A stretch of DNA of 49,526 bases. Origin: a phage. A program made the position numbers and the translations under genes. The notes under the pieces are model-generated. The model had not been told where the DNA came from. It did no database searches and saw nothing but the letters and a program-made list of their open reading frames with translations. The stretch lies in the sequence record PZ296778.1. One strand, 5' to 3'. This document shows positions 1 through 49,526 of the stretch, one piece after another. Position 1 is the stretch's first letter; each line of letters opens with the position of its first letter.

Positions 1-528
1 ATGGCTAAAAACGTTGAGCCTGCTGTAAAGGCATTAAATTTCAAAGAGTTATATAATAAAACTTATGGCGATATTGTCACGCTAAACAACCGCCACAAGT
101 ACACGCCGGAACAGGTTTTTGATATGGCGATCCGCTATTTCACTTGGGCCGAAGAGAATCACATCCAGGCGGCTGAAACTGCTTCCTTTCAGGGTTACGT
201 GTACGAGAGCAGAGTTTACAAGCCTCGCGTTTTCACGGTTAACGGATTCAGCTTGTATCTCGGCGTGACTGAGGCTGCCGTAAGCAAATGGCGTAAAGAG
301 CCTGGATTCTGCGATGTGATGGAGTTTGTTGATAAAGTAATTTACGAGCAAAAATTCCAGCTTGCGGCAAATAACATGATTAATGCTGGATTTATCGGTA
401 AAGAGATCGGCGTAGAGAAGCCAGCAACAGTGAGCGTTGAAGCTAGCGCGGCAGCTAATGCAAGCATTGACGCAGTAACTGCCGATGAGGTGAAAGAGGC
501 TGTTATTGATATTCTGGAGCAACTTTAA
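1..528 (+). CDS. terminase small subunit (putative)
   Basis: 175-aa ORF immediately upstream of the large terminase with TAATG stop/start overlap; HTH-like segment (FSLYLGVTEAAVSKWRK); strong RBS contributed by the window end (aaggagga). Confidence 0.55.
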   Translation: MAKNVEPAVKALNFKELYNKTYGDIVTLNNRHKYTPEQVFDMAIRYFTWAEENHIQAAETASFQGYVYESRVYKPRVFTVNGFSLYLGVTEAAVSKWRKEPGFCDVMEFVDKVIYEQKFQLAANNMINAGFIGKEIGVEKPATVSVEASAAANASIDAVTADEVKEAVIDILEQL

Positions 529-2096
529 TGATCATATGGGAAGATTTGACGGCGGCGCAAAAGCGAGCCATTAAAGAAATCAGTGAGCATTCATTCGAAA
601 AGATGATCAGAATCTGGTTTCAGTTATTGCAGGGGCAAAAATTCCAGAGCAACTGGCATTTTAGCTTATTGTGCAGTGAGGTAGAGAAGATCATCAATGG
701 AGAGTCGCAGAATGTGATTTTCAACATTACGCCAGGTAGCGGTAAGACTGAGATTTTCTCGATCCACATGTCACCCTACGCGTCATTGAAAAGTCGGAAG
801 GTGAGAAACCTTAACCTTTCGTTTAGTGATGGACTTGTCCAGCAAAACAGCAACAGGATAAAGGAGATTATCGGTTCTCCTGAGTGGCAAGAGCTATGGC
901 CAGGAAAACTGGCAAAGGCGAGCGCAAAAGATCTCATAGTTACGGATGGCGGCAAGGTTAAATTGCAAGTTAACTCACGTTCTATTGGCGGACAGGTAAC
1001 AGGTTTGCGTGGCGGCTATATGGACGATGGTTTTACTGGTATGCTGGTTCTGGACGATCCAGACAAGCCGGATGATATGCTTTCTAAGGTCAAGCGTGAG
1101 GCGATCCACATGCGGTTAAAAAACACAGTGCGATCGCGTCGAATGAAAGACACTACGCCGATTGTTATGGTGCAACAGCGACTACACGTTAATGATTCCA
1201 CCTGGTTTATGCTTAATGGCGGGATGGGTGGTATTGAGTTTAAAGTTGTGAGTATTCCGGCGCTGGTTACGAAAGAATACCGCGAAACGCTTCCTGATTG
1301 GTTGAAGCCTGAATTTGATCGTGATGTGTTGTCAAGTAAGCCAGTGATGATAGATGGCGTTGCTCATTATTCATTTTGGCCTGCGAAGGAAAGCGCGGAG
1401 GAATTGCTTGCATTGCGCAATGCAGATCCTTATACGTTCGCCAGTCAGTACCAACAGCAACCCATCGCGCTTGGCGGCAACGTGTTTAAAACAGAGTGGT
1501 TCCAGTATTACGGCAGCGGCGAAAAATGCGCACTTCCTAAACCGGATCGCTTTGAATACACATTTATTACTGGTGATACCGCGCAGAAGGCCGGAGAGCT
1601 TAACGACTATTCAGTTTTTTGTTATTGGGGGATGTATAAGAATCGCGTTTACTTCATTGATGGCATTCGCGGAAAGTGGGAAGCGCCGGATCTTGAATTA
1701 AATTTTATTGCCTTCGTTAATCAGTGCTGGAAGCGCAATAAGGAGTGTGGCAGCTTGCGACGTATCCACATTGAGGATAAGGCCAGCGGCACGGGTTTGA
1801 TTCAGGGGGCCAAAAAGAAGATCCCGATTGATATAAATCCCGTTCAGCGAAGCAATGACAAGGTAACGCGAGCAATGGACGCCGCGCCAGTAATGAGGGC
1901 CGGACGTGTGGCACTGCCAGAAAGTCATCCCATGTTACCTGAGATACTGGCAGAGGTTGCAGCGTTCACTTTTGACGATTCTCATCCCCATGATGATATT
2001 GTCGATAATATAGTTGATGCTGTTAACGTCGAAATGAACTTGGCTGATGATCCGGTAGCAAGGATGAAAAAGCTGGCTGGTCTACGCAATAAATAG
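528..2096 (+). CDS. terminase large subunit
   Basis: 522 aa; Walker A-like PGSGKT and Walker B LVLDDPD in the N-terminal ATPase region; acidic C-terminal nuclease-like region; placed between small terminase and portal. Confidence 0.85.
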   Translation: MIIWEDLTAAQKRAIKEISEHSFEKMIRIWFQLLQGQKFQSNWHFSLLCSEVEKIINGESQNVIFNITPGSGKTEIFSIHMSPYASLKSRKVRNLNLSFSDGLVQQNSNRIKEIIGSPEWQELWPGKLAKASAKDLIVTDGGKVKLQVNSRSIGGQVTGLRGGYMDDGFTGMLVLDDPDKPDDMLSKVKREAIHMRLKNTVRSRRMKDTTPIVMVQQRLHVNDSTWFMLNGGMGGIEFKVVSIPALVTKEYRETLPDWLKPEFDRDVLSSKPVMIDGVAHYSFWPAKESAEELLALRNADPYTFASQYQQQPIALGGNVFKTEWFQYYGSGEKCALPKPDRFEYTFITGDTAQKAGELNDYSVFCYWGMYKNRVYFIDGIRGKWEAPDLELNFIAFVNQCWKRNKECGSLRRIHIEDKASGTGLIQGAKKKIPIDINPVQRSNDKVTRAMDAAPVMRAGRVALPESHPMLPEILAEVAAFTFDDSHPHDDIVDNIVDAVNVEMNLADDPVARMKKLAGLRNK

Positions 2097-2125
2097 CACT
2101 AATTGCTAAAAAGTTATATAATCAA

Positions 2126-2149
2126 GGCTGGATTTTTCCAGCCTTTTTT
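2126..2149 (+). terminator. intrinsic terminator after large terminase gene
   Basis: GGCTGGA-tttt-TCCAGCC hairpin followed by T6. Confidence 0.7.
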
Positions 2150-2166
2150 ATTATGGAGATTTGACG

Positions 2167-3459
2167 ATGAGCGAAAAAACAAGGCTAGTTAAGGCCGATG
2201 GATACAACGAGATTTTCAAGGGTAGTAAGGGCAATGGGCGTGTAGAGTTGCCTTTCTTTATGCAAGGGTTCGAATACACCACGCACGCTGATTTTTACAT
2301 TCGCGACGGCCTAGCAAAACGAATTATCGACGTTGTTCCAGAAGAAATGGTGACGCCTGGATTTAATATTGATGGCGTGGAAGATGAGGAGAGTTTTAGA
2401 TCTTTGTGGGATGAGAAGCGACTAAACGATAAAATCATTGATGCGCTTTGCTGGTCGCGTCTTTTTGGTGGCGCTGCAATCGTGGCAATCGTTCAGGATG
2501 GCAGGTCGTTAAAGTCACCTGTAGCGCCTGGTGCAATCCTTGAAGATGTTCGCGTTTACGATCGCTTTCAGGTTAGGGTAGAAAAGCGCGAAACTAATCC
2601 ACGCAAGGTAAGATATGGTGAGCCATTAATTTACACCATTTCACCTGGTGCCGACTTGCCAGAATACCAGGTTCACTATTCGCGAGTCTGTATTATCGAC
2701 GGTGAGCGGCTACCAAATCAGCGGCGTCAATCAAATGATGGGTGGGGTGAGTCGATCCTGAATAAGAGACTTGTTGAGGCTATTTGTGATTATAACTACT
2801 GCGAAAACTTAGCAACTCAATTGTTGCGACGTAAGCAACAGGCGGTATGGAAAGTTAAAGGTCTTGCTGATCTTTGTGATGATGATGATGGTGTTAGTGC
2901 CGCACGTTTGCGACTTGCTCAAGTTGATGATGAGGGTGGCGTAGGCCGTGCGATCGGCATTGATGCGGAAGATGAGGAATATGATGTTTTAAATTCTGAT
3001 ATTTCTGCCGTCGATTCGTTCTTGGAAAAGAAGATGGATCGCATTGTATCTCTTTCCGGCATCCATGAAATCATCCTCAAAAACAAGAACGTTGGCGGTG
3101 TTAGCGCGAGCCAAAACACGGCGCTTGAAACCTTCTACAAGCTGATCGACAGAAAGCGAAAGGAAGAATACAAACCAATCCTTGAATTTCTGATCCCGTT
3201 CCTTATTCAAGAGGAAGAATGGAGCATTCAGTTTGCGCCGTTAAGCGTTCCAAGCGAAAAGGACCAGGCCGAAATCTTGAACAAGAACATTGATTCTTTG
3301 AGTAAGGCTATTGACGGTCAATTCATGGATGCAGAAGAGGCGCGCGACACATTGCGAGCCATTGCGCCTAACGTTAAACTAAAAGACGGCAATGACATTA
3401 AATTACCTGAGCAAGACGTAGAGCCGGAGCCAGGAACAACAGAGGGTAGCAATCAATGA
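2167..3459 (+). CDS. portal protein
   Basis: About 430 aa, directly downstream of the large terminase; acidic C-terminus; start moved to the ATG after RBS ggag (track start 2161 is TTG). Confidence 0.7.
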   Translation: MSEKTRLVKADGYNEIFKGSKGNGRVELPFFMQGFEYTTHADFYIRDGLAKRIIDVVPEEMVTPGFNIDGVEDEESFRSLWDEKRLNDKIIDALCWSRLFGGAAIVAIVQDGRSLKSPVAPGAILEDVRVYDRFQVRVEKRETNPRKVRYGEPLIYTISPGADLPEYQVHYSRVCIIDGERLPNQRRQSNDGWGESILNKRLVEAICDYNYCENLATQLLRRKQQAVWKVKGLADLCDDDDGVSAARLRLAQVDDEGGVGRAIGIDAEDEEYDVLNSDISAVDSFLEKKMDRIVSLSGIHEIILKNKNVGGVSASQNTALETFYKLIDRKRKEEYKPILEFLIPFLIQEEEWSIQFAPLSVPSEKDQAEILNKNIDSLSKAIDGQFMDAEEARDTLRAIAPNVKLKDGNDIKLPEQDVEPEPGTTEGSNQ

Positions 3460-4211
3460 TAGTGAAAGGCGTCGTTAAACAATGGCGCTTTCCTGAAGCA
3501 AGCGAGCGGCAATTGCGCCGCTCAATTCAGGAGGCGATAAGGGATCTTGTTGTGCTGATGCGCAGCAAAACAAAGGAAATGAAATTTGACGCGGACACCG
3601 AAGAAATCAACGCCGCAGAGGATGAGATTAGTAGCTTCGCGTTAAAGCTAATAGCTGGCATCGCCGCATCACTTCCGGCTATCGGTCTTGCTGTTTATAA
3701 ATTCAACGCGAAGCAATTTATTAACGTAGCCAAATCAACGGGAGGCAAGTCAAATTCAGCCGTTATCATCCTTATGGCTATTGGGGCCAATGCGAATGAG
3801 AGTTGGTATAGGACGCTATACGGTCAATGGCATGACATGACGATCGCATCTCTTCAAAAGCTATTTGGAAACATCGTGTCTGACTGGTCAACCAATATTA
3901 GATTGGCAAACTTTCGCGGAATGAGAGATAGCCAGGTTAATGAATTGGCTGGTAAGAGGTTCGCAGTGTATAGCTCTTGGGGTAAGACAAGGGCGGAAAA
4001 CATCATAGGCGCTTGGAATAGTAGACTCATGCGCCAGCGTCTTTATGATTCAAAAGTAACTCATTATTTTTGGCATGGTATGCTTGATGACAGAGAGCGA
4101 TTGCAGCATGTACAATGGGAAGGTAAGCGCATTGCGCTAGATTCTGAACATGATTTTCCTGGTGAGCCTTTCGGTTGTCGTTGTTGGGCCATACCAGATT
4201 GGAACAGTTAA
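3456..4211 (+). CDS. head morphogenesis / minor head protein (putative)
   Basis: 251 aa, start overlaps portal stop (ATGA); position typical of SPP1 gp7 / Mu F-like minor head proteins. Call is positional. Confidence 0.45.
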   Translation: MIVKGVVKQWRFPEASERQLRRSIQEAIRDLVVLMRSKTKEMKFDADTEEINAAEDEISSFALKLIAGIAASLPAIGLAVYKFNAKQFINVAKSTGGKSNSAVIILMAIGANANESWYRTLYGQWHDMTIASLQKLFGNIVSDWSTNIRLANFRGMRDSQVNELAGKRFAVYSSWGKTRAENIIGAWNSRLMRQRLYDSKVTHYFWHGMLDDRERLQHVQWEGKRIALDSEHDFPGEPFGCRCWAIPDWNS

Positions 4212-4221
4212 GAGGTATTAA

Positions 4222-5337
4222 ATGAAGGCAAAACAAAGATTTGATAGCGCCAAAGTAAAGGCGCACTTTGATGATAACGGGTTTTTAGTTGATCGCCCTA
4301 TCGTGGCGCGAATTGGTTTACAAGTCTATCAGACTCCTTTCGGTGAGCGCCGAGAATTTCGCCCTGCGTCAGAAGTATTCAAGGCCGACTCGCTCGCCAC
4401 CTTTGCAGGGAAGCCGGTCACGGTTGGTCACGTCACGGTAACGCCAGAAAACGCCGAAAAGGTTGTAGTTGGTTCTTGTGCTGGCGCTGGTGTGCCGAAC
4501 GGGATCGGCGTAGAGGTTCCGTTAAGCATTTACTCAAAACGAGCAATCGAAAGCGCAAAGAAGCGAGACACGGCGGAAATTTCAGTTGGTTATACATCGG
4601 TTGATATTGATAAACCAGGCTGGGGCAATAATAAAACTGGTGAGTACGTTTTCGATGAGGACGTTAGCGAAGACTGGAAACCTGATTCTCCTGATTGGGT
4701 TAAGTTTGATGCAATCCAGACTGAAATCAAGGTAAACCACATCGCGTTAGTTTTCCGAGGTCGAGCTGGCATTGCAAAATTAAACCTTGATAGCCAGCAA
4801 GATTTTCCGTATAGTGACGACGTTATTAACAACAAAGAGGATCAAATCATGACTGTAAAAATTAAACTGGATGGCGCTGTAGAGTTTGACGTGCCGAAAG
4901 CGGTTGCGGATCACATTGAATCACTGAAAGCTGATACCAAAGCGCAGAAAGAAAATGCTGACAGCCTGGAAGCTGAGCGAGACGCACTGCAAACCAAAGT
5001 AGATGGCATTCAGGATCAGATTGATGCCGCAGTCAAGAAGGCCAAAAAAGATGCCGAGCAATATGCTCAATTAGTGGCGGACGCTAAAGAGTTAGGCATC
5101 AAGTGCGACGGCCTGGATGCGAAAGCAATCAAGGTTGCATACATCAAGGAAGTTATGGGCAATGACGTTTCTGATAAAACTGATGCCTATATCGAAACAG
5201 CTTTCGACATCGCCAAAAACTCTGATAAAATGGCGGCGCAGCGTAAGAGCATTAAAGGTGACTCTTTCGCGAATGAAAAGCAGGATGACGCAGGTTCTAA
5301 GCTGAATCCTAACGCTCGTTTTGAGAAACTTAAATAA
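4222..5337 (+). CDS. capsid scaffolding protein (putative)
   Basis: 371 aa; C-terminal half is alanine/lysine/glutamate-rich and coiled-coil-like (AEQYAQLVADAKELGIK...); lies between head morphogenesis and capsid genes. Confidence 0.4.
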   Translation: MKAKQRFDSAKVKAHFDDNGFLVDRPIVARIGLQVYQTPFGERREFRPASEVFKADSLATFAGKPVTVGHVTVTPENAEKVVVGSCAGAGVPNGIGVEVPLSIYSKRAIESAKKRDTAEISVGYTSVDIDKPGWGNNKTGEYVFDEDVSEDWKPDSPDWVKFDAIQTEIKVNHIALVFRGRAGIAKLNLDSQQDFPYSDDVINNKEDQIMTVKIKLDGAVEFDVPKAVADHIESLKADTKAQKENADSLEAERDALQTKVDGIQDQIDAAVKKAKKDAEQYAQLVADAKELGIKCDGLDAKAIKVAYIKEVMGNDVSDKTDAYIETAFDIAKNSDKMAAQRKSIKGDSFANEKQDDAGSKLNPNARFEKLK

Positions 5338-5349
5338 GGAGTAATTAAA

Positions 5350-5859
5350 ATGGCTAAAATTGGAGCAAGTTATTTTGACACTATGGCGCGTGCGCTTCCT
5401 GGTCAGGTATCCGATACTTCGGCGTATAACATCGACGGCGCTTGTGTTCTTGACAAGGAAGACGGCATCCCAATCCTGGTTGGCGTGGCTGTTAAGCTAA
5501 AAGGAGTTGACTCAATGGGTAATAAGCTGATCGACGCTATTTCTGGTAGTGGTGATGTTCCTTATGGCGTTGGCATCCGTTCGCACTTTCAAACTACGGC
5601 TGATAATGGACGAATGGTTTATGAGGCTGGCGGCGGAATCAACGTTATGACAGAGGGCCGCGTTTGGATGGTTGGCGATGATACCGACAAGAGCAAAAAA
5701 CCATCGTATCGTGAGCCTGTAAAAATTGATGAAAACACTGGCAAGGTGAAAAGTGCTGGCACTATCAATACCAACTGGATTTACACGGGAGATAAAACCA
5801 CATTTGGAACTGGCGATGATGTGTTGACTTTGTTTGAAGTTCAGGTCTTCCCAAGCTAA
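5350..5859 (+). CDS. virion structural protein, paralog 1 (possible decoration protein)
   Basis: 169 aa; shares motifs with the next ORF (YNIDGACV / YNIDGTGV, VGIRSHF / VAIRSNI, TEGRVWMV / TRGVVWCL); strong RBS; followed by intrinsic terminator. Confidence 0.4.
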   Translation: MAKIGASYFDTMARALPGQVSDTSAYNIDGACVLDKEDGIPILVGVAVKLKGVDSMGNKLIDAISGSGDVPYGVGIRSHFQTTADNGRMVYEAGGGINVMTEGRVWMVGDDTDKSKKPSYREPVKIDENTGKVKSAGTINTNWIYTGDKTTFGTGDDVLTLFEVQVFPS

Positions 5860-5865
5860 AATTAA

Positions 5866-5889
5866 GGCGCTCGCTTGAGCGCCTTTTTT
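5866..5889 (+). terminator. intrinsic terminator
   Basis: GGCGCTC-gctt-GAGCGCC hairpin followed by T6. Confidence 0.75.
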
Positions 5890-5909
5890 ATTATGTAAGG
5901 AGAAATGAA

Positions 5910-6692
5910 ATGGCTAAAGATTATTCATCTGTTATGGGTCTTTCTTGCCCTGGTTGTTTGGTTGATTCTACTCGCTACAATATTGATGGAACTGGCGTTT
6001 GCGGATCTGAGTCGATCATTGCTGGCAAAGTTGTTTTCTTCAAAGAGAGAGTGGAAGGTTATAACATATTTGTTGATCATAAAGAGTATGATGCTGTGGT
6101 TGCTGGTGTTGCTATAAGGAGCAATATCACGACAACGGTTAACGAGGAAGACGGATACTCTGACTATAAGGAAGGAGATTCTATCAATATTTTAACAAGA
6201 GGGGTTGTATGGTGCTTAACTCAAACGATTGAGTCTGCGCCTGAACATGGCGATCTTGTTTATGTTAACAATGATGGTTTTGTAGCAAAAAGTGATGGCG
6301 ATGAAATCGTCGATGGCTGGATTTTTACTGGTGACTTCTACAAGTTTGATGAAACAATGAACATAGTCGGAGTCAGAATAACGCCGCTTCATCATAGAAA
6401 ATACCTTCTCACTGGTGCGATCATTGAGGCCGAAAATGGCTACATAGAGGGAACAGAGACGATTAATAACGTTCAATTAAAGGTAACGGTTGTTCCTACT
6501 TGGGCTGATGACAAAACGGGTCAGTGGACAATTACAAACGAGCAAGATCCAAAGGTTGCCAGCGTTAGCCGTACAGGTCTTGTTGTTCCTACTGGTGTAG
6601 GAGGCAGAGTTAACGTCAACTGGACTGCTAATGATGGTTCTGGAGTTGCTGACCAGTTTGATATTGTATTTACGAAAACCGCTGGCGAATAA
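5910..6692 (+). CDS. virion structural protein, paralog 2 with C-terminal extension
   Basis: 260 aa; N-terminal 150 aa paralogous to 5350-5859; RBS aaggag; the overlapping 5905 ORF in another frame is judged spurious. Confidence 0.4.
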   Translation: MAKDYSSVMGLSCPGCLVDSTRYNIDGTGVCGSESIIAGKVVFFKERVEGYNIFVDHKEYDAVVAGVAIRSNITTTVNEEDGYSDYKEGDSINILTRGVVWCLTQTIESAPEHGDLVYVNNDGFVAKSDGDEIVDGWIFTGDFYKFDETMNIVGVRITPLHHRKYLLTGAIIEAENGYIEGTETINNVQLKVTVVPTWADDKTGQWTITNEQDPKVASVSRTGLVVPTGVGGRVNVNWTANDGSGVADQFDIVFTKTAGE

Positions 6693-6717
6693 CTAATAGC
6701 ATAAAAAAACATTGCAC

Positions 6718-6736
6718 GTTTAACAAAAAGTGCTAT
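6718..6736 (-). promoter_or_regulatory. conserved intergenic motif copy R1 (inverted, variant)
   Basis: GTTTAACAAAAAGTGCTAT upstream of major capsid gene; followed by hairpin plus T-run and RBS. Confidence 0.6.
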
Positions 6737-6742
6737 CATCTA

Positions 6743-6768
6743 GGCCGTTACATTTAACGGCCTTTTTT
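6743..6768 (+). terminator. intrinsic terminator upstream of major capsid gene
   Basis: GGCCGTTA-cattt-TAACGGCC hairpin followed by T6; lies directly after motif copy R1. Confidence 0.7.
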
Positions 6769-6782
6769 ATGGAGGAAGCAAA

Positions 6783-7754
6783 ATGGCTAAAAAATACGAT
6801 GAATTAGATGCTACCATTGTAGCAAATCATTTACAGGTTCAGGGCGTTAAGGGTGATGCTTTTGATATGGGTATTTGGACCGCTCAAGAGCTACACAAGA
6901 TCCGTTCAACGGCATACGAGAAAGAGTATCCGGCAGGTTCCGCACTTCGCGTATTCCCTGTAACAAACGAGCTTTCTGATACTGATAAGACTTTTGAGTA
7001 TCAGACTTTTGATAAGGTTGGCTACGCGAAAATTATCGCCGACTACACCGACGATCTGCCGACCGTGGACGCGCTGATGACTTCTGAATTTGGCAAGGTG
7101 TTCCGCCTGGGTAACGCTTTTCCGATCTCCATTGATGAGATTAAAGCAGGTCAGCGAACTGGCAAGAGCCTGTCAACTCGCAAGGCTAACGCTGCGCAAA
7201 ATGCGCATGATCAGTTGATTAACTTCCTGGTGTTCAAAGGTTCCAAGCCTCATAAGATCGTTTCCGTTTTCGATCACCCTAACCTTACGAAAATTGTTTC
7301 TAAAGGATGGATGAGCCAGGATGGAAACACCAAGTTCCCTGATGTGGCAAGCGATGAACTGGAGGCTGCAATCGAGACTATCGAGGAAGTAACAAAAGGT
7401 CAGCACCGCGCGACTAACATCCTGATCCCGCCGTCCATGCGTAAAGTCTTGACGGTTCGAATGGAAAATACCACTGAAAGTTATCTTGAATACTTCCAGA
7501 AGCAAAACGGCGGAATCACTATCGACTCTATCGCAGAGCTTGAGGATATTGACGGCAAAGGTACGAAAGGTTGCTTGGTTTACGAAAAAGATCCAATGAA
7601 CATGAGCATTGAGATTCCAGAAGCGTTTAACATGCTTCCGGCGCAGCCAAAAGACCTTCATTTCAAGGTTCCTTGCACTTCCAAGTGTACTGGCCTTACG
7701 ATTTACCGTCCGTTTACGATGGTGCTTATTACTGGCTTGAAAAAGTCAGTTTAA
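6783..7754 (+). CDS. major capsid protein
   Basis: 323 aa; strong RBS ggagga; bracketed by intrinsic terminators; size and position typical of an HK97-fold major capsid protein. Confidence 0.7.
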   Translation: MAKKYDELDATIVANHLQVQGVKGDAFDMGIWTAQELHKIRSTAYEKEYPAGSALRVFPVTNELSDTDKTFEYQTFDKVGYAKIIADYTDDLPTVDALMTSEFGKVFRLGNAFPISIDEIKAGQRTGKSLSTRKANAAQNAHDQLINFLVFKGSKPHKIVSVFDHPNLTKIVSKGWMSQDGNTKFPDVASDELEAAIETIEEVTKGQHRATNILIPPSMRKVLTVRMENTTESYLEYFQKQNGGITIDSIAELEDIDGKGTKGCLVYEKDPMNMSIEIPEAFNMLPAQPKDLHFKVPCTSKCTGLTIYRPFTMVLITGLKKSV

Positions 7755-7766
7755 TTAGATAACATG

Positions 7767-7794
7767 GGGAGCCTTAAGGGTTCCCCTTTTTTTT
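7767..7794 (+). terminator. intrinsic terminator after major capsid gene
   Basis: GGGGAGCC-ttaa-GGGTTCCCC hairpin followed by T8. Confidence 0.7.
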
Positions 7795-7812
7795 ATTTAC
7801 GGAGTACACAAA

Positions 7813-8079
7813 ATGAGCAAAACTTTAAAACTTAAAGTAACTGGCGTTTGCATGATTATTATGGACGGTAAGCGTTATCACCCTGGTGATGAGATTGAAA
7901 TTGAATCTGATCGTATTAATGATTCCGCAATTGAATACCTGATCGCTCGCGGCGATGTGGAAGTTAAAGACAATTCCGAAATTAACGAGCAAATCAAGGA
8001 GAAAGCGGAGAAGAAGCGCAAAAAAGATCCTACAGAGGGCAAGAGCCGCAAAGAGCTAGAGGATGGCGGCGAATATTAA
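7813..8079 (+). CDS. hypothetical protein (head-associated)
   Basis: 88-aa ORF with RBS after the capsid terminator; lysine/glutamate-rich C-terminus. Confidence 0.4.
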
Positions 8080-8125
8080 TAATTGGGGCGCTTATGCGCC
8101 CCTTGTCATATCTGGAGAAAACAAA

Positions 8126-8545
8126 ATGGTAGATGAATTTTACACAGACGCTGAAATCGTTCAGCAAATCGTAAAGTTGGCCCCACCAATGCAGCAGGTT
8201 GATCCCGATTTAATTGTGGCATGGATTGAGCTTGCTAAAGAATTTGTTTGCAAAAAACGGTTTAAAAACTCATACCCGAAAGCGGTTGCGCTTTACACTC
8301 TTCACCTTATGACCTTAGACGGGGCAATGAAACAGGAAGGTGAAAGCGTAGAAAGCTATTCCCGCCGCGTTGCATCGTTCACTCTGACTGGTGAGTTTAG
8401 TCAGACGTTTGATCGAATTTCTTCCGATACAAGCGGAAAGCAGATCCGACAAACGCCGTGGGGCAAAATGTACGAAGTGTTAAACCGTAAGCACGGTGGC
8501 GGCTTTGGACTTGTAACTGGATTGCGCCGGAGATGTTGCCGATGA
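8126..8545 (+). CDS. head-tail connector/adaptor protein (putative)
   Basis: Start moved to ATG after RBS ggagaaaacaaa (track start 8063 lies inside a hairpin); position between capsid and tail genes. Confidence 0.4.
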
Positions 8546-8916
8546 ATTACAATGAGATTGCAAGAATGGCTACTGCTGGGATTAACTTTTTCAGCGACGC
8601 TAACGGTATGTTTAAGTGCATCACGCAGCAGGGAGGGGTTGAGATTATCGGCGGAGAGGAAGTTACCAAGCCTGAGATTTCAGTGATGATAAAGGGGCTT
8701 GTTAGATCTCCGAGGACTAGAGAGGTTGACGGTGAAACGATCCGAGTAACCGACAAGTTGGGGGTATTCACCAATGAAACTGAGATCAAAAATGGTTATC
8801 AGATTGAAATTGATGGCGATCGTTATGTTGTCGTTGAAGCAAGACCAGTCAGACAGACTAACATCACGGCAGCTTATCGCCCGATATTAAGGAGGATTGC
8901 AGTGCATGGCGGATAA
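8533..8916 (+). CDS. head-tail joining protein (putative)
   Basis: 127 aa; overlapping start with upstream gene; positional call. Confidence 0.35.
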
Positions 8917-9349
8917 TTATAAGATCAGGGAATTTCACGGTGATATAAGCAGATGGATTGATTCAGTAAGCAGCGGCCTTGTTGATTGCGTTGAAATGTT
9001 CGCGACAAACGTCCACGAGGATCTTGTAAAGCGTTCGCCAGTTGATACGGGCCGATATAAAGCTAACTGGCAGGTAACAGCAAACAAGCCGCCGCTATAT
9101 GCTCTCAATCAATACGATCGCGATGGTAGTAAAACCATTGCAGAAGGCAAGCGAGCAATATATGCAATCATGCGGGGCGGTGGCGCGGTGCGGTCAATCT
9201 ATTTTTCAAACATGCTTATTTACGCCAATGCGCTTGAATACGGGCATTCAAAACAAGCGCCGTCCGGCGTGCTGGGAATCGTGGCGGTAAAGCTGCGATC
9301 CTATATGACTAAGGCAATAAAGGATTCGAGGGCAAAAAATGCACTATGA
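8897..9349 (+). CDS. neck/tail protein (putative)
   Basis: 150 aa; overlapping upstream gene; positional call. Confidence 0.35.
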   Translation: MQCMADNYKIREFHGDISRWIDSVSSGLVDCVEMFATNVHEDLVKRSPVDTGRYKANWQVTANKPPLYALNQYDRDGSKTIAEGKRAIYAIMRGGGAVRSIYFSNMLIYANALEYGHSKQAPSGVLGIVAVKLRSYMTKAIKDSRAKNAL

Positions 9350-9740
9350 TTTAATGTTAGCGGCAAGAAAGGCGCTGGCGGCGGAATATGAATCACGATT
9401 CAAGATCGCCTATGAAAACGTTGATTTTGTTCCGCCTGGTGATGGTTCGATGTGGTTAAAATTTGACTACATGGAAGCCGACACAGATCGCATATCTCTT
9501 GATAGAAAATGCGTTTCTTATATCGGATTGGTTCAGGTTGGAATTGTTATGCCTCCTGGCGGCGGCACTGATAAAGCGCGTTTGCTGGCTAAAGAGATTG
9601 CGAGATTTTTCTATGATGGTAGAATGTTTGAAACTGGCTATATTAGCGATGGGGCAAAGGTCCACACATTACTAAAAAGTGAAACAGGTTGGTTCTTACC
9701 GATCCGTTTCAGTGTTAGGCTTGACACAAAGGAGGAATAA
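9339..9740 (+). CDS. tail completion protein (putative)
   Basis: 133 aa; directly upstream of the putative major tail gene. Confidence 0.35.
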   Translation: MHYDLMLAARKALAAEYESRFKIAYENVDFVPPGDGSMWLKFDYMEADTDRISLDRKCVSYIGLVQVGIVMPPGGGTDKARLLAKEIARFFYDGRMFETGYISDGAKVHTLLKSETGWFLPIRFSVRLDTKEE

Positions 9741-9742
9741 TC

Positions 9743-10405
9743 ATGCACTTGCCTAATGGTTCTCAAATTTTCATCGGCGTTAATATGGGTGAGCCAATTA
9801 GCGCGACTCAAATCAGCAATGCTGATAATCCTGTTTTTACAACCAAAAACACTCAAAGCATCAAAAAAGGCGCTTATGTTCTTATTGAAATATCTTCTTG
9901 GGGCAAACTTGTTAGTCGAGTGCTTCGAGTTAAGGAAGTATCAGATAATGCAAGTGTTACTCTTGAGGGTGTTAGCACTAAAGATACAAACGTATTTCCA
10001 GAAGGACAGAACACAGCAACTTTCCGAGAAGTGAAATCTTGGGTAGAGGTTCCTTGCGTACAGGATCTTGCGCAGGACGGCGGCGAGCAACAGTATTACA
10101 CTTATCAGTGTTTGGCTGATGACCATGAGCAGCAGTTGCCGACCTACAAGAGCGCGGTTTCTCTTACCTACACTTTCGCTCATGAATATGATAACCCGAT
10201 TTATCCGATCTTGCGCGAGGCTGAGGAATCCGGCGACGTAACCGCTTTGCGTATGTACGTGCCGAAAGCTAAAGAGATGCGTTGCTGGGCTGGCGTATTG
10301 TCTTTTAATGACATTCCGCAAACAACTATGAACGAAATGGAAACTGTTTCCCTTTCTGTATCTCTGAAAGGCCGATTCACGTTCTTACCTTCCGACGTTA
10401 AGTAA
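9743..10405 (+). CDS. major tail protein (putative)
   Basis: 220 aa; very strong RBS aaggagga; followed by terminator; immediately upstream of the chaperone and tape measure genes. Confidence 0.5.
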   Translation: MHLPNGSQIFIGVNMGEPISATQISNADNPVFTTKNTQSIKKGAYVLIEISSWGKLVSRVLRVKEVSDNASVTLEGVSTKDTNVFPEGQNTATFREVKSWVEVPCVQDLAQDGGEQQYYTYQCLADDHEQQLPTYKSAVSLTYTFAHEYDNPIYPILREAEESGDVTALRMYVPKAKEMRCWAGVLSFNDIPQTTMNEMETVSLSVSLKGRFTFLPSDVK

Positions 10406-10410
10406 AACAA

Positions 10411-10431
10411 GGGGCGTTGCGCCCCTTTTTT
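10411..10431 (+). terminator. intrinsic terminator after major tail gene
   Basis: GGGGCG-ttg-CGCCCC hairpin followed by T6. Confidence 0.7.
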
Positions 10432-10470
10432 CATTCCTGTAAAATCAATCTATCAAATAAATTAATTCCA

Positions 10471-10490
10471 CTTTTAACAAAAAGTGCTAT
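10471..10490 (-). promoter_or_regulatory. conserved intergenic motif copy R2 (inverted)
   Basis: CTTTTAACAAAAAGTGCTAT directly abutting the RBS of the G-like chaperone gene. Confidence 0.6.
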
Positions 10491-10504
10491 AAGGAGATCT
10501 TAAG

Positions 10505-10822
10505 ATGGCAAAGATGAAACTAACGTTAGGCCCACTGCCTGATTTTAAGCTGCCTGTTTCTTTCGTGCTTCCAAATGGTGATGAGCAAGTTATTGTTTTT
10601 ACCGTGCGCCACAAGAAGGCAAGCGAAATTCACGAACGATACACAGCAGAAAAGCCGATGAGCGACGTAGAAATGATCACCTTCCTTGCTTCCGGTTGGG
10701 ATCTGGAAGATGAATTTAACGAGGAAAACGTTGCTAAATTGCTGGATTATTACCCGTCTGCGTCATTATCGCTGACTGGTCATTATATGAAAGCACTTGC
10801 GGGGCAGCGGGTAAAAAACTAA
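10505..10822 (+). CDS. tail assembly chaperone (G-like)
   Basis: 105 aa directly upstream of the tape measure gene; ends at a slippery A_AAA_AAC heptamer. Confidence 0.7.
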   Translation: MAKMKLTLGPLPDFKLPVSFVLPNGDEQVIVFTVRHKKASEIHERYTAEKPMSDVEMITFLASGWDLEDEFNEENVAKLLDYYPSASLSLTGHYMKALAGQRVKN

Positions 10823-11139
10823 AGCGGGCGGTTTACCTGTTTTACCTCAAGCCGCCAACTGACGCACAATTAGAGGCCGTCGGCCTATCCCGTTCAGACT
10901 ACGAAGGGGAGGAGCCGCCGGAGGTAATTTTTGATGAATCAATGTTTCAATCTTGGGATCTGTTTTGCGCTATGCAGACGCAATGGAGATCGACTAGCGG
11001 CAGTGTGTATGGGTTCGACTATAACGTTTTGCCTATGCTTTTTGACATTTACAAGATTGAGGATCGGGAGATGGCGCTAAATGATTTGCGCATCATGGAA
11101 CAAAAGGCGCTAGAAATGATTCATTCAAACAAAACATAA
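10505..11139 (+). CDS. tail assembly chaperone GT-like fusion (-1 programmed frameshift product)
   Basis: The -1 frame from 10819 is open with no stop for 120 nt and in frame with the track ORF 10942-11139; slippery site A_AAA_AAC at 10813-10819. Confidence 0.6.
10813..10819 (+). other. -1 ribosomal frameshift slippery heptamer A_AAA_AAC
   Basis: X_XXY_YYZ pattern in the zero frame of the G-like ORF, 1 nt before its stop codon. Confidence 0.6.
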
Positions 11140-11159
11140 GCGCCGCGAGGCGCTTTTTT
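11139..11159 (+). terminator. intrinsic terminator after chaperone GT region
   Basis: GCGCC-gcga-GGCGC hairpin followed by T6, just upstream of the tape measure RBS. Confidence 0.55.
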
Positions 11160-11178
11160 AATATCTGGAGGTTTTAAA

Positions 11179-13860
11179 ATGGCTGAAAAATACGCTGGCC
11201 TAACGCTAGGCGTTGACGTGTCGCAGGTCAACAATGCTGTTAAATCATTGCAGCAATTCAAGAAGGCAAACGACGACGCAAAAAAAAGCGTTAATGAATT
11301 TGTTGATTCTGAGGTTGTGGCCCGACAGCAAGCAAAACAGCTTGCCGAAGAACTGGCGCGCCAGAAAGCAGAATTTAAGAAAATCCAGGAGTCAATTGAT
11401 CCCACTGCATCAAAGATGGATAAGCTGCGAAAGGCAGCGACACAGCTTGATGCGCTATGGAAAAAGGGCGTTGTTCCTGATCAGACTTTTTTTGAGCTTG
11501 GGGCAATTCTTGAGACGCAGCAAAACAAGCTGATCGCAACCAAAAAAGCGATGACAGAGGAAGGCCGCGCGGCGCTTGAGGAATCAAAGAACAAGGCGCG
11601 TGCAGCGGAAGAGGCTAAAAAATTCGTCCAGGCTTTGCGTGAGCAGGAAGAAGCAGCAGGAAAAAGCAAGTCTGAATTGCTGGAAATGAAAGCGGCACAG
11701 CTTGGAGTTAGCCAGGAGGCAGCACCTTACATCGCAAGGCTGAAAGAGCAGGAAAAGCAGATCCAGAAACTTGGGATTTCTACAGGCCAATACAAACAAG
11801 CAATGGCGCAATTGCCAATGCAGATCACAGACGTGGTGACTTCACTTGCTTCTGGTATGCCAGTTTGGTTGGTCGCAGTCCAGCAGGGTGGGCAGATCAA
11901 GGATTCTTTTGGTGGTGCATCCAATGCTTTAAAAGCGTTGCTATCTTTCCTGAATCCGGTAAACGTGGCGTTTGGCTTGCTTTCCGGCACGCTGGCAATT
12001 GCTGCATATAATGCCTACAAAGCACAGACAGAGCTTGAGGCAATTAAAAAAACCGTTCAGGAAACAACTGGCTTGAGTGGTGAGTTTGCCGAAAAGATTG
12101 CTATAGGAATCCAGGAGCTTTCCGACAAGACAGGCGAAAGCGCCGAAGATCTGGCAAAGGCTTACATAACAACGAAAGACGGCGCGAGCGAGGCGATTAA
12201 AAAACTGGTTGACGTTGGGATGACTTATGATGACGCAAAAAAGAAAGTCAACGAGTACAAGGGCGCGTCTAGCTTTGTCAGCTTGAATAACGAAATTGCA
12301 AACCACAAAAACAAAGTCCTTGAGTTGGGCGATTCGTGGTATGAGGTTTTGAAAGCGAAGCGTGATTACGCTTCCCCGTCCGGCGGCCTGTTAGGTAAGG
12401 AGCTTGGCTATGTTAACCCTATGCTTAAGTTTGCACTTAACACTTATGAAGACATTGGAAAGGTCGTAAAAGATGCGAATAAGGACATGGCGGAACGAGC
12501 GGAGCGAATCGACAAAGAAAACCTGGCCTTAAACAGAGTGCGCGCAGCACAGGAGGCTTTAAACAAAGCCATTGAGGATCAGAAAAATGTGGCGCGTTCG
12601 GCTGATGAAGAACTGAAAAAGCGCGCGGCTGAAAACGTGGAGTTTAGGCGCAAAGAGCTTGAGGAAATCAAGAAGCAGGAGCAGAAAAAGAAAGAGGCTA
12701 AAGGGGGAATAGTTCGCGGCCCTACTGAGCAGCTTGATAAAGAGTTGTACGTTTTAAAGGCGCAACTGGAAACTCTTAAAGAGCATCGCACTGTTAACGA
12801 TGTTATTTCTCGCCAGCGTAAATCTTTATGGAGCATCGAAAAGCAGATCGAGATCCTGGAGAATGCGCAGAGCAAGCGTAAATTGACCGGAGCGGAACAG
12901 GCGCTACTAAACGAGCAAAAGGCCGTTCTTGAAATGGCAAGACAAAAAGCTGAGCTAGGGGATCAGATTGTTTTGCAGGAGCGCAAAAACAAGCTGGAGC
13001 AAGATAGTCTTAAGTTTATCCGTGAAACTGAGGCTGCTATTGATGCGATTGGCCTTAAGCAACTTGGCTACACTGAAAAGCAGATCGAGCGTGAGCTAGA
13101 GTTACGCAAGCTGCGCACCGACTACGAGGCGCAAGGCGGAAGCGTTAGCGACGAAGTTTTTCAGCAAATGGAGACGAAACTTAAGCTGTATTACCAGGCA
13201 CAAGACGAGGCGCAAGGCAACTGGTTAGCCGGAGCAAAGAACGCATGGGAGCTATTCGCGGAAGATGCAAACAATGCCTATGGCAATGTTCAGCAGATCG
13301 CAAGCGAGGCGTTAAACGGCCTTACAAACCAATTAGCGAATTTTATCGCTACTGGCAAGGCAAACTTTAAAGACTTCTCGACGGCTATCATCAAAATGAT
13401 TATCCAGATGATCACGAAAATGGTCGTCTTTAATGCGTTATCTGGCCTGATGGGTGGTCAAACCTGGACGATGGGGAGCTTGCTTAAGAATATTGGCGGA
13501 TTTGCTGGCGGTGGATACACTGGAGACGGCGGGAAGTATGAGCCAGCCGGAATTGTCCATAAAGGTGAATTTGTCATGACGAAGGAGGCGACGCAGCGTA
13601 TCGGGGTAGGAAACTTGTACCGCATGATGCGAGGCTATGCTAACGGCGGCGTTGTTGGTAGTTCCGGCTATACTGGCGGTGGCGCTGTAACTGGTGGAGC
13701 ACCTCAATTTAACATCGGCGGGATTGATGTTAGCATCACTAACGGAAACGATCCGAAGGGCATCGAAACTGGTGTTAAGATGATCTTTACTGATATGATT
13801 AAACGTTCCTGTATGCAGGGCGGCGAGGTTTACGAATTTGTTATGAGCAAGCGAGGTTGA
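11179..13860 (+). CDS. tail tape measure protein
   Basis: 893 aa; long coiled-coil-rich region; glycine-rich C-terminus; follows the G/GT pair. Confidence 0.85.
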   Translation: MAEKYAGLTLGVDVSQVNNAVKSLQQFKKANDDAKKSVNEFVDSEVVARQQAKQLAEELARQKAEFKKIQESIDPTASKMDKLRKAATQLDALWKKGVVPDQTFFELGAILETQQNKLIATKKAMTEEGRAALEESKNKARAAEEAKKFVQALREQEEAAGKSKSELLEMKAAQLGVSQEAAPYIARLKEQEKQIQKLGISTGQYKQAMAQLPMQITDVVTSLASGMPVWLVAVQQGGQIKDSFGGASNALKALLSFLNPVNVAFGLLSGTLAIAAYNAYKAQTELEAIKKTVQETTGLSGEFAEKIAIGIQELSDKTGESAEDLAKAYITTKDGASEAIKKLVDVGMTYDDAKKKVNEYKGASSFVSLNNEIANHKNKVLELGDSWYEVLKAKRDYASPSGGLLGKELGYVNPMLKFALNTYEDIGKVVKDANKDMAERAERIDKENLALNRVRAAQEALNKAIEDQKNVARSADEELKKRAAENVEFRRKELEEIKKQEQKKKEAKGGIVRGPTEQLDKELYVLKAQLETLKEHRTVNDVISRQRKSLWSIEKQIEILENAQSKRKLTGAEQALLNEQKAVLEMARQKAELGDQIVLQERKNKLEQDSLKFIRETEAAIDAIGLKQLGYTEKQIERELELRKLRTDYEAQGGSVSDEVFQQMETKLKLYYQAQDEAQGNWLAGAKNAWELFAEDANNAYGNVQQIASEALNGLTNQLANFIATGKANFKDFSTAIIKMIIQMITKMVVFNALSGLMGGQTWTMGSLLKNIGGFAGGGYTGDGGKYEPAGIVHKGEFVMTKEATQRIGVGNLYRMMRGYANGGVVGSSGYTGGGAVTGGAPQFNIGGIDVSITNGNDPKGIETGVKMIFTDMIKRSCMQGGEVYEFVMSKRG

Positions 13861-14213
13861 TAATGAAGCTGGATCAGTTTAAGTGGTGTACGCAGGTTCA
13901 GAATGGTGGCGGGGCCATGACGTCATCGAATAACGATCGAGAGATTGCATTCGGTAACGGATACACACAGGTAGCATCTGGAGGTTTTAACACAATCCGG
14001 CGAGAGTTCAGCATTGTTTACGCTGGGCTTGATTACAGAGATGTTGTCAAGTTCCTGAATGAGCACAGGCTAAAACCTTTCTTGTGGATCATGCCAGATG
14101 GAAGCCCTGGATTGTTTAGGGTGAAAAGCGGTAGCGTCGGCCTTACTCCATTGTCGCCAACCGTTCAGGAAGTAAAAGCCACTTTTACGGAACAATTTAC
14201 ATCAATGCAGTAA
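13857..14213 (+). CDS. minor tail protein (lambda M-like)
   Basis: 118 aa; start overlaps tape measure stop (ATGA); conserved order TMP-M-L-K-I-J. Confidence 0.55.
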   Translation: MIMKLDQFKWCTQVQNGGGAMTSSNNDREIAFGNGYTQVASGGFNTIRREFSIVYAGLDYRDVVKFLNEHRLKPFLWIMPDGSPGLFRVKSGSVGLTPLSPTVQEVKATFTEQFTSMQ

Positions 14214-14218
14214 TTTAA

Positions 14219-14242
14219 AGCCGCCTTTGTGCGGCTTTTTTC
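14219..14242 (+). terminator. intrinsic terminator after lambda M-like gene
   Basis: AGCCGC-ctttgt-GCGGCT hairpin followed by T6. Confidence 0.6.
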
Positions 14243-14275
14243 TTGATGTTACAATGAGCAAAAAGGAGGTAGAAA

Positions 14276-15037
14276 ATGGCTAATAAAGAATCAGGTAGAG
14301 TTGAATTTGAGAACTGCCTACAAAGTTTGTACCCAGGCGAAATTATAACGCTTGTAGAGATTGACGGGACGAAGTTCGGAGCAAATATTTACCGATTTCA
14401 CAATGAGAACATCTCTTATACTGCCGAAGAATTAATGCAAGCGCAGCAAACCGGAATATTGCCGCCGAAAGATATTATTTTTCAGGGTGAGGTTTACGGA
14501 GCGCGGCCTTTCGGTGTGAGCGGTATTAACTTCACAAGTAACGGCAGGGCAGATAAGCCTCAGCTTATAGTGTCAAACCTTGACAGCAGGGTGAGCGCCA
14601 TGATCAGAAATTACAATGGCATGATGCAAGCAAAGGTGACTTTCTGGATAACGGCAAAGGAATTTATCGGAGAAGGCGGAGCAATCAAAGATGGCGCTTA
14701 CAGAAAATTGGTTTATTACATTGAGCGCCCAAGCCAGTACAATAGAGAGATAGCGAAATTTGATCTAACATCGCCTTACGATATGGATGGACTGATGATC
14801 CCGCCGCGCATCACTCAAAGCGTTTGCTATTGGGCGCAAAGGGGATGGTACAGGAGCGGAAAGGGTTGCTCTTATAACGGATCGGCAATGTTCGATAAAG
14901 ACAATAAGCCAGTAACAGATCCATCACAAGACTATTGCGCCGGAACTGTAACGGCTTGCAAATTGAGGTTCGGTCAGCAAAACGAATTGGATTTCGGCGG
15001 TTGCGCGGTTGCTTCACTGCTACGGAGGAATCAATAA
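14276..15037 (+). CDS. minor tail protein (lambda L-like)
   Basis: 253 aa; C-terminal cysteine cluster (CYWAQ...GCSYNG...CAG...AC) as in L-type Fe-S tail tip proteins. Confidence 0.6.
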   Translation: MANKESGRVEFENCLQSLYPGEIITLVEIDGTKFGANIYRFHNENISYTAEELMQAQQTGILPPKDIIFQGEVYGARPFGVSGINFTSNGRADKPQLIVSNLDSRVSAMIRNYNGMMQAKVTFWITAKEFIGEGGAIKDGAYRKLVYYIERPSQYNREIAKFDLTSPYDMDGLMIPPRITQSVCYWAQRGWYRSGKGCSYNGSAMFDKDNKPVTDPSQDYCAGTVTACKLRFGQQNELDFGGCAVASLLRRNQ

Positions 15038-15768
15038 TGATTAGTGCAAAAATTAAACTTGAAATAATGCAGCACGTTAAAGAGGAATACCCTAAAGAGG
15101 CTTGCGGCGTCATAACTCAAAAGTCACGGGTACAGAAATATCACCGCATAACCAACGTGCATGACGATCCAGAAAATCATTTTGAAATGGACGCCGTAGA
15201 ATACGCTGAATCGCTCGACAAAGGCGAATTAATCGCGGTGGTGCATTCCCATTGCGGGGATGGTGCTAGCACGATACCGAGCGCGCACGACTCATGTATG
15301 TGCGATGAAATGGGTGTGTCGTGGATTATAGTGTCATGGCCCGAAGGTGATATGAGAATTGTCGAGCCGCAGGAGAGGCCGCTTATCGGTCGCCCGTGGT
15401 CGCTGGGGTCGTTCGATTGCTGGGGTCTTATCATGGCATGGCATAAACAGCACGGAGTAGTATTGAATGACTTCCGAAAGCCTTACGAGTGGTGGAAGTC
15501 AGAATATGGTGAAAATCTTTACCAGGATAATTATTTGAAAGAGGGATTTGTTGAAACTAACGAGCCTCCAAAACCTGGTGATATGGTGATTATGCAGCTA
15601 TCATCGCCAGTCTGGAATCATGCGGGGATTTATTTGGGTAACAATCAGCTATTACATCATGCGTTTGGAAAGCTATCTCGCATTGACTTGTATTCTGGAT
15701 GGTATCAGGAGCACACTGTAAAAATTTGCCGACATAAGGATCTGAAATATGACATTGAAAGTAATTAA
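15037..15768 (+). CDS. tail assembly protein (lambda K-like, JAB/MPN plus NlpC/P60-like)
   Basis: Start at MISAK (TAATG overlap with L-like gene); metal-binding motif HSHCGDGAS; Cys/His pattern downstream. Confidence 0.6.
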   Translation: MISAKIKLEIMQHVKEEYPKEACGVITQKSRVQKYHRITNVHDDPENHFEMDAVEYAESLDKGELIAVVHSHCGDGASTIPSAHDSCMCDEMGVSWIIVSWPEGDMRIVEPQERPLIGRPWSLGSFDCWGLIMAWHKQHGVVLNDFRKPYEWWKSEYGENLYQDNYLKEGFVETNEPPKPGDMVIMQLSSPVWNHAGIYLGNNQLLHHAFGKLSRIDLYSGWYQEHTVKICRHKDLKYDIESN

Positions 15769-16345
15769 GCTATCTGGTTCCCTGGGGCGTAGATTTGGCG
15801 TCTTTCACAAAATGGCGGTTGACTCATACCCCGAAGCAATACGCGCGCTATCTTCCCAGGTTGAAGGGTTCAAAGACTACATGCAAAGCGAAGTAGGATC
15901 GCGCATGAAGTATGCTGTATTCGTTGACGGTAAAAACGTTGGTCAGCATGATGAAAAATCATGGAAGTGCGCGCGAGAGGTTAGAATAATTCCCGTTCCA
16001 ACTGGTTCTAAGTCCGGCGGCCTGTTCAATGTTGTTTTTGGCGCTGTAATTATGGCTACTGCGTTCATTACTGGTGGTGCAAGCCTTGCGGCTATGGGCG
16101 CTTTTGCATCTTCCGCATTTATGATGGGTGGTGCTATCGCGCTGGGGGGTGTCATGCAAATGATTTCGCCGCAGCAGGGCGGAATGAAACTGCAAAGCCA
16201 ATCAGCAGAAAACAGGCCTTCTTACGCTTTCGGCGGTGCAGTAAATACCACGGCGGCAGGTTATCCGGTTCCTTTGCCATATGGATATAGGACGGTAGGC
16301 GGCGCGATCTGGTCGGCTGGAAGCTACGCAGAAGATAAAGCATAA
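15749..16345 (+). CDS. tail assembly protein (lambda I-like)
   Basis: 198 aa; glycine/alanine-rich hydrophobic C-terminal half; lies between K-like and J-like genes; terminator downstream. Confidence 0.55.
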   Translation: MTLKVIKLSGSLGRRFGVFHKMAVDSYPEAIRALSSQVEGFKDYMQSEVGSRMKYAVFVDGKNVGQHDEKSWKCAREVRIIPVPTGSKSGGLFNVVFGAVIMATAFITGGASLAAMGAFASSAFMMGGAIALGGVMQMISPQQGGMKLQSQSAENRPSYAFGGAVNTTAAGYPVPLPYGYRTVGGAIWSAGSYAEDKA

Positions 16346-16352
16346 AAAAATA

Positions 16353-16374
16353 CCCGCCTTGCGCGGGTTTTTTT
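16353..16374 (+). terminator. intrinsic terminator after lambda I-like gene
   Basis: CCCGC-cttg-GCGGG hairpin followed by T7. Confidence 0.65.
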
Positions 16375-16423
16375 GTGCCTTTATAATGTGCAAACCAAGA
16401 AACAGCACAAAAGGTTAAAAGTC

Positions 16424-19400
16424 ATGGCTAAATATATGATAAGCGGCAGTAAGGGAGGCGGTCAAAAGCCCTACGTGCCAAAAGAGATGGAAGATAACCT
16501 GATCTCGATAAACAAGATTAAAGTTTTGCTGGCTGTATCTGATGGCGAGTGCGATCCAGATTTTACGTTGCGTGATCTTTATCTTGATGATGTTCCGGTT
16601 ATTGCCAGCGATGGCACTGTTAACTACGAGGGAGTTACGGCTGAATATCGACCAGGCACGCAGACGCAAGATTACATCCAGGGTTTTACTGACACATCAA
16701 GTGAGGTTACAGTTGCCAGAGATATTACCGGAGACAATCCTTATGTTATTTCTGTTACAAATAAAAATCTATCTGCGGTAAGAATAAAGATCCTGATGCC
16801 AGTAGGCATTAAAACAGAGGATAACGGCGATCTTGTTGGCGTAAGGGTTGAGTATGCCGTAGATATGGCTGTTGATGGCGGTTCTTATAGCGAGGTTATG
16901 AGAGATGTAATTGACGGCAAGACAAGATCAGGATACGACCGCAGCAGAAGGATTGATCTTCCTAAGTTTGATGAGCGCGTTTTAATCCGAGTAAAGCGAC
17001 TGACTCCAGACAGCACATCTTCAAAGGTGACTGATAAAATCAAGCTGCAAAGTTACGCTGAGGTTGTTGATGCAAAATTCCGCTATCCTCTGACTGGACT
17101 TGTATTCGTAGAATTTGACAGCGAATTGTTTCCTACGCAAATCCCTAACATTTCTATAAAAAAGAAATGGAAGATTATTAATGTGCCAAGCAACTATGAT
17201 CCAATATCAAGAGAATATCACGGGTCATGGGATGGGACTTTTAAAAAAGCGTGGTCAAATAATCCTGCTTGGGTTCTTTATGATCTGGTGACAAATCAGC
17301 GTTATGGACTTGATCAGCGAGAGTTAGGAATACAGATCGACAAGTGGAGCTTATACGAGGCGGGCGTTTACTGCGATCAGAAAGTTCCAGACGGTAAAGG
17401 CGGCACTGAGCCTCGCTACCTATGCGATGTGGTGATTCAGAATCAAGTTGAGGCTTATCAGCTAATCCGTGACATTTGCTCAATCTTTCGCGGAATGAGT
17501 TTTTGGAATGGTGAGAGCTTATCAATCGTGATTGATAAGCCGCGCGATCCATCATACGTGTTTACTAATGAAAACGTCATCAACGGTGATTTTCAGTACA
17601 CAAACGCAAGCGAAAAAAGCATGTACACGCAGTGTAACGTGACGTTTGACGACGAACAAAACATGTATCAGCAGGACGTAGAGGGGGTTTTTGATACTGA
17701 GGCGGCATTACGATTTGGATACAACCCAACAAGCATTACAGCGATCGGGTGTACGCGCAGGAGCGAAGCGAATCGTCGCGGTCGTTGGGTTTTGAAAACA
17801 AACCTTAGAAGCACTACTGTAAACTTTGCTACCGGACTAGAGGGGATGATTCCATCAATAGGTGATGTTATTGCTATCGCTGATAATTTTCAGAGTAGCA
17901 ACCTAACGTTAAACCTATCGGGCCGAGTAATGGAAGTTTCAGGGCTGCAGGTTTTCGTTCCGTTTAAGGTTGATGCTCGCCCTGGTGATTTTATTATCAT
18001 CAACAAGCCGGACGGCAAGCCAGTTAAGCGCACGATCTCAAAGGTTAGCGCAGACGGAAAAACCATTGAGTTAAATATTGGATTTGGTTTTGATGTTAAG
18101 CCTGATACTGTTTTTGCGATTGACCGTACTGATCTTGCGTTGCAGCAATACGTTGTGACAACCATCAGCAAGGGTGATGACGAAAACGAGTTTACCTATT
18201 CAATCACGGCTGTAGAGTACGATCCGAACAAATACGACGAGATTGATTATGGAGTAAACATTGATGACAGACCGACTTCAATTGTTCAGCCTGACGTGAT
18301 GGCAGCGCCTGAGAACGTTAAGATCTCATCTTATTCTCGCGTCGTGCAGGGTGTTAGCGTTGAGACTATGGTTGTTTCATGGGATAAGGTTCCTTACGCA
18401 TCGCTTTATGAAATGCAGTGGCGAAAAGGTGATGGTAACTGGCTGAATACGCCGCAGACCGCTAACAAAGAGATAGAGGTAGAAGGGATTTACTCTGGCA
18501 ACTACCAAGTAAGGGTGAGATCCGTTTCTGCAAGCGGTAACGCTTCCCCGTGGTCAAAGATTGCAACCGCCACTCTGACAGGTAAAGTTGGCGAGCCAGG
18601 AGCGCCGATTAATCTTACGGCTTCTGATAATGAAGTTTTTGGCATTCGTGTCAAATGGGGTATGCCGGAAGGATCAGGCGATACGGCTTACATTGAGCTT
18701 CACCAATCGCCAGACGGAACGGTTGAAAACTCAAGTCTGCTTACGCTGATTCCATATCCTCAATATGAGTATTGGCATAGCACGTTACCAGCGGGGCAAG
18801 TTGTATGGTATAGAATCCGCAGCGTTGACAGAATAGGCAACGTTTCAAGCTGGACTGACTTTGTTCGCGGCATGGCGTCAGATGACGTTGAATCTGTTTT
18901 GGGCGACATTCTGGACAAGATTTTTGATACAGAAGCTGGTCAAGAAATCAAAGAGAACGCCATAGACAGTGCCAATAAAATCAAAGACCAGGCGCAATCA
19001 ATCATACAGAACGCGTTGGCAAATGATGCAGATGTGAAGTGGACACGAGTGCAAAACGGAAAGCGCAAGGCTGAATATGGTCATGCTCTTGAGCTTATCG
19101 CCAATGAAACAGAAGCGCGCGTAACTCAAATCGAAGAGTTAAGGGCTTCAATTGATGGCGAGATAACATCAAGCATCAAGACAGTGCAGGAGGCAATTGC
19201 CACTGAATCAGAGACGCGAGCGACTCAAATTCAGCAGCTTGATTCTAAATTCACAAAAGAAATCGACGGCGTGCGCAAGGATACTTCTGCAAGCATTAGC
19301 GATGTAAGGCAGACAATCACTAACGAGTCAGAAGCGCGCGCTCAGGCCGTTCAGCAGCTTGACGCTAAGTTCACGAAAGAGATAAACGACCTTGACGGAG

Positions 19401-20002
19401 TTATCAAAACAGAAGTCGAGGCTAACATCTCAGAAGTGAAACAGGCGATCGCCAATGAGACAGAGGCAAGGGTTCAGGCTGACCAGGCATTAACAGCACG
19501 ATTTGGCGACGTTGAATCTGCATTGGTTGAAAAGTTGGATTCTTGGGCGAGCGTTGATTCAGTTGGCGCTAAATACGCTATGAAACTTGGCCTTACTTAC
19601 AAAGGCCAGCAATACAGCGCAGGAATGGTGATGCAGCTTTCGCAGGGTTCATCCGGCCTTATCTCGCAAATTTTGTTTGATGCTAACAGGTTCGCCATTA
19701 TGACTAGCTCTACTGGAGGGACTTTTACTTTGCCTTTCGTGGTTGAGAATAATCAGGTTTTCATTAATAGTCTTTTGGTGAAGAACGGTTCAATCACTAA
19801 TGCGATGATTGGTAATGTGATTCAGTCAAACAACTTTGTTCAAAACCAGCAAGGATGGAGGCTTGATAAAAACGGAATCTTTGAGAATTACGGATCAACG
19901 CCAGGAGAAGGAGCTACTAAATTCACCAATGAGGGATTGAAGGTAAAAGATGCAAACGGAGTATTGAGGGTTGAAGTCGGAAGGATTACCGGAAGCTGGT
20001 AA
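16424..20002 (+). CDS. central tail fibre / host specificity protein (lambda J-like)
   Basis: About 1190 aa; recognisable similarity to lambda J (VPSNYDPISREYHGSWDGTFKKAWSNNPAWVLYDL, GVYCDQKVPDGKGGTEPRY); start moved to MAKYMISG because track start 16373 lies inside the upstream terminator. Confidence 0.9.
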   Translation: MAKYMISGSKGGGQKPYVPKEMEDNLISINKIKVLLAVSDGECDPDFTLRDLYLDDVPVIASDGTVNYEGVTAEYRPGTQTQDYIQGFTDTSSEVTVARDITGDNPYVISVTNKNLSAVRIKILMPVGIKTEDNGDLVGVRVEYAVDMAVDGGSYSEVMRDVIDGKTRSGYDRSRRIDLPKFDERVLIRVKRLTPDSTSSKVTDKIKLQSYAEVVDAKFRYPLTGLVFVEFDSELFPTQIPNISIKKKWKIINVPSNYDPISREYHGSWDGTFKKAWSNNPAWVLYDLVTNQRYGLDQRELGIQIDKWSLYEAGVYCDQKVPDGKGGTEPRYLCDVVIQNQVEAYQLIRDICSIFRGMSFWNGESLSIVIDKPRDPSYVFTNENVINGDFQYTNASEKSMYTQCNVTFDDEQNMYQQDVEGVFDTEAALRFGYNPTSITAIGCTRRSEANRRGRWVLKTNLRSTTVNFATGLEGMIPSIGDVIAIADNFQSSNLTLNLSGRVMEVSGLQVFVPFKVDARPGDFIIINKPDGKPVKRTISKVSADGKTIELNIGFGFDVKPDTVFAIDRTDLALQQYVVTTISKGDDENEFTYSITAVEYDPNKYDEIDYGVNIDDRPTSIVQPDVMAAPENVKISSYSRVVQGVSVETMVVSWDKVPYASLYEMQWRKGDGNWLNTPQTANKEIEVEGIYSGNYQVRVRSVSASGNASPWSKIATATLTGKVGEPGAPINLTASDNEVFGIRVKWGMPEGSGDTAYIELHQSPDGTVENSSLLTLIPYPQYEYWHSTLPAGQVVWYRIRSVDRIGNVSSWTDFVRGMASDDVESVLGDILDKIFDTEAGQEIKENAIDSANKIKDQAQSIIQNALANDADVKWTRVQNGKRKAEYGHALELIANETEARVTQIEELRASIDGEITSSIKTVQEAIATESETRATQIQQLDSKFTKEIDGVRKDTSASISDVRQTITNESEARAQAVQQLDAKFTKEINDLDGVIKTEVEANISEVKQAIANETEARVQADQALTARFGDVESALVEKLDSWASVDSVGAKYAMKLGLTYKGQQYSAGMVMQLSQGSSGLISQILFDANRFAIMTSSTGGTFTLPFVVENNQVFINSLLVKNGSITNAMIGNVIQSNNFVQNQQGWRLDKNGIFENYGSTPGEGATKFTNEGLKVKDANGVLRVEVGRITGSW

Positions 20003-20006
20003 AAAA

Positions 20007-20024
20007 GGGGGCATAGCCCCCTTT
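20007..20024. terminator. bidirectional terminator between convergent central fibre gene and lipoprotein operon
   Basis: GGGGG-cata-GCCCCC hairpin flanked by an A-run upstream and T-rich sequence downstream. Confidence 0.6.
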
Positions 20025-20028
20025 AATT

Positions 20029-20655
20029 TTAATCATAGTGTGATGCATTTATAACCAAAACAGATGAAGCGGTGTAAATACCAACAGGTCCAGGAGTTTG
20101 TGCAACCTGCCTAGAAAAAGAGTAGATCCCGTTACCATACGCGGCAGCTTGAGACTCAAAAATCATGAATCCACCTAAAGCCGGATTAGGAACAGAGTTT
20201 AATGCTGTCAGTGATGGCATTATGGCGCAAGGATAGCCCATGTTAACATCAAATGCGATCCCGCTTACGCCTACTTGCTTTGCATCTAGCGGCCTCATTT
20301 TTCCATGATAAACCATTTCACCATGAGCATTATAAAACGCTATGCCGTGACTACCTGGGGGAGTCACCATATTACTAAAAGCATAAACAATAACCTCACC
20401 CTGATTATCAGATCTATCAAGTCTTATTGCGTGCCTTCCACCATTGTTAAATTGCGTGAATGATATGTATGATTTAGCGGTCAATCTAACAAAGAAAAAA
20501 CATACCCTATCAACAGGAATTGACGAAGTAAAAACGGTTCCGGTATTAGCAGATATTACGGCCCGATCAATTAGATTAACTGGAGTGAAATCTGGACTTA
20601 ACCATAACGATCCGTCTGATTTTTTTATACTCATCCCGTACATTATCACCCCCAA
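20029..20655 (-). CDS. hypothetical protein (third gene of lipoprotein operon)
   Basis: 208-aa ORF; track start is a TTG inside a T5G5 run overlapping the upstream ORF by 10 nt; an ATG lies 4 codons in. Confidence 0.4.
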   Translation of the reverse strand: MGVIMYGMSIKKSDGSLWLSPDFTPVNLIDRAVISANTGTVFTSSIPVDRVCFFFVRLTAKSYISFTQFNNGGRHAIRLDRSDNQGEVIVYAFSNMVTPPGSHGIAFYNAHGEMVYHGKMRPLDAKQVGVSGIAFDVNMGYPCAIMPSLTALNSVPNPALGGFMIFESQAAAYGNGIYSFSRQVAQTPGPVGIYTASSVLVINASHYD

Positions 20656-20924
20656 AAAGTATATATATATCTTGAATCAGATCCAGAAAGCCCACTCCAT
20701 GTAACGGTGTCGCCACTAACCCCTAAGTTTGGTGCGCCAGGGTCGCCACCACGCCAGGAATTCATGCCAACATATATTGCTTTCAATGATTTACCTGGCG
20801 GCCTGTTTTGGTAAGTCTTGCTACCTGATGGCTGAGTGAATTTATCAAGGAAGAAAACAGGCGTTAAAAGTCCTGTAACTTCCCTTCCTCGATCGTCATA
20901 TATTGCATAACCATATTGCGCCAT
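20646..20924 (-). CDS. hypothetical protein
   Basis: 92 aa; start overlaps the lipoprotein stop (TAATG). Confidence 0.4.
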   Translation of the reverse strand: MAQYGYAIYDDRGREVTGLLTPVFFLDKFTQPSGSKTYQNRPPGKSLKAIYVGMNSWRGGDPGAPNLGVSGDTVTWSGLSGSDSRYIYTFWG

Positions 20925-21199
20925 TAATTACACCTCAAATCAATAAATTTACTTTCATTTTGCCAACGGTTGATAAATTTAACTTCTTTATTGTCAACGC
21001 TCAACCTGTATTGCTTTTGGCTGAATCTGTTTTCGCGGACTGCATTAATTTTGACTTCATGGAATCCGTTAACAGGGAATGTTTTAACGTTAAATTTTGC
21101 CGTGCAATCGATCTCCTTGAAGTTGCCAGTAGGCGACGCTGCGCATCCTGTCAGAGCGGCTACAGTGGCGATAACTGCGATTAACTTTTTCATCTTCAA
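20924..21199 (-). CDS. lipoprotein (candidate Cor/Llp-type superinfection exclusion protein)
   Basis: 91 aa; signal peptide plus lipobox (AALTGC); RBS aaggag; first gene of a leftward operon next to the tail genes. Confidence 0.55.
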   Translation of the reverse strand: MKMKKLIAVIATVAALTGCAASPTGNFKEIDCTAKFNVKTFPVNGFHEVKINAVRENRFSQKQYRLSVDNKEVKFINRWQNESKFIDLRCN

Positions 21200-21248
21200 T
21201 ACTCCTTAGTTGTTGTTGGATGCAACTATACACGATCTTGGGCATCGC

Positions 21249-21267
21249 GTTTAGCAAAAAGTGCTAT
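21249..21267 (-). promoter_or_regulatory. conserved intergenic motif copy R3 (variant)
   Basis: GTTTAGCAAAAAGTGCTAT about 50 nt upstream of the minus-strand lipoprotein gene. Confidence 0.55.
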
Positions 21268-21636
21268 TTGTTATTTTTTGTTTTCCGGTGTTATCGAATT
21301 TAAGACGGCGTAAATTTAGCGCAAAATTTAGACAACATAAGATCAATAAACAATCAATAAAATAGATATATACATATAAAATCAATAGTTTATTTATTTA
21401 TGTATGTATATTTGTTTTTTCTTGTTATCTGCGTTTCTTGTGGTTTTGGTTGTTTGTGGTGATTTTTCTTTCTGAGTATCTGTATGTGCCATCATTCATG
21501 TGTATGTATATAATCCGGCGTATCTGAGAGAACATGGGAACAAGAAAAATAACACACATTAATCATTAACTTATGAGTCAAATCTGTTTTCTTGCCATCT
21601 GAGAACGTTTAGAAAACAGAAAAAACAAAACAGCTA

Positions 21637-21664
21637 TTGACTAAATCAACAAAATGGCTACAAT
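21637..21664 (+). promoter_or_regulatory. sigma70-type early promoter for the exonuclease/Erf/SSB module
   Basis: -35 TTGACT, 16-bp spacer, -10 TACAAT; A-tract (gaaaacagaaaaaacaaaa) immediately upstream; about 30 nt before the exonuclease RBS. Confidence 0.6.
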
Positions 21665-21694
21665 GCACGCATAAAGCAACAAGGAGCATTAAAG

Positions 21695-22750
21695 ATGAGT
21701 GATTTTAACGCCTACACTAGCGAAGAAATGAGCAACGAGCTTTATCATGATCCTAACGCGTGGACGGCTGAATATGTCAGCGGTTCCAGCCTAGCGGAGA
21801 TTTACAGCACTTGCCCGGCGTACTGGAAGTACAAGCCGCGCCAGGAAACTAAAGCACTTGTTTTCGGTACGCAGTCGCATACCAACTTTGAAAGCAAGGA
21901 GCTATTCGAAAAAACATATCGCCGCGCACCGTCGCAGGATGATTTTAAAGATCTGATCACTAGTCAAACGGCGTTAGCATCAAAGCTGAAATCTTTTGGC
22001 CTGAAAGGTACAACGGGCAAACAATACCCTGAATTACTGGAAATGCTGTACAAGTGCGGCGAGGATCTCAATGTGTGGTGGCTTATCGAAATGATGGCAG
22101 AATGCCAGGCCGCAGCGGACGGAGTGCAGTTAATAGACGCTAAAGATTATGATGCCTGTGTAGCGATGCGGCGCGTACTTGAGGCCATACCGGAGCATAA
22201 CGCTTGCATGAACAGCCCAACCGCGCAGCGTGAAATGTCAATATTTGGGATCATCAACGGCGTAAAAGTAAAAGTGCGTCTTGATCACGTTGACGTAAAC
22301 AAGGATGTAAAGGCAACAATCATTAACGGTTACGACGAAAAAGGCAGGCCGATTTATGAAGAAGTCACCTATCCAGAAGCGGTGATTATCACTGACTACA
22401 AAACAACGGTTAGCGCAAATCCGGTTGACTTCCAGCGCCTGGCTTACAATCACGGCTATTATCTTAAAATGGCTTTGCAACATGACTTATTCAAAAAGGC
22501 TTATCCAGACGAGGAAAGGCCAGTAATTGTAAGATTGCTTGCGCAGGAGAAGAAAGAGCCTTACTTGCCGCTTGCTTTCCGCATGAATATTGAGCAATTG
22601 AAGATCGGGCGCATCCAGTACATGAGCGTGATCAACAAGTTCAACGTTTGCCAGCAGTTAGACGAATGGCCTTCGTATGCAAACGGGCAACCGGAAATTG
22701 ATCTTGATACTCCTGATTGGGTTCGTGCTCAATTCAGGCATTATCTTTGA
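21695..22750 (+). CDS. exonuclease (PD-(D/E)XK, RecE/YqaJ-like)
   Basis: 351 aa; D...(I)ITDYKT catalytic-type motif; first gene after a strong early promoter; adjacent to Erf and SSB. Confidence 0.55.
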   Translation: MSDFNAYTSEEMSNELYHDPNAWTAEYVSGSSLAEIYSTCPAYWKYKPRQETKALVFGTQSHTNFESKELFEKTYRRAPSQDDFKDLITSQTALASKLKSFGLKGTTGKQYPELLEMLYKCGEDLNVWWLIEMMAECQAAADGVQLIDAKDYDACVAMRRVLEAIPEHNACMNSPTAQREMSIFGIINGVKVKVRLDHVDVNKDVKATIINGYDEKGRPIYEEVTYPEAVIITDYKTTVSANPVDFQRLAYNHGYYLKMALQHDLFKKAYPDEERPVIVRLLAQEKKEPYLPLAFRMNIEQLKIGRIQYMSVINKFNVCQQLDEWPSYANGQPEIDLDTPDWVRAQFRHYL

Positions 22751-22825
22751 TAAACTAAACAAATAGCTAAACTTTTATAATGGTTGGTGATATAATTCGC
22801 CAACCAGATAACGGGAGAATGAGAA

Positions 22826-23083
22826 ATGACAGACAAAGACAATGCCACATTATTGCATTTAGAACGATTCATTGATCGAGTAACCATTGCAATGAAAGAA
22901 TTTATTAAGCCGATGAACATTAAAGAGTCGGAAGAAATGAAGACTTACATCAAGGACGTGGTTGCATCCATTGACAACGTTATCCTTGTTGCAACGATGA
23001 GCAAGGGAAACAAAGAGCGCGAGAGGTTGGTTGCTGAATCAACAGAAGAATTTATTAAAATGCTTGAAAGCGAGAAGGAATAA
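22826..23083 (+). CDS. hypothetical protein
   Basis: 85-aa ORF between exonuclease and Erf; RBS present. Confidence 0.4.
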   Translation: MTDKDNATLLHLERFIDRVTIAMKEFIKPMNIKESEEMKTYIKDVVASIDNVILVATMSKGNKERERLVAESTEEFIKMLESEKE

Positions 23084-23740
<657 letters not shown>

Positions 23741-23745
23741 TAAAC

Positions 23746-23766
23746 GGGGCGCTTGCGCCCCTTTTG
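23746..23766 (+). terminator. intrinsic terminator / hairpin after Erf gene
   Basis: GGGGCGC-ttg-CGCCCC hairpin followed by TTTTG; near-duplicate of the element at 8085-8104. Confidence 0.5.
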
Positions 23767-23783
23767 TCATAGGAGAAAACAAA

Positions 23784-24236
23784 ATGCACGTTATTACAGG
23801 TGAGATTCGAAAAGAGCCAAAAGTAAAGCAAATGCCTAACGGCAGCACGCTATATGTTATTGATCTTTCCGAGCGATACAAAGACCGAGAAGGAAATTGG
23901 CAGTATACAAACTATGTGTTTTTCTTTAACGCGAAAACAGACGGCCTGAATGGTTGGTATGCCGAGGCGTTCCAGGTAGGCAAGGTTGTTTCTGTTTCCT
24001 GCGATACCTTGCGAGTTGAAACGCGAGAATACAACGGAAAGATTTACAGCACCGTGCAGCCTGGCGGATTTGCAAACTTGCTATTTAGCCAGAGAGGTGA
24101 AAGCCAGCAACAATATCAGCAGCGAACGCAAGGAGGCTGGGGGCAACCACAACAGCAACAGCAACAAAATACTCAACAGCAGCCGCAGCAAAGCAATCAG
24201 CCTCCGATTGACTTTGACGATGATATACCATTCTGA
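23784..24236 (+). CDS. ssb: single-stranded DNA-binding protein
   Basis: OB-fold-like N-terminus, Gln/Gly-rich linker, C-terminal acidic tail DFDDDIPF; start at MHVITGE after RBS ggagaaaacaaa. Confidence 0.85.
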   Translation: MHVITGEIRKEPKVKQMPNGSTLYVIDLSERYKDREGNWQYTNYVFFFNAKTDGLNGWYAEAFQVGKVVSVSCDTLRVETREYNGKIYSTVQPGGFANLLFSQRGESQQQYQQRTQGGWGQPQQQQQQNTQQQPQQSNQPPIDFDDDIPF

Positions 24237-24246
24237 TAACAAAAAG

Positions 24247-24270
24247 CCCCGCATATGCGGGGCATTTTTT
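24247..24270. terminator. bidirectional terminator between SSB (+) and tail fibre (-) genes
   Basis: CCCCGC-atat-GCGGGG hairpin with A-run upstream and T-run downstream. Confidence 0.75.
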
Positions 24271-25006
24271 AGTCTAACGTGGTTGGTTTGTTTACCAGTG
24301 CCGCTACAACCGCTTTTAGCTCGTCAATTTCTTTTCTCATCTCATCGTTTTCCGCTTTCAGTTTCTTAACGTGGTGAATCAGTGGAACAGTTAGGCGGTC
24401 ATACATAACGCCTTCCGCCACCATGCCATTACTTGAAGCAATGGCAGGATCTTCTCCTTCTTGCAGCGGTCGCCAGTGAACGTACTCCGGCGCAATTTCT
24501 CCAACCTCTTCCGCGATTAGCCCGTACCATCCCCAATCTTTACGGTCGCTTTCACAGGTTGACCGATACCACACAGGACGCATTTCAAGCATCAGATCCG
24601 CATATTCATCAATAACCGATTCTACGCTGCGCTTATAACGAGAATAGGAAGTGGAGCGTAAAACTTGCGACACTCCAGCATTTGGATCAAGCCATAAGTT
24701 TGCTGATTGAGAGGTTGTGTTTAGTCTAAACAAATAAAATTTCTCGTTACCAGTCAGGGGGTAAAAACTGCCACCATACCTTCCGCTATCCAACTCGGAC
24801 GATAGATCATTTTGTTTTAGATACAACTTCAACTTATTGTCAACATCAGTAGTTGATGCTTTTCCTGCAACATCCTGTTTTAGTGTCGAAACATCACTTT
24901 TCAGCTTCGTTATATCACCAGGAATAGTAGCAACATCCTGTTTTAGTGTTGAAACGTCATTTTTCAGCTTCGTTATATCACTAGGTATAACAGTGACTGT
25001 AGCCAT
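24269..25006 (-). CDS. tail fibre protein with C-terminal intramolecular chaperone (peptidase S74-like)
   Basis: 245 aa; N-terminal 21-aa tandem repeats (DITKLKNDVSTLKQDVA twice); C-terminal SDRKDWGWYG segment resembling the autoproteolytic chaperone of fibre proteins. Confidence 0.5.
   Translation of the reverse strand: MATVTVIPSDITKLKNDVSTLKQDVATIPGDITKLKSDVSTLKQDVAGKASTTDVDNKLKLYLKQNDLSSELDSGRYGGSFYPLTGNEKFYLFRLNTTSQSANLWLDPNAGVSQVLRSTSYSRYKRSVESVIDEYADLMLEMRPVWYRSTCESDRKDWGWYGLIAEEVGEIAPEYVHWRPLQEGEDPAIASSNGMVAEGVMYDRLTVPLIHHVKKLKAENDEMRKEIDELKAVVAALVNKPTTLD
24867..24985 (-). repeat. 63-bp imperfect tandem repeat in tail fibre gene
   Basis: Two about 63-bp units encoding the 21-aa repeat DITKLK(N/S)DVSTLKQDVA. 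Confidence 0.6.
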
Positions 25007-25018
25007 TTTCCTAACTCC

Positions 25019-25342
25019 TTAAGCCCATTCTCTAATAGGCTGATCTAACTCAACCACGTATCCATTAAAAATTACGGCATCAAACTTATCATCAATGATT
25101 CGCACATTAACGAAATAGCCGTCGTTCTTTCGCGCAATCTCCTCGCCATCGTCAGATCGTGCAATTACTGTATAAGTATTGCCGATTACATCGAGCAGGA
25201 TTGCATCCTGAATGGATTCGTTATCATCCCAATTAATTTTTCCTAAAAAGGCCGAAAACTCGGCCTTGTCTGAAAATTTTAATGTTAAATCACGCATTAA
25301 ACAATTTCCCCCAATTGATGATCTGTTAGTGCCTTGTGCCAT
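25019..25342 (-). CDS. hypothetical protein (tail fibre associated)
   Basis: 107-aa ORF between the two fibre genes, overlapping the upstream gene end. Confidence 0.35.
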   Translation of the reverse strand: MAQGTNRSSIGGNCLMRDLTLKFSDKAEFSAFLGKINWDDNESIQDAILLDVIGNTYTVIARSDDGEEIARKNDGYFVNVRIIDDKFDAVIFNGYVVELDQPIREWA

Positions 25343-27252
25343 ATACGGAAGTTTCTAACGTGCCCGAAAAGATGACGTTCTCCCGTAGTTGTTTGTCCGC
25401 CAATCCTTATAGTAGCCGTCGATCTTATGTATCTCCATTCCGCTTTTGATTCGCTTGATATTATGGAATTACTTACACAACAAGTATTGTAATCACTCTT
25501 TACTCTCATTCCCATGATCATCTTTTTTAGTTTCGCATTCTCGTAAACCCTTCGGTTTGAGTTACCTATGTCGCAATAAGGGAATCCGTCATTATCGCCT
25601 TCGGCAGACCCGAAAGCAAGAATTATTGCCGCTCCGGTTTGATGGCCGGATGTATCAAAAACACGTGGCGCAGCGTTTGGCGTTATACTCCAGTTTTTAT
25701 GAGCTTCCACAAGCACTGTAAACGGCAAATTGTAAAGGTTGTTTTTTATTGGCAATGTAACCATATCGCTTGCCCTTGTTGTCGGACTTTTATTAGTTAT
25801 AATGAATGATGAAGCGCAAGATCCAACCTCTACTTGAGGAGTTGTTAAATCCATAAAGCTATTTTCATCAAAAACTTCTCCTTGTTTATTAACGACCTGT
25901 ATTACCCCCCTAATGTAAGTTGATTCATCAGTAACTTTGTAAACTATTTCTGCAAAAATCCATTCCCCGTCTATGGTAGCGTTCTTTAGCACTATGTTTT
26001 TTGCGTCAACTCCAGAAGTTGCCACCCCTAAGTTATCGCAATCAATAATAGCAGAAGCAACAGAAGATAAAGGATCTCCCTTGTCAAATCTTGCTGCAAA
26101 TCTTACATTTTTCCCCTTAGCCCTAAAAGATATTGTAACTCCATCACCCTTTACAACTGCAATCTTATTTGCAGTAGGTCCAGCTATAATAGTGTAATAG
26201 CCTACGCCACCTAAATATTCCCCTGGTTTAAATGTTGCATACTTAAACCCCCTTTCATCAGTCTTAGTTTCACCTCTTTCTAATCCTGGATTTGGATTCC
26301 ATGATTCAGGCTTATTTGAATTTACAAAATAGTTTGTTCTCTGCCCTTCAATCAAAAGACCATCCTTTTCAAATCTAGGTTCATCAATAGCAGCATCAGT
26401 AAGCAACCCAGACTTATTAATGTAAGTAGCGGTTGATGCACGTTTAAACTTAACAATATTGTCACCTGGCATCGTTATCTCATCATCACCTATGACAATC
26501 TTTTTGTATGACGGCGAGAATCCGGTGATCATATCCAGGGAATCATTAAATGGTATCCACACGTCAGGTAGAGGCTGCAATAAATCTTTGTAAGGTTCTG
26601 CGGCCTGTTTTGCGTATTCCTCCGCTTGATCTCGCGCACTTTCAGCGCCTGCCTTTGCGGTGTTCGCAGCATCACGCGCAGTTTCAGCGCCTTTTCTTGC
26701 AGTTTCAGCGCCAGTCTTTGCAGTGTTTGCAGCGTCGCGCGCGGATTCAGCGGCAGCCTTTGCAGTGTCAGCACCTTTCTTGCTATTCTCTGCATTTGTT
26801 GCGCTTGTCTTTGCGTTATTCTCGCTAGTTTTAGCTGCCTTCTGGCTTGCTGCGGCTGCGTCAGCATTTGTCTTTACGTCTTCCTGGATCTTCTGTAGCT
26901 TATCCCAATCAAAATCCTTGATGATCTCAATAAATCCAGCAAACTCCGATTCCTTCCCCTGGTAATAACGCAACGTTTCCGCTACGTCTTGCGCAAGACC
27001 GTCAACCGTTAACGAGTCATGAAGCAAGATCAGGTAATTTGTCTTCTGTACTACCGCGCCTCCAGTAGTAATTGCGCGAATGCTTGTATCGCTAATCACT
27101 TCTGTAATCACAGCAGCTTGCAAAGGTTGAGCAAGAAAGAAAATAGTTGCACCTGGGCGAATCAAGGTTAATTGCTCACGCCATTTTGTACCGTAACCAG
27201 TTACATAACCTTGCGCGTCCATAGACGCTTGGCCTTGTCTGTAAATCGCCAT
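25297..27252 (-). CDS. tail fibre protein
   Basis: About 650 aa; start moved to ATG after perfect RBS aggagg (track start is a GTG inside the motif); alanine-rich repeat block (AETARKGAETARDAANTAKAGAESARD) then a variable C-terminal domain. Confidence 0.55.
   Translation of the reverse strand: MAIYRQGQASMDAQGYVTGYGTKWREQLTLIRPGATIFFLAQPLQAAVITEVISDTSIRAITTGGAVVQKTNYLILLHDSLTVDGLAQDVAETLRYYQGKESEFAGFIEIIKDFDWDKLQKIQEDVKTNADAAAASQKAAKTSENNAKTSATNAENSKKGADTAKAAAESARDAANTAKTGAETARKGAETARDAANTAKAGAESARDQAEEYAKQAAEPYKDLLQPLPDVWIPFNDSLDMITGFSPSYKKIVIGDDEITMPGDNIVKFKRASTATYINKSGLLTDAAIDEPRFEKDGLLIEGQRTNYFVNSNKPESWNPNPGLERGETKTDERGFKYATFKPGEYLGGVGYYTIIAGPTANKIAVVKGDGVTISFRAKGKNVRFAARFDKGDPLSSVASAIIDCDNLGVATSGVDAKNIVLKNATIDGEWIFAEIVYKVTDESTYIRGVIQVVNKQGEVFDENSFMDLTTPQVEVGSCASSFIITNKSPTTRASDMVTLPIKNNLYNLPFTVLVEAHKNWSITPNAAPRVFDTSGHQTGAAIILAFGSAEGDNDGFPYCDIGNSNRRVYENAKLKKMIMGMRVKSDYNTCCVSNSIISSESKAEWRYIRSTATIRIGGQTTTGERHLFGHVRNFRIWHKALTDHQLGEIV
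26600..26870 (-). repeat. short-period repeat block encoding an alanine-rich region of the tail fibre
   Basis: Reiterated tttcagcgcc / tttgcagtgt units; encodes repeated AETAR/DAANTAK-type peptide units. Confidence 0.55.
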
Positions 27253-27269
27253 TTGTAAAATCCTCCTAA

Positions 27270-27289
27270 ATAGCACTTTTTGCTAATGA
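27270..27289 (+). promoter_or_regulatory. conserved intergenic motif copy F1 (variant)
   Basis: ATAGCACTTTTTGCTAATGA abutting the RBS of the minus-strand tail fibre gene. Confidence 0.55.
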
Positions 27290-27317
27290 CAATGCAGATA
27301 ATAGCATTTTCAAGTGC

Positions 27318-27342
27318 AAAAAAAAACCCCGCATAAGCGGGG
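27318..27342 (-). terminator. intrinsic terminator after primase gene
   Basis: On the minus strand, CCCCGC-ttat-GCGGGG hairpin followed by T9. Confidence 0.75.
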
Positions 27343-27358
27343 CAATACTAGCGGAGTT

Positions 27359-28288
27359 TTATAGCAGTGATTCGGGCTTGTAGAGTTTTCTTTCTACTCC
27401 CTGTTTAAAATTATCGTTAACAGGCATCATTATGTCAAGCCCTCTTTCCTCTGCCGCGATTATCACATCACGATCATCTTTCCGGCAGACTACGCGCATT
27501 CTTCTTTCTCCTTTATATCTATGCGCAACCATTTCAAGATTTGAAGGAGTAAAACAGGCCCACACCTCTTGACCAGTTGATAAATGAACATGCTGAGAAT
27601 CAACCCAATCAAGGCACAAATAGATCGTCTTATCTGTACTACCTGTTTTAACAACAGATCCGCGCGTGTAGTCGCGAGCTAAAAACCAATCCTTTCCATC
27701 CTCATCAATGAAAAGCACGTTACACATTTCATCATCCAGCCCGTCATCATGCACCAGGTGACAAGGTAGCGCGTGAATGTATCGACCATCCTTGACGCCG
27801 CAATCATAATGACAATCTTCCGGCGGATATATCCCCTCATAAACGCTTAAAGGTGTGCGATCGAATTTTAATGTTTTTGCCATCACTTTTTCGCAACATT
27901 CATGACTTGCCTGTTTCCCGAACGAGTAACCAGAAGAACGCGAAGCGCGTTTGTTTGCTCTGATCCTGTAATCTTGTGGCACTTTTCCGAGGAAGCGGCC
28001 CAAAATGTTTATGGCCTCGCTGTAAGGTTCGCCAGTTAATTTCATTAACCAACCGATCCCCGTGTCGTTGCCGCACACGTTGCAGATCGCGCCGCCGTCG
28101 CCCTCTTCATTTAGCTTATCAGTCCATCTAAAACGATCCTTACCGCCGCAGTGTGGGCAAGGTTGATGCTTTTTGTTGAAAACATCGCTATGCAGCCCGC
28201 AAATGCTTTGTAGTGCTTCACGCCATAACCCCTTCATATATGGCAAAACATCTTCTTTCTGATAGGTCATAAAGTTTTCAGTATTCAT
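27359..28288 (-). CDS. DNA primase (zinc-ribbon type, putative)
   Basis: Zinc-binding CPHCGG...CNVCG; start moved to MNTENF after RBS gagg; intrinsic terminator separates it from the upstream HTH gene; co-located with the helicase. Confidence 0.5.
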   Translation of the reverse strand: MNTENFMTYQKEDVLPYMKGLWREALQSICGLHSDVFNKKHQPCPHCGGKDRFRWTDKLNEEGDGGAICNVCGNDTGIGWLMKLTGEPYSEAINILGRFLGKVPQDYRIRANKRASRSSGYSFGKQASHECCEKVMAKTLKFDRTPLSVYEGIYPPEDCHYDCGVKDGRYIHALPCHLVHDDGLDDEMCNVLFIDEDGKDWFLARDYTRGSVVKTGSTDKTIYLCLDWVDSQHVHLSTGQEVWACFTPSNLEMVAHRYKGERRMRVVCRKDDRDVIIAAEERGLDIMMPVNDNFKQGVERKLYKPESLL

Positions 28289-28301
28289 GGCAAACCTCAA
28301 T

Positions 28302-28337
28302 AAAAAAGCCCAGCAAATATTATCATTTCGCTGGGCC
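28302..28337 (-). terminator. intrinsic terminator after HTH gene
   Basis: On the minus strand, GCCCAGC...GCTGGGC hairpin followed by T6, then the primase RBS. Confidence 0.6.
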
Positions 28338-28343
28338 TTATCA

Positions 28344-28820
28344 TTAGCTATTCGTGCTGTTATCACCTTTGTAGAATCTTCCGCCTGGTTCGTAGTCTGA
28401 ATTTTTGACTACGCGCAACATTTCGTATTTGTCGCAACGGGTAGTAAGAGGCTTGCCGTTAGAATCAAACCGCAGATCTGGACGACAAAACGAGGCGCGG
28501 TATCCTTTGCATCCATTATATTTGTAGTCGTTATGCACCTTTTGTGCTCCAGCGGCTGAAATCATACCACGCTTTCGCCATTGGTTAACGACTTGCTGAG
28601 ATACGCGCAGACGTCGAGCCATAGCAGGAACGCCGCCGTAATACTCGATCAGAATGTCAAGGCGAGATTTCAGGCTTGCTTTTACCTCATCTCGCAGGAT
28701 AAGAAATCCGGTTCGGTGTTTTCGTGGTTTTTTGTCTTTACCTCGTCGCGTTCCGTTGTTACCGTTAATAGTGCGCTTGTCGATCTCACCCGTAGATACT
28801 GCAATTCGTGCATCTTTCAT
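28344..28820 (-). CDS. HTH DNA-binding protein (putative regulator)
   Basis: 158 aa; Xre-like helix-turn-helix (ARRLRVSQQVVNQWRKRG); RBS gaggtg; transcribed divergently from the helicase. Confidence 0.45.
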   Translation of the reverse strand: MKDARIAVSTGEIDKRTINGNNGTRRGKDKKPRKHRTGFLILRDEVKASLKSRLDILIEYYGGVPAMARRLRVSQQVVNQWRKRGMISAAGAQKVHNDYKYNGCKGYRASFCRPDLRFDSNGKPLTTRCDKYEMLRVVKNSDYEPGGRFYKGDNSTNS

Positions 28821-28831
28821 CTAGTCACCTC

Positions 28832-28851
28832 ATAGCATTTTTTGTTAAAAC
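28832..28851 (+). promoter_or_regulatory. conserved intergenic motif copy F2 (variant)
   Basis: ATAGCATTTTTTGTTAAAAC in the divergent region upstream of the helicase gene. Confidence 0.55.
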
Positions 28852-28907
28852 AGTTTATTGTAATGAGTATATTATATACTCCAAATGGCATTTTTTAAAG
28901 GTTTAAG

Positions 28908-30905
28908 ATGATTCCAAATATCGAAAAACAAATATCAGCATTAGGCGAGGCAGTAATAAAAAGCATCCAAGAGCGATTCACGGTTGGCAATATAGTGCCT
29001 TATCCTTATCAGTGCGTTGCGTATGCAGAGATCGCAAAGCGCATGAAAAACTATGAGCATCCTTTCTTTGTTAAGGCTTCTGTATCGGCTGGCAAAACAT
29101 TGATGTTTGCGATGGTTGCGGCGCAATGCCGCAAAATGGGATTGAAAATGATGGTCCTTGCTCGCCAGGCTGAAATTGTTGATCAGGATTCGGAGGAGAT
29201 CAGCAATCTTGGCGTGCCAAACTCAATCTATTGCGCCGGACTGAAAACAAAAAGCGCATACTTTCCGATCGTAGTCGGTTCTGAGGGCACTGTAGTAAAC
29301 GGATTGTTTAAGTCGTTAGGTGATTATGTTCCGCACGTTATCGGTATTGATGAATGTCACCAGGTGGATTGGGAGGATCTCGCGGACGCGATAGAAAATA
29401 ATGAATCTTACCAGCAGATGACCACTAAGAAGGATTTGCCTGTACTGATTGGAGAAGAACAGCAATTTGATTCCAATGGCGATCCAATGTTCGGAACAGG
29501 GCGCACACAGTACACCGTAATAATCATGGAAATGATGCGTAGGTGTCGCGAGGCATACGGGCACGAATTGCGAATATTCGGCATGACTGGATCTGAGTTT
29601 CGCGGCGTGGTTCCAATACTGGTTGAAGATAAGAACAAAAAGGGATTCTGGCGTGAGCAGGTGACTAACATAGACACAAACTACTTAATCAAATTCGGTT
29701 CGGTAGTGCCAACAAACTTCGGCGACGTAGGCGACCTGGGTTATGACCTTTCAGAGTTCGAAGCCAGTAGCGAGGATGGCGTTTCAGACTTTGACGCTAA
29801 AACATTGCGCAAGATGGAAGAAAAGATCCATCAAGACGCAACAATGACACAGAAAATCATGGCTAAAGTCCATGAGATATGCAAAGACAGGAACGGAGTT
29901 TTAGTTACATGCGCAGGGGAAAGGCACTGCAAGGAGGCCGCCGCCGCACTGCCGCCAGGCGTTGAATACAGGATCATAACTGGCAAGACTGGAGATAATC
30001 AGCGTAAAGAGTGGCTGAGGGAGGCATACGAGGGAAAAGTAAAATACATCTTCCAGGTACAGGCGCTTACCACTGGCGTTAACGTTCCGTTTTGGGATAC
30101 TTCGGTAATACTGAGAAAGATAGGATCTCTAACATTGCTTATCCAGCTTTTGGGGCGCGGCATGCGACTGCTTAAGCAATGGCACATTGAACAGGGATTC
30201 AAGAAAAAAGATCATCTTGTATTGGATTTTGCAGGTACTATGGATGAGTTAGGTGATTTGTATTTCGATCCAATCCTTGAGCAAGCGCAATTCCAAAAGA
30301 GATTTACAAACGGGAAAGAGCCTAAGACTTGTCCGATATGTGGAACGCTAAACAGCTTTTACGCTCGCCGATGTATGCACGTAGACGATAACGGGAAGCG
30401 ATGTGAGCATTTTTGGACTTACAGAATTTGCGAGGACCAGGTAGATCCGAGAACGAAAAAGATAATCAAGCGCGGTTGTGGAACAAAAAACGACGTAGTG
30501 GCGAGAGTATGCCGTTGTTGCGATATTTCTCTTGTCGATCCTAACGAGAAGTTAAGCGGTAAGCACTACACCAAAAACGATTGGTGCAACGTTAAATCTT
30601 TCCGCGTTGATATGACGAAAAACCAGAAAGGAATTATTTTTTGCTATGAGCTTGAGGCCAACGGCGACACGTTCAAGGCATACGAAAGATTTTTCCCTGA
30701 GTCAGAAAGCAACATTTGCCGGACGATATGGAGAAAAATAGCATTGCAGCACATACCGGATCGCAAGATTGCTGGTATGGTGGCGAGCTATAGAAATGCT
30801 CGTAAAATAATGTCATACGCTCATCACATCATGCCGCCTGTACGCGTAACGCATCGCAAAAACGGCAAAGGTGAGGATAACATTGCAAAACGGGAGTTTG
30901 TTTAA
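28908..30905 (+). CDS. superfamily 2 DNA helicase
   Basis: 665 aa; motif I SAGKT, motif II DECH, motif VI QLLGRGMR; C-terminal Cys-rich zinc-ribbon-like region. Confidence 0.8.
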   Translation: MIPNIEKQISALGEAVIKSIQERFTVGNIVPYPYQCVAYAEIAKRMKNYEHPFFVKASVSAGKTLMFAMVAAQCRKMGLKMMVLARQAEIVDQDSEEISNLGVPNSIYCAGLKTKSAYFPIVVGSEGTVVNGLFKSLGDYVPHVIGIDECHQVDWEDLADAIENNESYQQMTTKKDLPVLIGEEQQFDSNGDPMFGTGRTQYTVIIMEMMRRCREAYGHELRIFGMTGSEFRGVVPILVEDKNKKGFWREQVTNIDTNYLIKFGSVVPTNFGDVGDLGYDLSEFEASSEDGVSDFDAKTLRKMEEKIHQDATMTQKIMAKVHEICKDRNGVLVTCAGERHCKEAAAALPPGVEYRIITGKTGDNQRKEWLREAYEGKVKYIFQVQALTTGVNVPFWDTSVILRKIGSLTLLIQLLGRGMRLLKQWHIEQGFKKKDHLVLDFAGTMDELGDLYFDPILEQAQFQKRFTNGKEPKTCPICGTLNSFYARRCMHVDDNGKRCEHFWTYRICEDQVDPRTKKIIKRGCGTKNDVVARVCRCCDISLVDPNEKLSGKHYTKNDWCNVKSFRVDMTKNQKGIIFCYELEANGDTFKAYERFFPESESNICRTIWRKIALQHIPDRKIAGMVASYRNARKIMSYAHHIMPPVRVTHRKNGKGEDNIAKREFV

Positions 30906-31324
30906 TGGCTATAACTGATAAAGGAGATTATCTTGAGTTTTACGAAAGAGATCCAACCGACACGAGAAAGGAAGTTAATCACCAGATAGATAGCTTTCAG
31001 TGGTTGACTTATGCTCATCCTTATTTGCTAGCGTGGCATACGGTAAACGAGAATGAGAAGTCGAAAGTAACGGCGATGATTGATCAGCAGTCCGGCTTGG
31101 TTAAGGGGGTAAGCGATTTCATCATCCTGATTGGTTCAAACGGAAAATACCCCTTTGCAGCGATTGAGATCAAACGAGTTAATAAATCAGGCAAGGGGAA
31201 AGCATCACCAGTCAGCGATGAACAAAAGGCTTTTTTGCGTCGCGTTCGCAGCTTAGGAGGATTCGCTGCGGTCGCCTACGGATTTAATCAGTTTAAGTTA
31301 GCTATTGAATACATGCTTAAATAG
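30905..31324 (+). CDS. VRR-NUC family nuclease (putative)
   Basis: 139 aa; PD-(D/E)XK-like GVSDFIIL...AIEIKR; start overlaps helicase stop; stop TAG is part of a motif copy. Confidence 0.55.
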   Translation: MAITDKGDYLEFYERDPTDTRKEVNHQIDSFQWLTYAHPYLLAWHTVNENEKSKVTAMIDQQSGLVKGVSDFIILIGSNGKYPFAAIEIKRVNKSGKGKASPVSDEQKAFLRRVRSLGGFAAVAYGFNQFKLAIEYMLK

Positions 31325-31340
31325 CACTTTTTGTTAAAAC
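31321..31340 (+). promoter_or_regulatory. conserved intergenic motif copy F3
   Basis: ATAGCACTTTTTGTTAAAAC; its TAG is the VRR-NUC stop codon; followed by hairpin TGGCGC...GCGCCA. Confidence 0.65.
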
Positions 31341-31404
31341 TGGCGCGATGGATTGCGCCATAATTCAATAACACGAGATGGCTTTTAATAGCGGAGAAAT
31401 GAAA

Positions 31405-32130
31405 ATGGCTAAAGATATTTTAGATAAAGACACACATGACGCATTCGTTAGCTTTGAGCAGTTGGAGAGAGAAACGTTTATAGGAAATGCTCTTGCAACT
31501 GGAGGCCATTACCAGGCAGTAAAGCCAAATCAATATTATAAGGTAAGCGGCAACCGATACGCTGGAAGCACTACGCCGGACGTTGTGCGCGATATGTGGA
31601 GCACACCTCAAGAGATCGTGGAGTGGATGGAATCAGAATTTGGCGAATACGATCTCGACGCGGCAGCAAGCCATGAAAACGCAGTTTGCGAGAAGTTCTA
31701 TAGCAAGGAAACAAACTGCTTAAAGCGTTGGTGGGGTAGCAACAAGCACGTATGGCTTAACCCGCCGTACAGCAACCCAACGCCATTTATCAAGAAAGCA
31801 ATTGAGCAAATGGAGCACAACAACCAAATTGATGTTTTGCTGCCTGCCGACAATTCCACGGCCTGGTTTTATGAGGCGCAGAAAAACGCGGCTGAAATCA
31901 TCTGGATCACTGGAGAAGTTTACGAAGAGGGGGGAGTGGAATATTCCCGCACCGGAAGAATCGCCTTTGTGTCTGGATTGACTGGCGAGCCTGTACAGGG
32001 CAACAATAAGGGAAGCGTGATTTTTGTCATGCGCAAACTTAAAGAAGGCGAGGAGCAGAAAACGCGATACGTTAAGATCAGCGATATTTGCCCCTCTGTA
32101 ACCGAACGCCGCGCGCGCAAACGGAGCTAA
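31405..32130 (+). CDS. DNA N6-adenine methyltransferase (phage Dam-like)
   Basis: NPPY catalytic motif (WLNPPYSN); start at MAKDIL after RBS ggag. Confidence 0.75.
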   Translation: MAKDILDKDTHDAFVSFEQLERETFIGNALATGGHYQAVKPNQYYKVSGNRYAGSTTPDVVRDMWSTPQEIVEWMESEFGEYDLDAAASHENAVCEKFYSKETNCLKRWWGSNKHVWLNPPYSNPTPFIKKAIEQMEHNNQIDVLLPADNSTAWFYEAQKNAAEIIWITGEVYEEGGVEYSRTGRIAFVSGLTGEPVQGNNKGSVIFVMRKLKEGEEQKTRYVKISDICPSVTERRARKRS

Positions 32131-32134
32131 CACG

Positions 32135-32392
32135 ATGAAAAAAGAGAGAAGCGTTTATTTAAATGAAACTGGCGAGTGGTTGTTATTTCGCGCTATGGTG
32201 TGCGATGCACTTGATAAAAACCCTAACGTGAAAAAGATGATTGATTGCGATCCGTGGGAATTTTCAAGCGCATTAGATATGAGCTTTGATGAGACAAGAA
32301 AACTCCCTCTTGAAAAATGGCACGAACAAATCAGAAATGATATGCAAGAGTTTGTAGATTCGTGGAATTTTCAGAACGGAATGATCCACTAA
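32135..32392 (+). CDS. hypothetical protein
   Basis: 85-aa ORF; stop abuts a motif copy. Confidence 0.45.
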   Translation: MKKERSVYLNETGEWLLFRAMVCDALDKNPNVKKMIDCDPWEFSSALDMSFDETRKLPLEKWHEQIRNDMQEFVDSWNFQNGMIH

Positions 32393-32411
32393 TAGCACTT
32401 TTTGTTAAAAC
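32392..32411 (+). promoter_or_regulatory. conserved intergenic motif copy F4
   Basis: Exact 20-mer immediately after stop TAA; followed by a hairpin. Confidence 0.65.
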
Positions 32412-32461
32412 GCCCGGCATTTTGTCGGGAATAATTATTTCATCGAAACGAACGTGAGGAA

Positions 32462-32647
32462 ATGAAAATGGTAGTATATAGCAAGAAAGCATTTGACCAG
32501 GCGCAACAAGCCGCACGAGAGGCGGTAAAAGGTGGAACGAAAAACAATATGCAGCTTGATTGGGGCGCTGCAATGATTCTACTTCGCGTTGCATATGGTC
32601 ACTACCCATTAGAATTTTCGGAGGCATATTATAAGCATGAAGGTTGA
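32462..32647 (+). CDS. hypothetical protein
   Basis: 61-aa ORF with RBS gagg downstream of motif plus hairpin. Confidence 0.4.
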   Translation: MKMVVYSKKAFDQAQQAAREAVKGGTKNNMQLDWGAAMILLRVAYGHYPLEFSEAYYKHEG

Positions 32648-32879
32648 ACAAGGTAGAGAGGCGGTATGGAATCACGCTAAAGAATGCGGAATAGCCGACG
32701 ATATAAAGAAGATCGCGCAATACTTTGATATTGCAGATGTGAGCATAATTAGCGGCGATAAGATGACTTTCCTCAAGGAAAGGCCGCGAAAAATGGTAAG
32801 AGTTCCAGCAGTTCCAACAAAAATTGATTTCAAAGAGGCAATGGCTAAAATCCGAGAGCCTCGCAAATATTATAAATGA
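32637..32879 (+). CDS. hypothetical protein
   Basis: 80-aa ORF overlapping the upstream stop. Confidence 0.4.
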   Translation: MKVEQGREAVWNHAKECGIADDIKKIAQYFDIADVSIISGDKMTFLKERPRKMVRVPAVPTKIDFKEAMAKIREPRKYYK

Positions 32880-32973
32880 GGATAGTTATCATGTGGCGCT
32901 TGTTTGTTCTACCGTTACCCGTTATCATCGCTGTTACAGTTATGTACCATATAGTGATGAGATAGGTGGCAGA

Positions 32974-34089
32974 ATGAAAAATGTAAAAATTACAGATGAG
33001 CAATTCAAGATCGAACGGGCGGCGGGTAAGACATATAAACAGATCGCTCAAGAGTACGGAATGAATGTGAGAAGCGTCGAGCGTCGCGCGGCGCGACTTG
33101 CAAAGCAAGGCCAGGTATCCACCATTGGAGCGCCTGGTTTTGGCGTTCATGGTGAGTCAGTAATGACTGACAAAGAAGGCAACATAATCCTAAAGTGGAC
33201 TAAAACCAGCAAGGATAAAGAGCAATTAGAAGCATTAATGCGCGCAGCAATGGAGGCATTTAGCGAGGAAGTGCCGCGATTAGATCCGGTTCCATTACAG
33301 GAGCGCGACTATAACGAAACGCTTTCCTTGTATCCGATCTTTGACATGCACTTAGGCGCTATGGCCCATAAGCACGAATGCGGCGAAAATTGGGATACTG
33401 CCACGGCAGAGCGCGTTATGAATAACTTTATCGACTATGCTTTAATGTGCGCGCCGGATAGCGAAAAGGCTGTCATCCTGATTGGTGGCGATATGCTGCA
33501 TAGCGACGGCCTGGAGGCGGTTACACCTGCAAGCGGTCACGTACTGGATCAAGATAGTCGATATGCAAAATTGGTTTACGTTGCCATCCGTGCAATGCGA
33601 CGCGCAATCAATAAAATGTTGTTAAAGCATAAACATGTTGAAGTCCAGATCGTAGAGGGCAATCATGACCAATCAGGAATGATTTGGCTGCGCGCAGCAA
33701 TGGCGGCAGCATATGAAAACGAGCCGCGCGTTTACGTTGATGTTTCACCTCGCGTTGTGCACCACACGCAATACGGAAAAACTTTCCTTGCGTACCATCA
33801 CGGGCACACAGTGCGTAAACCGGAGACTTTGCTAATGATGTGCGCGTCAGATTGGCGGGAGGACTTCGGAAACTCAAAAACGATGTATGCGCACGTAGGG
33901 CACTGGCATCACCAGACCGTAACGGAAACGTCGCTTGGCATCGTGGAAGTACATAGCACCCTGGCGGCAAAAGACGCATACGCAGCGCGCGGTGGCTGGC
34001 GATCTCGACGCCGTGCGGCGGTTATCATTTACGACAAAGAGCATGGAGAGGTTGGGCGATTTGTTCACTATCCAGAAATGATGAATTGA
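32974..34089 (+). CDS. HTH-domain metallophosphoesterase (calcineurin-like)
   Basis: Start at MKNVKIT after RBS aggtgg; N-terminal HTH (KTYKQIAQEYGMNVRSVERRAARL); phosphoesterase motifs DMHLG, GGDMLHSDG, GNHDQ, HHGH, GHWHH. Confidence 0.6.
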   Translation: MKNVKITDEQFKIERAAGKTYKQIAQEYGMNVRSVERRAARLAKQGQVSTIGAPGFGVHGESVMTDKEGNIILKWTKTSKDKEQLEALMRAAMEAFSEEVPRLDPVPLQERDYNETLSLYPIFDMHLGAMAHKHECGENWDTATAERVMNNFIDYALMCAPDSEKAVILIGGDMLHSDGLEAVTPASGHVLDQDSRYAKLVYVAIRAMRRAINKMLLKHKHVEVQIVEGNHDQSGMIWLRAAMAAAYENEPRVYVDVSPRVVHHTQYGKTFLAYHHGHTVRKPETLLMMCASDWREDFGNSKTMYAHVGHWHHQTVTETSLGIVEVHSTLAAKDAYAARGGWRSRRRAAVIIYDKEHGEVGRFVHYPEMMN

Positions 34090-34234
34090 TGAATTTTTAT
34101 TTAAATCAATGACAAATTAAATCAAAAACTTGCAAAGGGGCGGCGTTTGTCGCCTCTTTTTTTTGTTTAATTTTTTACCATGTACGTTTATCATGCGGTC
34201 AATATATTGACTTTAATTAATATGGAGAATAAAA

Positions 34235-34450
34235 ATGAAAGATTTTATTAACGCAGCTACCGCTGGATCTGGCGGTTCATCTATCGCAAGCGCCGCTACA
34301 GGGCAGTTAACCATTGCTATTGCCAGCTTTGTTTTAATGGCTGCATTCGGTGCATGGGGCGCTTACCTTCGCTGGCGTGATAGTAAAAAATTCCACGAAG
34401 CGATCGAAAAAGGTGATATTCAAAAAGCTATTGAAATCAGGGGCAAGTAA
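34235..34450 (+). CDS. holin
   Basis: 71 aa; central hydrophobic transmembrane segment; charged C-terminus; immediately upstream of the endolysin with ATGA overlap. Confidence 0.6.
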
Positions 34451-34941
34451 TGAGCATAAAGAACAGGGTAGCGGCTGCGGCCTTTGGCGTTGCGGTTGCC
34501 TTGACTTCTCCACTTCTTGAAGAGATCGAAGGGGTAAGATACAAGCCATACAAAGATATTGCTGGAGTATGGACGGTTTGCGCAGGAATCACCGGACCAG
34601 ATGTTATCCTGGGGAAAACGTACACTAAAAAAGAGTGTGATGCTTTGTTGGCTAAGCATATCCAGGTTGCTAAAAAGGAAGTTGACAAGCAAGTTAAGGT
34701 TGATATTCCTGATAGTATGCGTGCAGCAATGTACTCATTCACTTACAATGCAGGTGTGGGAGCTTTCAGAAATTCAACAATGCTGAAACTCATCAACCAG
34801 GGGAAATTAAACGAGGCTTGCGATCAGCTTTATCGTTGGACTTATTACCATAACCCAAAAACAGGAAAGCGCGAGAAGTCTAAAGGCTTACTTAACAGGC
34901 GCAAGGTCGAATACAAATATTGCACAATGGATCTGAAATGA
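34450..34941 (+). CDS. endolysin (GH24 lysozyme)
   Basis: 163 aa; catalytic-triad spacing E-x8-D-x5-T ([16 protein letters not shown]) as in T4 lysozyme. Confidence 0.85.
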
Positions 34942-35333
34942 TGAAGAATTTTTTACTTACACCAATCGCAATGGCGGTGATCTTGTCTGGATGTTCAAGC
35001 GTTACGCCACTGACCGGATTAATCGGCAGTAAGCCGGAAATCACAGCACAGGCTGGAGCGGAGAACGTGAAGCAGACAGTTGGCATTACAGCAAAGCAGG
35101 ACGCCAGCACAAAACAGGAAACCACAATAAAGGAATCTGCGGTTGACAAGGTGGACACGTCCAGCAAGAAGGATTTCACAACATCAACCATTCAGGCCAA
35201 TACCATCAAGGCAGACAAAATTCAGGTCGTGCAGGGTAATAACGGCAGATGGTACGATCCAGTAATCATATGCGTGGTTGTGTTTCTTGTGCTGATTTGT
35301 CTTTACTGGAGAGAAAAGAAAAAGGAGGCTTAA
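34938..35333 (+). CDS. unimolecular spanin (T1 gp11-like)
   Basis: N-terminal lipoprotein signal with lipobox (ILSGCSS) plus C-terminal transmembrane helix ([16 protein letters not shown]); last gene of the lysis cassette. Confidence 0.65.
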
Positions 35334-35350
35334 TGCCTCCTTTATTTTTA
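35323..35350. terminator. terminator after lysis cassette (likely bidirectional)
   Basis: AGGAGGC-ttaat-GCCTCCT hairpin overlapping the spanin stop, followed by a T-rich run; convergent minus-strand gene ends here. Confidence 0.6.
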
Positions 35351-35572
35351 TGCGTCGGGCCACATATGAGTTTCGTTTGTTGGCTTGTTCGATTCGTCGT
35401 ACTGCCTTACTTCAATGCTGCAAGTGTCGCCGTACATTTCTGCAATCTTGCGCTCATTTTCAACCGCCGATTGCTCACTCCAGCCTGAATCCTTATCGTA
35501 AACTGTCGGAATTTCAGAAGAAGATCCATTTGCATGATTGTATACGCGAACTACTAAAAACTTGCTGGACAT
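35348..35572 (-). CDS. hypothetical protein
   Basis: Start moved to MSSKFLVV after RBS aagga; downstream of motif copy R4. Confidence 0.4.
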   Translation of the reverse strand: MSSKFLVVRVYNHANGSSSEIPTVYDKDSGWSEQSAVENERKIAEMYGDTCSIEVRQYDESNKPTNETHMWPDA

Positions 35573-35633
35573 AATTTTTCCTTTTTGGTTGGTTCGTTTC
35601 GATGAAACAAATATACCCGACACAAGATCGGGA

Positions 35634-35653
35634 GTTTTAACAAAAAATGCTAT
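35634..35653 (-). promoter_or_regulatory. conserved intergenic motif copy R4 (variant)
   Basis: GTTTTAACAAAAAATGCTAT on the + strand; forward-oriented relative to the minus-strand early operon. Confidence 0.55.
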
Positions 35654-35770
35654 TCCATACGCTTTACTGTAACCAATAACACACCATCATCATTGCATAA
35701 AACGTGTTCAGTGGTGCTAAAAGCTCGCATATCTGAATAAAGTAGCGTAAGTAAAGCATGAATAAAATCA

Positions 35771-36166
35771 TCATGTGATATTGAATTTACGGCGCAGTGC
35801 TTCAAGATCTTGTCTATTAGCTTTTGCCTGGAACAATTCATCATCGCCCATCTCCCCTATTCTAGCTATATCCCTGATCCAGTCGTTGCGCATACCATCC
35901 AGGCTATACAATTCGAATCCGAAAGGCCGCTTTGACGATCCTTTGGACCAGTATTTTCCGCATACTCCATCTATATAACCAGCCGTCATCATTCTTGCGC
36001 AAAATTCCTTAGATGCAAGGCTGGCGAACATTCGCGGCGTAAGTCCGGCGGCCCGTGCGAGCCGCTCACATTCTCTATGCTGATAGATAAATTTGGCTAT
36101 GTGCTGCCTGTTAAACCAATCGTATGACTCACACCATTTATACAGATCAAGCAAAAACATAATCAT
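35771..36166 (-). CDS. hypothetical protein
   Basis: 131-aa ORF; start overlaps stop of the upstream P-loop gene (ATGA). Confidence 0.45.
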   Translation of the reverse strand: MIMFLLDLYKWCESYDWFNRQHIAKFIYQHRECERLARAAGLTPRMFASLASKEFCARMMTAGYIDGVCGKYWSKGSSKRPFGFELYSLDGMRNDWIRDIARIGEMGDDELFQAKANRQDLEALRRKFNIT

Positions 36167-37854
36167 CCCAGCAGTATTGGATTGACAAAAATAACACCAT
36201 TAATCACACAAACATAATTTCTTTCTTCCAGCATTGGCAGTAAGTGCCCTTCTATCCTTTTCATTACGCCAGCCTGACCAACGAAAGGTTTTACCTTTCT
36301 CGCTGATTCGTACAGGGCGCGGATATTCAGAATCCCTTTATTAGCCTTGCCGTGCCTCGTGATCAATTCAATCAATTTACCCATTTCAGCATCATCACCA
36401 GCATAACCAGAAGCATTGGCGGCGCTAATGTATGTTTTGCTCAATTCCTGAAACATGATCAACGCCTCTTGCATTGTTTCCACGTCGATCTCTTTCGACT
36501 TCTGCGGGTATCCGGCAGGATTAAACCAGTTACGGATAACATGCAGGACGGAAGCAAGCCTGATCACCTGTTTATCCATTTTACCCAGCGCACCGCGTAA
36601 CATTGTATGAGAATACTTTCCTCCGTCTGCAAGATGCGGTTCCATATCCTGGCGAGCAATGTTGAGCACTCGCATAGCTGAACGGCTTATTTTCAGCGAT
36701 ATATTTGATTCGCTCATGATGTTATGCACCAATTGATAATATTGGGCTTTCAATTCAGAATCCACCGCCTCATAGGTAGAATCACCATTTTCATCAATGA
36801 ATGAGCGACGGCCTAAGAATGATTCCTCGCGGACCAACAAAAAACGCTCACTAACACCGATGCCTCGCGATCCAGCGTCCATGATTCCGCTTATCGTTTC
36901 ATCCTGGGCTATAACGCTCATACATCCAAGCGCGCGAAAACTCATATTATTGTCAGCATTAGCGCGGGCAATTGATACGTGACCATTATCCCACGCCTTA
37001 AGCACTAACTCACTGTTAGTCTTCCTTTCGCTATTTGCATAGGTCAAGCCTAACAGACTGTTAATACTTGTTGCTTCATCAGATATTACGGCAAAGTTAC
37101 CTTGCTTGTTGTTGATTTTCGCCAAGCCTTCTGGAGTTGTATCTGAGACAGGAAAAGTTATATCACACATTTTTTCCAGTTTTTCCTCCAGATCCTCTTT
37201 TTCCTGGTATAGAGATTCCATATCAGCGCCGGATCTTTCGCTTTTCATCTCCTTTGCAAGACCTGCCAGCTTTGCCTGTATTTTCTTTCTTTCCTTGCGG
37301 CGTTGCTCGTTGATCTTCTCAACTTCCGCAATCATCGGAGCAATAGCCATGCTGTTGATCGCAGATTTACCAGTTGACGGCGGCTGGCTTGTAACGACGT
37401 AAAGCGCAGTCGGCTGATCGGTTCCGTGATAGTCAACCGTAAAGCGTCCAAGCATAGCGGCAGAAATGCAGCCGATAAAGTGCATGTAAGCCGATGATTC
37501 AGGGAATTGAACGGATCGCGCAATGCTGCGTGATAACTTGCCGACAACATCAATATCATTACCAAGAGAAATAACGGGGTAGCGATCGTGACCGCTATTC
37601 ACATCCGATTCAGGGAATTGAACGGATCGCGCAATGCTGCGTGATAACTTGCCGACAACATCAATATCATTACCAAGAGAAATAACGGGGTAGCGATCGT
37701 GACCGCTATTCACATCCTTTACGTCGCCCCAAAAGCTGGACGACTGGCGATAGCCGTTAGCCTGAATTGATACGCGAACTGGCGAAAGGTTCTGGCTTTC
37801 AGCCATAGCGATTATTTGTTGTGGAGTTAATTTGTTCGTTTCTAATGAAAACAT
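36163..37854 (-). CDS. P-loop NTPase of unknown function (DUF3987-like?)
   Basis: 563 aa; Walker A-like PSTGKS and Walker B-like FAVISDEAT; N-terminus carries a perfect 37-aa tandem duplication; RBS aaggag. Confidence 0.5.
   Translation of the reverse strand: MFSLETNKLTPQQIIAMAESQNLSPVRVSIQANGYRQSSSFWGDVKDVNSGHDRYPVISLGNDIDVVGKLSRSIARSVQFPESDVNSGHDRYPVISLGNDIDVVGKLSRSIARSVQFPESSAYMHFIGCISAAMLGRFTVDYHGTDQPTALYVVTSQPPSTGKSAINSMAIAPMIAEVEKINEQRRKERKKIQAKLAGLAKEMKSERSGADMESLYQEKEDLEEKLEKMCDITFPVSDTTPEGLAKINNKQGNFAVISDEATSINSLLGLTYANSERKTNSELVLKAWDNGHVSIARANADNNMSFRALGCMSVIAQDETISGIMDAGSRGIGVSERFLLVREESFLGRRSFIDENGDSTYEAVDSELKAQYYQLVHNIMSESNISLKISRSAMRVLNIARQDMEPHLADGGKYSHTMLRGALGKMDKQVIRLASVLHVIRNWFNPAGYPQKSKEIDVETMQEALIMFQELSKTYISAANASGYAGDDAEMGKLIELITRHGKANKGILNIRALYESARKVKPFVGQAGVMKRIEGHLLPMLEERNYVCVINGVIFVNPILLG
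37496..37717 (-). repeat. perfect 111-bp in-frame tandem duplication inside the P-loop gene
   Basis: Two identical adjacent 111-bp units (37496-37606 and 37607-37717) encoding a duplicated 37-aa segment. Confidence 0.85.
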
Positions 37855-37906
37855 TCGTTAGCTTCTCCTTTGTGGGCCGTAAATTTTAACGGCCCAATAC
37901 TACCCC

Positions 37907-37926
37907 GTTTTGTCAAAAAGTGCTAT
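37907..37926 (-). promoter_or_regulatory. conserved intergenic motif copy R5 (variant)
   Basis: GTTTTGTCAAAAAGTGCTAT; followed on the minus strand by hairpin GGGCCGT...ACGGCCC, RBS aaggag and the P-loop gene start. Confidence 0.6.
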
Positions 37927-38144
37927 TTGATCCGCTCTATTGCAACCAGAAGTCGATCAGGCTGGCGGTCGCTGTAGCATTCTCCTGTAATCCCATCCTT
38001 AAACGTAAAGTAAAGCGCCTTATGATATGAAAAACCAATCAGCCAACCTACCGCCGTTTTTTTGATGGGCCTGACTATATCGCCAGGCTTGAAAGTCTTT
38101 GTGGTAGAATGCGTTACTTTGTAACGGTTTTCACTGTTTATCAC
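37923..38144 (-). CDS. hypothetical protein
   Basis: 73-aa ORF whose stop TAG lies within motif copy R5. Confidence 0.4.
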   Translation of the reverse strand: MINSENRYKVTHSTTKTFKPGDIVRPIKKTAVGWLIGFSYHKALYFTFKDGITGECYSDRQPDRLLVAIERIK

Positions 38145-38527
38145 AGATATTTGCCCTCAAACAGATAACAGCCGCCAGCAGAGAATCCGACCTCTTCACG
38201 GTACAGGTTCCAGCGGTCGCCGCACTCATCAAAAACATAACCCGCAACGCTTCCAAGCGGTCGCCCTTTCTCGATCTGGTATCGCTTGCCCTGCTTAAAG
38301 TGCTTTTTGCACGGCATGTTATGATCTACAAACGTGCAAAGAACGGTCTTTGTGTTAATGGCGCGGTAATCATCTCGGTTTGCTGGAAGCCAACGGCTAC
38401 CCTTAACAAGCGTCTTAACCTGGAACTCTTCCACCTCGATCACATCATTACTTCCTGCAATCTTCTGATAAACCGTTTTAAAACGGCCTTTCATCAATAC
38501 GTTGGTTTCATTACAGATAACATTCAT
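38141..38527 (-). CDS. hypothetical protein
   Basis: 128-aa ORF; overlapping start/stop with the downstream gene. Confidence 0.45.
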   Translation of the reverse strand: MNVICNETNVLMKGRFKTVYQKIAGSNDVIEVEEFQVKTLVKGSRWLPANRDDYRAINTKTVLCTFVDHNMPCKKHFKQGKRYQIEKGRPLGSVAGYVFDECGDRWNLYREEVGFSAGGCYLFEGKYL

Positions 38528-38580
38528 GATTAGATCTCCTTTGTTTGTTCGATGTGATTATGCCAGGTTTTTACACCTGG

Positions 38581-38600
38581 CTTTTAACAAAAAGTGCTAT
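38581..38600 (-). promoter_or_regulatory. conserved intergenic motif copy R6
   Basis: CTTTTAACAAAAAGTGCTAT; contains the stop TAG of the methyltransferase gene on the minus strand. Confidence 0.6.
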
Positions 38601-39314
38601 TTTGAGTTTGACTCAAAGACGGCGCGAGCAAAGCCGCGCGGAGTGAGGGAGCGGATCATCTTTGTGCGCGATGACTTGCCGCCAGTTTTGGCCCAGCCTG
38701 GATTATCTTTGTCTTCCTCTTTCGGCAGGATTAAAGCGCGTGGAGGAATAACAAAGCCGTTGCCAGTCCAGAGGCACGTTTTCTTAAAATAGCGATCACG
38801 CGCCGGAATAATATCAGGGAAGTCGGGATGTTTATCATCTTCCGGCAGATAGCCAGCGTAATCGCACGGATGGAACGTATAATCAGGCTTACGCCATAAC
38901 GTTGACAACTTGCCAACCGGATTTTCGATCATGTAAGGAACACCGAAATAATCAGCTATATCAGCCGCGATTCTGCAAGTGTCGGCGGCCTCATCCTGGA
39001 ACGATGGATTCTCAAGGCGTTTTTTGGCCCAATGGCGAGATCCGCTATTTGCAAGGTCGGTGCACGGCGGAAATGCCATAATAAAATCAGGATTGCCCCA
39101 CTCATTATTGATTGCCTTAACATAAAAAGCATCGTCAATCCAGACGTTAACGTATTCGATATTCTCATGCTGTATGCGCACTGACTGGTAATCACCGTGA
39201 TCGCCACCGTCAGCATTAAAGCAAATGCACTTATAGCCATTATCAGCCCAATCTTTAACGGCTTTACCAGATCCATCAAATAGGGAGAATATTAAACCTT
39301 TATACATCGTCATT
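38597..39314 (-). CDS. DNA cytosine-5 methyltransferase (small, putative)
   Basis: Motif I LFDGSG, catalytic PC motif AFPPCTD, ENV-like motif MIENPVG; start at MTMYKG after RBS gagg; stop TAG within motif copy R6. Confidence 0.6.
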
Positions 39315-39317
39315 ACC

Positions 39318-39542
39318 TCAAAACGGAAAACAGCGCGGACAACCAGGATCGAAATCGCATCCACAATCATTAACAATCATAGTGGGATCTGCAAATATTG
39401 CGCTTGATTCAAGATCCATATCCATATCACCTAAAGCCTCATCAAGAGTCTTAATTTTATATGCCACTTCAAGAGCCGCCTCTTTATTTAGTCCGGCATC
39501 TTCTGCCATTTGAAGGCGCTCAAAAAATCCGTCTTGACTCAT
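39318..39542 (-). CDS. acidic Cys-rich small protein
   Basis: 74 aa; highly acidic; C-terminal CGCDFDPGCPRC; immediately upstream of the methyltransferase. Confidence 0.4.
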   Translation of the reverse strand: MSQDGFFERLQMAEDAGLNKEAALEVAYKIKTLDEALGDMDMDLESSAIFADPTMIVNDCGCDFDPGCPRCFPF

Positions 39543-39656
39543 CGCATAATCCCCTTAATAACAGCCAAGATAATAGCCATGCCAGCAGCAGTAACCAAAA
39601 AGCCAACCGCGCCAATAATCGAATAAAAAAAGAAATCAATAGCCTTATCTATCATT
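39540..39656 (-). CDS. small hydrophobic protein (ORF below track threshold)
   Basis: About 38 codons read by eye (MIDKAIDFFFYSIIGAVGFLVTAAGMAIILAVIKGIMR); RBS gaggtg; stop overlaps the next start (ATGA). Coordinates approximate. Confidence 0.3.
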
Positions 39657-39696
39657 TCCACCTCATTTAAAAGGCGGCAAAACGCCGCCATATTAA

Positions 39697-39924
39697 TTAA
39701 AGAGCACGCCAACTTTGAATATAGAAAGCGTTTTCTTCCAGTAATTCTTTTAACTGATCTTTATTGTATTTGCGCACCTTACCGCCTGGATGGATACCAA
39801 TAAGATAGCCGCCTTTGCCCTCGGTGATAGTGATTTGGCTAATTCCACAAGACTTATCAAGTTTTACAGCCACGCGGTGATGAGCGTCAATAGTTGACAT
39901 AATGTTTAAAACTTTTGCTTTCAT
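39697..39924 (-). CDS. hypothetical protein
   Basis: 75-aa ORF followed by a hairpin plus T-run. Confidence 0.4.
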   Translation of the reverse strand: MKAKVLNIMSTIDAHHRVAVKLDKSCGISQITITEGKGGYLIGIHPGGKVRKYNKDQLKELLEENAFYIQSWRAL

Positions 39925-40032
39925 TTAAATATCCTCAATTGAAATATGAATGGCGTCGTGCTCTTTTTCCGTCGCCGCCGTAATGGTCATTTGCAACCGC
40001 TACCATCCAGGCATTTTTGAAAATAAATAGCC

Positions 40033-40245
40033 TCATTTCTTATTTTTCATCTTAAATTTATGGCCTAGAACACCAGCACCAATATAGCCATCGTTGTATT
40101 CCATTAAATAAAGGTGAAGGCCATTATCTGAAATTACATGAGGATCTTCTTTGAGATTTCCCATTAGCGGGTATTCTTTTCCGCGCGTAAATCTCCAAGT
40201 TGAGTCATAAGTTTCTACGCATTTAAGTTTTAATTGCTTTGCCAT
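40033..40245 (-). CDS. hypothetical protein
   Basis: 70-aa ORF; overlapping start/stop with the upstream gene. Confidence 0.4.
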   Translation of the reverse strand: MAKQLKLKCVETYDSTWRFTRGKEYPLMGNLKEDPHVISDNGLHLYLMEYNDGYIGAGVLGHKFKMKNKK

Positions 40246-40442
40246 TAGATGATCTCCATGTATGTTTCAAAGCCATTTAACTTGAACAGGCCGTTTTCAC
40301 ATTTGCGAACGTTCCAAGTTAGCCCTGAGTGGTACGCCTCCATATCATCAAGGTCAATGGTGATTTCAGCACCTTTCTTAAACAAACCTTTTTCGTGAGA
40401 CTTGTCGCGCTTAACAACTTTAACATCAACCTGATTTTCCAT
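40245..40442 (-). CDS. hypothetical protein (first gene of leftward early operon)
   Basis: Start moved to MENQVDV after RBS gagga; the track start at 40565 would read through motif copy R7 and its hairpin. Confidence 0.4.
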   Translation of the reverse strand: MENQVDVKVVKRDKSHEKGLFKKGAEITIDLDDMEAYHSGLTWNVRKCENGLFKLNGFETYMEII

Positions 40443-40496
40443 CTTTAAATCCTCGTTTGTTGTCGATGCGCTTACTATACCAATCAGCAGCGCATC

Positions 40497-40517
40497 GTTT
40501 TTAACAAAAAGTGCTAT
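40497..40517 (-). promoter_or_regulatory. conserved intergenic motif copy R7
   Basis: GTTTTTAACAAAAAGTGCTAT at the head of the leftward early operon; followed on the minus strand by hairpin GATGCGCT...AGCGCATC, RBS and ATG. Confidence 0.6.
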
Positions 40518-40565
40518 TTGACGGTTAGCACCAGGATTGTGATCGAAATAATCAAAAGTAATCAT

Positions 40566-41131
40566 TCGTAATCAAATCGCGTCAAAATGATGATTGCCTT
40601 TGCAAATTTGATGAGAAAAGCAATCACGTTTAATCATTGGTTGCAGGGGAGATAGTGAAACCTTCCCCTCTTGCCTCACTTTTCCGCCTGGCTGTCAGCG
40701 GTTGTTGTCTTTTGTTCACCCCTGTTACCGATTTCAGGCGGCGTGTTTCCGCGCGGTTTTCCGGTGTATCGAAAACGGAAAAAACAAAAAAAATCCTTTA
40801 TAATACATTGAAAATAAAGATTATTTATTTATATATATCTATAATGTTTTCTTTTTGTTCTCACTGTTACAGTGCTTTTTGTTGGGTGTGGTGTTGTTGT
40901 GTGTTGGTATATATGGATAGTTGCGCGCGCGGCGGATTGCATATGTATATATACTTTTTCCGGCGGATTGCGTTAACAGCGTGAACAGAAAAATAACAGC
41001 CCTGAAATCAATAACTTGCGCATGATTTTGTAGTTTTTCGATATTGGTAACGTTTTGAATACAACAAAAACATTGACACGCACCAAATAGCTTTTATAAT
41101 GCGCCAACAGTCAACAACTGGAGGAAAGGAA
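40566..41131. promoter_or_regulatory. AT-rich non-coding control region between divergent early operons
   Basis: About 565 bp; A-tracts shared with 21200-21694, direct repeat CGGCGGATTGC twice, GT-rich tract, consensus promoter at 41073; the track ORF 40637-40984 is judged spurious. Confidence 0.5.
41073..41100 (+). promoter_or_regulatory. consensus sigma70 early promoter for the rightward early gene array
   Basis: -35 TTGACA, 16-bp spacer, -10 TATAAT; A-rich upstream tract; about 30 nt before RBS ggagga and ATG at 41132. Confidence 0.65.
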
Positions 41132-41596
41132 ATGGAACAGAAGACCACTAAGGACTATTGCGATTGGCTTCGCGAACTTGGTCGCCGCCTGGCTAGTGGC
41201 GATATTGAAGAGTATAAAATGTCACTAATTGACCTGGCCGGAATGTTAAGCGGTGACGACTGCTACAAGATCACGCGCAGTTCATCCTACAGCCGGACCA
41301 TTATCAACCGCGTTCCAGAAGTAAGGGCCGCAGGTCGGGTAAGCATCAAGGTAGAGGAAACGGAAGATGATAAATTTTACGTTTTCCGCATGGTCCGCGA
41401 ATCGAAAAGGAAAATCATCACACCCGAAGAATTGCCAGCCATCAAGGCAAGGGCGATCAAAAAGTTTGCCGATCGCATACTGGCAGCAATCCCGAATATC
41501 GTTGACCTGGAAGGGGATAAACTGGCTGGGGCTTGCGAGGGCGTAAGCCGCTACCAGGATATGATCCGCGAAATCATCAAAGAGGAAGAGCAATGA
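41132..41596 (+). CDS. hypothetical protein (first rightward early gene)
   Basis: Start at MEQKTT after RBS ggagga, about 30 nt downstream of a consensus sigma70 promoter. Confidence 0.5.
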   Translation: MEQKTTKDYCDWLRELGRRLASGDIEEYKMSLIDLAGMLSGDDCYKITRSSSYSRTIINRVPEVRAAGRVSIKVEETEDDKFYVFRMVRESKRKIITPEELPAIKARAIKKFADRILAAIPNIVDLEGDKLAGACEGVSRYQDMIREIIKEEEQ

Positions 41597-41865
41597 AAAA
41601 GGCATTAATCAGCGTTTTGGCGGCAATGGCATTCCTGACCGGATGCAAAGAAGATGGCGCGCATGTTGGCAATGTGCAGATGGCTAACCCTGGCGATGAC
41701 TACAGCGTAAGGGAGCTATTCACCGCTGACGGTTGCACCGTTTACCGATTCTATGACGATCGCACTGTTTACTTCACCAACTGCAAGGGCACTACTAGCT
41801 GGGAAGTGTCGAAAAGCAATGGCAAAGGCACGAAGACAGAACATATGACCGTCGAGACAAAATAG
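41593..41865 (+). CDS. lipoprotein
   Basis: Start at MKKALIS (ATGA overlap); signal peptide plus lipobox LTGC; 90 aa; stop TAG is the start of motif copy F5. Confidence 0.55.
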   Translation: MKKALISVLAAMAFLTGCKEDGAHVGNVQMANPGDDYSVRELFTADGCTVYRFYDDRTVYFTNCKGTTSWEVSKSNGKGTKTEHMTVETK

Positions 41866-41881
41866 CACTTTTTGTTAAAAC
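41862..41881 (+). promoter_or_regulatory. conserved intergenic motif copy F5
   Basis: Exact 20-mer; TAG is the lipoprotein stop; followed by hairpin GCCAGGC...GCCTGGC. Confidence 0.65.
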
Positions 41882-41937
41882 GCCAGGCGCAAAGCCTGGC
41901 ATAATAGCCTCATCGAAACGAGATTGAGGAAACAAAA

Positions 41938-42123
41938 ATGGCACGTCGCATCACCAAAGACCTTAAAGTCCTGAACAAAGAAAACGTAGTTAAAATCCTT
42001 GTTATCTGGGGCTACAACGAAGAAACAGCAAAGCAGAAGGTAGAGGCAGGTTATGACCTGGCTGTAAAAGCAATGCCAAACGATGACGCCAAAGGCATTG
42101 CAAACTATGTAGCGTTCTTTTAA
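41938..42123 (+). CDS. hypothetical protein
   Basis: 61-aa ORF preceded by motif, hairpin and RBS gagga. Confidence 0.4.
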   Translation: MARRITKDLKVLNKENVVKILVIWGYNEETAKQKVEAGYDLAVKAMPNDDAKGIANYVAFF

Positions 42124-42138
42124 TTAGCAGGTGAATAG

Positions 42139-42324
42139 ATGAAAACGAAACTAGTCCATAAGTCAGAAATCAAGATCGGCGATACTGTGATTCACAACGG
42201 CGAGCTTAGAACGGTTGGCAAGGAGTCAATAAGCCACGATGAATTTATGGGGATCTTGTTGTTCGGTGACTCTTATCGTCTTGGTTACAAGATGGTTGAG
42301 CTTGTGGAAGAGGTCAAATTCTAA
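42139..42324 (+). CDS. hypothetical protein
   Basis: 61-aa ORF; stop TAA abuts motif copy F6. Confidence 0.4.
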   Translation: MKTKLVHKSEIKIGDTVIHNGELRTVGKESISHDEFMGILLFGDSYRLGYKMVELVEEVKF

Positions 42325-42344
42325 ATAGCACTTTTTGTTAAAAC
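42325..42344 (+). promoter_or_regulatory. conserved intergenic motif copy F6
   Basis: Exact 20-mer immediately after stop TAA. Confidence 0.65.
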
Positions 42345-42422
42345 TCGAAAACGATAACCAGGCATAATAAATCACATAGGGCGGCACGGCGTCGCCCACA
42401 AAACCAATCAGGAGAAAGCACC

Positions 42423-43316
42423 ATGTTAAAACTTGCTGACATTAAATTCCCGATCACCTTCGAATCTCGCGGCATTGGTCATTACATTTTTACCGATGAA
42501 AAAACATGCCATAAGGTTGATATGAATAGCGACAAACTAAGCCCATCAGACATGGAGATTGAACACTTTATTGATGCGCACAATACGCAGTACAACGCAC
42601 TTAAAGACTATGGCTATGCAATGCCAGGATATACCAGCTTCCACTACAAGCCATATAAAGGCCAGGTGTTGCCAGTGCGCTCACCGGAACGCGCAGAGAT
42701 TCCGATGGTCGAGATGAAAACATGCGACTATAAAAAGCTGTGGTGCTTAAGTGTTGACAATATCAAGTATCCGATCACGTTCTACACGGTTGGTAATTCA
42801 ACGATTCGATTCACATCGCGCGACAATGGCGTTTATAGCGATGGTACGAAATCAGAGTTGAAAGTTGATTTCTTTGTCAACGGTCACAATAGATACAATC
42901 CGCACAACGAAAAAGATAAAGTGTATTACGTGGAAGATATTACAAAACACTTATTTGGAGAAACTCCATTCGGCGGCGGTAAGACGTCAATTCAAAAAAT
43001 CATTGGCGATGAGATCCACAAAGCGGCTGCCGAAATGAAAGCGCCTGGAGGCTGGCGTATTGACAAGAGCGCCTTTGCCTATCAAGAAATCGTAACGCAG
43101 GGCGCAATTGAAGATATGCCAGTTGCAGCCACGCTAAAAGGAGTCCGGCTTGATGACGGCACCTGGTATGAAGTAACGGCTACGCCAAAGACGATCGAGA
43201 TTCATGATGACGTTGTTATCCTTCTGCTTCACTACGGCGGCTATAAAAACCGGACGATTGCAGGTGAGATCAGCATTAAGCGCGGAACGATGGTTAAGTG
43301 GAAGGTCAAAGTGTAA
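42423..43316 (+). CDS. hypothetical protein with internal domain duplication
   Basis: 297 aa; two related segments (LADIKFPITFESRGIGHYIFTD / VDNIKYPITFYTVGNSTIRFTS); RBS ggaga. Confidence 0.5.
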   Translation: MLKLADIKFPITFESRGIGHYIFTDEKTCHKVDMNSDKLSPSDMEIEHFIDAHNTQYNALKDYGYAMPGYTSFHYKPYKGQVLPVRSPERAEIPMVEMKTCDYKKLWCLSVDNIKYPITFYTVGNSTIRFTSRDNGVYSDGTKSELKVDFFVNGHNRYNPHNEKDKVYYVEDITKHLFGETPFGGGKTSIQKIIGDEIHKAAAEMKAPGGWRIDKSAFAYQEIVTQGAIEDMPVAATLKGVRLDDGTWYEVTATPKTIEIHDDVVILLLHYGGYKNRTIAGEISIKRGTMVKWKVKV

Positions 43317-43336
43317 ATAGCACGAATTGTTAAAAC
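43317..43336 (+). promoter_or_regulatory. conserved intergenic motif copy F7 (variant)
   Basis: ATAGCACGAATTGTTAAAAC after stop TAA; followed by hairpin GTGGGGCC...GGCCCCAC. Confidence 0.6.
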
Positions 43337-43389
43337 TCAAATGTGGGGCCAGGTATAATGGCCCCACTTTCAACGAAGGAGATAAAACG

Positions 43390-43611
43390 ATGTACATTAA
43401 AAAGAAGATGAAATGCATTTCCGTTAACTATGCTTGCTCTGGCATGTTCAATCCTGGCGAAATCTATACGGCGCAAAAACTGAAATCATCAACCGGATCT
43501 TTTTACGTGAGCAATAGTAAGGGGCATCGCATGTTCCTGAACGGCGGCGAAGGCACTAAGGTTATGGCACACGCTATGGTAATGGCTGAATTTGAGGAAG
43601 TGAAACAATGA
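43390..43611 (+). CDS. hypothetical small protein, paralog A
   Basis: Start at MYIKKK after RBS aaggag; shares FxPGxxY...FYLNG...AEFEE pattern with the next ORF. Confidence 0.45.
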   Translation: MYIKKKMKCISVNYACSGMFNPGEIYTAQKLKSSTGSFYVSNSKGHRMFLNGGEGTKVMAHAMVMAEFEEVKQ

Positions 43612-43853
43612 TCATTGAAAACAATTTTCTTTGCGTTAAGAGCAATAGACCATTCTTCACGCCTGGCAAGGTGTACCAGGGCAAGAAGGACACAAGAGAT
43701 GGTCACTCTTATCATGTTCACTGCAACAACGGATACAAGTTTTACCTTAACGGCGAGAATGGAACAGAGATCGTTGCGTTTGAAAACGTAGTTGCCGAGT
43801 TTGAGCAGATTACAGACGCGGAATTTGAGGAAGTGAAAGATGAAAACAAATAA
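43608..43853 (+). CDS. hypothetical small protein, paralog B
   Basis: 81 aa; ATGA overlap with paralog A. Confidence 0.45.
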   Translation: MIIENNFLCVKSNRPFFTPGKVYQGKKDTRDGHSYHVHCNNGYKFYLNGENGTEIVAFENVVAEFEQITDAEFEEVKDENK

Positions 43854-44061
43854 GCGCGTCAAGCACAGGTTTACTGATAACCACGGCGACGCGATTGATG
43901 TATACAAGTTTGGCGATCGAGTTTTTATTGATGGCACGTTTGAAGGTGGGCGTAGGCCGGATTTTAGGTCGATACTTACCGTTGACCAAGTGCGCAAGCT
44001 GGCAGATAAGTTAAATGATCTGGCAGATGAAATAGAATACAAGCAAATCCATTTTAATTGA
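43840..44061 (+). CDS. hypothetical protein
   Basis: 73-aa ORF overlapping the upstream stop. Confidence 0.4.
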   Translation: MKTNKRVKHRFTDNHGDAIDVYKFGDRVFIDGTFEGGRRPDFRSILTVDQVRKLADKLNDLADEIEYKQIHFN

Positions 44062-44072
44062 TAGGTTTTATA

Positions 44073-44612
44073 ATGAAAAAATACACTTTCGAACTATGGG
44101 GCAAGAAGTACGAATTAATCACCAGCAAGCCGATTGTTATCGTTGACCTGGACGGCACACTATCGGACGGATCGCATCGTTTGCATTTGCTGCCAACTGA
44201 AAACTTGCACCTTACGGAATCGTGGAGCGAATTTAACAGGGCCGCCGCCGGAGATTCACCGATTAAAAGCACGATCGCGGTTATTAACGGTTTGTGGGTG
44301 TCGGGATTTGCCATCGTCATCTTGACCGGACGCAGCGACGAGGTGCGCTATGAAACCTGCAAATGGTTGAATGAGAGCGGCGTGAAGTTTGACGAAATCA
44401 TCATGCGCCGCCAGGAGGACAACCGAAAGGATACGGTTATTAAAGAAGAAGCCTTGCGCGCTATTGGCCTGGAAAATATTGTTTGCGCCTTTGACGATTC
44501 GCCGAACGTTGTTAAGCACTTCCGCAGCCTGGGAATCACAACCTATCAGGTCACGGAATACGACAAGCCGCACGCTCACCTGCAATCTCACGGCGTGGAG
44601 TGTTTAAAATGA
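44073..44612 (+). CDS. HAD-superfamily phosphatase (polynucleotide 3'-phosphatase / nucleotidase-like)
   Basis: HAD motif I VDLDGTL, motif II VILTGR, motif IV AFDDSPNVV; start at MKKYTF (track start is TTG). Confidence 0.55.
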   Translation: MKKYTFELWGKKYELITSKPIVIVDLDGTLSDGSHRLHLLPTENLHLTESWSEFNRAAAGDSPIKSTIAVINGLWVSGFAIVILTGRSDEVRYETCKWLNESGVKFDEIIMRRQEDNRKDTVIKEEALRAIGLENIVCAFDDSPNVVKHFRSLGITTYQVTEYDKPHAHLQSHGVECLK

Positions 44613-44770
44613 CTTGGTTGCTTTTAATCTTTGTCACAAGTTACAACTCCGCAGCTATTGAGTCGCAGGAGTTCCACGGCGAATCAAGATGCCAGGAAGC
44701 GCGAAAGCAAGTTGTTCTCCACATGTCAGATAGTGGGAAGGATGTAACAGCGTTATGCGTTCGTAAATAG
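44609..44770 (+). CDS. small membrane protein (ORF below track threshold)
   Basis: About 53 codons read by eye (MTWLLLIFVTSYNSAAIES...); ATGA overlap with HAD gene stop; stop TAG is part of motif copy F8. Coordinates approximate. Confidence 0.3.
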   Translation: MTWLLLIFVTSYNSAAIESQEFHGESRCQEARKQVVLHMSDSGKDVTALCVRK

Positions 44771-44787
44771 CACTTTTTGCAAAAAAC
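44767..44787 (+). promoter_or_regulatory. conserved intergenic motif copy F8 (variant)
   Basis: ATAGCACTTTTTGCAAAAAAC; followed by hairpin GGGCTT...AAGCCC and RBS. Confidence 0.55.
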
Positions 44788-44842
44788 AGATCATCGGGCT
44801 TGCTGTATAGTAAGCCCATCAACAACAAACGAGGATTAAATC

Positions 44843-45106
44843 ATGGCTAACAAGATCGAGTTTTTTAAAGCTGTAGACATTATCGACGGCGCGCCTAGCT
44901 TCTTTGCTATCCATTCTATTGACGGCAATGATATTGGGTACAACGTTATCCGTCGAGATGGAATATCAAAAATTAGTGACCTGGTAGGCCATATTGTGTC
45001 AAACGGGAAATGCGCATGGCCCGATTCGCCACGAGAGCCGCGCCGCCGCGACATGGTAGAGCCTGTTCTGCTTTACACTCTGGTAGTAGAGGGAGAAAAT
45101 AAATGA
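44843..45106 (+). CDS. hypothetical protein
   Basis: 87-aa ORF preceded by motif, hairpin and RBS gagga. Confidence 0.4.
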   Translation: MANKIEFFKAVDIIDGAPSFFAIHSIDGNDIGYNVIRRDGISKISDLVGHIVSNGKCAWPDSPREPRRRDMVEPVLLYTLVVEGENK

Positions 45107-45288
45107 TTTTGTTACTTGCTTTTTTGGTTGTTTTTCTTTACATTTCAGGCTTATTCACGTTCCGCGCGTTTGTGAAATATTCTGGCACGACAGACAAGGA
45201 CGATAAAATCGTTCTCGCTTTCTGGTTTGTTTGGGTGTGGTTAGCAATTTACGAGATCATCAGAGACAAACAGAAATTTGAGTGGTGA
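45103..45288 (+). CDS. small membrane protein (two predicted TM helices)
   Basis: 61 aa; two hydrophobic segments; ATGA overlap with upstream gene. Confidence 0.4.
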   Translation: MILLLAFLVVFLYISGLFTFRAFVKYSGTTDKDDKIVLAFWFVWVWLAIYEIIRDKQKFEW

Positions 45289-45347
45289 TTCTTGCTATGG
45301 CGCATTCATGCAGTGCGCCATGTTGAGAAAACCTAAAGGGGGAGACG

Positions 45348-45497
45348 ATGCGTAACTTTGAAAAAATCATTACCAAAAAGAAGCGTCGCGGGTACGATGA
45401 GCATGTGGAGCTTGTGAAAAAGCAACGCAAGAAGCGCAACGAAGACAAGAAGCGCGGGAAAAAATTTAATGCGATTTTTCGCTATGGAGATCATTAA
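45348..45497 (+). CDS. small basic protein (ORF below track threshold)
   Basis: About 49 codons read by eye (MRNFEKIITKKKRRGYDEHVELVKKQRKKRNEDKKRGKKF...); RBS aaagggggag; ends just before the kinase start. Coordinates approximate. Confidence 0.35.
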   Translation: MRNFEKIITKKKRRGYDEHVELVKKQRKKRNEDKKRGKKFNAIFRYGDH

Positions 45498-45499
45498 TC

Positions 45500-46090
45500 A
45501 TGAAACGAGACATTATCATCCTTAATGGGCCGCCAGGTTGCGGGAAGGACACTATTGCAGCTTACCTAACGGGCCATCGTTACCCAGCGGTTAAGGCGTC
45601 ATTCAAACAGCCGATGTTCGATATTGCGTTTTCCATGCTTGGCCCGACTCGATATGATGAGTTTATTGACCTGTACAACGACCGAGATCAAAAAGAAAAG
45701 CCTCAAGTTATCTTAGGCGGCAAGTCACCTCGACAATTCATGATCTGGATTAGCGAGGATGTAATGAAGCCAGTCTTTGGGGATCACTATTTCGGGCGTC
45801 GAATGGTTGAAGAGATTCACGAGATGTACCGAGATTTAGCGGTTGTGATCAGCGATGGAGGATTCCCCGAAGAAGTCAAGCCGCTTGTTAAGGCAGGGCA
45901 TGAGGTGCATATTTGCCGATTGCATCGCGACGGCTTCACGTTTGCTGGCGATTCGAGAGACTACATTGACCTGAGCGGTTATCACTATCGAATCCATCAC
46001 TATGACTTCCACTTGCAGGACGGCAAGCCGGAACTGGCTGTAAGCGAGATCGTCAATGCAGTCAAATGGAAGCACACACAGATTAAATAG
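45500..46090 (+). CDS. P-loop kinase, dNMP-kinase-like
   Basis: 196 aa; Walker A GPPGCGKDT with GKDT as in T4-type dNMP kinases; stop TAG is part of motif copy F9. Confidence 0.5.
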   Translation: MKRDIIILNGPPGCGKDTIAAYLTGHRYPAVKASFKQPMFDIAFSMLGPTRYDEFIDLYNDRDQKEKPQVILGGKSPRQFMIWISEDVMKPVFGDHYFGRRMVEEIHEMYRDLAVVISDGGFPEEVKPLVKAGHEVHICRLHRDGFTFAGDSRDYIDLSGYHYRIHHYDFHLQDGKPELAVSEIVNAVKWKHTQIK

Positions 46091-46105
46091 CACGAATTGC
46101 TAAAC
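46087..46105 (+). promoter_or_regulatory. conserved intergenic motif copy F9 (variant)
   Basis: ATAGCACGAATTGCTAAAC; its TAG is the kinase stop codon. Confidence 0.55.
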
Positions 46106-46160
46106 GCGGGGCGCAATGCCTCGCTATAATGCAAACACCAATCAACGAGAGGAAACAATC

Positions 46161-46562
46161 ATGGTGGAGTTAAACGACATTCGCGTTGGAACAAAATTTC
46201 GCGTAACCTGGGCAGATAAATATTGTGGCGTTAGCAAGGGCCAGGTTGTTGCGGTGGATAGTATTTATCGTGGTGTTAGTGGTGACTTTCGCCGTCCGCG
46301 CATCAATAATGGCTATATCATTACTCGCCGTATTGGCTTTGATAATTATTGCGTAGTGGCGACTCAAGGAGTTTTGATTGAGCTTAAGAGAATCAGCGAT
46401 CATCGCGGTCGTCATGTTAAGGCAATGAAAACACCATTTCAGCGAGCGAGATACGATGCGCGACGTATGCGCCGACTTGCGCGAAATGCGATCAAGTTCA
46501 AAAAGCCTGGCGATGATTTTTACGGCATGTATAAGGGGATTGCTCGCAATGCTGGGAAATAA
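46161..46562 (+). CDS. hypothetical protein
   Basis: Start at MVELND after RBS gagagga (track start 46116 lacks an RBS); basic C-terminal half. Confidence 0.45.
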   Translation: MVELNDIRVGTKFRVTWADKYCGVSKGQVVAVDSIYRGVSGDFRRPRINNGYIITRRIGFDNYCVVATQGVLIELKRISDHRGRHVKAMKTPFQRARYDARRMRRLARNAIKFKKPGDDFYGMYKGIARNAGK

Positions 46563-46680
46563 CAATAACGCAACGAATCCTAAGCCACCTTTTGATTTTC
46601 ATTCCGCAATGATTGCGGTATTATCAATGCTACTTTTTCTTTATAGCATGAGGGCGCTACTATGGTTTTTAACGCATTGA
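46549..46680 (+). CDS. small membrane protein (putative)
   Basis: 43-aa ORF from an internal Met of the track ORF 46456-46680; hydrophobic C-terminus; overlaps upstream stop. Uncertain. Confidence 0.3.
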   Translation: MLGNNNNATNPKPPFDFHSAMIAVLSMLLFLYSMRALLWFLTH

Positions 46681-46910
46681 AACGACTGTTTAAGCCGGAA
46701 TACCGGATCGTATTTTGCCGAGACTGTTCTACTTATCATGTGCAGCGACGCAGCTTAGGCGGCAATTGGCACTATGTTACAGATGACTTTTTCGGCATCA
46801 TTGCCACTGAATTTAAGTGTTATAGCGATGCTTATATGTACGTCAAGAAGCGCCACCGCTTACGCAAGTGTCGTTTTTCCGCACTGATTCACTTTAATGA
46901 TTGTTACTGA
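46662..46910 (+). CDS. hypothetical Cys-rich protein
   Basis: 82 aa with CRDC...C...C pattern. Confidence 0.4.
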   Translation: MVFNALKRLFKPEYRIVFCRDCSTYHVQRRSLGGNWHYVTDDFFGIIATEFKCYSDAYMYVKKRHRLRKCRFSALIHFNDCY

Positions 46911-46917
46911 GGTGAAA

Positions 46918-47100
46918 ATGAAAACTGGTGTTATTATTCTTTTTCTGATCCTTTTCGGCAGCCATTTAACCATTAACTATGAGGGCATTATGGCCTTTTG
47001 GGGCAACTTGATGATGTTTGCCGCTGGTTCAATTGCTGGCTACTCTGACGGGAAAAAGGATGGTGTGCGCAAGATGCTGATGGGGCTTAAACAAAAATAA
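46918..47100 (+). CDS. small membrane protein
   Basis: Start at MKTGVIILF after RBS gaggtg; two hydrophobic segments. Confidence 0.4.
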   Translation: MKTGVIILFLILFGSHLTINYEGIMAFWGNLMMFAAGSIAGYSDGKKDGVRKMLMGLKQK

Positions 47101-47111
47101 GGGGATATGAA

Positions 47112-47402
47112 ATGGCAAACAAAACTTACCGCAAACTACTGGTTAACGCTTTTGAAAACATCGCGCAGTGTAACAAGTGGAACGACTCTAAACACTCGCC
47201 AATCACAATGAAGCGCGCCGGATTCAAAAATGCTCGTTCATGGGCGCGAGCTTTCGCAGCTTGCTATATGCCGGATGGCGGACTAGGGGTGATGAACGAT
47301 TTTTTGATCAACATGATAGAGGAAGCGGCGCGAGAGGATCGACCGCTGACACAGCGAGATTTTGACGGCTTCGCGCGCGATGAGCTTTACTATCTGAGCT
47401 AA
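47112..47402 (+). CDS. hypothetical protein
   Basis: 96-aa ORF; stop TAA abuts motif copy F10. Confidence 0.45.
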   Translation: MANKTYRKLLVNAFENIAQCNKWNDSKHSPITMKRAGFKNARSWARAFAACYMPDGGLGVMNDFLINMIEEAAREDRPLTQRDFDGFARDELYYLS

Positions 47403-47421
47403 TAGCACTTTTTGTTAAAAC
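47402..47421 (+). promoter_or_regulatory. conserved intergenic motif copy F10
   Basis: Exact 20-mer after stop TAA; followed by hairpin AAGGGCA...TGCCCTT. Confidence 0.65.
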
Positions 47422-47477
47422 TTCCGCAAGGGCATTTGGTAAAGTGCCCTTATTGAAGCGAAACAGAGGAAAGCGCA

Positions 47478-47690
47478 ATGAAAATCAAAATCACCAAAAT
47501 CGACACTATCAACGGCGACGGATCAATCACTCTTGAGCAATGTGGCTTGGTTGTTGGTGATGTGCTGGAAGTTGACGGACATTTCAGCGACGGATCTTAT
47601 TGTGTTATTGCGCCGCGTAACAGCGAGTTTATCAAGGCTGGCGACAATATTAGTGTTAACCATGACGAATGCGAGGTAGTAGAAGAATGA
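47478..47690 (+). CDS. hypothetical protein
   Basis: 70-aa acidic ORF preceded by motif, hairpin and RBS. Confidence 0.4.
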   Translation: MKIKITKIDTINGDGSITLEQCGLVVGDVLEVDGHFSDGSYCVIAPRNSEFIKAGDNISVNHDECEVVEE

Positions 47691-47950
47691 TCACGATTAA
47701 CCTGTCAGAGCAGCAAGCGCGCATTATATTAGCTGCCTTTGGCTGGCGAGATGATGACGGCATCCAGGCAACGGTTAAAATTCCTGAGCCAGTGGCGCGT
47801 GAAGTTTTCAGCCAGCTAGAACACGCATTTGATCCTGCTGGCACTGAGCAAGCGGAAACTGCCGCATGGTTCGGAGAGAACGGATACAGAGATCAGCAAG
47901 TCGAAAACTGGAAGCGCATAAACGAGACTATGGAGGAATCAGGTTTATGA
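47687..47950 (+). CDS. hypothetical protein
   Basis: Start at MITINLS (ATGA overlap). Confidence 0.4.
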   Translation: MITINLSEQQARIILAAFGWRDDDGIQATVKIPEPVAREVFSQLEHAFDPAGTEQAETAAWFGENGYRDQQVENWKRINETMEESGL

Positions 47951-48261
47951 TTTATATTCACTACTACCAAATAGGAACTAACGAGAACAAGAAAGAGCAT
48001 CGTTTCATCCATGATGATTTGGACAAGGCAAAGGCACAGCAACAGGTTTTAGGCGGTGTCATTCAGGCTTTTGAGCCTGTAGAAGATATTGAGTACCGCG
48101 AGCATTTAAAAGATGTTGTTATTGATGAGATCTCTTGCTTGATTGATGATATGACAAATCACGGCCCTGGTTCCCCGTGGGAAGATGCAGGATCTGTAAC
48201 GTGGGATAAGGCCAAAGTTAAGACGCTAAACAACTTTCGAGAGATTCTCGACGGTTTTTAA
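47947..48261 (+). CDS. hypothetical protein
   Basis: Start at MIYIHYY (ATGA overlap). Confidence 0.4.
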   Translation: MIYIHYYQIGTNENKKEHRFIHDDLDKAKAQQQVLGGVIQAFEPVEDIEYREHLKDVVIDEISCLIDDMTNHGPGSPWEDAGSVTWDKAKVKTLNNFREILDGF

Positions 48262-48330
48262 TTAAAAACGCATAGCCGTTAGAGCGCCTAAATCGCATTC
48301 TAACGAGCTATTTTTCTGGTAAGGTGATTT

Positions 48331-48459
48331 AATGGATGAGTACAAACAACCCTCGCAATGGTGCAAAGAGAAGCAGGAGGAAGCACTTGAGCGCGGAGAT
48401 GTAGAAGAAGCTATGAACTATTTCAAACTTGCGGAAGAATGGAAGGGGAGAGGATACTG
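48331..48459 (+). CDS. small protein (ORF below track threshold)
   Basis: About 42 codons read by eye (MDEYKQPSQWCKEKQEEALERGDVEEAMNYFKLAEEWKGRGY); RBS aaggtg; stop overlaps the next start. Coordinates approximate. Confidence 0.3.
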
Positions 48460-48690
48460 ATGTTCGGCATGAACGAGGCGCAATTCAACGCAGCTAAACG
48501 CCAGGCTAAAAAGTGCGGCGAGGCAATGAAAGCGGATGTGGAAAAGCGCGGGAAGTATGTTGATGAAGTAATGAAGGGCATCATTGCAGAACACTACCAG
48601 CCAATCGCGCCAATGTTGACGATCACTCAATTCATTTGGCTATGTGGTTACTTGCGCGGACGTTGGGGGAACGCTTTCGACAGGGAATGA
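48460..48690 (+). CDS. hypothetical protein
   Basis: Start at MFGMNEAQ, coupled to the upstream small ORF. Confidence 0.4.
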   Translation: MFGMNEAQFNAAKRQAKKCGEAMKADVEKRGKYVDEVMKGIIAEHYQPIAPMLTITQFIWLCGYLRGRWGNAFDRE

Positions 48691-48851
48691 TTGACAACTC
48701 TTTCCTGATTGGTTAGCATGGCGTCGTTTACATAAGAGCGGCTTTGTCCGAACGCGTGACGCGATAGTCACACAACAACGGCGATATGCAGGAGGTTTTT
48801 GCAATGCAAAATAATCCGTAAGACGTATCGCCTTTTTAATGGAGATCCAAA

Positions 48852-49085
48852 ATGATTAAATACAAATTAACCGTTTCTTTCCGTGATACCGTTATTCATC
48901 CTTTCTACAATAGCTTTGTTAACAGCTTTACAGTAGAAGCGACAAATGATCAGCTTGGAGGTGACGAAACTTGCATTTCTATCGGCAATGTTGCTTATCC
49001 GATTCACAACATTACCAGCATTAAGCGTGAGGTTGTCGCTGATGAATTACAAAGTGAAGATGACGATCCGGCGAATGGGGCGTAA
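48852..49085 (+). CDS. hypothetical protein
   Basis: 77-aa ORF with RBS ggaga. Confidence 0.4.
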   Translation: MIKYKLTVSFRDTVIHPFYNSFVNSFTVEATNDQLGGDETCISIGNVAYPIHNITSIKREVVADELQSEDDDPANGA

Positions 49086-49227
49086 CTGCCAATCATGCAA
49101 ACAGGAATATGAATGCGTAGTTGATGCTCTTGATGAACTGGAAGCAGTAGAAAAAGCAAAAGAGCAATCGGGCGCTAATCCTGAAACACATCAATTTTCA
49201 ATTAACCTTGTGAGGGCTTTACAATGA
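49042..49227 (+). CDS. hypothetical Cys-containing protein
   Basis: Start at MNYKVKM after RBS gaggttg; overlaps the 3' end of the previous ORF in another frame, so one of the two may be shorter. Confidence 0.35.
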   Translation: MNYKVKMTIRRMGRNCQSCKQEYECVVDALDELEAVEKAKEQSGANPETHQFSINLVRALQ

Positions 49228-49448
49228 TCGCATTATCTTTCTGCATTGGTTTTATCATGGCTATCATTATCTTTTCCGTTGTCATGCGCTTTGCTTATAA
49301 GTTCGTGATTAATAAAGGTTGGTACGCTTCTGCAATCTGGAGCGAAAAACAAAAGAAATGGCTTGTCCGTGGTCAATACCTGATGATCGGCAGCAAGATT
49401 CTAAATTCCATTCGAGCCAAAGATGGAAAAGTAAAATATACAGCTTAA
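49224..49448 (+). CDS. small membrane protein
   Basis: 74 aa with N-terminal TM helix; ATGA overlap; followed by a strong intrinsic terminator. Confidence 0.45.
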   Translation: MIALSFCIGFIMAIIIFSVVMRFAYKFVINKGWYASAIWSEKQKKWLVRGQYLMIGSKILNSIRAKDGKVKYTA

Positions 49449-49454
49449 AAATTA

Positions 49455-49476
49455 CCCGCCGCACGGCGGGTTTTTT
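49455..49476 (+). terminator. intrinsic terminator at window end
   Basis: CCCGCCG-cac-GGCGGG hairpin followed by T6. Confidence 0.75.
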
Positions 49477-49526
49477 ATTGCCCGTTGTCTGGTATAATCA
49501 GGCATCTAACCAAAGGAGGATTAACA

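What the first reader, a model, noticed from the sequence alone, without database searches (positions are those of the whole stretch)
44073..46090. Separate HAD phosphatase and dNMP-kinase-like genes in the rightward early array
The HAD protein has motifs typical of the phosphatase domain of polynucleotide kinase-phosphatases and of nucleotidases (DLDGTL, FDDS). Five genes downstream is a P-loop kinase with the GKDT signature of T4-type dNMP kinases. Together they could form a split end-healing activity against anticodon-nuclease-type defence, or a nucleotide-pool remodelling pair. No RNA ligase was recognised in the window.
Basis: partly seen in the sequence, partly recalled or inferred. Interest (0 to 1): 0.45.

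Follow-up and report, generated by a model that had tools for sequence, protein, structure and literature searches.

The report
Phage dNMP kinase with partner phosphatase
A T1-like coliphage carries a deoxynucleotide kinase already shown to work in close relatives, plus an untested partner phosphatase that databases mislabel "polynucleotide kinase"; the two most likely recycle nucleotides and are not an RNA-repair kit.

Summary
The window is a near-complete Warwickvirus (T1-like) genome.

**HAD (44073-44612).** It belongs to the PNKP 3'-phosphatase clade and keeps all catalytic residues. It has no kinase domain, so the public "polynucleotide kinase" label is wrong.

**Linkage.** HAD precedes DNK in 68 of 80 related loci, often directly adjacent. 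Rare natural fusions exist.

**Context.** Neighbours are always DNA or nucleotide metabolism genes. A T4-like phage that already has PseT and RNA ligase carries this HAD as well.

**Verdict.** The split end-healing reading is not supported. The nucleotide-pool reading is supported for the kinase.

**Open question.** The HAD's substrate is unknown. Rao1 carries an ortholog yet stays Kongming-sensitive, so the HAD is not an effective T5 Dmp-like dAMP phosphatase.

This is a new member of a known kind, of modest interest.

The parts
44073..44612 (+). Stand-alone HAD phosphatase of the PNKP 3'-phosphatase clade (179 aa); it has no kinase domain
   Evidence: Pfam PF25109 HAD_PNKP E 4.7e-21. phrog_415 E 3.8e-65. 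BLASTP to the T4 Pnk phosphatase domain gives 27% over 164 aa, E 1e-10. Top Foldseek PDB hits are 5uj0, 2ia5, 1ltq and 4xrp. T4 residues D165, D167, R176, D187, S211, R213, R246, D254, K258, D277 and D278 map to D25, D27, R36, D61, T85, R87, R112, D120, K124, D141 and D142.
45500..46090 (+). T4 gp1-type deoxynucleoside monophosphate kinase (DNK), 196 aa
44609..44770 (+). Small intervening ORF (53 aa) with a hydrophobic N-terminus; it occupies the place where relatives carry C-terminal extensions of the HAD
   Evidence: (phrog_5579)
44843..45106 (+). Intervening ORF, 87 aa, unknown function
   Evidence: phrog_25318
45103..45288 (+). Intervening ORF, 61 aa, predicted membrane protein
   Evidence: phrog_9755
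45348..45497 (+). Intervening ORF, 49 aa, very basic; it ends 3 nt before the kinase start
   Evidence: (weak Pfam Phage_1_1 hit, E 0.003, below cutoff)
41073..41100 (+). Consensus sigma-70 promoter-like site (TTGACA-16-TATAAT, 12/12) at the head of the rightward array
   Evidence: The total count of promoter-like sites is not above the shuffle expectation; only this one is a perfect match.
49454..49471 (+). Strong intrinsic terminator-like hairpin with a T-run, closing the rightward array before terS
32893..34089 (+). HTH plus calcineurin-type metallophosphoesterase (phrog_704, labelled 'DNA repair exonuclease'). It is 10 kb away in this window but directly upstream of HAD-DNK in Rao1, VAC2, KL and Yersinia phage vB_YenM_12.
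   Evidence: Motifs D-x-H, GD-x-x-H, GNHD, HGH and GH-x-HH are invariant in alignment A4.

Best explanation
The two genes are a co-transcribed deoxynucleotide-metabolism pair, not a nucleic-acid end-healing enzyme.

The P-loop protein is a broad-specificity dNMP kinase (DNK). It converts 5'-dNMPs, which T1-like phages obtain by degrading the host chromosome, into dNDPs. Host Ndk then makes dNTPs for phage DNA synthesis. As a side effect, the DNK is the phage activity that the Kongming defence hijacks to make its dITP alarm signal.

The HAD protein is a Mg-dependent aspartyl-phosphate phosphomonoesterase of the PNKP 3'-phosphatase clade. My commitment is that it removes 3'(2')-phosphates from small breakdown products (3'-dNMPs, nucleoside 3',5'-bisphosphates, short 3'-phosphorylated oligonucleotides). 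Those products then become 5'-dNMPs, or exonuclease substrates, that feed the kinase.

Shown: family membership of both proteins, their genomic linkage, and (in the literature, on homologs) the dNMP kinase activity. Inferred: that the two act in one pathway, and the HAD's preference for 3'-phosphates on small substrates.

For: HAD. All T4 Pnkp phosphatase catalytic and structural residues are conserved. Its closest sequence and fold relatives are T4 Pnkp and Pnkp1 phosphatase domains. The T4 phosphatase accepts 3'-dTMP mononucleotide (PMC3592404).

Linkage. HAD lies upstream of DNK on the same strand in 68 of 80 IMG/VR loci, and 15 of these have gaps of 40 nt or less. The genes overlap by 4 nt in KL and VAC2. 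In T1 only an HNH endonuclease separates them. Natural HAD-DNK fusions exist: P0260, P0387 and P0266. The pair occupies different genome positions in different genera.

Context. The HAD is coupled to nrdB in FL15, which also has PseT and RNA ligase. In KpV48 it sits between exonuclease/endonuclease VII and a dNTP-pyrophosphohydrolase-like gene. T1 and TLS degrade host DNA and reuse its nucleotides (PMC11447400).
Against: No source of 3'-phosphorylated deoxynucleotides is known in T1-infected cells; the usual nucleases leave 3'-OH and 5'-phosphate. One of the two T4 arginines proposed to hold the penultimate phosphodiester is conserved (R246 -> R112) and the other is not (R279 -> S143). That fits neither a purely mononucleotide nor a purely polynucleotide substrate. 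The family-specific cap insert (residues 29-62) is modelled at pLDDT below 50, so substrate access cannot be read from the model. Each gene also occurs without the other: about 10 of 80 loci lack the HAD, and KpV48 and FL15 have the HAD with no adjacent DNK. Synteny within Drexlerviridae could partly reflect common descent. Deleting Rao1 dnk had no measurable fitness cost, so the pathway is dispensable in the laboratory.
Confidence: 0.4

Rival explanations
1. The HAD is a T5 Dmp-like 5'-deoxynucleotidase. It dephosphorylates 5'-dNMPs, possibly only some of them or non-canonical ones such as dIMP, dUMP or m6-dAMP. That would balance the pool the DNK acts on and blunt nucleotide-sensing defences such as Kongming, or the PUA-Cal-HAD system that senses m6-dAMP. 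On this reading the pair is the published DNK-Dmp module.
For: T5 Dmp has the same DxDGT..HR..T-x-R..K..DD motif set, and its catalytic D22 is the motif-I nucleophile. T5 Dmp and the window HAD both fall in phrog_415. hhalign of A2 against T5 Dmp gives E 2e-5 over 143 columns. Both have a cap insert of about 25 residues where T4 Pnk has 11. Dmp homologs are reported to co-occur with DNKs (PMC12967843). Host-DNA-derived m6-dAMP is a known alarm signal.
Against: Rao1 carries an ortholog of the window HAD (gp57, 58% identical) right next to its DNK. Even so, Rao1 is Kongming-sensitive, is rescued by T5 Dmp in trans, and shows rising dAMP during infection. By BLASTP the window HAD matches T5 Dmp only at motif I (E 0.01), against E 1e-10 for T4 Pnk. 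T5 Dmp is absent from the top 50 viral fold matches. Co-transcription, and fusion in some phages, of a 5'-dNMP phosphatase with a 5'-dNMP kinase would be a futile cycle. T5 avoids that by separating the two in time.
Confidence: 0.22
2. The HAD is a DNA 3'-phosphatase that cleans blocked 3'-phosphate ends on phage or host DNA, so that polymerases, exonucleases or the phage recombination machinery can use them. On this reading it acts independently of the DNK, and the adjacency is historical.
For: Its closest relatives are polynucleotide 3'-phosphatases. The R246 equivalent (R112) is retained. In KpV48 it sits beside exonuclease and endonuclease VII. In relatives it lies next to a metallophosphoesterase labelled 'DNA repair exonuclease'. 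The HAD occurs without a DNK in some phages.
Against: Start/stop overlap with the DNK, and independent HAD-DNK fusions in two lineages only 37% identical to each other, argue for a shared pathway. Coupling to nrdB in FL15 points to nucleotides rather than DNA ends. The longer, highly conserved cap insert is unusual for HADs that act on macromolecules. That last point rests on general knowledge of HAD cap classes and was not tested here.
Confidence: 0.18
3. The HAD (3'-phosphatase) and the P-loop protein (5'-kinase) together form a split polynucleotide kinase-phosphatase. It heals RNA or tRNA ends cut by PrrC/RloC-type anticodon nucleases, and a host ligase seals them.
For: The HAD is of the PNKP phosphatase clade. 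HAD-kinase fusions have the phosphatase-then-kinase order seen in mammalian PNKP (the PNKP domain order is from my own knowledge). Public records label the HAD 'polynucleotide kinase'.
Confidence: 0.04

Closest known systems
Phage dNMP kinases (DNK): T4 gp1 (PDB 1DEK/1DEL), T5 Dnk, Rao1 gp58, KarlJaspers and vB_KpnS-VAC2 DNKs
   Same: The same PHROG (139), GKDT P-loop and two-domain fold with a helical NMP pocket. Most gp1 pocket residues are conserved. The window kinase is 81% identical to the KarlJaspers DNK and 45% to Rao1 DNK, which have experimental support as dNMP kinases and Kongming triggers.
   Different: About 45 residues shorter than gp1; it lacks gp1's insert at roughly residues 96-131. 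gp1 R177 is Gly121 here and gp1 K37 is Phe40, with an invariant K36 nearby. Substrate range has not been measured for this protein.
T4 polynucleotide kinase-phosphatase (PseT) and bacterial Pnkp1, phosphatase domains
   Same: DxDGT acylphosphatase. All T4 residues needed for 3'-phosphatase activity are conserved. These are the best sequence and structural matches.
   Different: The window HAD is stand-alone, with no Pnk-type kinase domain and no ligase partner. It has a 14-residue longer, highly conserved insert (HRLHLLP..LTESWSEFN) between R36 and D61, R279 replaced by Ser, and an extra N-terminal beta-hairpin.
T5 Dmp (deoxynucleoside-5'-monophosphatase, anti-Kongming) and the published DNK-Dmp module
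   Same: The same PHROG (415), the same four HAD motifs, a cap insert of similar length, and co-occurrence with a DNK.
   Different: Only remote similarity: BLASTP detects motif I alone. The Rao1 ortholog does not protect against Kongming. Here the phosphatase and kinase are co-transcribed, whereas T5 expresses Dmp from first-step-transfer DNA before dnk enters the cell.
Mammalian PNKP (FHA-phosphatase-kinase)
   Same: A HAD phosphatase followed by a P-loop kinase. That is the gene order here and the domain order in the rare fusions P0260, P0387 and P0266. The PNKP architecture is from my own knowledge.
   Different: The kinase moiety belongs to a different P-loop kinase family, gp1-type NMP kinase rather than Pnk-type 5'-OH kinase.

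Membership tests
T4 gp1-type dNMP kinase (DNK, phrog_139) | Walker A loop of the G-x-x-x-x-GKDT type | tested here: met
   GPPGCGKDT at residues 10-18. K16 and D17 are each 96% conserved, and T18 79%, in 146 representatives.
T4 gp1-type dNMP kinase (DNK, phrog_139) | Profile-level homology to gp1 beyond the P-loop | tested here: met
   The window kinase (E 4.8e-51) and T4 gp1 (E 1.8e-65) match phrog_139 over the same span, 81/83-261. hhalign of A1 against gp1 gives 85% probability over 75 columns, including the P38, DR and L-x-GKSP motifs. A plain HMM search of PDB sequences did not reach 1DEK.
T4 gp1-type dNMP kinase (DNK, phrog_139) | Two-domain fold: P-loop core plus a helical NMP-binding domain | tested here: met
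T4 gp1-type dNMP kinase (DNK, phrog_139) | dNMP phosphate, sugar and base contacts of gp1 (K37, R68, R132, R177, M135, W152, D175, E181; PMC10653934 Table 2) | tested here: inconclusive
   R68->R62 (91%), R132->R78 (99%), M135->M/L81, W152->F98 (93%), D175->D119 (99%) and E181->E125 (100%) are conserved. R177->G121 and K37->F40 are not, though invariant K36 and R153 lie nearby. The alignment is remote, so individual equivalences are approximate.
T4 gp1-type dNMP kinase (DNK, phrog_139) | ATP-dependent dNMP -> dNDP activity | not testable with these tools
   Published for homologs. Rao1 DNK (45% identical) was tested in vitro on dAMP, dGMP, dCMP and dTMP. The KarlJaspers (81%) and VAC2 (44%) DNKs trigger Kongming in vivo.
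T4 Pnk-type polynucleotide 5'-kinase | Homology to the Pnk kinase domain beyond the P-loop | tested here: not met
T4 Pnk-type polynucleotide 5'-kinase | Conserved general-base Asp after strand 2 (T4 D35), needed to activate a 5'-OH acceptor (from my own knowledge of Wang & Shuman 2002) | tested here: inconclusive
   The only acidic residue in the corresponding stretch, D41, is variable (E 21%, D 19%, K 12%). No reliable alignment to Pnk exists there.
PNKP-type HAD 3'-phosphatase (Pfam PF25109) | Pfam model above the gathering score | tested here: met
   75.9 bits against a cutoff of 27.6, E 4.7e-21, covering 3-140 of 143 profile positions.
PNKP-type HAD 3'-phosphatase (Pfam PF25109) | Catalytic and structural residues of the T4 Pnkp phosphatase (D165, D167, R176, D187, S211, R213, D254, K258, D277, D278) | tested here: met
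   All are conserved, as D25, D27, R36, D61, T85, R87, D120, K124, D141 and D142.
PNKP-type HAD 3'-phosphatase (Pfam PF25109) | Arg pair holding the penultimate phosphodiester of a polynucleotide (T4 R246 and R279; from my own knowledge of Zhu et al. 2007; PDB 2ia5) | tested here: inconclusive
   R246->R112 is conserved. R279->S143 is not; this Ser is invariant in the family.
PNKP-type HAD 3'-phosphatase (Pfam PF25109) | Partnered with a Pnk-type 5'-kinase and an RNA or DNA ligase (the end-healing and sealing system) | tested here: not met
   There is no Pnk-type kinase and no ligase in the genome. FL15 carries this HAD in addition to PseT and Rnl.
PNKP-type HAD 3'-phosphatase (Pfam PF25109) | 3'-phosphomonoesterase activity | not testable with these tools
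   I found no biochemistry on any stand-alone member from T1-like phages.
T5 Dmp-type dNMP 5'-phosphatase (anti-Kongming) | Homology to T5 Dmp across the HAD domain | tested here: inconclusive
   Both are in phrog_415. hhalign gives E 2e-5 with all motifs aligned. BLASTP finds motif I only, E 0.01, and T5 Dmp is not among the top 50 BFVD fold hits.
T5 Dmp-type dNMP 5'-phosphatase (anti-Kongming) | Depletes dAMP and protects a DNK-encoding phage from Kongming | not testable with these tools
   Published data argue against it. Rao1 encodes an ortholog (58% identical) yet is Kongming-sensitive, accumulates dAMP, and needs T5 Dmp in trans.

The most novel reading that the evidence does not exclude
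The HAD and the DNK, together in many relatives with the adjacent HTH-metallophosphoesterase (phrog_704), form a dedicated three-step line for recycling host nucleic acid: nuclease/phosphodiesterase, then 3'-phosphatase, then dNMP kinase. In effect this would be end-healing at the level of mononucleotides, built from a PNKP-type phosphatase and a gp1-type kinase that some phages have fused into one protein. If true, it would identify the long-missing T1/TLS functions for host-DNA reuse and define a second, non-homologous phosphatase-kinase architecture.
Probability: 0.15. Interest if true: 0.6.

Novelty: new member of a known kind. Interest (0 to 1): 0.3.

Why it matters
**Annotation.** Hundreds of T1-like, Webervirus, Kagunavirus and other phage records call this HAD a "polynucleotide kinase" or "3'-phosphatase, 5'-polynucleotide kinase". 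It has no kinase domain. Its PHROG (415) also contains T5 Dmp, a proven dNMP 5'-phosphatase. The neighbouring gene is the real kinase, and it acts on dNMPs, not on polynucleotides.

**Defence biology.** This kinase is the type of phage enzyme that Kongming immunity exploits. The adjacent phosphatase looks like the obvious counter-measure, yet published Rao1 data indicate it is not one. That leaves a defined, testable gap: what does a PNKP-type phosphatase do next to, and sometimes fused to, a dNMP kinase?

**Phage physiology.** The answer bears on how T1-like phages reuse host DNA, which the TLS re-annotation paper lists as unassigned.

Tried and rejected
- **PDB sequence searches.** phmmer and an HMM profile of the kinase against PDB sequences found only P-loop matches and missed 1DEK. 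Fold search and PHROG comparison were needed.
- **Curated families.** Pfam and NCBIfam have no model that captures the kinase.
- **HAD as T5 Dmp ortholog.** I considered this after finding both in phrog_415. I downgraded it because BLASTP, Foldseek and the Rao1 phenotype disagree.
- **Fusions.** The fusion-protein search found only three clusters, so fusions are rare.
- **Cap insert.** AF2 models it at pLDDT below 50, so I drew no conclusion on substrate access.
- **Promoter and terminator scan.** Totals are not above shuffle expectation. Only the single 12/12 promoter and one strong terminator are worth noting.
- **Numbering error.** My first conservation table was mis-numbered by two residues because hmmalign --trim removed the N-terminus. 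It was discarded and redone.
- **Failed or uninformative calls.** One hhalign call through the tool failed and was rerun locally. The retron Eco2 and PUA-Cal-HAD papers had nothing on this gene pair.
- **Unread figures.** Kongming Fig. S3 and S17, on Drexlerviridae sensitivity and which HADs were counted as Dmp homologs, are images and could not be read.
Full report
**Observation.** The window is an almost complete T1-like genome of Drexlerviridae, Tempevirinae, Warwickvirus. It is 99.6% identical to phage tinuso and 99.4% to AV105 across the region, and it is permuted to start at terS. ORF 44073..44612 (179 aa) carries DLDGTL at residues 25-30 and FDDS at 140-143. ORF 45500..46090 (196 aa) carries GPPGCGKDT. 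Four small ORFs separate them. Both lie in one rightward unit, between a perfect consensus promoter at 41073-41100 and a strong terminator at 49454-49471. I found no ligase and no tRNA genes.

**The kinase.** Pfam, NCBIfam and PDB sequence searches see only the Walker A motif. Three independent lines place it with T4 gp1, the dNMP kinase.
- It matches phrog_139 (E 4.8e-51) over the same profile span as authentic T4 gp1 (E 1.8e-65). T4 Pnk's kinase domain goes to other PHROGs.
- A profile of 25 homologs aligns to gp1 over 75 columns, including motifs beyond the P-loop. It aligns to T4 Pnk over only 24 P-loop columns.

I mapped the gp1 pocket residues listed in PMC10653934 Table 2 through a full-length alignment. 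The equivalents of R68, R132, M135, W152, D175, E181 and D204 are R62, R78, M81, F98, D119, E125 and D151. These are 86-100% conserved (M81 counted as M or L) in 146 diverse representatives. R177 and K37 are not conserved. The family is large, with about 4,200 clusters at 50% identity.

**Experimental support for the kinase.** The Kongming study (bioRxiv 10.1101/2024.12.20.629578) shows that phage DNKs trigger that defence.
- Its supplement gives the tested sequences.
- The KarlJaspers DNK is 81% identical to the window kinase.
- Rao1 DNK is 45% identical.
- The VAC2 DNK is 44% identical.
- Rao1 DNK phosphorylates dAMP, dGMP, dCMP and dTMP in vitro. A K15A mutant is inactive as a trigger, and deleting the gene lowers dATP.

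The kinase is therefore a known enzyme type, with experimental support in close relatives.

**The HAD.** It exceeds the Pfam HAD_PNKP threshold (75.9 bits against 27.6). It matches T4 Pnk and Pnkp1 phosphatase domains by sequence and by fold. It keeps every T4 residue required for phosphatase activity. It has no kinase domain, so the widespread labels "polynucleotide kinase" and "3'-phosphatase, 5'-polynucleotide kinase" are carry-overs from the T4 PseT hit; the T1 record's own note says as much.

It differs from T4 in three ways. It has a 14-residue longer, highly conserved insert between R36 and D61. It has Ser in place of R279. It has an N-terminal beta-hairpin. The insert is poorly modelled.

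T5 Dmp, a proven dNMP 5'-phosphatase, is also a DxDGT HAD and sits in the same PHROG, 415. It has a cap insert of similar length. Direct similarity to it is much weaker than to T4 Pnk.

**Linkage.** HAD lies upstream of DNK on the same strand in 68 of 80 related viral loci. The gap is 40 nt or less in 15 of these and 41-200 nt in 15 more. About 10 loci truly lack a HAD. The genes overlap by 4 nt in the Weberviruses KL and VAC2. In T1 an HNH homing endonuclease sits between them. The pair appears in different genome positions in different genera: before terS here and in T1, before the holin in Webervirus and Rao1, and before the portal gene in Yersinia phage vB_YenM_12.

Three natural fusion proteins (HAD then DNK) exist in two lineages that are 37% identical to each other. 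One lineage is found on contigs of an unrelated phage type.

Where the HAD occurs without the DNK, its neighbours are still nucleotide or DNA metabolism genes. In the T4-like phage FL15 it overlaps the nrdB stop codon, and FL15 also has a full PseT and an RNA ligase. In KpV48 it sits after exonuclease and endonuclease VII and before a gene matching a dNTP pyrophosphohydrolase PHROG.

**Mechanism.** The DNK step is well supported. T1-like phages degrade host DNA and reuse the nucleotides (PMC11447400). The DNK phosphorylates the resulting dNMPs, and host Ndk completes dNTP synthesis.

The HAD's role is inferred. I favour a 3'(2')-phosphatase acting on small breakdown products that feed the kinase, for four reasons:
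- its nearest relatives are 3'-phosphatases;
- the T4 enzyme accepts 3'-dTMP;
- coupling and fusion to a mononucleotide kinase suggest one pathway;
- its neighbours are nucleotide enzymes.

The main weakness is that no source of 3'-phosphorylated deoxynucleotides is known in these infections.

The attractive alternative is that the pair is the published DNK-Dmp module, with the HAD acting as anti-Kongming. Rao1 contradicts this. Rao1 has a 58%-identical HAD ortholog next to its DNK. It remains Kongming-sensitive, accumulates dAMP, and is rescued by T5 Dmp in trans. A selective 5'-nucleotidase, for example one acting on modified dNMPs, is not excluded.

A stand-alone DNA 3'-end repair role also remains possible.

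The split RNA end-healing idea is the least supported.

**Novelty.** Earlier literature already notes the pair descriptively. PMC13164509 suggests "enhancing nucleotide supply". Commentary on Kongming calls DNK and Dmp a co-evolved module. This work adds five points:
- the T1-type "PNK" is a PNKP-clade HAD distinct from T5-type Dmp;
- the kinase is not Pnk-like;
- the two genes are linked across families and occasionally fused;
- they recur with an HTH-metallophosphoesterase;
- published Rao1 data argue against an anti-Kongming role.

The finding is a new member of a known kind. The kinase side is ordinary. The HAD's substrate is an open but modest question.

Noticed in passing
window 44600-44770; relatives P0121, P0136, P0154: Close homologs of the HAD (96-97% identical in the core) carry swappable C-terminal tails. 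One is a ~57-aa small domain (ITKRARFVGSKD...DGDFVNA), one is a Cys4 insert (KPKIECEGEHCFSVVDGKCLRCG), and P0136 (264 aa) has both. The window version stops right after the core and is followed by an unrelated 53-aa ORF with a hydrophobic N-terminus.
   Followed up: partly
window 23733-24236 (SSB); kinase homologs such as P0055, P0084, P0094, P0109: 23 of 266 kinase-family proteins end in an acidic tail, ...DDIPW or ...DEIPW. This resembles the SSB C-terminal tip, and the window phage's own SSB ends in ...DFDDDIPF. It suggests that some DNKs are tethered to the SSB interaction network at the replication fork. The window kinase lacks the tail.
   Followed up: partly
window 32893-34089 (+); L002:845-1975, L092:1779-2969, L094:1342-2472, L095:36693-37826: phrog_704, labelled 'DNA repair exonuclease', has an N-terminal HTH followed by a complete calcineurin-type metallophosphoesterase motif set (D-x-H, GD-x-x-H, GNHD, HGH, GH-x-HH). 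It forms a contiguous trio with HAD and DNK in Rao1, VAC2, KL and Yersinia phage vB_YenM_12. In this window it lies 10 kb away, just before the holin. It is a candidate for the unidentified T1 host-DNA degradation function.
   Followed up: partly
phrog_415 (database label); L093:124-858 (T5 dmp): PHROG 415 is labelled 'polynucleotide kinase', yet it contains T5 Dmp, a biochemically proven deoxynucleoside-5'-monophosphatase (E 3.6e-57, full length). None of the members examined has a kinase domain. Pfam has no hit for T5 Dmp.
   Followed up: yes
L091:3998-4474 (Escherichia phage FL15, Krischvirus): A T4-like phage carries a stand-alone HAD of the window type (45.6% identical) whose start overlaps the nrdB stop codon by 4 nt. 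It carries this in addition to a canonical pseT and an RNA ligase a few kb downstream.
   Followed up: partly
L090:3483-3797 (Klebsiella phage KpV48 gp34): The 104-aa gene immediately after the stand-alone HAD in this Drulisvirus matches a PHROG annotated dATP/dGTP pyrophosphohydrolase (phrog_801, E 4.8e-47). It also matches PHROGs labelled 'endolysin; inhibits RNA polymerase', so the annotations conflict.
   Followed up: no
phage records MG065687, MG065669, MG065685 and others ('Campylobacter phage A136, A123, A112a...'): About 20 records named Campylobacter jejuni phages are 78-92% identical at the DNA level to this coliphage region. T1-like phages are notorious laboratory contaminants, so these are probably contaminant or mislabelled T1-like coliphage genomes.
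   Followed up: no
L003:3001-3495 (phage T1 ST63): In T1 itself an HNH homing endonuclease is inserted exactly between the HAD ('pnk', ST64) and the kinase (ST62). This is consistent with the two genes having been adjacent ancestrally.
   Followed up: partly
window 45348-45497 (+): The 49-aa, highly basic ORF directly upstream of the kinase gives a weak, sub-threshold Pfam hit to T7 gene 1.1 protein (E 0.003, 18.4 bits against a cutoff of 21).
   Followed up: no
window 43327-43611, 43608-43853 and 43840-44061 (+): Several consecutive small ORFs upstream of the HAD share a loose pattern (F.PG..Y......G..Y.V....G..F....G, then an acidic EFE tail). The pattern resembles the ~57-aa tail fused to the HAD in relatives, which suggests a family of small duplicated domains in the early array.
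   Followed up: no
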